Assembly: GCA_945872225.1 (NCBI GenBank)
Contig: CAMBZK010000001.1
Span: 1 to 30,520 of the forward strand
Origin: a candidate division TM6 bacterium UASB124
GTDB lineage: Bacteria; Babelota; Babeliae; Babelales; RVW-14
DNA length: 30,520 nt
Direction: 5' to 3'
The notes beneath the pieces are model-generated. The model saw only the letters and a program-made list of their open reading frames with translations. It made no database searches and was not told the DNA's origin. Positions 1-30,520 of the stretch are shown here, piece after piece; within the stretch, counting starts at the first letter, position 1, and each line of letters begins with the position of its first letter. The translations under genes and the position numbers were made by a program.

Positions 1-485
1 CTTTTTGAGACATCGTATGGATGACGGCCCTGGAGAGGCGCATCTTCATTGTATGGCAGTTTTTTATGCTCCCCATAGGCTTTATCGCTAGATGCTATGA
101 CAATACGTTTTACCCATGGGCTTAAACGACAAGCTTCAAGTAAGTTCCACGTGCCAGTGATGTTGGCCGTAAAGGTAGAGATGGGCGAGCGGTTTGCATA
201 GCCAACAATGGCCTGCGCTCCAAGATGAAAAACTGTATCAATATTTTGTTCGTTTAAAACGCGTAGCAACACGTCATAATCTTCAAGAGCGCCAAAGCAG
301 ACGGTAATGTGCTCGTCTAGGCCAGTGGTATGAAATAGCGATTGTGGTAGCAAGTCTCGCACGAGCGCAACAACGTGAGCGCCGTGCTCAATAAGATCGT
401 TAATGAGCCATGGGCCAAGTAAGCCATTTGCACCAGTGACTAGAACGCGCTTGTTATGCCAGAACGTTGAGTTTGGCAACTTCAT
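1..485 (-). CDS. rfbG: CDP-glucose 4,6-dehydratase-like extended SDR (partial; 3' end runs off the left edge)
   Basis: Not in the ORF track. Manual translation from ATG at 485 gives [27 protein letters not shown]...[12 protein letters not shown]...[14 protein letters not shown]...[12 protein letters not shown]...[12 protein letters not shown]. It has the TGxxGxxG and YxxSK motifs and the FW-x-x-KRVLVTG N-terminus typical of RfbG. ATGA overlap with the rfbF stop. Confidence 0.85.
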
Positions 486-1345
486 GATTGCTCAATATTT
501 GTAGTGATTTCTTGCCATGGGGTAGTTTGTTTGGTTGCAGGTGTAAAGGTATTGGTGTCATGTTCCCATACTTTCCATGGCGCGCTCGTTTTCCAGAGCT
601 CTTCAAGCATCTGATACTCACGGTAGGTATCCATGCACTGCCAAAAGCCGTGATGCTTAAACATCATGAGTTGTCCATTATCAGCAGCTCTTTTAAACGG
701 CTCTTGTTCAAGAACGCACGATGGCTCTGTTGATAGGTAATTCAAAAAACGCTTTTCTAGCACCATAAAACCACCGTTGATCCAGGCAGTTTCAATGGTA
801 TTTTTTTCAGCGAATGAGGTTATGGTGTCGCCATTGACTTCAAGATTGCCAAAGCGTGAAACTAGGTTGACCCCGGTAATGGTCGCAGCCTGTTTATGTG
901 CTATATGAAATTGGTATAACTGTTCAATGTTAACATCAGCAACGCCATCGCCATAGGTAAGCATAAAGCGCTCGCCATCAACATAGCGAGCCGCTTGAGC
1001 AACGCGCGATCCGGTCATGGCATCTTGCCCCGTATCAACAAGGGTGACTTCCCACTCTTCGTTGTTAATTTGGTGCTCAGTAATCAAGCCTGTTTTTGTG
1101 TTGATGGTAAAATCAACGCCATCAAGACGATTATTAAGAAGGTAATTTTTAATGGTGGTGCCTTTGTACCCAAGACAAATAATGAAGCGGTAAAAACCGT
1201 AATAGGAATACGTTTTCATGATATGCCATAAAATGGGATGACCACCAATCGGCACCATAGGTTTTGGTCGATACTCAGTTTCTTCGCGTAGTCGCGTACC
1301 GAGGCCACCAGCTAAGATCATAACAGGTGTTGAATTTCTTTTCAT
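482..1345 (-). CDS. rfbF: Glucose-1-phosphate cytidylyltransferase
   Basis: [44 protein letters not shown] and [13 protein letters not shown] motifs. Start moved from 1393 to ATG 1345 because an AAGGAGGAG Shine-Dalgarno lies at 1351-1359. Confidence 0.93.
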
Positions 1346-1500
1346 TGCTACTCCTCCTTTATCCAACCTTTTTAAAACCGTAGCACATGACATAATGAAG
1401 TCAAGGTTAGTGGTCTTGTCGTGTACTTTTAAAATCTTATTTATAAGCTCATAAGTAAGTACGATTGTTATTTTTTACGGTTATATAAGCTGGAAATAAT

Positions 1501-3048
1501 ATGAAAATAGCTACAAAAAAATGGCTGATTAGTTTTGGCTTATTCCTCATGATTACTTGCTCGTTAGGGCTACCATTCAGGAAAATGAATTTTTTCTGGG
1601 ATAGCTATGGTGATTTTTTACATACCATGCAGGCAAAACAGCGTGGCTCATTTTTCAAAACTATTTTTATAGACGATGTTACCGTTGAAGAAAATTGTGC
1701 GGCTGATAATCAAGCTCATGGTGTAGACCGAAGTAAGCCGTTAACCCTTTTTGGTTTTATGTACCGCCCCCTTATTTATTTTTATAGGCTCATTCAGATC
1801 AATCTTTTTGGGGTTAACCCGTATATCTTTTTTTTGCTTCATATTCTGTTGCACGCTTGCAACGTAGTTATGCTGTTTTTACTGTTGGCTACCTTGTTGC
1901 CCCTTGCGCCATCGACCCTTTTGGCGTGCTTTTTTGCTTATAATCATTCGTGGTGGTCACTTTTGCGTTGGATAGCCGTACAATTTTATTTTATAGAAGC
2001 GCTGTGTATTTTGTTTTTTATCTGGTGTTTGTACAAAACGCTCACAACAAATCGCTTTATTTGGGGTGTTCCCGCAGCGTTCTGCTTATTTCATAATTTA
2101 TTATTAAAAGAGCAATCGCTAGCGCTCGTGCCATGGCTTGGTATGGTTTTTTTAGCTGAGCATATGCTGGTTTATAAGCATGCTTTTATTGACTGGGATT
2201 GGATAAAGCGGTGTTTTTTGTTCAGCTGGCCATCGTTGATTGCTCTTGGTGCATGGGTCTTAACACGGTGGTTAATTCTTCAAAACGCATTACAAGCTTG
2301 GCCCATTAATACGTCAACAAGTACGGTTGATATAGCTAGCGCATCAGGTGTAGGTAGCGCTATGTTGCGATGGCTTATCAACCTACCGAATATACTTGTT
2401 GATCTCGTTGGCCTTGACTGGTTTCCGCCATTCCACAAACTTGAAAAAATGTTGACATTGGTGCTTTTAGTATCTTTTTTTATCTGGCTTTTATCGTTTG
2501 TAAAACCGCCTGCCTGGCTGTTATTTTTTACTATAAGCTATCTGTTGTTTGCTTGGCCAACGTACACACTACGGCACTATCATCCACGGTATGTTTACAT
2601 GGCTATGCCGTTGTTTATTGGCTTGATCGCGTTAGCGCTTAAAATTCTACATGAGACAAATTGGCGACAGTATCGTTTTGCGTTTGCTGGGCTGACGTTA
2701 ATTAGTATGTTGAATGCAGGCTTTCTGGTTAAGCGCATGTGTGTAAGCGAACGCGAAACTGATCTTGTTGCGCAATCATTTAAAACCTTGGTCGCCGAAA
2801 ACCCAACTATATTTGAACGTACGATGTGCTTTTATGGCTTGCCACCAGAACTGTTTGATGCCTGTGTTGCACAGGCAATGACGTGGCTTGCTCCTCATTT
2901 TCAACGCCGGACTATTTATTATTTTAAATATGAAAAAACGATAGCGGCATGCAAGCTTGATGCCGCGTTTTTAGCCACCGACCCACTATTTATAACCTGG
3001 GATAGCGCAAGGCAAAAAATGGTTATTGTTGCCCAAGAAGCTGCTTAA
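1501..3048 (+). CDS. Polytopic membrane protein, probable GT-C fold (TMTC/PMT-like) glycosyltransferase
   Basis: Many hydrophobic segments. Contains MYRPL...LFGVNPYIFFLLHILLHACNVVMLFLL, LLKEQ and RYVYMA, resembling the YRPL / G-x-x-P...LH..N / KE / RY-x-Y motifs of TMTC-like GT-C enzymes. Lies inside a sugar-nucleotide cluster. Confidence 0.6.
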   Translation: MKIATKKWLISFGLFLMITCSLGLPFRKMNFFWDSYGDFLHTMQAKQRGSFFKTIFIDDVTVEENCAADNQAHGVDRSKPLTLFGFMYRPLIYFYRLIQINLFGVNPYIFFLLHILLHACNVVMLFLLLATLLPLAPSTLLACFFAYNHSWWSLLRWIAVQFYFIEALCILFFIWCLYKTLTTNRFIWGVPAAFCLFHNLLLKEQSLALVPWLGMVFLAEHMLVYKHAFIDWDWIKRCFLFSWPSLIALGAWVLTRWLILQNALQAWPINTSTSTVDIASASGVGSAMLRWLINLPNILVDLVGLDWFPPFHKLEKMLTLVLLVSFFIWLLSFVKPPAWLLFFTISYLLFAWPTYTLRHYHPRYVYMAMPLFIGLIALALKILHETNWRQYRFAFAGLTLISMLNAGFLVKRMCVSERETDLVAQSFKTLVAENPTIFERTMCFYGLPPELFDACVAQAMTWLAPHFQRRTIYYFKYEKTIAACKLDAAFLATDPLFITWDSARQKMVIVAQEAA

Positions 3049-3937
3049 TTTGTGGCAGTATAGCTTCTGTGGTTAAGCCAGCTTTGTTGCGTAGCCAGGT
3101 GCAATTGGCAATTTCATTGCCGTAGGTATGCGGTACGCCCAAGGCCTTAAAAATAACTTTGTAGTCATACGTTTCCATGAGGCAATGAGCAATTGCTTCG
3201 CCCATACCACCAATAACAAAGTGCTCTTCGATGGTAAAAATAGCGCGCGGTCGTCGCGCTGCAAACCATGCTGTTGGCAAGGGGCTAATGGTATGCAAAC
3301 TAACAAGCCCACAAGCGATGCCTTCGCTTTGGAGCTGCTGCTGAATCTGGTAACCAAGTTCAACGCCGTAGCCAGAGCCAATGATGATTACGTCATTACC
3401 AGGAATAAGTTCATGCGGTTGCCCGAGCACTGGCGGTTGTGTTCCCTCAAGAACCAGTGGTAGTGCTGACAGCCGTAGATATAAAGGCCCGTTGTGTGCA
3501 TGAATCTGTGGCATGAGGGCAACTAATTCTGCTTTGGTTGCTGGTGCAACTACGGTCATGTTTGGCAGCAAGCGGAGTGCGCCAACATCTTCGAGCGCGT
3601 AGTGCGTTGCGCCCATGCCGCCGTATTGGTAGCCACCACCAACGCCAACCAGTTTGACTGGTTGCTGCTGGTAACAGATATCAACTTTAATTTGCTCATA
3701 GCAGCGCAGCGTAACGAAGGGAACGATAGAATAAGCGTAGGGCCGCTTGCCCGTCATTGCCAACCCAGCGGCGACACCAATCATATTCTGCTCAGCAATG
3801 CCGGCGTTCAGGTAGCGGTGTTGATGCTGCTCTTTAAATTTTTCAATAACAGAAAACCCGACATCCCCAGCAATAAAATAGAGGCTGGGGTCGTGGTGAG
3901 CTGCTTCTTCTAAAAAAGCTATAAATGCTGATCTCAT
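3023..3937 (-). CDS. Transketolase-like protein, C-terminal (pyrimidine-binding + C-terminal) subunit
   Basis: NAGIAEQNMIGVAAGLA, GATHYALEDVG, GPLYLRL and TIEEH...GGMGE motifs of split transketolase beta subunits. Confidence 0.9.
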   Translation of the reverse strand: MRSAFIAFLEEAAHHDPSLYFIAGDVGFSVIEKFKEQHQHRYLNAGIAEQNMIGVAAGLAMTGKRPYAYSIVPFVTLRCYEQIKVDICYQQQPVKLVGVGGGYQYGGMGATHYALEDVGALRLLPNMTVVAPATKAELVALMPQIHAHNGPLYLRLSALPLVLEGTQPPVLGQPHELIPGNDVIIIGSGYGVELGYQIQQQLQSEGIACGLVSLHTISPLPTAWFAARRPRAIFTIEEHFVIGGMGEAIAHCLMETYDYKVIFKALGVPHTYGNEIANCTWLRNKAGLTTEAILPQIKQLLGQQ

Positions 3938-4929
3938 GGTAGCTCCAGTTTTGGCTGGCTCGGTAGCGGGGGCGTGTGAGTTATTTGGTTGTCGTAGAGA
4001 TAAAGATTGTTTTCAAACCACGCAAGAGACGCAGAGAGCCCCTGTTGCAATCTGTATTGTGGTTGCCAATTCAGCACAGTCTTTGCCAAGGAAATGTCTG
4101 CTTGCCAATGTGTTGGCTCCCATGGCCGTGAAGCTGCTTGCCCCCACTGGATGGTGAGTGGTGTTTGTGTAATCTTTTCTACGGCATTAACGACATCATC
4201 CGTGGAAGATTGTATGCCAGAGCCACCGTTAAAAACAAGCGCCGTTGTTGGTTTTTGTTTTGCGATGGTGTGGTAGAGGGCGGTCATGTCTTTGATGTAA
4301 ATATAATCGCGCACGTTGTGCGGGCTGGCTAGCGACATGGTCTTTTTTTGCAAAGCATGCGAAATGATCGTAGGGATTAAGCGTGTTGGCATCTCGTAGT
4401 CGCCGTAGACTGAAAACGGGCGCACGGTATAGATCGGTAGCTTGTGCACAAGGGCTTCTTTAAGGCAAAAATGGGTGGCGGCTATTTTTGCAACGGCATA
4501 GTCGCTTACCGGTTCAAGTGGCATAGATTCAGCCATGGGGATATTTTTTTTACCATATTCTGATGAGCTGCCCGTGTTGATAAACACATCAAACCCAACT
4601 TCTTTGCAAACGTTGAGTAGGTGGATGGTGCCATATAAATTGACAGCAAAAACAGCAGCCTGGTCTTGCTGGTCTGGCATACCGCCATAAGCTGCTAGGT
4701 GGTAAATTTCATGTGGTCGCAGTGAGAGAACTAACTGCCGTATAGCGGCGTGATTGGTTATCGAAACTTCGTGGACGGTGATTTTCTCAAGGATTGTTGC
4801 AAGCCGCCAGTAGTTGCTACCGGGCTCAGCGAGTACGTGCACGGTGGTGTCATCAAGGGTAACAAGCTCATGTACTAGATTAGCGCCAATAAAGCCGGCC
4901 CCGCCGGTTACTAAAATGGTGCGCTTCAT
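3934..4929 (-). CDS. NAD(P)-dependent epimerase/dehydratase (extended SDR; NDP-sugar epimerase or 4-ketoreductase)
   Basis: ILVTGGAGFIG, IYHLAA, TGSSSEYG, YAVAK (YxxxK) and RDYIYI motifs. Start moved to ATG 4929 (GGAGG RBS; ATGA coupling to the upstream gene). Confidence 0.88.
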   Translation of the reverse strand: MKRTILVTGGAGFIGANLVHELVTLDDTTVHVLAEPGSNYWRLATILEKITVHEVSITNHAAIRQLVLSLRPHEIYHLAAYGGMPDQQDQAAVFAVNLYGTIHLLNVCKEVGFDVFINTGSSSEYGKKNIPMAESMPLEPVSDYAVAKIAATHFCLKEALVHKLPIYTVRPFSVYGDYEMPTRLIPTIISHALQKKTMSLASPHNVRDYIYIKDMTALYHTIAKQKPTTALVFNGGSGIQSSTDDVVNAVEKITQTPLTIQWGQAASRPWEPTHWQADISLAKTVLNWQPQYRLQQGLSASLAWFENNLYLYDNQITHTPPLPSQPKLELP

Positions 4930-5765
4930 GCGTCCTCCAATAGTTTTTGTACCAATGCATATTCCTCTGGCTTGCATGATTTATAGTGCCAGGCAAGTTT
5001 GTCTTCCATGAATGGAACCCCCTTTGCTTTGGTGGTGTGTGCGATTATAACACGTGGGCGTTGAGGGGTGCGGGGTGCTCCAAAATTATTTGCAAGCGCC
5101 TGGTGGTCATGGCCATCAACATGCGTAACGGTGCAGCCAAATGCTTTAAACTTGCCATCGAGTGGTTCGGTGGCGATGTCATCGCTGCGATCAAGCCCTT
5201 GTAAATTATTGTAGTCGACAATGACGGTGAGGTTATCAAGCTTGAGGCGTACTGCCATGGTGATAGCTTCCCAAATGGATCCTTCTTGGCATTCGCCGTC
5301 GCCAACAATAACAAAAAAGCGTGATGGCAGCGCATCGTGCTGTGCGGCGAGTGCCATGCCAACGGCGATCGATAAACCGTGGCCGAGTGACCCCGTGCTT
5401 GCTTCTACGCCATGCGCAGGCATGCGCGTTGGGTGGCCGCCTAAAAACCCTTGGTGGTAATTGCTGAGCATTGTTCGTGGAATAAGATCAACGGATGCGA
5501 GCGCTGCGTAAAGCCCTGATGCCGCGTGCCCCTTGCTCAAAATAACGTAGTCACGGCTTGGGCGTTGTTTTTTTATAGCATCAAGATCAATGACGGCGTG
5601 GTAGAGCGTGACGAGAATATCGATTATGGAGTACGAACAGCCTAAGTGCGAACTGCTGACGCTGGTGAGCATGGTGGCAATAGCAAGCCGACACTGCTGT
5701 CCAATGGCAAATAAGCGGGCTGTTTGGGGAGTGGTTGGGGTAGCTGTTGCGGATGGTTGCAACAT
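4926..5765 (-). CDS. Transketolase-like protein, N-terminal ThDP-binding subunit
   Basis: SHLGCSYS, LSKGHA, GHP, STGSLGHGL, the ThDP motif GDGECQEGSIWEA...DYNNLQ, and DGHD. AAGGAG RBS at about 5773-5778. Confidence 0.92.
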   Translation of the reverse strand: MLQPSATATPTTPQTARLFAIGQQCRLAIATMLTSVSSSHLGCSYSIIDILVTLYHAVIDLDAIKKQRPSRDYVILSKGHAASGLYAALASVDLIPRTMLSNYHQGFLGGHPTRMPAHGVEASTGSLGHGLSIAVGMALAAQHDALPSRFFVIVGDGECQEGSIWEAITMAVRLKLDNLTVIVDYNNLQGLDRSDDIATEPLDGKFKAFGCTVTHVDGHDHQALANNFGAPRTPQRPRVIIAHTTKAKGVPFMEDKLAWHYKSCKPEEYALVQKLLEDA

Positions 5766-5885
5766 GAGATAGCTCCTTGTGCTTTGCGTATCTTTTCAGA
5801 TTCCTTTTAAGTAACAAGGTAGCAAGATTTTTTTATTTTAGCTGCCAGACTTTGCATCGATTTTAAATTAATTGAGTGTGGGATT

Positions 5886-6326
5886 TTATAGACCTAGCTT
5901 GCCCTGCATTTCTGTTCGCCAGATATGGTTTTTACAACGGTAGCAGGGGAAAGATGTTGAGCTAGCTCGAGATAATATAAAATCACAAACCTGCTCAATT
6001 GCATCTTGTAGTAACATTGCTTCTATGGCTTGTAATTGCTTTTTAAACTGATCAAATTCACTTGATTCTCCAAGTGAGTTGTGTACAGATTGTAATGCTA
6101 GCGGTACTAAAAGATCGTCTAGGTCTGAGATGGCATTGCATTGAGCGCAAACCAATACCGTACGTATCCCTCCGCAACGCTGCCAGCACTGCGAAGTAGC
6201 ATTGCTAATGTCATGAAAGCATGCACACAAAATCTCCATGCGCTCTTCCCACAATGGTTTTTCTGCATTACAGCTATTAGATTGCAACAGCGCAAAACTT
6301 ACTATTAAAATTCCTAACTCCTTCAT
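5886..6326 (-). CDS. Secreted hypothetical protein with CxxC-x64-CxxC-x4-W signature (module 1, gene B)
   Basis: ATG 6326 preceded by GAGGGGGA. Signal-peptide-like MKELGILIVSFALLQSNSCNA. CAQC and CYRC-KNHIW motifs. Paralog of 21437..21862. Confidence 0.75.
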   Translation of the reverse strand: MKELGILIVSFALLQSNSCNAEKPLWEERMEILCACFHDISNATSQCWQRCGGIRTVLVCAQCNAISDLDDLLVPLALQSVHNSLGESSEFDQFKKQLQAIEAMLLQDAIEQVCDFILSRASSTSFPCYRCKNHIWRTEMQGKLGL

Positions 6327-6352
6327 TGCCTTCCCCCTCAATGAGATTGGTT

Positions 6353-6658
6353 TTAAAATCTAATGACATCCTCATCAGCACTATACGGTAGCGGTCTTTT
6401 TATTGGGTCTTTTTGTTCGTTCCCTGGAGCAGGATCCCAGGACGTATCTTTTTTACAGTGTGGGCATTGAAAACCAAGGTCATGCGCAGTTGCTACCATG
6501 ACGCTATCTAAAATACCTCTTGTTAGGCCAAAATAGCTCATAACAATACGCATCAAACCGTCAGCCGCCAAAGGCCCCAGCTGTTTTAAAAACCAAATGC
6601 CAAGATGTGTCAAAAATTCTGCTTGATTCATTTCTCGTGAGCATGCACGACACTTCAT
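6353..6658 (-). CDS. Small hypothetical protein with CxxC-x58-CxxC-x5-W signature, probable metal-binding (module 1, gene A)
   Basis: CRAC at residues 3-6, CPHC at 65-68, then W74. Clear paralog of 21887..22177, which supports it being a real gene. Confidence 0.8.
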   Translation of the reverse strand: MKCRACSREMNQAEFLTHLGIWFLKQLGPLAADGLMRIVMSYFGLTRGILDSVMVATAHDLGFQCPHCKKDTSWDPAPGNEQKDPIKRPLPYSADEDVIRF

Positions 6659-6712
6659 TTTGATTGTTAAGCCCTCTATTGTTAATATTTGGTGATGCTT
6701 AAATCAGGCGTG

Positions 6713-6742
6713 AATATAACAAAATTTTAAAAAAGAGAGCAA
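6713..6742 (-). promoter_or_regulatory. Putative sigma70 promoter of module 1
   Basis: Minus strand: TTGCTC (6742-6737), 18 nt, TATATT (6718-6713), with an extended -10 TG. Confidence 0.5.
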
Positions 6743-6773
6743 TGGCAAAGATAGGCTAAATAAAATGAGGCCG

Positions 6774-6805
6774 AAAAAATAGCCTGACAGTACTGCCAGG
6801 CTATT
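6774..6805 (-). terminator. Rho-independent terminator downstream of tRNA-Ser(TGA) copy 1
   Basis: Inverted repeat AATAGCCTGACAG / CTGCCAGGCTATT (one mismatch) followed by a T run on the minus strand. Confidence 0.7.
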
Positions 6806-6820
6806 AAAGATACAAAATTA

Positions 6821-6912
6821 TGGTGGAGAGAGGGAGATTCGAACTCCCGATCCCGTTTTCACGGGATGACGGTTTTCAAGACCGTTGCATTCAACCACTC
6901 TGCCATCTCTCC
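6821..6912 (-). tRNA. tRNA-Ser(TGA), copy 1
   Basis: Reverse complement GGAGAGATGGCAGAGTGG...ACGGT-CTTGAAA-ACCGT...GTTCGAATC...CTCTCCACCA. Long variable arm and encoded CCA. Confidence 0.96.
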
Positions 6913-7139
6913 GTTTTAAGTGAGAAACCCGTAATTTTTAATACTATTTGCAACACTCGGGCTTTGGGGGGGGGCATTGCATTGAGCTCATGCCAGTACG
7001 GCATAAAAATGCTTACCACTGGGGCTTTTATAAATTTATTAATAATTTTTTTTGCATTTTGTTGCATTTCAAGCAATCTTTGTTTTATTATTCAATTAGT
7101 AATATGTTTTATTTTTTATTATAACAATGGGAGAGGGTA

Positions 7140-8297
7140 ATGAGTATCAAAAATAGTAAAAAGCTGCTTAATGTAGCACTCTTTGGGGTAGCGATTTTTT
7201 CGGCTGGGCGATTATTTGCTGCATCAGGCGAACCTAGTCCTGCAAAAAAGCTTGCTGCATCAGGCGAACCTATTCCTGCAAAAAAGCTTGCTGTAGCACG
7301 TAAGATGCAGTCTGCTTACCGTGCCCACAAAGCAAAAACAGAATTTTATGCTCTGTGGGCACAAATTGCTGAGAGTGTAAACCTGCTAGAGAGTTATCTT
7401 CCTTCCGCATTTCTTACGGAGCAATTAGCATGGATCGATTCGCATTATAAAGACATAGAGAACAAACTGAATCGCGTTAAACTGTTGCGTTGGATTAACG
7501 AAACAGAGAGAGCTACGCTCATTGGGGCGTCTGAAGAAAAATTGAAGCACTTTAGACGTACTATAGATTCACGCAGAGCTTCTTCCTCAGTGCCTTCAGC
7601 AGGTGGTGCCTCAGCAGGGGCTAGTGATAGTGACTCTGAAGGCGCTGCAGGTGCTGGCAAAGCTACAGTGGTTGAAGATCCTTTATTACCTGTACAACGA
7701 CGAGTTGATAATTTTTTACGTCGCCGTGATAATGGTGAACTTAGAGGAGATCATGGAAGAGCTGAGCTACAAAACATCAGCGATGACTTAAGAGTAATAT
7801 ACGAAGGTGCTGGCTCTGCCGCTTATGATATTAAGGAGAAGATACATAATATCCTTAATAGGGGTAGCCGTAGTATATTTTCATATCACAGTACAGCCCT
7901 TTTTGGTAAAGAAGATAAATGTTTCAAATGGCTTTATGATCTTGATTCAGTAGCGCTGCCAGTAGCGCTGCCAGAGGTAGTTGCTCCTCTTACGCGTGCT
8001 GATATTAATTCGCTCTTGCGGCAACTAGAGGATTACATTTTGAAGATGAAGCCAGGCAATAGAGATCCTTTCGCCATGGCTTTGAAGACTCTGTCAGATA
8101 CTGAGCAAAATGTGAGGTTAGAAGCAGAAGAGAATCAGGCTATTAAAATAGGGACTGCCATTAGAACGCTAGAAGCAGAAGGAGCAATCAGGGAGGATCT
8201 AGCGAGAGAGCTCGCGAAGAGACTCAGCGACGCGAATGAATCTCTATATGTAATGAGGAGAGCGTTGGATGCGCAGCTGCGGAGATCGCGTAAATAA
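7140..8297 (+). CDS. Secreted effector-like hypothetical protein (signal peptide, 12-aa tandem repeat, IQ-like motif, helical/coiled-coil body)
   Basis: GGGAGAGG RBS. MSIKNSKKLLNVALFGVAIFSAGRLFA signal. AASGEP(S/I)PAKKL twice, then VARKMQSAYRAHKAKTEF. Ser/Ala/Gly low-complexity linker. Confidence 0.8.
   Translation: MSIKNSKKLLNVALFGVAIFSAGRLFAASGEPSPAKKLAASGEPIPAKKLAVARKMQSAYRAHKAKTEFYALWAQIAESVNLLESYLPSAFLTEQLAWIDSHYKDIENKLNRVKLLRWINETERATLIGASEEKLKHFRRTIDSRRASSSVPSAGGASAGASDSDSEGAAGAGKATVVEDPLLPVQRRVDNFLRRRDNGELRGDHGRAELQNISDDLRVIYEGAGSAAYDIKEKIHNILNRGSRSIFSYHSTALFGKEDKCFKWLYDLDSVALPVALPEVVAPLTRADINSLLRQLEDYILKMKPGNRDPFAMALKTLSDTEQNVRLEAEENQAIKIGTAIRTLEAEGAIREDLARELAKRLSDANESLYVMRRALDAQLRRSRK
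7218..7289 (+). repeat. 36-bp tandem repeat x2 (one mismatch) encoding AASGEP(S/I)PAKKL
   Basis: gctgcatcaggcgaaccta(g/t)tcctgcaaaaaagctt at 7218-7253 and 7254-7289. Confidence 0.95.
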
Positions 8298-8356
8298 ATT
8301 TTTTGGTTATCTATTCTAAGTTATGTTCCAGAATAATTTGAAGCGTTAAGAAGTCT

Positions 8357-8392
8357 AAAAGGGCCTGACAGTGTTTGTCAGGCCCTTTTTTT
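8357..8392. terminator. Bidirectional rho-independent terminator
   Basis: AAAAGGGCCTGACA-gtgtt-TGTCAGGCCCTTTTTTT between the convergent 7140..8297 gene and the tRNA operon. Confidence 0.85.
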
Positions 8393-8460
8393 ATCGAAGC
8401 ATAGGTAGTAATTTTGTTTAGCCCTGCCAGGCAATAGAAGAAGCTTGTTAGAGCAAAAAG

Positions 8461-8552
8461 TGGTGGAGAGAGGGAGATTCGAACTCCCGATCCCGTTTTC
8501 ACGGGATGACGGTTTTCAAGACCGTTGCATTCAACCACTCTGCCATCTCTCC
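8461..8552 (-). tRNA. tRNA-Ser(TGA), copy 2
   Basis: Identical to 6821-6912; last gene of the Arg-Ser-Ser tRNA run. Confidence 0.96.
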
Positions 8553-8605
8553 GTAAGAATTTTTTATAAAAGACTGGCCGTGCCAGCTGAAGCCTTAGCG
8601 AAAAC

Positions 8606-8697
8606 TGGTGGAGAGAGAGGGATTCGAACCCTCGATCCGGGTTACCCCAGATACTCGCTTAGCAGGCGAGTGCTTTCAGCCGCTCAGCCATCTCTCC
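8606..8697 (-). tRNA. tRNA-Ser(GCT)
   Basis: Reverse complement GGAGAGATGGCTGAGCGG...CTCGC-CTGCTAA-GCGAG...GTTCGAATCC...CTCTCCACCA; long variable arm. Confidence 0.96.
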
Positions 8698-8707
8698 ACA
8701 AAATATA

Positions 8708-8781
8708 TGCGCCCAAGAGGACTCGAACCTCTAACCTTCAGATCCGTAGTCTGATGCTCTATCCAATTGAGCTATGGGCGC
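8708..8781 (-). tRNA. tRNA-Arg(ACG), CCA not encoded
   Basis: Reverse complement GCGCCCATAGCTCAATTGGATAGAGCA-TCAGA-CTACGGA-TCTGA-AGGTTAGAGGTTCGAGTCCTCTTGGGCGCA. Confidence 0.96.
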
Positions 8782-8891
8782 AAATTTTTATAAAAATCTC
8801 ATATTTTTTGATGTCAAAGGTGAAGGTAGTATATGATAACTTCTGTGCTTTGTCTCGTCTTTTTATCATTTTTTTTAAAAAAGGGGCTTTT

Positions 8892-9182
8892 ATGGCTACC
8901 ACGCTCGCACTTACGGTAATTCCCCAGGCTGGCAAACAAGAGTTATTGCAGACGGCTAAGGGCATTATTACCTGTCGTCTTAAGAGCCCACCAGAAGATG
9001 GTAAAGCTAATGCAGAGCTCGTTAAATTTTTAGCTAAAAAACTGTCAATTCCTCAGGCTGACGTGCGGATTATTCAAGGGCAAACGAGTCGAAAAAAAGT
9101 TATAACAATTAGCTCTCTTGATGAACAAACAACCTTAAAACGCCTTGGCATTGAGCAGCAACAACAGCTGCTTGCCAGATAA
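8892..9182 (+). CDS. DUF167 / YggU (UPF0235) family protein
   Basis: VIPQAGKQE...CRLKSPPEDGKANAELVKFLAKKLSIP...IIQGQTSRKKVITI. True start is ATG 8892; the upstream part of the listed ORF is antisense tRNA. Confidence 0.88.
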   Translation: MATTLALTVIPQAGKQELLQTAKGIITCRLKSPPEDGKANAELVKFLAKKLSIPQADVRIIQGQTSRKKVITISSLDEQTTLKRLGIEQQQQLLAR

Positions 9183-9190
9183 GGAGCGCT

Positions 9191-10396
9191 ATGCCTTTGT
9201 ATCGCTGGCAGGGAATGAGTGTCGATGGTAAAAAATGCAAAGGGGCGCTTGAGGCTACTAGTGGGCAAATGCTCCAGGGGTTGTTGCTTGGGCAAGGCAT
9301 AGCATTAATTGCCTGGCGTGAAGCCTCTCCGGGGTGGCGGTATGTGCAATCATGGCTGTATCGATCACCATCAGCATACGAGTGCCACCAATTATTTGCT
9401 CAACTAGGGTCATTTTTGCAAGCAGGCATAGCGTTAAAGCAAGCCTTACAGACGTTGGCATCTGTCCAGCAGAATCAGATACTGCGTCGTGATTTGCACG
9501 TTATGGCAGGAGCGCTTGACCAGGGGCATTCGCTGGCAATGGTCTTGCAGGGGTATGATTACGTGCCAGCCTACGTGCAACCACTTATTCAGACAAGCGA
9601 AGAGACCGGCACGCTTGGGGCAGCACTTGATACCATTAGTGCAATGACCTTGGCTGACAGTGAGTATGAAAAAACCATGCGTAACGCGTGCCTTGGTCCC
9701 CTTATGACGATAGTGGTTGCGTTAATTATTATGGGTGTGATTACGGTTGTTTTGATGCCGCAGTTTCAACAGTTGTATGTCCAGTGCAAAGTCCAGCCAC
9801 CAGCGCTTGTTGCTCTTGGAGCGAGCATTGCGGCTTTTTTCACCCCTAAAAAATTGATAGCAGGGCTGTCTATGGCTCTTGGGTTGTTGGTGTGCCTAAA
9901 AATTATGCGAAAGCAGTTATCGTTAATACCCCTGCTGGCGGGTTTGCCTGGCTTGCGCCGAGCACTTTTTAATGCCGATATATTGCGCTGGCTTACCATA
10001 ATGCATGCTTATGCGAGCAATGGGTTGCCTATTGTTGAGGCTTGCAAGGTTATGGGGCGCAGTACTCATAATCCTGAGGCTAAAAAGCTGATACAAGATA
10101 GTATTATGGCTTTAGAGGAGGGTAGGAGGCTTAGCGATGGATTCGCGCGAATGCAGCACCATAAAGCTATGGCATTGGTTTGCCCGCTGCTCAGTATTGG
10201 CGAAGAATCTGGCGATTTGGTACCGATGCTTGTTAAGGCAAAGCAGGAGCTTGCTGGTATTATTCAGCAACAAGCTCACTTATTTACAACATTGATTGGG
10301 CCGATCTTAACTATAGTAACTGGTTTGCTTATTGGGGGGCTGCTTCTAATGCTTTACTTGCCGATCATGCAGCTTGGGTCTTTAATAAAATTTTAA
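9191..10396 (+). CDS. Type II secretion / type IV pilus platform protein (GspF/PilC family)
   Basis: MPLYRWQG...DGKK..G.LEA N-terminus, two T2SSF-type repeats (SEETGTL, GEESGDL) and a C-terminal MLYLPIMQL transmembrane segment. Confidence 0.85.
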   Translation: MPLYRWQGMSVDGKKCKGALEATSGQMLQGLLLGQGIALIAWREASPGWRYVQSWLYRSPSAYECHQLFAQLGSFLQAGIALKQALQTLASVQQNQILRRDLHVMAGALDQGHSLAMVLQGYDYVPAYVQPLIQTSEETGTLGAALDTISAMTLADSEYEKTMRNACLGPLMTIVVALIIMGVITVVLMPQFQQLYVQCKVQPPALVALGASIAAFFTPKKLIAGLSMALGLLVCLKIMRKQLSLIPLLAGLPGLRRALFNADILRWLTIMHAYASNGLPIVEACKVMGRSTHNPEAKKLIQDSIMALEEGRRLSDGFARMQHHKAMALVCPLLSIGEESGDLVPMLVKAKQELAGIIQQQAHLFTTLIGPILTIVTGLLIGGLLLMLYLPIMQLGSLIKF

Positions 10397-10405
10397 CCGT
10401 TTTCC

Positions 10406-10433
10406 TTGACCTTGTAGGGCTTTCTGTTAGCAT
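10406..10433 (+). promoter_or_regulatory. Putative sigma70 promoter of tRNA-Leu-HIT-hydrolase unit
   Basis: TTGACC (10406-10411), 16 nt, TAGCAT (10428-10433), with an extended -10 TG. Confidence 0.6.
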
Positions 10434-10456
10434 ATAGGCACGTTTATTCGTAGTGT

Positions 10457-10543
10457 GCCGAAGTGGCGAAATTGGTAGACGCACGGGACTCAAAATCCCG
10501 CGGTAGCGATACTGTGTCGGTTCGAGTCCGACCTTCGGCACCA
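10457..10543 (+). tRNA. tRNA-Leu(CAA)
   Basis: GCCGAAGTGGCGAAATTGGTAGACGCA-CGGGA-CTCAAAA-TCCCG-...GGTTCGAGTCCGACCTTCGGCACCA; long variable arm. Confidence 0.96.
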
Positions 10544-10567
10544 TTCTTAGCTAGGAAAAGAGGTTTT

Positions 10568-10918
10568 ATGGCCGCTCCATCCTGTATTTTTTGCAAGATC
10601 ATCAGACAAGAAATACCTAGCGCTATAATCAAAGAGAATCAAGCTGCAATTGCTATTAAAGACATATCGCCAAGAGCGCCAGTTCACTATCTTATTATCC
10701 CTAAAATACATATCGAATCTGTTGCTCATATGAGTGACACAGAGGCGACGGTTGCCGCTCAAATGCTTATTTTGGCTCGCGATATTGCGGCAGATGCCGG
10801 TATTGTAGGATTCAACTTGATTACCAATAATGGTGCCAGTGCCGGGCAAAGTGTGATGCATATGCATGTGCATTTTTTGGCCGGAAAAGACATTTATGAG
10901 CATGGGTTAAGCCTGTGA
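10568..10918 (+). CDS. HIT (histidine triad) nucleotide hydrolase, HinT-like
   Basis: CIFCKII, DISPRAPVHYLIIPK and AGQSVMHMHVHFLAG. Start at ATG 10568, because the listed ORF begins inside the tRNA. Confidence 0.93.
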   Translation: MAAPSCIFCKIIRQEIPSAIIKENQAAIAIKDISPRAPVHYLIIPKIHIESVAHMSDTEATVAAQMLILARDIAADAGIVGFNLITNNGASAGQSVMHMHVHFLAGKDIYEHGLSL

Positions 10919-11880
10919 CAAATCGATACCAGCTAATCAAAAAAATTATTTTATACAGTCTTGCAAGCCTGATTATCAGTGGGGCTATTGTCCTGGGCAT
11001 ATCGTATCAAGTTCTTGCTGAGCTTACGTTTGCTGGTGACCGTGTTGTTTATGGCAAGCGCTTATCAGAGCTTGCGCAAGAGGTTCGCACTGAGTTGCTC
11101 ATGCGTCATGATCTTAAGCCTGTTTCATTTGAATCAACTGATGGTGTTATGCTTTCTGGCTTTTTAATCGAGCGTAAAAACGCGAAATATAATGCTGTGC
11201 TGTGCCATGGGTACCGTAGTGTTAAAGAATTTATGTACAGTTATATTGATCTGTTTCCTGATTGGAACATTCTATTATTTGATTTTCGCTCGCATGGTAA
11301 CAGTGATGGAAAGATAACTTCTCTTGGGTATCATGAATCCAAAGATGTGATTGCTGCAGCCAACTACCTAAAAACAGTTGCTAAGCAGCGTCAATTTGCT
11401 CATCTACCTATGGTTGTTTTGGGCTTTTCGATGGGGGGCGCAGCTGCTCTTAAGGCTGCAGAGGCTGAGCCAACATTGGCTGATGCCTTGATTATAGATT
11501 CAACCTATGCGCAGCTCAACAGTACTATTTTGAAAGCTTATTCGAGTAAGACGCTCTTGCCGTTTTATCCCTTTTTTCCGGTCATTACTTGGCTGTTTAA
11601 TTATCTTGCAGCCTGTGACATTTATCAAATGAACCCTGACGAATGCGTAAGGCACATTACAAAGCCTATTCTGTTTATTCATGCCGCAACAGACACGTAT
11701 GTTGCTTCAAAGAATGTTTTGCGCTTGTACGCGAATGTGCAAAATAAGCGCTCAAAAATATGGATAGGCCCGCCATGTAGGCATGGGTTATTGCATACAT
11801 TACAGCCTGATGAGTATCAGTATAAGGTTAAAAAGTTTTTAGCTAAGGCTTTTGCAGCGCGGGAAGTGGATGAGTCATAA
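10915..11880 (+). CDS. Membrane-anchored alpha/beta hydrolase
   Basis: N-terminal TM segment, HGY oxyanion motif, FDFRSHG, the GFSMG nucleophile elbow, IHAATD and a C-terminal His. GTGA overlap with HIT. Confidence 0.85.
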   Translation: MTNRYQLIKKIILYSLASLIISGAIVLGISYQVLAELTFAGDRVVYGKRLSELAQEVRTELLMRHDLKPVSFESTDGVMLSGFLIERKNAKYNAVLCHGYRSVKEFMYSYIDLFPDWNILLFDFRSHGNSDGKITSLGYHESKDVIAAANYLKTVAKQRQFAHLPMVVLGFSMGGAAALKAAEAEPTLADALIIDSTYAQLNSTILKAYSSKTLLPFYPFFPVITWLFNYLAACDIYQMNPDECVRHITKPILFIHAATDTYVASKNVLRLYANVQNKRSKIWIGPPCRHGLLHTLQPDEYQYKVKKFLAKAFAAREVDES

Positions 11881-11894
11881 AGATATATTGAGAC

Positions 11895-11929
11895 AAAAAA
11901 AAGACGCATAGAATATGCGTCTTTTTTTT
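11895..11929. terminator. Bidirectional rho-independent terminator
   Basis: AAAAAAAAGACGCATA-gaa-TATGCGTCTTTTTTTT between convergent genes. Confidence 0.88.
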
Positions 11930-11959
11930 ACAAAAGTAGAGAGCAATCAAGCGTCTTGC

Positions 11960-12196
11960 TTATGCCTTGCTTTCTTCGCTTGGCATATCATTTTGAGCGG
12001 TTGCAGGAACTTCTTCTACAGGAGCTTCTGTTTCTGCTACAGGAGCAACGTCGGTGTTTTCTGCGACTTGTACGTTTTCTTGTACTTCAGCTGCAGCCAT
12101 GTCTTGCTCAGGCTTTGCTTCTTCAGCTCCGCCACAGGCGCTCAAAAGAGTCAACGCAGCAACAGCAGCAAGATTAAGGAACATATTTTTTTGCAT
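11960..12196 (-). CDS. Small acidic, low-complexity lipoprotein
   Basis: MQKNMFLNLAAVAALTLLSA-C lipobox, GGAG RBS before ATG 12196, and an E/A/P/V-rich tail. Confidence 0.75.
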   Translation of the reverse strand: MQKNMFLNLAAVAALTLLSACGGAEEAKPEQDMAAAEVQENVQVAENTDVAPVAETEAPVEEVPATAQNDMPSEESKA

Positions 12197-12295
12197 GATA
12201 TGGATCTCCAATAGGAAATAAGATAATAAATATACATTTTGAAGAATACCAGCATACTACCGCAAGACACTGAAAAAGGGAATAAAAAAAACTTT

Positions 12296-14116
12296 TTACT
12301 CTTTATTTGCTGCCAGTGGCACGTTTTTAGGACGGTCTTGGTGTTGTGGGAGGTGGCATACAAATGTTGCGCCTTGCGTTGTAGGATCAAGAATTATTGA
12401 GCCACCAAGCTGCTTGAAGATTTGGTGTACAATAGCCAAGCCAAGCCCAAGATTTTTTTTATCGGTTGAGACGTAGGGCAAAAACAACGTCTCTCTTAAA
12501 TGTTTTGGGATCCCTGGTCCTGTGTCTGCATAGGTTATGGTAACGACGTTAGTTTGCTCATTTATGCCAAGGGTTACTGTTATCATCTGAATATTACTTT
12601 TGCTGTGCTGAAAAGCTCGTATGCTGTTATCAAGTAAGTTAATGAGTACAAGCTTTATTTTGGCTGCATCGGTGTACACGACAGGCAGCATAGAATTCTC
12701 AATAATAGTAAAAGTGATTGCTGGGTAGCTTGCGCGGTATAGTTTAAATACATCGCTAATAATGTGAGCTATGTGGTGAGGCGCAATGTGTACTGGGGGT
12801 AAAGATGCAAACTGCACGAAGTAATGAATCAATGTTTTTATCGTAGCAACTTGGTCAATAATAGTGTTTGTGCAGTCTTCAAAAAGTGGCTCTCCTTCGA
12901 GTTGCTTACTAAATTTACGTTGCAGTCGTTCTGTTGCCAGCTGAATTGGGGTCAGCGGGTTCTTAATTTCATGTGCAACTTGCTTGGCTGCTTCCTGCCA
13001 AATTTTTACTTTTTGCTCTTGCTCAATGCGCTGCTGCGCGATCATGAGTGCTTGTGTCATCTGGTTAAAAGCTTCTGCCAAAACCTGCAAATCGCTTTGC
13101 GGCAGTACCGGTACCGTAACACCAACCTCGCCATTTTGCAGTCGTTTTGTTGCCTCAAGTAGTTGAGCCAATGGTTTTGTTATCCCACGAGCTAGGTAAA
13201 AAGCTGCCCACAGTGATAAAAAAATAATAAGCAAGACCAGTAAGGCAAAAGAAAAAACATAAGAAAGCTGGATAGATCCTCGTAGTTGTCGCAGCATGGT
13301 GTAGTCATAGTGGGCGCTTTCGCTACTGATCAATGCGCTACGAATATTGGCTGGATAACGGTAAGCTAAGAGCACCCACCCATGAGGCGTTTGTTTTACC
13401 CAATAGAGTGATCCAAAAAAATCAAAAGCGCTGCCGCCGCGATGTTGGTGTAAGAGCTGTATAAACCGTTTACGTAAACTTTTGGTTGTGCGGTCATTAA
13501 GCTTTCTAAAGGCACGCCATAAGCTAGCTTCTTGTGCAAGTTGCGGCATCTTATTTTCTAGGATTAAAAAATCATAGAGCGTAACGTGTGCATTACGCGC
13601 AATACTGGCCCTGGTTTCTTCGGGATGAGTTTTGGATAGCATTGCAGCAAGCGTTTTTCCGGTTGCGGCAAGCTGCTCGCGTAGTTGCTTGGTATGCTCG
13701 CTATGGAGCTTGTTTGTATCAAAAAATACATTATCGAGACGTACTTGAAACCACTGGTTGATACTTTTGATAATGACCATCCCTGCCACACCCATGGTAA
13801 ATGTAGCTGGTAGGACTGAAAAAAGCATAAAGCTCAGCACCAAATTACGTGTAAAAATACTACCAGCTACACCGTTACGGCGCTCCATAAAGAGCTTTAT
13901 AGCGTGTCGTATGATCAAAAAAAGTAAAAGCCCCATGATCAATACGTGGGTATTGATCAGTAGAAAAAGAAAAACGCGGTTAATGCCACCGCCGATGAGA
14001 TGGTGCTTTTTTTGCACCAAAAACTCTGCCCATGAGGCTGTTGCAATGGTGATTGTACCGGCGATAATCCAGCTTAAGCGTTGTATGGTTTTATTCATGC
14101 ACACAGTCTGCACCAT
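12296..14116 (-). CDS. NtrY-like membrane sensor histidine kinase (TM-HAMP-HisKA-HATPase)
   Basis: HAMP (ARGITKPLAQL...LAEAFNQMT), H-box QVAHEIKNPLTPIQL, N-box NLLDNS, DTGPGI and GLGLAIV. The start could be 14098. Confidence 0.88.
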   Translation of the reverse strand: MVQTVCMNKTIQRLSWIIAGTITIATASWAEFLVQKKHHLIGGGINRVFLFLLINTHVLIMGLLLFLIIRHAIKLFMERRNGVAGSIFTRNLVLSFMLFSVLPATFTMGVAGMVIIKSINQWFQVRLDNVFFDTNKLHSEHTKQLREQLAATGKTLAAMLSKTHPEETRASIARNAHVTLYDFLILENKMPQLAQEASLWRAFRKLNDRTTKSLRKRFIQLLHQHRGGSAFDFFGSLYWVKQTPHGWVLLAYRYPANIRSALISSESAHYDYTMLRQLRGSIQLSYVFSFALLVLLIIFLSLWAAFYLARGITKPLAQLLEATKRLQNGEVGVTVPVLPQSDLQVLAEAFNQMTQALMIAQQRIEQEQKVKIWQEAAKQVAHEIKNPLTPIQLATERLQRKFSKQLEGEPLFEDCTNTIIDQVATIKTLIHYFVQFASLPPVHIAPHHIAHIISDVFKLYRASYPAITFTIIENSMLPVVYTDAAKIKLVLINLLDNSIRAFQHSKSNIQMITVTLGINEQTNVVTITYADTGPGIPKHLRETLFLPYVSTDKKNLGLGLAIVHQIFKQLGGSIILDPTTQGATFVCHLPQHQDRPKNVPLAANKE

Positions 14117-14194
14117 TTAATTACTTTGTCAATAATTCAGTCTGTATTTAAAACATGGCTTTTGCCATGTTTGCGATGGTTTTGAGGGGGGCTT

Positions 14195-14223
14195 TTGCAT
14201 CCATTTTGCAAACCTGCTAGAGT
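14195..14223 (+). promoter_or_regulatory. Putative sigma70 promoter for 14289..16415
   Basis: TTGCAT, 17 nt, TAGAGT, with an extended -10 TG. Confidence 0.5.
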
Positions 14224-14288
14224 TATTGAGCTTTAAAAAATGTTAGGGATAAAGCAAAGGCACTATGATCCTGTGGGAGGGGTTTTTC

Positions 14289-16415
14289 ATGACACTATTA
14301 AGATTAGTACTAGTTTCTTTTTTATCATGCAATCAGCTTGTCGCTGGTGTAATTGGCGTAGACCAGGCAACTAAGATGGCACAAGATTTTGTAGCGCAGG
14401 CATTGCAGAATGCTAACGCGATGCCGGCAACGCCAGCAGAAGCTCAGGTGCAACTAGTAGCAGCACTGGCAAATGATGAGGCAGCGTGGACGTTATTCCA
14501 AAATACCACGTATGCCGCTGATGAGTCATGCGAGTTTGCTTTTGGTAATGTTGCAATTCAGCTAACCTGGGGTTTTGCAGGAGCAGGCGATTGCTTGTTG
14601 CCATTGCCCGCAATGAATGTGCAGATTAAGCCGTTTGTGCCCGGACAAGAAAAGCCAAGTACGCAAGGTCTTGCGCTCTTGCTTGCACAAAAAGGTGTGA
14701 TTGCAAAAATAGAACAACAAAAAATAGTTACACAATTAATTACGGCCTGCAGCAAAAATCCATTGTGCTTGATTGGACTGAAGCTTGCGCTCTTGCTCAA
14801 AGATCACCGTGGCGATAAGGCGTATGTTCGTAATGAAATGGCTCGCTTATTGATGCGTTTGAGCTTAACAAAGTTACCTGACGCTGTTGGCAACATACCA
14901 AGTCTTACTGCTTTGTTGCCCCAATCTATATACAATGAGCTTAAAACCTATGCTCCAGAGCTTCTTGATTTTACCGATATTTGTTGGTCTGCAATGACAA
15001 GCAATAACAACAACCCGCTTGATGGTATGTACTCAGTGGAAGTGCTTGTTGCAAAAAATAGTGACTCTGCAGCACTTATTGCTAAAACTGTTGCTGGTTA
15101 CGCTGGCCAATCATTTACTACTGATATGCAAGATGAGTTGGTAAACAAAGGCTTTAAACTCCTTGATCGCAAGGTATTTGATAGCATAACTAAAACAGTG
15201 GCGCCATTTAATCATGTCTTTGCTGTCGAACACTATTCAGCTTCAAAGATTCAAAACCTACCATTGGCTGTTCGTTCTGCAATAGCTCAAGCCCCGATGC
15301 ATACGGTTGTGACCGTTGTTACTGATAATGCTCACTGGTTCCTTAATAAAACGACAACGTTGTCTGCGGTAGACACGGCTACAGCATTTACAGCAGTACT
15401 GGTGAATGGTTTGCGTCGTCTTGTTCAAGAGCGTCAAGTTTACTTTGCTTCTCATCCACAAGCAGTGGTTGCTCATAAAGAAGCTGAGAAAAAGGCTCGC
15501 AGCGAGCAAGCGCAGATTGCCAAATTTAAGGCATCGGAAATGGGAATACGTTTTGCTAAGGGCTTAGAGGCTAAAATTGAGCAGCTTAAGCAATATGCCA
15601 TGGTTTGGCCGCTAGACTATACTGAAGTTCCCCAATCTAATCAAAAAAAGAATGTCGCAACATTAGCACAGCTTCGCAAACAAGCAGATGAGTTTAAAGC
15701 AGCAAATATGCCTGTACCAACAGAGTTATTAAAAGCTATTAATGATCTAGCTGTGAGCATGGGGACTGGTATTCCAAATCAGCACAGTGCTACCCCATCC
15801 CTTGATGCAGTAGGAATAATGGCTAAGTTAGCAAAAATCTATGATGCAGGAGCGGCTATTTTGCTTGAGCAATTGGCAAAAGCAAAGAGCGACCATGAAG
15901 CATCGATTGTGCACATAGCTGATAAGTACGAAAAAATAGTAGCACGGAATGCCTTTGAGCTTAAACAAGCTGCGGCTCATGCCTATGTTAATTGGCTTAA
16001 TCAACAGGCTGTGCAACTTCGAGTAACTACTGAGCAAGTACAAACGTTAATAGATTATCGTTACCTCTATGCATGTGGCTTGTTAAATAGCACTCAAGAA
16101 GAGAAGCTTGCTGAGATGAGTAAGTTTGAATTATTGGTTGGGCATTTCCTTGCCTGTGGTTCCGCGGCTAGCTTAATTGATGCTTTGCAAAGAACTCCTA
16201 GCAGTATTGATGCGGTTACTCATGAGCTACTTGCTGGTCATGGGTGGTTCCAGACTGTGCAGTCTCATGTGCTGAATCAATTAACACTCATCATGAAGCG
16301 ATCACCTCATCTCAAAGAAAACCTTGATGTTTATCGCTACATGATTGATCTGTACATGCCTAAGCTGCGAGCTCCGTTTGATAGCATTGTTTTTGCATCA
16401 CAAGCGGTACTCTAA
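14289..16415 (+). CDS. Large secreted hypothetical protein (about 708 aa)
   Basis: Long open frame, GGAGG RBS before ATG 14289 and an N-terminal signal-like segment. No domain recognised. Confidence 0.75.
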   Translation: MTLLRLVLVSFLSCNQLVAGVIGVDQATKMAQDFVAQALQNANAMPATPAEAQVQLVAALANDEAAWTLFQNTTYAADESCEFAFGNVAIQLTWGFAGAGDCLLPLPAMNVQIKPFVPGQEKPSTQGLALLLAQKGVIAKIEQQKIVTQLITACSKNPLCLIGLKLALLLKDHRGDKAYVRNEMARLLMRLSLTKLPDAVGNIPSLTALLPQSIYNELKTYAPELLDFTDICWSAMTSNNNNPLDGMYSVEVLVAKNSDSAALIAKTVAGYAGQSFTTDMQDELVNKGFKLLDRKVFDSITKTVAPFNHVFAVEHYSASKIQNLPLAVRSAIAQAPMHTVVTVVTDNAHWFLNKTTTLSAVDTATAFTAVLVNGLRRLVQERQVYFASHPQAVVAHKEAEKKARSEQAQIAKFKASEMGIRFAKGLEAKIEQLKQYAMVWPLDYTEVPQSNQKKNVATLAQLRKQADEFKAANMPVPTELLKAINDLAVSMGTGIPNQHSATPSLDAVGIMAKLAKIYDAGAAILLEQLAKAKSDHEASIVHIADKYEKIVARNAFELKQAAAHAYVNWLNQQAVQLRVTTEQVQTLIDYRYLYACGLLNSTQEEKLAEMSKFELLVGHFLACGSAASLIDALQRTPSSIDAVTHELLAGHGWFQTVQSHVLNQLTLIMKRSPHLKENLDVYRYMIDLYMPKLRAPFDSIVFASQAVL

Positions 16416-16449
16416 ACCACACAAGCACCGGTTGTGAGGAGTGATTGGC

Positions 16450-18051
16450 ATGAATAAGCGATTTATAAACATTATATGCATCATGGCAAACATACTTTGT
16501 ATCAGTGGTTATGCAGCTACGAATAAACAGCTTGCTGATACGACTTTCTTTGGCGCCGAGCAAAAACTTCAAGACGTACAACATGAATTTTTCAACGATA
16601 TGCAACTTTGCTTTGACCCATTTTTGCTCGAGTCGCCAAAGAAAGATGCGCTTTCTCTTATTAAGCGCATGTGGAAACAGCTTGAGAGTAAGGCTAAGGC
16701 TCGCATTGAGCTAGGCGATGAAGTTGCGGCAATGACCATTATTGCGATCATGCAACAGTTTGTTGGTGCTATGCAGAAAACATATCAAAAGGTACTGCTC
16801 TTTGCTTTAGGCTACAACCAATCGTCTCATGCCGTTATAAAAAAAGGGCTTAGCTTTGTCGAACAGCAAGATATGATGCTTACTGCGCTACTCCCCTTGG
16901 TTGGGCTTGTGCTCAGGCAGCTCAAAATGCAGGATGGCAGCAAGGTATTAGTAATCGATAATGCCATGATTAGCACCTGTGTTTTTGAAGCATATAAGCA
17001 ACAAGTGGCTGGCTGGTGGATTGTTGCCTATTTTAACGGGCAAGATGAGGCTGTCAAAAAGCTTATATCTGTTGATCTTGGGGTGCAATATGAGGCGATT
17101 GCGAATGCTTATTTTGCATGTATGCATGACTATGCAAAGCTTTTTAATAGCAGTGTAGATTCCTCATTGCCATCAGGCATGTATAAAAGCCTTGAAGCCT
17201 TGGCCGGGAAAATTAAAGAGACCATAGGATCTATTAATCAGGCCTTTGATAGTGCTGAAGATGAATCGATACGAAAAGTATTTCATTATATGGCCAGCTA
17301 TCTAGAACGAGTTTTGCCGGAGGTTGAGATTCTTACGATCTGTAATACCTTTACTGAGCCAATGCTCGCTGAGCTCTTTGCGTTGCACCTAGCAATTATT
17401 GATTCGCCAGGCTTTGTTGCGATTAAAGAAAAAAATCCTGATATTGCAGAAAGTTATGCACGTTTAACCGATACGTTTTTTAAGCATCAACCGAATAATG
17501 CTCTTTTTTCACACCAGGTACATAAAACAATGCAGACGGTACGGTTTCAGGCAAATGCTAAAAAAACCCACGTGCCGGTTGGTATTATAGATTATATAAA
17601 AATGTTCTGGCGCGTTGTGCATGTTGTTTTGATTAGTACAAGCAACGATCCATTGCTTGATACGCTCGATCAGATGTTGGTTGTGTTGCATACCTGTGCA
17701 GAGTGGCATAGTGCTGATCGCAAACAAGCTAAAACATTACTTGAGTGGCTTTTGCCAAAGGGTATCTGTGATCATCCAATGCTGCAGCCCTTATTGCAGA
17801 ACAATAATATATTAAGTCATATCGCTGCTGCTGGTGCTATTCCTGCAGGAGCTAAAGTGATTCAAATGGTTCAAAGCTTTTTCTCAAAAAAAGCGGTAGG
17901 GTCTTCAGAAAACTCTGTTGCAGCCCTTTTGCAATTGGCAAAAGATAATCCTGTCGCCTTTGGTGAGTTGACTAAACAAGAGCCAAAAATACTCCAACGC
18001 CTTGCTGTGCATTTTGTGCCAACAATGCCTGCAGCGGCGGTGAGTGCCTAA
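16450..18051 (+). CDS. Large secreted hypothetical protein (about 533 aa), probably all-helical
   Basis: GAGGA RBS and signal-like MNKRFINIICIMANILCISGYA. No domain recognised. The GTG at 16441 is an alternative start. Confidence 0.75.
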   Translation: MNKRFINIICIMANILCISGYAATNKQLADTTFFGAEQKLQDVQHEFFNDMQLCFDPFLLESPKKDALSLIKRMWKQLESKAKARIELGDEVAAMTIIAIMQQFVGAMQKTYQKVLLFALGYNQSSHAVIKKGLSFVEQQDMMLTALLPLVGLVLRQLKMQDGSKVLVIDNAMISTCVFEAYKQQVAGWWIVAYFNGQDEAVKKLISVDLGVQYEAIANAYFACMHDYAKLFNSSVDSSLPSGMYKSLEALAGKIKETIGSINQAFDSAEDESIRKVFHYMASYLERVLPEVEILTICNTFTEPMLAELFALHLAIIDSPGFVAIKEKNPDIAESYARLTDTFFKHQPNNALFSHQVHKTMQTVRFQANAKKTHVPVGIIDYIKMFWRVVHVVLISTSNDPLLDTLDQMLVVLHTCAEWHSADRKQAKTLLEWLLPKGICDHPMLQPLLQNNNILSHIAAAGAIPAGAKVIQMVQSFFSKKAVGSSENSVAALLQLAKDNPVAFGELTKQEPKILQRLAVHFVPTMPAAAVSA

Positions 18052-18140
18052 CAGCAACGTGAAGTGGTAAAGCATCACAACTGTGATATACTTAAATCTC
18101 TTTTTGAAAACTTTTGTCTTTTTAAAAGAGGTCATACCGT

Positions 18141-19205
18141 ATGCTTTACCACATTGCGTTGCAGTTGCAACATACCTACTCATTTCTAAATATCTTTCGG
18201 TATATCAGTGTTCGCACTATGGGGGCGTTGCTGACTTCAATTATTATCTCATTTATTTTTGGTAGTAATTTTATTTCATTCTGCCAAAAGATGTTTCGCT
18301 CCAACGTGCGTGAATGGACACCAGAATCGCACCAACAAAAAAATAATACGCCCACCATGGGAGGGCTGTTTATTTTGGCGGTATGCTTTACATCGAGTGC
18401 GTTTTGGTGCAATTGGCATGATCATCGCGTATGGATTTTTTACCTATGCTTACTTGGATTTGGGGCGCTTGGCTTCTTTGATGATTGGTATAAAATAACC
18501 AAAAAAAAGGGCGTCTCTGCCTCTTTTAAATTTCGCCTGCAGCTGCTTATTGCTACTGTCATAGCTGGCGCGTGGTACTATTTTGTTGCGCCGACAACGA
18601 CGATATGTATCCCATTCTTGAAACACCTTAATCCCGATCTGGGCTATTTTATTATCTTGTGGGCTGCCGGCGTTATGGTTGCTACGAGTAATGCGGTTAA
18701 TTTAACTGATGGGCTTGATGGCTTGGCGACAGGGCCCCTTATTTGCAGCTTTACGACCTTTGGTATCATTGCGTATTTGGCTGGCCATAGCAAACTGGCA
18801 AGTTACCTTTTTATTCCTTACGCCGGGACCGCAGAGCTTGTTGTTATCGGTGCATCACTGATTGGCGCTCTGGTAGGGTTTTTGTGGTATAATGCTCATC
18901 CCGCGCAAATTTTTATGGGTGATGTTGGCTCTTTGCCACTAGGCGCAAGTTTGGCATTGATGGCAATTATGGCTCATCAGGAGCTTTTATTACTTATCGC
19001 TGGCGGCATCTTTGTTATGGAAACCGTATCAGTAATTTTGCAGGTATTGTCGTTTAAAATTCTAGGCAAGCGCATATTTAGAATGGCCCCAATTCATCAT
19101 CATTTCGAGCTACTTGGGTGGCAGGAAACTAAAATAGTCATTCGCTTTTGGATCATTGCTATTATACTTGCGCTATGCACGCTTCTAACCTTGAAAATAC
19201 GCTAG
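18141..19205 (+). CDS. mraY: Phospho-N-acetylmuramoyl-pentapeptide transferase
   Basis: KNNTPTMGG, SNAVNLTDGLDGLA, FLWYNAHPAQIFMGDVGSL and MAPIHHHFELLGW motifs. Confidence 0.97.
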   Translation: MLYHIALQLQHTYSFLNIFRYISVRTMGALLTSIIISFIFGSNFISFCQKMFRSNVREWTPESHQQKNNTPTMGGLFILAVCFTSSAFWCNWHDHRVWIFYLCLLGFGALGFFDDWYKITKKKGVSASFKFRLQLLIATVIAGAWYYFVAPTTTICIPFLKHLNPDLGYFIILWAAGVMVATSNAVNLTDGLDGLATGPLICSFTTFGIIAYLAGHSKLASYLFIPYAGTAELVVIGASLIGALVGFLWYNAHPAQIFMGDVGSLPLGASLALMAIMAHQELLLLIAGGIFVMETVSVILQVLSFKILGKRIFRMAPIHHHFELLGWQETKIVIRFWIIAIILALCTLLTLKIR

Positions 19206-19281
19206 CATCCAAAAATACCCCTAGGAAAAAGCATAAAACATGCTACGATAATTCCAGGTTTTACACACAATAGAGAAGATT

Positions 19282-20307
19282 ATGCAAAAAACTATCAAGA
19301 CTATAGAAACTCAGCTTCATGACCAATTAGCGCATGCAACAAGCCTTAAAGAGGTCGAAGAGATCCGTCTTGCTGTGCTAGGAAAGAAGGGCAGTGTTAC
19401 GCAACTTCTAGCTCAGATGAAAGAATTGTCGCTAGACGACAAAAAAGCTGTTGGTCCGTTATTGCAGGAGCTTCGCCAAGCAGCGGAAGTGAGCATCAAC
19501 AAGCGCAGAGATTTTTTGGTGCAGCAAGAAGCACAAGCCGCAACAGTCAAAGAGCAGCTGTTTGATGTGACGGTTGGCGTATCAAAAGCGCAACGTGGTC
19601 ATTTGCACCCATACACGCACATCGTTGAAGAGATTCAACGAATCTTTCTTTCTATGGGATATGAAATTTGGGATGGCCCTGAAGTTGAGACAGATTTTTA
19701 TAATTTTGGTGCGTTAAATATACCACAAGATCATCCAGCGCGAGATATGTACGATACCTTTTGGACTGATGCGGCGGGGCACTTGTTGCGAACGCATACG
19801 TCGACAGTACAAATTCGTGCTATGCAGGAGCGCAAGCCTCCCATTGCCGGCATTGCTCCGGGCAGGACCTTTCGTCATGAAGCTGTTGACGCTTCGCACG
19901 ACTATCAGTTTATGCAGTGTGAAGGGTTGTTTATAGATAAAAATGTTACGGTCGGTCACTTATTTGCGACGGCACAGACCTTCTTAAAAGCGTTATTTGA
20001 AAAAGATACGCTCGATATTCGCATCCGTCCTGGCTTCTTTCCATTTGTTGAACCAGGTTTTGAGATTGATATGCGGTGTGTTTTTTGTAAGAATGGTTGT
20101 TCTGTGTGCAAGCAGTCGACATGGATCGAGGTGTTTCCTGGCGGCATGGTGCATCCAAATGTGCTTAAAGCTGGTGGTATTGACCCTGATCAGTATGCAG
20201 GATTTGCGTTTGGTTTTGGGTTGACACGTTTGGCTATGCTGAAATATGGCATAGATGATATTAGGCTTTTGTATAGCGGAAAGCTGAAATTCTTAGAGCA
20301 ATTCTAG
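19282..20307 (+). CDS. pheS: Phenylalanine-tRNA ligase alpha subunit
   Basis: GHLHP, NFGALNIPQDHPARDMYDTF, LLRTHTS, RIRPGFFPFVEP and GFAFGFGLTRLAMLKYGIDDIR motifs. Confidence 0.98.
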   Translation: MQKTIKTIETQLHDQLAHATSLKEVEEIRLAVLGKKGSVTQLLAQMKELSLDDKKAVGPLLQELRQAAEVSINKRRDFLVQQEAQAATVKEQLFDVTVGVSKAQRGHLHPYTHIVEEIQRIFLSMGYEIWDGPEVETDFYNFGALNIPQDHPARDMYDTFWTDAAGHLLRTHTSTVQIRAMQERKPPIAGIAPGRTFRHEAVDASHDYQFMQCEGLFIDKNVTVGHLFATAQTFLKALFEKDTLDIRIRPGFFPFVEPGFEIDMRCVFCKNGCSVCKQSTWIEVFPGGMVHPNVLKAGGIDPDQYAGFAFGFGLTRLAMLKYGIDDIRLLYSGKLKFLEQF

Positions 20308-20417
20308 TTGTTTGGCGAGGAGACGCCACGGCTAGGTGGGACATTATGGTTACTGATATTTTGGTGACCGCATTGAACGAATAAAAAGCTCAGACAATGG
20401 CAAAGGAGAGAGAGAGA

Positions 20418-21356
20418 ATGATTACGAAAGCCATTATTCCTGCAGGCGGTTTGGGTACGCGGTTTCTACCAGCGACAAAAACCACGCCTAAGGAAATGTT
20501 GCCTTTGCTTGAAAAGCCGGCCATTCAATACATTGTTGAAGAAGGCCTTAAATCAAGTCTAAAGACATTTATTGTTATTACTGGCAAAAATAAGAGTGTT
20601 ATCGAGGATCATTTTGATCCATACCCAGAGCTTGATGCGCACCTTGCGCTGCATAAAAAAGAAGAGCTGATGGATGGGGTTAACAAAATTATTCATGCTT
20701 CTAATTTCATTTATTTACGCCAAAAAGAGCCACTTGGTCTTGGCCATGCCATATGGTGTGCCAGGCATGTGATTGGCAAGGAGCATATAGCAGTCTTTCT
20801 TCCAGATGATATAATTGTCAACTCGAATACGCCATGCATGGGCCAGCTGATGCAGATTGCAATGCAAGAAAAATGCAATGTTGTTGCTGTGCAAGAAGTA
20901 CCTATCGAGGATGTTGGCAGTTATGGGGTTGTCGGGATTCGCAAGCAATTTTCACCGAACTTATTTCAAGTAAAAGAGTTGGTAGAAAAGCCACGCCCGA
21001 TTGATGCGCCATCTAATTTGGCAATTATTGGCCGCTATGTGTTATCGCCAAATATCTTTAATGCGCTCGAAGAGCTTAACGCTGGCGTCAATGGTGAGAT
21101 TCAATTGACTGATGCGATTCAGGCATTGCTACTTTCTGGTGAAAAAGTTTTTGCGTATAAAATTCAGGGCACACGCTATGACGTTGGGACCCCCCTTGGG
21201 TTGCTGAAGGCAAATATTGATATGGCTTTGCGCCATCCAAAATATGCCCAGCCAATGATGGATTATTTGGCTTCTATTGATCGAGAAATGATTGTGATGC
21301 AGGGGCAGGCGCAATCACTATCAAAGATGAAGCATAGCAGCGGGGTTATGCTATAA
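20418..21356 (+). CDS. galU: UTP-glucose-1-phosphate uridylyltransferase
   Basis: KAIIPAGGLGTRFLPATKTTPKEML, RQKEPLGLGHA, LVEKP, NLAIIGRY and GEIQLTDA motifs. AAGGAG RBS before ATG 20418. Confidence 0.96.
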   Translation: MITKAIIPAGGLGTRFLPATKTTPKEMLPLLEKPAIQYIVEEGLKSSLKTFIVITGKNKSVIEDHFDPYPELDAHLALHKKEELMDGVNKIIHASNFIYLRQKEPLGLGHAIWCARHVIGKEHIAVFLPDDIIVNSNTPCMGQLMQIAMQEKCNVVAVQEVPIEDVGSYGVVGIRKQFSPNLFQVKELVEKPRPIDAPSNLAIIGRYVLSPNIFNALEELNAGVNGEIQLTDAIQALLLSGEKVFAYKIQGTRYDVGTPLGLLKANIDMALRHPKYAQPMMDYLASIDREMIVMQGQAQSLSKMKHSSGVML

Positions 21357-21379
21357 CCTATTTATTTGATTCTGTAGCC

Positions 21380-21423
21380 ATGCGGCACTGCACTCTTTTT
21401 GAGTGTGGGGCCGCATTTTTTTA
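21380..21423 (+). terminator. Rho-independent terminator after galU
   Basis: ATGCGGC...CACTC-tttt-GAGTG...GCCGCAT followed by a T run. Confidence 0.75.
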
Positions 21424-21436
21424 TGTGCACGTGAGA

Positions 21437-21862
21437 TTAGTTGTTGTTTCTGATTGCTACTTGCCAGAGGCTATTATTGCACTCTGGGCATTTATAAGAA
21501 ACCGCTTCTATGGTAGATGTTATAAAAGCTTCAATTTCTTTGGGAGATCCTTGTAGTGTTGCAAATGACTCGTCTAATTTTTGTTTGGCGATTTGATAGC
21601 AATGATCATCATCAACATTCTTCAGGGCATAGCCTGCAAGCATCCCGATAATGCCTACCATCCCACACGAGCTAGAACACCCAGAACATTTAAAAATGGT
21701 TTCTTCTTTGCCTGCTGGAGCATATTGCTTTACCGCTGGATCGAGTTTGATTATGGTAATAACAATATCTGCAACACGTGTTGCCATTGTAAGAGGGCTG
21801 CCGACACAATCCTGTGCCTGAAGCAGCAAAAAACATACCAATACTTGCCCTAAGATTTTCAT
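21437..21862 (-). CDS. Secreted hypothetical protein with CxxC-x62-CxxC-x4-W signature (module 2, gene B)
   Basis: GGAGGGGGAG RBS, signal-like MKILGQVLVCFLLLQAQDCVG, and CSGC and CPEC-NNSLW motifs. Confidence 0.78.
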   Translation of the reverse strand: MKILGQVLVCFLLLQAQDCVGSPLTMATRVADIVITIIKLDPAVKQYAPAGKEETIFKCSGCSSSCGMVGIIGMLAGYALKNVDDDHCYQIAKQKLDESFATLQGSPKEIEAFITSTIEAVSYKCPECNNSLWQVAIRNNN

Positions 21863-21886
21863 TCTCTCCCCCTCCTGGCTACTTTT

Positions 21887-22177
21887 CTAAAAAGTGATTA
21901 CATCATTATTCTTAGTTTCAACAGGCATCTCTTCTGGTGCAGCATCCCAACACGATACTGACTTGCACTCTTCGCATTGAATATTAAAAGCATTGGCAAA
22001 TGTAGCCATTCCTTCGTCCCAGCCACTTCGCGTTAAACTTTGAAGGTAACAGGTAACTGCTTTTATGCCACATTCCATAGCCAAGGGCCCTAGATTTTGA
22101 ACGAAATACGCTGCCGCCATTGCTAAAAAACCTGCATGAGTCATCATTCTTTTGCACTTGCGGCAGATCATTTTCAT
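21887..22177 (-). CDS. Small hypothetical protein with CxxC-x59-CxxC-x5-W signature (module 2, gene A)
   Basis: CRKC, LGPLA, LTR, QCEECK, WDAAP and terminal DVITF; paralog of 6353..6658. Confidence 0.8.
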   Translation of the reverse strand: MKMICRKCKRMMTHAGFLAMAAAYFVQNLGPLAMECGIKAVTCYLQSLTRSGWDEGMATFANAFNIQCEECKSVSCWDAAPEEMPVETKNNDVITF

Positions 22178-22219
22178 GGACGAGATCTTTCTAGTAAGAA
22201 ATTAGCTGATAACGTTTTT

Positions 22220-22248
22220 ATGCTAACAAAATTGTTTTTGTGAAGCAA
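22220..22248 (-). promoter_or_regulatory. Putative sigma70 promoter of module 2
   Basis: Minus strand: TTGCTT (22248-22243), 17 nt, TAGCAT (22225-22220), with an extended -10 TG. Confidence 0.55.
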
Positions 22249-22359
22249 TAAACTATGGGTAGAATTTTATTTTGTATTTTTGCCCTAGGCAACCACTTGC
22301 GCTAGGCTGGCATCCGAGATACAAGCAAAAAAAATTCAGGGGGCTGCGAGCAAAGGAAA

Positions 22360-22850
22360 ATGATGATACTACAAAGTACAATTGACGAAGCAATTAGACG
22401 GTTGGTGAAAGTGTATAATCCGTTGGTGATTTATCTTTACGGGGATTATGCCTGGGGGGAGGCCCAATGAAGAAAGTTCTTTTGACGTGCTTATTGTTTT
22501 GTTGAATCATCAGGAAAAAAAGCGAGCAAAAGAGGATACGTTCGTTTTGAAGCGTTATTTGGCTTAGCTATACCGTATAGTCCGGCTGTTTTTACTAAAG
22601 AAGAATTCGATAAGTATGCTGCAAAAAGAGTGATGTTGTAAGCTTTTGGAAAGTCCAAAAATCACCGCCACAGCAAACTGTGAAAACAAAAGAAGTGTCT
22701 AATCTGATGGCGCCAGTGGGGTCTACTCCAACACCGCCAGCTAAAGCAGTAGAAGCGCAACCGGCTGTAGGAGCTCCAGTGCAGGTAGTTGAGCCGCCAA
22801 TTTATTGCAGCAATGGCGTACGTGTTGGTCAGGCTACAGCAAGGTACTGA
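22360..22850 (+). pseudogene. Frameshifted minimal nucleotidyltransferase (MNT, HEPN-MNT antitoxin type) with a possible Pro/Ala-rich tail
   Basis: Not in the ORF track. Joining frames gives MMILQSTIDEAIRRLVKVYNPLVIYLYGDYAWGE / PNEESSFDVLIV / VESSGKKASKRGYVRFEALFGLAIPYSPAVFTKEEFDKYAA. Breaks fall near 22462, 22498 and about 22626. The MNT homology is clearest over 22360-22641. Confidence 0.75.
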
Positions 22851-22856
22851 GGTAAC

Positions 22857-22896
22857 AAAAAAGGCGGGGATGCCATAATCGCATCCCCGCCTTTTT
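22857..22896. terminator. Bidirectional rho-independent terminator
   Basis: AAAAAAGGCGGGGATGC-cataatc-GCATCCCCGCCTTTTT. Confidence 0.9.
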
Positions 22897-22921
22897 AATA
22901 GCTAACTAATCGAGCAGGCAA

Positions 22922-24322
22922 TTAAAACTTTTTAATGCCACGCAAGTTCCAGTATTCGCTTACTAAGCCGGTTGAACCAGCAATAGCAATCAAGCCATCA
23001 CGTTCGTCAACAGCAAGCTTAGCTTGAGTCAAGGCCTCATCAAGTGATGCAGCAGCTTTAACTTTAACGTTAAGCTCTTTTGCCATCATTGCAAGGTCTT
23101 GTGGGTCATGGCAAGGAATCTCGCCAGGAAGTGCTACGAAGGTGATTTGGCCGCTTACCTTTTTGAGCAAGTAGCGCATAATCTTGATAGCTTCCATAGC
23201 GTTGACTGCTTTAGGCAAGCCAAGAATCAGAACCAAGCCTTTCAGAGGTTTTTGGTAATGAAGTAAGCGGATGCCCAAGAACAGGTTCATAAATGCATCA
23301 AGGTTGTTTGCATTATCAAGCAGGATGCTTGGATTTTCTTTATCAAGGTGCTCAAAGCGTCCATGAAGCAAATCAAACTGATCAGCCCAGAAATGCTTTA
23401 AGGTCTTGATTGGGTTAAGTTCTGCTTGGCGTTTTGCTTCCAAGGTTGGGCGACCACGTTGGCCCTTTTGGGTAGCCAACAAGTTACCACGCAAGAACGG
23501 TGAGAACTTGCCTTTAATATCTTCAACATAAATCTGAGCAAGGCGCTCACCCAAAGAGGCTACGCGGCCATAGAGCTGCTCATACATGTAAGGGAGGGTA
23601 GCCAATTTACGGATAGGCATTGCCCATTTAACATGATGCTCATCGCACCAGTTTTTCATCTTTTGTAAACGGATCTTGCTCTGTTCTGCTGAAATGAACC
23701 AGCAGTCAGCCTTAACCATGCCAAGCATTTCAAAAGCAACAGCATCAAGGTCTTCGCCAAGCAGGCCACGGCCGTCTTCAGCGATACGGGTAATCGAAGC
23801 AAGTTTTGGAGAGAAGTATGCGGCTGCATCAAGTCTGCCACCATAAGCAACTTCTAAGAGTGCTACATCACTGTTTTCATGCTTAGCTTGCAGAACAGTT
23901 GCGATAAGCACCAATTCATAAGCGGTTGCTTGAATTTTATTAGCATCAGCAGCAGCGATGACTTCGTTTACAACATCAGTAAATGTCTTATTGCTAACAG
24001 ATTCAAGTTGTACTTGCATCCGCTCGTTGTAGGTCAGGATGTGTGATGAGAATGCTACAGCAACTGAAAAGCCTTCTTCACGAAGCAGTTTTGCTGCAAA
24101 GTGGAGAGAAATGCTCTTGCCATTGGTACCACCAACAACAATCATGTCACGATTTGCTGAAGGCATGCCGAGTGCTTTATCAAGCGCTTGCATACGGAGC
24201 ACTGAAGCTTCGCTGTATTCGTAAGGCTTAAGCCCATCCAAATACTCAACAAGCTCGCTATAGGTTCGAACCTTATGGAGGGCGGACTCTTTTTTCCGCG
24301 CCTGATCAATATTTGTAATCAT
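22922..24322 (-). CDS. Divergent FolC-like (folylpolyglutamate synthase / Mur-ligase fold) protein
   Basis: GGTNGKS P-loop, FSSHIL..NER, DVALLEVAYGGRLD, GRFE, ILLDNANN and AGSTGLVSE. Start at ATG 24322 (GAAAGG RBS). Several catalytic motifs are altered, so no gene symbol is given. Confidence 0.8.
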   Translation of the reverse strand: MITNIDQARKKESALHKVRTYSELVEYLDGLKPYEYSEASVLRMQALDKALGMPSANRDMIVVGGTNGKSISLHFAAKLLREEGFSVAVAFSSHILTYNERMQVQLESVSNKTFTDVVNEVIAAADANKIQATAYELVLIATVLQAKHENSDVALLEVAYGGRLDAAAYFSPKLASITRIAEDGRGLLGEDLDAVAFEMLGMVKADCWFISAEQSKIRLQKMKNWCDEHHVKWAMPIRKLATLPYMYEQLYGRVASLGERLAQIYVEDIKGKFSPFLRGNLLATQKGQRGRPTLEAKRQAELNPIKTLKHFWADQFDLLHGRFEHLDKENPSILLDNANNLDAFMNLFLGIRLLHYQKPLKGLVLILGLPKAVNAMEAIKIMRYLLKKVSGQITFVALPGEIPCHDPQDLAMMAKELNVKVKAAASLDEALTQAKLAVDERDGLIAIAGSTGLVSEYWNLRGIKKF

Positions 24323-24449
24323 CTCTGTGCCTTTCACACTACGCGCCACTGCACGCAGCGTGTTAATGCTATTAGAATTTTGAGTTACTATTTACTTGCA
24401 TACGTTTGTCCAATGTACATTTATCTCTATGATAGACTCAGATTACGAG

Positions 24450-24478
24450 AAGTACGTAATGTTGTCAAACAGGCACTA
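24450..24478 (-). promoter_or_regulatory. Putative sigma70 promoter of the FolC-like gene
   Basis: Minus strand: TTGACA (24478-24473), 17 nt, TAATCT (24455-24450). Confidence 0.6.
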
Positions 24479-24603
24479 ATTGTCATCAGCCAAAGAGGAT
24501 AAATTACAAAATGGTTACCAAGTGAAATGTTAATTGACATGCTGCAACAAAAGAGTGAAGCTACTCAGTTATCGACTATGTTTTTTACCAGGGAGTTTTC
24601 TAC

Positions 24604-25536
24604 GTGTCAATAAATCGTGCATGGCAAGCAATCCAAGAGGCAAAAAAAATAATTCTTTTAACCCATCAAAAGCCAGATGCTGATGGCATTTCGTCCTGTA
24701 CGGCGCTTGATCACGTACTGCGCGGCATGGGAAAGGTCGTCCAGACGATCTATCCCTCTCCTGACGAGTCTTCTTTGCGCCGCCAGCCGCTTGATGTGCG
24801 GATTGCAAGCCACACCATAGACCCTGATCTTCTGATTGCTTGTGATACGGCAAATTATGAAAGATTGTATTTTCCTGAAGGTTTTAGACAAATACCCCTG
24901 ATTAACATAGATCATCACATCAGCAATGCGCTCAAAGGGATCGCAAATATCGTTAACCCTGAGTCGGCAAGCACCTGTGAGGAGCTTTTTCATCTGCTGA
25001 TGACCTGGTGCCCAGAGCGTGTTGATGCCTACGTAGCTGAATGCCTTTTATTCGGCATTTTGTATGATACGCAAGTTTTCCACACACAAAATACTACTGT
25101 TCGTTCCCTTACAACCGCAGCAGCGTGCATTGAGCATGGTGTGAACATGTTTGCTCTTTCGCGTGAATTGTTGGCGCAGCAGAGTCCTCGCTTCTTGCCA
25201 TTCTGGGGTGAAATGTTACAGAAGGTTGGAATGGATGAGCAAAAACAGGTGTTGTGGCTGACGGTGACGCAAGATGAACTCAAGGCTCGTGGCCTTGATA
25301 TGAGCGCCTTGGTTGGGCTTAATAATTTTATTGCTGAAGCTTCACCGATTGAGACGACGATTACCCTGTATGAAAGCGAACAAGGCAATACCAAGGTTTC
25401 GCTGCGTTCTAAAACGCGTGACGTTAATAAGATTGCTGGTCTGTTTGGCGGTGGCGGACACGTGCGTGCAGCCGGTGCTTTGATTAAAAAACCAGTCCAT
25501 GAGGCTGTTAAAGACCTTCTTGCTGTGATTGATTAG
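24604..25536 (+). CDS. nrnA: DHH/DHHA1 phosphoesterase (NrnA-type oligoribonuclease / pAp phosphatase)
   Basis: THQKPDADG, CDT, NIDHH, GILYDT, VSLRS and GGGHVRAAG motifs. Confidence 0.88.
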   Translation: MSINRAWQAIQEAKKIILLTHQKPDADGISSCTALDHVLRGMGKVVQTIYPSPDESSLRRQPLDVRIASHTIDPDLLIACDTANYERLYFPEGFRQIPLINIDHHISNALKGIANIVNPESASTCEELFHLLMTWCPERVDAYVAECLLFGILYDTQVFHTQNTTVRSLTTAAACIEHGVNMFALSRELLAQQSPRFLPFWGEMLQKVGMDEQKQVLWLTVTQDELKARGLDMSALVGLNNFIAEASPIETTITLYESEQGNTKVSLRSKTRDVNKIAGLFGGGGHVRAAGALIKKPVHEAVKDLLAVID

Positions 25537-25557
25537 AAAATAAAAAAAACAGATATA

Positions 25558-26412
25558 TTAGCCGACGTTTTCGCTTGTTGTCTCGCGTTCTAAAATAGTT
25601 GCCACGGCTAGCCATGGTAACGGGTCGCCATCATCTTCAGTGGCCCATTGCGCGGCTAGCACTGCTTGCACAAAGCTCCAAGCGGCAACACGTTCCCGTG
25701 GTGCATGCATAAGCTGGGCAAAAGCATCGAGCCGCTGGGCTATAATGTCTACGGGATTGTCTTGTTGCAGTAGTGGTGTGATGGGGTTACGAATAAAAGC
25801 GCCAACTTCATAAAGCGGCTCGCCCATAACACCGTGAGGATCTATCGCTACCCAATTATCACCTGAGGCCAAAATATTATTGTGATGAAGGTCACCGTGG
25901 AGCAGTACCACAGGAGCCATCGTTGCAAATAACTCTTTGGTAATCCGTTGTGCTGTTGCAACTAACGTTGGTGGCAGAAGGGGTGACGGTGCGTGAAGCA
26001 ACCGATCAAACCATTCAGCCAATGTTGGGAGACTTTGATCCGTTGGTACTGGTGCGCCATGCAGCAGATGCATTACTTTGGCGGCATGCGTGATCGTTTG
26101 AGCATCATGCGCTGGAAAAAGCGTTTCAAGTGATTGCCCAGGGAGCAAGCGCTCTAAGAGAATGGCACCAAGCGCAGGTGCGGTGTCTAGTAAATTTACG
26201 CAACCATGTCCTTGAAACGTTTTCAGCGCAATAATTTCATGGTGCAGTGTGCGTTCATCGGTACTAAGCTTTACCATGACGGGAGAATTGGTTTCAGTCA
26301 TGATGGCGGTAAAAACACGTCGTTGTTGAAATGAATAGTATAACGAAATGTGGTCAAGGCCCCAGTGCTGAGCAATAAGATCAATGGTATCTTGAGTGGC
26401 GTTTGTTTCCAT
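25558..26412 (-). CDS. Aminoglycoside/hydroxyurea phosphotransferase family kinase (APH(6)/StrB-like)
   Basis: VMVKL, ILLERLLPG, LLHGDLHHNNIL and WVAIDPHGVMGEPLYE motifs. Start at ATG 26412, just after the upstream stop. Confidence 0.82.
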   Translation of the reverse strand: METNATQDTIDLIAQHWGLDHISLYYSFQQRRVFTAIMTETNSPVMVKLSTDERTLHHEIIALKTFQGHGCVNLLDTAPALGAILLERLLPGQSLETLFPAHDAQTITHAAKVMHLLHGAPVPTDQSLPTLAEWFDRLLHAPSPLLPPTLVATAQRITKELFATMAPVVLLHGDLHHNNILASGDNWVAIDPHGVMGEPLYEVGAFIRNPITPLLQQDNPVDIIAQRLDAFAQLMHAPRERVAAWSFVQAVLAAQWATEDDGDPLPWLAVATILERETTSENVG

Positions 26413-26416
26413 CGTT

Positions 26417-27049
26417 TTATGCGCCAGTCTCTGGTTGGTCATCACTCGTAAAAATATCTACGAAAGCATTTTTTGCTGAAGTAAGTGATGTTGTGGCATT
26501 AATAAGCCGTGGTCTTCCCCATGTTTTTGTGTTTGAATCATAAGAAAACAGCGCCAAGATGCCAATGCCGATGACGGCAACGGCCACTCCGCTGTAAATT
26601 ATGAGCATACGTTCAGGTTTGGCATACTCTTCTTCAACCTCTGCTGCCAGCTCAGGAGCTTCATGTTCTAATATGCTTCTTACGGTGTTAAGTCGCTCTT
26701 CGATTACTCTGCTGACTTCTGTTGCTAAATTTTTATCTTCAAAATGTTCTCTATGGACAGCATCTTGATCATGCAACAATTTTTTATAAATCATGGCTAG
26801 TTTTTTGAGTGAGAGTTCGGTTTCCATCGGTAATATAACTTTTGATTCAACGGCATCACTGTTTTTATCATAACCATCAAGGGAGAGCTCTGCTTCCGTG
26901 GGTAGCGTAATTTTTGTTGAGCTAGCGTTGTGACCAGAAGGGTTTTCTGCAGTTGTTGCTTGTGGTTGTTTTTCAGTTGAGGGATTTACGGCGTATACAG
27001 TGGTATAACTTGCGCTTAAGAGTATGATACTAAGGAATATATACATCAT
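26417..27049 (-). CDS. Hypothetical exported protein with C-terminal membrane anchor
   Basis: Signal peptide, low-complexity region, an internal duplicated motif (KITLPTEAELSL / KVILPMETELSL) and a TM segment (MLIIYSGVAVAVIGIGILALF). Confidence 0.7.
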   Translation of the reverse strand: MMYIFLSIILLSASYTTVYAVNPSTEKQPQATTAENPSGHNASSTKITLPTEAELSLDGYDKNSDAVESKVILPMETELSLKKLAMIYKKLLHDQDAVHREHFEDKNLATEVSRVIEERLNTVRSILEHEAPELAAEVEEEYAKPERMLIIYSGVAVAVIGIGILALFSYDSNTKTWGRPRLINATTSLTSAKNAFVDIFTSDDQPETGA

Positions 27050-27232
27050 TGCTATGGTCCTAACATATTTTGCATGAGATGATTTGATGTAGCGTGGTTA
27101 TTTATAGCACAAAAATTACAAAAACGCAATTAATTCAATCTGGCAATATACTGCATATGAAGGCTTGAGTTACTAGCGTTGGCTTTGATACGCTAGCTTC
27201 AATAATCAGTAACATAAAGGCAAGGAGTTGGC

Positions 27233-28018
27233 ATGAATGGTAATAAAAGTATAGTCATGACGGTGGCGCTCTGTTTGCGCCTGGCAACCTGTTTTGGCTT
27301 GGGAGATCAAGCTCAACCACTGGGACTTTCGGCGCCGAAATTTGTACCGCTAGAAATTGGAGAAGAGTCACTTGCATTTGCCGTTCGTGATGAAAATACG
27401 ACTACCGAGTTGACTAATGTGTCCTTTTGGGGGAGTACTGCCGTTAGTGGGATTTGCCGCGAAGATAATGACTCAGTGACGGCAATTCACCTTGCCTATA
27501 CGCAAAAGATTAAAATTAAGCAGCAAGAATATAAAAGTGTGCGATATCCTGGGAAAGAGCTTTGCGTTGTAGAAAAAACAAATGTTGATGGCACGGTTAC
27601 TGATGGCCTTTTGATGCCGGTAAAGTTAGTAATTTGTGGGATTGAGAAAACAACCAAAGATGAAAAGGCTTGGTTTTTGGGGAAAATTGATCAGCTCGTA
27701 CGCTTGGAAAAGACATCAGGAGAGCACAGTGATGTTGTGGTTGCAAAACACATTGATCACCTTTTTGATATGCATAGCACGAGTACTACCCATGCTCATC
27801 ATGGGCACAAAGCGGGTGGATCTCGTCCTTATGTACCGGGTGCCGTTAAAGTTCTTGAGGCTCATGACCAACAGGTAGAGAAAAAAGAAATTTTGCTTGA
27901 AAAACAGACCGGAGCTATGGAGCAAAAAACAATTTTGCGTGCAGTAAACGATTTGCTCATTGCTGTTATTGGCGTTTTTAAAGCGCTGTTTGAAGCAGTG
28001 CGCGGATTGTTTTTTTAG
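27233..28018 (+). CDS. Hypothetical secreted protein
   Basis: AAGGAG RBS, signal-like N-terminus, beta-rich domain, His-rich patch (HAHHGHK) and an amphipathic C-terminal helix. Confidence 0.72.
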   Translation: MNGNKSIVMTVALCLRLATCFGLGDQAQPLGLSAPKFVPLEIGEESLAFAVRDENTTTELTNVSFWGSTAVSGICREDNDSVTAIHLAYTQKIKIKQQEYKSVRYPGKELCVVEKTNVDGTVTDGLLMPVKLVICGIEKTTKDEKAWFLGKIDQLVRLEKTSGEHSDVVVAKHIDHLFDMHSTSTTHAHHGHKAGGSRPYVPGAVKVLEAHDQQVEKKEILLEKQTGAMEQKTILRAVNDLLIAVIGVFKALFEAVRGLFF

Positions 28019-28022
28019 CAGC

Positions 28023-28784
28023 TTATTTTACGCATTCGTAAATAAGTAATGGTGCATTGTGATTGTTAGCTGGTTGCTTGGTATACCGGGTGTATTTTTC
28101 TATGCAAGAAAATCCAAAAGGCTCGAGCAATCTATCCATTTCATCAAAGTGGTACAAGTACTGCTGGTAATCTTCTGTTTCTGTGGCAACAATAGTTCCG
28201 TCTACGAGTATTGATTCATATCGGCACAGTGCGCTAAAAAGTTGTGTTTGTTCATTGTACGACGAGAGTGTACTTAGTCCTAGGCGAGAACCATCAGCGC
28301 GCATATGTACACCACGGCGCCAAATGCCACAGGGTTGTGGTACTGATGCAACTGTTTCAATTTCCATAATGAGCCTGCCACCAGGGGCAAGATGGTTGTG
28401 CAAAATGGCAAGGCTCCGTATAATATCTTCGTGATTAGTTATGAGGCCGAATGAGCCATACGGAATAAAAATGAGGGCGTATTTTTTAGGCGAATTTAAT
28501 TGTTGTACAAACTCCTGCCAGACGGGGGCCGCATTTGGTGCATATTTTTCACGGAGTGCTTCAAGCATATAGGGAGAGGCGTCAAAGCCTTCAATCTCAA
28601 ACCCAGCATTCAGTATGGGAAGTAAAAAACGCCCAGTGCCGCACATAGGCTCTAAAATGGGACCATTGGCCTGCTGAGCATAATCCATATAAAAAGTTAA
28701 AGCTTGCATGCTATCTTTATGCGGTTCGAGGTCATAAAATTCTGTACAAAGTTTACGGTAGGTTGTGAGAGGTGATTGTGTCAT
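28023..28784 (-). CDS. Class I SAM-dependent methyltransferase
   Basis: ILEPMCGTGRF, GFDASPYML and IFIPYGSF motifs. Start moved to ATG 28784, because the listed extension is antisense to the next gene. Confidence 0.88.
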   Translation of the reverse strand: MTQSPLTTYRKLCTEFYDLEPHKDSMQALTFYMDYAQQANGPILEPMCGTGRFLLPILNAGFEIEGFDASPYMLEALREKYAPNAAPVWQEFVQQLNSPKKYALIFIPYGSFGLITNHEDIIRSLAILHNHLAPGGRLIMEIETVASVPQPCGIWRRGVHMRADGSRLGLSTLSSYNEQTQLFSALCRYESILVDGTIVATETEDYQQYLYHFDEMDRLLEPFGFSCIEKYTRYTKQPANNHNAPLLIYECVK

Positions 28785-28824
28785 CACTGCGAAATCCTTT
28801 AATACTTTAGCAAAAAGGGGCAAT

Positions 28825-29034
28825 ATGCGGCGCCATATAAAATCATTTCTTGTACTATTGGCTGGTGCTGTTTGTGTAGTTGTTGGCATTGCAGGTTTAG
28901 TGCTTCCGATCATTCCTGGCATTCCCATTTTGCTGCTGGGGTTGGGATTACTACTTGGTCCAGAAGCTGTACAAAAAATACGCATAGCGGTCGTGCAATA
29001 TGTACAAAGTAGGTGGCCGTGGAGAAGGAAGTAG
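28825..29034 (+). CDS. Small inner-membrane protein (DUF454/PGPGW-like)
   Basis: GIAGLVLPIIPGIPILLLGL helical hairpin and AAGGGG RBS before ATG 28825. Confidence 0.72.
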   Translation: MRRHIKSFLVLLAGAVCVVVGIAGLVLPIIPGIPILLLGLGLLLGPEAVQKIRIAVVQYVQSRWPWRRK

Positions 29035-29040
29035 CCACTG

Positions 29041-29202
29041 TTACTTATAGAGTCGTTGAAGCAAAGAATCGGGGGCAGTATGAATGCCGGCTCTGTGACC
29101 GATGTATTTGATACACATGAAAAATACTATGCTAGCAACAATCAGTGCAAGCGTAATGAGGAAACTAGCACTGAGAAAAAATAGCATTGATTCGTTGATC
29201 AT
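29041..29202 (-). CDS. 53-aa single-pass membrane small protein (not in ORF track)
   Basis: MINESMLFFLSASFLITLALIVASIVFFMCIKYIGHRAGIHTAPDSLLQRLYK. The ATG overlaps the upstream stop as ATGA, and the ORF fills the gap. Confidence 0.6.
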   Translation of the reverse strand: MINESMLFFLSASFLITLALIVASIVFFMCIKYIGHRAGIHTAPDSLLQRLYK

Positions 29203-29654
29203 GGCGCCATTACCAGCTGCTTAACAAAAACGTGCACGGTTGTATTTTTTTCACTACGAATTGAGATGCTGCATGCTTTATTTGGTTTTGTGCAGATAAG
29301 CAAGCCTTCAAACTGATTAGAGAAATTTTGAATCTCCCAGCCATTGCTTTCCATTGTGTGCAGATAAAAATCAATAACTTTAGGGCGGCTTAATAAACCA
29401 GTGTAGAGCAAGTAGTCACCAGCAAGGCCTGCTTGCTTCGTGCTTGCAGTAAAACCAACAGGTTGCGGGATATCAAAATGTTTAGCACTGCCAAGGTGTA
29501 GTGTTGTTGTTGCATGCTCAGCAATAGATTGGTGCTTGCTACAACTAGAAAAAAAAAGCGTTAGGCCGAGTGCAACAAAGGCACTGCGGCTTAACGCTTT
29601 GAAACTTGATTGAGCTAAAAATTTATGCAGCTTTTGCTGCAGCACGAAGATCAT
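29199..29654 (-). CDS. Hypothetical probable lipoprotein
   Basis: Hydrophobic stretch ending LFFSS-C; overlaps the rplS 3' end by 32 bp. Confidence 0.6.
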   Translation of the reverse strand: MIFVLQQKLHKFLAQSSFKALSRSAFVALGLTLFFSSCSKHQSIAEHATTTLHLGSAKHFDIPQPVGFTASTKQAGLAGDYLLYTGLLSRPKVIDFYLHTMESNGWEIQNFSNQFEGLLICTKPNKACSISIRSEKNTTVHVFVKQLVMAP

Positions 29655-30048
29655 TAGCTTCTTTGTTTGCAGCTTTTTGAGCTTTGGTCAAAATACGCTC
29701 TTCGATACGAGCAGCATTACCCACGCGATCTCTGAGGTAGAACAACTTAGCACGACGAGCTATACCATGCTTAACTACACGAATGTTGGTCACATTTGGT
29801 GTGTAGTAAGGGAAAATTTTCTCAACACCAATACCGTTAGCGCCGATACGACGAACCGTTACCGTTGAAGAAATGCCATTTTTGTGCATAGCAATAACGT
29901 CACCAGCAAATAGCTGTGTACGTTCTTTATCGCCATCTTTAATGGTTTGCGAAATTTCAAGGGTATCGCCCACTTTGAAAGCAGGGAAGTTGCGTTCGGT
30001 GATACCGATATTCAAAATTGTTTCTTTGGTTAAACCACGAGCTTTCAT
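29623..30048 (-). CDS. rplS: 50S ribosomal protein L19
   Basis: FKVGDTL, GDKERTQLFAGDVIA, TVTVRRIGANGIGVEKIFP and RRAKLFYLRDRVG motifs. Confidence 0.97.
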   Translation of the reverse strand: MKARGLTKETILNIGITERNFPAFKVGDTLEISQTIKDGDKERTQLFAGDVIAMHKNGISSTVTVRRIGANGIGVEKIFPYYTPNVTNIRVVKHGIARRAKLFYLRDRVGNAARIEERILTKAQKAANKEANDLRAAAKAA

Positions 30049-30095
30049 GAAATCCTCTTGTAAAATAGCAAGTTTCTGGGAGACCCATTATAAAA

Positions 30096-30520
30096 TTATT
30101 TCTGCCTCTTGGCAATACTAAGATCACGTTCTCTGAGCCGTGGCTGCAGTCCAAGCCAACGATCCAGAATAATAGCCATTGCTGATCGCACCGATAGGTG
30201 GTTGTAGTTGGTCATTCCTTCGACTGGAACGAGCAAGTAATCACTTTTTTCAATGACCTCGTCAGCAAGTCCTTGGGCGGTGCCAAAGAGCAAGATGACA
30301 GGGCGATTGTGCTGCCAGACGGTGCCCTGGCTAGCAAAATCGATTGTTTGACAATGAGGCATTGTTTTGGCGCTGGTTGTCAGTATGATCGGATCGAGGC
30401 CCGTTTCAGCCTTGATGCTGGCGATAACGTGCTCGAGGCTGGTCTCTGTGCGCACGCGACTGACGGCCTCATAACGACTTTGGTTGTACTCTTTGCCGGT
30501 GCTGGAGTGCCAAAAATCCA
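30096..30520 (-). CDS. SPOUT-class SAM-dependent RNA methyltransferase (Methyltrn_RNA_4 type; partial, 5' end beyond window, possibly TrmD-fused)
   Basis: The frame stays open to the edge: DFWHSSTGKEYNQSRYEAV...TTSAK...LLFGTAQGL...YNHLSVRSAMAIILDRWLG. Position directly upstream of rplS fits. Confidence 0.85.
   Translation of the reverse strand, partial: DFWHSSTGKEYNQSRYEAVSRVRTETSLEHVIASIKAETGLDPIILTTSAKTMPHCQTIDFASQGTVWQHNRPVILLFGTAQGLADEVIEKSDYLLVPVEGMTNYNHLSVRSAMAIILDRWLGLQPRLRERDLSIAKRQK

Follow-up and report, generated by a model that had tools for sequence, protein, structure and literature searches.

Several described systems resemble parts of the two-gene cassette that we report here. 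The chlamydial genes omcA and omcB lie next to each other and encode two envelope proteins with cysteines, one small and one larger, in an obligate intracellular bacterium. Generic zinc ribbons and dual-CxxC proteins (Pfam Zn_ribbon; NCBIfam CxxC_Se_CxxC and ECs_2282) carry CxxC or CPxC knuckles on beta-hairpins. Insertion domain 1 of dimeric glycyl-tRNA synthetase (GlyRS_ins_1, PF28494) combines zinc-ribbon knuckles with a helical insert, and a CxxC in it is followed by four residues and a tryptophan. The LITAF/SIMPLE-like domain (PF10601) is found in the eukaryotic monotopic proteins LITAF and CDIP1; in LITAF, a zinc ribbon whose two CxxC knuckles form one zinc site is interrupted by a hydrophobic stretch of about 22 residues that lies embedded in the membrane, with both ends of the protein in the cytoplasm (PMC5095921).

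The window, by which we mean the whole stretch of 30,520 nucleotides that was analysed, is contig 1 of a metagenome-assembled genome (0.97 Mb, 84% complete). According to the initial annotation it contains the same two-gene cassette twice on one strand. The open reading frames confirm this and assign both copies to the minus strand. The genes within the limits first proposed are real, but the outer limits themselves (6742 and 22248) also took in about 80 nt of upstream non-coding DNA. The features are as follows.

5886–6326, minus strand: gene B1, 146 aa from ATG (open reading frame; B-family profile E = 1e-38)
6327–6352, minus strand: A1–B1 spacer, 26 nt, with the Shine-Dalgarno-like GAGGGGGA at 6332–6339
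6353–6658, minus strand: gene A1, 101 aa, without signal peptide (open reading frame; A-family profile E = 5e-33)
6778–6805: hairpin after tRNA-Ser(tga) and before cassette 1 (repeat search)
6821–6912, minus strand: tRNA-Ser(tga), on the strand of cassette 1 and immediately upstream of it (ARAGORN and Rfam); context, outside the module
21437–21862, minus strand: gene B2, 141 aa; 23% identical to its paralogue B1, with which it shares the Cys4-W core; signal peptide present
21863–21886, minus strand: A2–B2 spacer, 24 nt, with GAGGGGGA at 21867–21874
21887–22177, minus strand: gene A2, 96 aa; 35% identical to its paralogue A1

In A1, a CxxC motif (C3, C6) is followed by three predicted helices, a CPHC motif (C65, C68) and W74, and the protein ends in an acidic disordered tail with the last residues VIRF; the acidic tails of both A1 and A2 end in V-I-x-F. 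B1 starts with a Sec-type signal peptide (MKELGILIVSFALLQS...), which is followed by an N-terminal helix, CAQC (C60, C63), three helices, CYRC (C128, C131) and W136. A TTG codon at 6341 is an alternative start of B1 that we judged unlikely. The N-terminal pattern MK.LG...V.F.LLQ...C that had been seen in the B proteins is indeed common to B1 and B2, and the spacers, previously put at 24–26 nt, measure 26 nt in cassette 1 and 24 nt in cassette 2. Direct reading of the sequence places GAGGGGGA in both spacers, 4–5 nt upstream of the ATG of B. A third A-B cassette of the same genome is located on contig 47 (locus L002), with an A3 of about 100 aa and a B3 of 166 aa, and a G-rich equivalent of GAGGGGGA occurs in its spacer.

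The core identity of A1 and A2 had been estimated by hand at about 40%; the likeness holds, but the BLASTP figure is 35% (36/102, E = 3e-19). The identity of 23% between B1 and B2 has E = 6e-10, and by these measures the likeness within both gene pairs is far above chance. The A and B proteins are also related to each other. The HMM of each family matches members of the other, and a profile–profile comparison with hhalign aligned the two over 82 columns spanning both knuckles (probability 94%, E = 1.3e-7), which identifies A and B as paralogues at the level of sequence profiles. Their shared signature is C-x2-C-x3-(M/L)-x-L-x-E-F ... M-x3-(A/S)-N-x5-C-x2-C-x4-6-W, in which the four cysteines are invariant in all members with a complete N-terminus and the median distance between the knuckles is 59 residues in A and 65 in B.

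Structure prediction with AF2 gave a model of B1 with a pLDDT of 82.9 and a pTM of 0.71, in which a signal helix and a helix at residues 25–50 lead to the first knuckle, which has a strand, and then come three helices (69–123), the second knuckle and a closing strand. The A1 model is of moderate confidence (pLDDT 64.9) and shows helices at 12–27, 29–42 and 47–61 between the knuckles, followed by a disordered tail. As modelled, B is A with the addition of a signal peptide and one helix, and the predicted A/B domain fits the zinc ribbon class, having two CxxC-type knuckles with a short strand at each. CxxC and C(P)xC knuckles with a tryptophan 4–6 residues on would form a split, zinc-ribbon-like Cys4 clamp around a three-helix insert. 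The models also speak against the early suggestion of a two-component peptide system, as A and B appear in them as folded domain proteins of 100–150 aa.

The initial annotation recognised no family for either gene, and the database searches agree. The six proteins of the genome have no match in Pfam, NCBIfam, PADLOC or PHROGs, and the members of the family alignments likewise gave only sub-threshold matches to a single knuckle. A sequence profile search of the PDB returned no match. Fold searches with the B model reached a best Foldseek E of 3.2 in the PDB and of 0.27 in the AFDB clusters; VIA-align against 48,161 chains gave a best Z of 6.3, for designed helical bundles and within the helical background; and in the ESM Atlas TM did not exceed 0.48, the look-alikes being unnamed clusters or noise. 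Searches of AFDB and PDB with the A model found no match.

Both knuckles occur throughout the family, and most A members resemble the LITAF domain in their order of knuckle, hydrophobic helix and knuckle. The second helix of A is strongly hydrophobic in most members (1.9–2.3 on the Kyte–Doolittle scale in a 19-residue window), and in about half of the members the tail is lysine-rich. A1 and A2 are the least hydrophobic variants, with values of 1.2–1.3 and acidic tails, and the insert of the g24 clade is also non-hydrophobic. Judged by these compositions, membrane association of A is likely in many members and is not a defining trait of the family. The A insert differs from that of PF10601 in being longer, with about 59 residues in three helices, and in being non-hydrophobic in A1, A2 and other clades, while B would be an exported soluble version of the domain, and a system of paired paralogues is not known for LITAF. 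Sequence membership in PF10601 fails: at the curated cut-off of 23.8 bits the window proteins have no match and the genome scan has none at the cassettes, and weak matches occur in a few members (five A proteins out of 27 and three B proteins out of 14; best E 0.047–0.07). We retain LITAF by analogy, as the nearest architectural analogue of A.

The other systems are more distant. GlyRS_ins_1 was the sole recurring structural neighbour of the B core (residues ~47–146), with TM values of 0.39–0.48 over 71–96 residues in three libraries and Foldseek E values of at least 0.27, which is below significance. Both have zinc-ribbon knuckles with a helical insert and the same spacing of CxxC and tryptophan, but GlyRS_ins_1 is an insertion in an enzyme whereas B is a free-standing, predicted exported protein. 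This lead was rejected after hhalign aligned the family with the glycyl-tRNA synthetase of the same genome over only 19 columns (probability 11%), covering the second knuckle and the tryptophan; any zinc ribbon that has a helical insert would show such a likeness. Generic zinc ribbons and dual-CxxC proteins have comparable knuckles, but none matched at the curated cut-off and none matched over the helical insert, and the pattern EF...M..(A/S)N...C..C....W is specific to this family, as is the A/B pairing. With OmcA and OmcB no sequence similarity was found, and the cassette differs from them in having only four conserved cysteines and in the lack of an export signal in A.

The comparison with OmcA and OmcB also bears on the state of the cysteines in B. 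Profiles of DsbA, DsbB, VKOR and Thioredoxin_4 have no match in the genome of the window, while they do match in control genomes, and DsbA, DsbB and VKOR have no match in three relatives that are 94–95% complete, one of them a single contig. As no machinery of the Dsb type was detected, disulfide cross-linking of the OmcA/OmcB kind is unlikely, and the exported Cys4 site is likelier to bind metal than to form disulfides. We infer that the Cys4 of B is more probably a metal site, as in its cytoplasmic paralogue A.

The family is restricted to one lineage. Among 1.84 billion cluster representatives the A profile matches 114 clusters at E ≤ 1e-3, nearly all of them with lengths of 80–120 aa, and the named genomes that carry A are all 'Candidatus Babeliales' or 'candidate division TM6' metagenome-assembled genomes. 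In an even sample of 201 Babeliales genomes, 22 contain A, 23 contain B and 18 contain both, compared to about 2.5 expected for both from the separate counts. The family to which the window genome belongs has A in 12 and B in 17 of its 32 genomes, and the remaining matches of the 201-genome sample are spread over five other families. There are one to six matches per genome, where one of the six in G002, a congener, is the duplicate arm of a palindromic contig: the inverted double copy found there (G002:C10) is a perfect palindrome of 2998 nt without spacer and was dismissed as an assembly artefact. The DNA is also present in freshwater and lake metagenomes, and no RNA run was listed. On the evidence of these profile searches, the distribution is lineage-restricted, patchy and multi-copy.

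The pairing of A and B was surveyed by running both HMMs on 31 fetched loci. The scan found 31 A-B pairs in 28 loci, with A preceding B in 30 pairs and B preceding A in one, and with spacers of about 10–40 nt or overlapping stop and start codons. Four B genes were found alone and no A gene was, and in each of four genomes scored as containing A only, a diverged B lies directly behind A. The distance matrices of A and B correlate (Mantel r = 0.65, a value reached in none of 2000 permutations), a correlation to which the kinship of the genomes contributes, and the pairing persists despite divergence to about 20% identity. By these HMM-based counts, the pairing is nearly obligate. The expectation that A and B always co-occur in this order is therefore nearly, if not strictly, correct, and the original description of a self-contained two-gene unit without a known family is supported in the sense of a conserved unit of an undescribed family. 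Within the pairs, B diverges faster than A, as measured by the mean p-distance over 28 pairs (0.78 for B compared to 0.66 for A).

The two window cassettes were described at the outset as lying in unrelated neighbourhoods, and the flanking genes bear this out. Cassette 1 is flanked by tRNA-Ser(tga) on one side and a split transketolase/epimerase operon on the other, and cassette 2 by a GalU-like gene and a Mur-ligase/FolC-like gene. Across the loci the neighbours vary and include tRNA-Ser, HEPN/nucleotidyltransferase pairs, Fic, Rpn-like PDDEXK, GNAT, APH-like and ankyrin-repeat genes, and one cassette locus, next to an APH-like kinase, is common to three genera. These settings are those of the flexible genome and give no direct clue to function. 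An Rfam scan returned tRNAs only, and promoter and terminator scans did no better than on shuffled sequence.

Both window cassettes have counterparts in sister strains. One sister-strain contig (L041) carries tRNA-Ser and the orthologues of A1 and B1 in the same positions, the alignment covering the tRNA and the cassette and stopping beyond B1, and on a second (L042) the orthologues of A2 and B2 likewise lie between the FolC-like and the GalU-like gene. The dN/dS ratios against these orthologues are 0.23 for A1 and 0.15 for B1 (L041), and 0.17 for A2 and 0.47 for B2 (L042); the range of 0.15–0.47 indicates that A and B are both real genes under constraint. No flanking DNA common to the three cassettes of the genome was found, their coding DNA itself being scarcely alignable, and no repeats bounding the cassettes were found. 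Given the absence of common flanks and bounding repeats, together with the synteny in sister strains, we rejected a recent duplication or a mobile element. The module had been called amplifying, a description that does not fit copies with identities of 35% (A) and 23% (B), without common flanks and each syntenic in sister strains. Sequence comparison makes them old paralogues rather than recent duplicates.

The signal peptides of B were called by a rule of thumb that asks for a basic n-region, 7–15 uncharged residues and small residues at positions –3 and –1. In 26 B proteins, a basic n-region is followed by an uncharged run with a median of 15 residues and then by LQS-like sites. A run of this length is that of a signal peptide and not of a membrane anchor, and B is thus probably released. 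Sec export of B is probable on this prediction and accords with what is known of Dependentiae, in which a very large part of the proteome takes the Sec route (PMC6561590). The A proteins have no export signal.

Natural fusions of the two genes offer a further view of the arrangement. In P0100, P0129 and the truncated P0142, the chain runs from A through a linker, which is basic in P0100, and a hydrophobic segment that has a good cleavage site to B, and the domain matches are confirmed; these fused reading frames are known as protein representatives from contigs of about 1 kb. P0100 and P0129 are 21% identical across the whole fused length, which indicates that the fusion is ancient or recurrent and not a sequencing error. 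With P0100 as a search query, only P0100 itself was found. A reversed fusion, P0122, consists of B and half of A. The order of the parts in the fusions implies a topology in which A would be cytoplasmic and B would be on the far side of a single membrane-inserted segment.

We tentatively favour, with slightly less than even confidence, the reading that A and B are a lineage-specific, co-inherited pair in which a cytoplasmic and often membrane-hugging Cys4 protein, A, acts together with its Sec-exported paralogue, B. A (~100 aa) would stay in the cytoplasm, probably on the inner face of the cell membrane in most family members, and B (~150 aa) would be exported via Sec to the periplasm or beyond. 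Translation of the two would be coupled, either through the short spacer, whose ribosome-binding site is strong, or by an overlap of the stop and start codons. A and B may thus constitute one functional unit with its parts on opposite sides of the inner membrane, in which the exported, fast-evolving B would do the work at the envelope or host interface and A could serve B in maturation, targeting or coupling. The four solo B genes weigh against an obligate unit, as they suggest that B does not strictly need A. The membrane-facing position of A is likewise not general, as the hydrophobic helix and the basic tail are not universal and the inserts of A1, A2 and the g24 clade look soluble.

A more specific version of the same reading is possible but rather doubtful. 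The pair could be an envelope-spanning module made of mirror-image, Zn(Cys)4-clamped paralogues on both faces of the inner membrane, mostly split and in some species joined in one chain. Such a module would either link an outside event (host contact, or a metal or ligand in the periplasm) to the cytoplasm or control the release of B towards the host.

The fused forms invite the alternative that the cassette encodes a split transmembrane sensor or regulator, in which B senses in the periplasm and the zinc ribbon of A with its basic tail relays the signal, as zinc-binding anti-sigma factors or ToxR-like one-component systems do. They do present a cytoplasmic zinc ribbon, a basic linker, a hydrophobic segment and a periplasmic domain in succession, and many A proteins have a basic tail with which they could bind nucleic acid or lipid. 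Still, we consider a sensor unlikely: no sigma factor or DNA-binding partner lies beside the cassette in the loci examined for neighbours, the hydrophobic segment of B, with its median of 15 residues and good cleavage sites, points to release of B, and a copy number of up to five or six in a 1.3-Mb genome is high for a regulator.

A small, multi-copy and fast-diverging two-gene unit, found in contexts near HEPN/nucleotidyltransferase, Fic, GIY-YIG and Rpn-like genes, could also be a toxin–immunity or bacteriocin–immunity pair, for example with B as a secreted bacteriocin and A as an immunity protein at the membrane face. Class IIa bacteriocins and their immunity proteins have such a layout, a secreted protein with a small protein on the cytoplasmic face, which resembles A and B. 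Other evidence makes this explanation quite unlikely. PADLOC detects no family in the six proteins, and Pfam and NCBIfam have no match. A and B are paralogous, unlike known toxin–immunity pairs, and the occurrence of solo B, the putative toxin, without any orphan A is the opposite of the usual pattern of orphan immunity genes. Natural A-B fusions are hard to reconcile with a toxin and its antidote, and in one lineage the pair is kept within the essential suf operon. Type II toxin–antitoxin systems have both partners in the cytoplasm, while all examined B proteins have a signal-peptide-like N-terminus. For the toxin/immunity or effector/chaperone system proposed at first, no specific support was found; speaking against it are the lack of a match to defence or toxin–antitoxin families, the export signal of B, solo B without solo A, and the paralogy of A and B.

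The same suf locus could be taken as a sign of metal or iron-sulfur handling, where the Cys4 site would carry Zn or Fe in a rubredoxin-like manner or shuttle metal or electrons between the cytoplasm and the periplasm. The four invariant cysteines in two CxxC/CPxC knuckles are compatible with such a role, and sufB and sufD flank the pair in one Babeliales lineage, with a GIY-YIG endonuclease gene adjoining. This site is confined to close relatives, however, and the GIY-YIG gene suggests an insertion site; no metal genes were seen at the other loci examined, and fast divergence and a multi-copy state are atypical of housekeeping metal carriers. Cys4 ribbons are, moreover, most often structural, and we regard metal handling as improbable.

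It is highly improbable that A and B are two functionally unrelated hypothetical genes merely travelling together, or a selfish mobile cassette without a cellular role, because the variable neighbourhoods, the tRNA gene beside cassette 1 and the patchy presence (22 of 201 genomes) are outweighed by the lack of any recombinase, terminal repeats or common flanks in our searches, by purifying selection on both genes, by orthologous positions held across strains and, beside the same APH-like kinase, across three genera, and by a pairing that has outlasted divergence to about 20% identity.

The Dependentiae are widespread and almost uncultured parasites of protists, with genomes dominated by exported proteins that have no assigned function. 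As far as profile and alignment evidence goes, the cassette is a conserved and undescribed paired-paralogue module of the Babeliales (Dependentiae/TM6), which are obligate parasites of protists. It constitutes a small, testable family of about 100 sequence clusters in which neighbouring paralogous genes appear to place one domain on either side of the membrane, and the natural fusions fix the gene order and the likely topology. If A and B do not interact, they would be one more conserved hypothetical pair. If, as our preferred reading of a jointly acting pair would have it, they do interact, the cassette would be a compact model of the lineage-specific envelope or host-interface modules of reduced intracellular bacteria, and would give eukaryotic LITAF, with its zinc ribbon split by a membrane insert, a counterpart in bacteria.

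The flanks of cassette 1, the window's first pair of A (a gene for a small, probably cytoplasmic Cys4 protein) and B (its paralogue with a signal peptide), comprise the following features.

Window 3023-5765, minus strand: transketolase split into an N- and a C-terminal half, adjoining cassette 1 on its downstream side
Window 6821-6914, minus strand: tRNA-Ser(tga), first copy
Window 7140-8297, plus strand: ORF of 385 aa, enclosed by the two tRNA copies
Window 8461-8554, minus strand: tRNA-Ser(tga), second copy

The two tRNA genes are full-length, 100% identical to each other and 1640 nt apart, and each is followed by a hairpin. The enclosed ORF contains a 36-nt tandem repeat and has no match in Pfam, and no recombinase is present at the tRNA pair and this ORF. 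On the other side of the cassette, an NAD-dependent epimerase/dehydratase gene separates the transketolase halves, and the end of B1 is the exact breakpoint of synteny between the window and the sister-strain contig carrying the cassette 1 orthologue (L041).

Other Babeliales contigs (loci L006, L007 and L008, locus coordinates 1700-8300) carry the A-B pair within a suf operon, where it is inserted between sufB and sufD, giving the order sufC-sufB-[A-B]-sufD-x-x-sufS. The sufB gene of L006 is apparently broken into several ORFs, and a GIY-YIG endonuclease gene lies immediately upstream in L008 and L009.

Only one cassette of reversed order was found (locus L014, 6161-7060; B of 173-183 aa followed by A of 106 aa), on a contig that also holds a normal A-then-B cassette. 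The representative protein P0122, a fusion of B with half of A, is of the same type. Another fusion joins one partial and one full B domain in tandem.

L053 (G056:C17) 989-1579, minus strand: B-B fusion ORF of 196 aa, behind an A gene

Among the recurrent neighbours of cassettes are APH-like phosphotransferase genes; GNAT acetyltransferases are likewise common.

Window 25558-26445: APH-like phosphotransferase gene
Own genome C47, L002 107-934: the same
L030 997-1899: the same
L031 3910-4800: the same
L036 3506-4378: the same

The apparent doubling of cassette and neighbours on L030 (G002:C10:13400-19400) is false, as the contig is a perfect inverted repeat of 2998 nt with a gap of 0 nt between the arms, a fold-back assembly artefact. 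Upstream of a solo B (no adjacent A) in L037 (G008:C1) lies an ankyrin-repeat protein gene (3249-4529, 426 aa), separated from it by ~640 nt without an ORF. An unrelated APH-family gene adjoins cassette 3 (the genome's third pair, on C47), and another lies 3.4 kb from cassette 2. In three genera, an orthologous APH-like kinase (64-71% identity) stands beside a cassette or a solo B.
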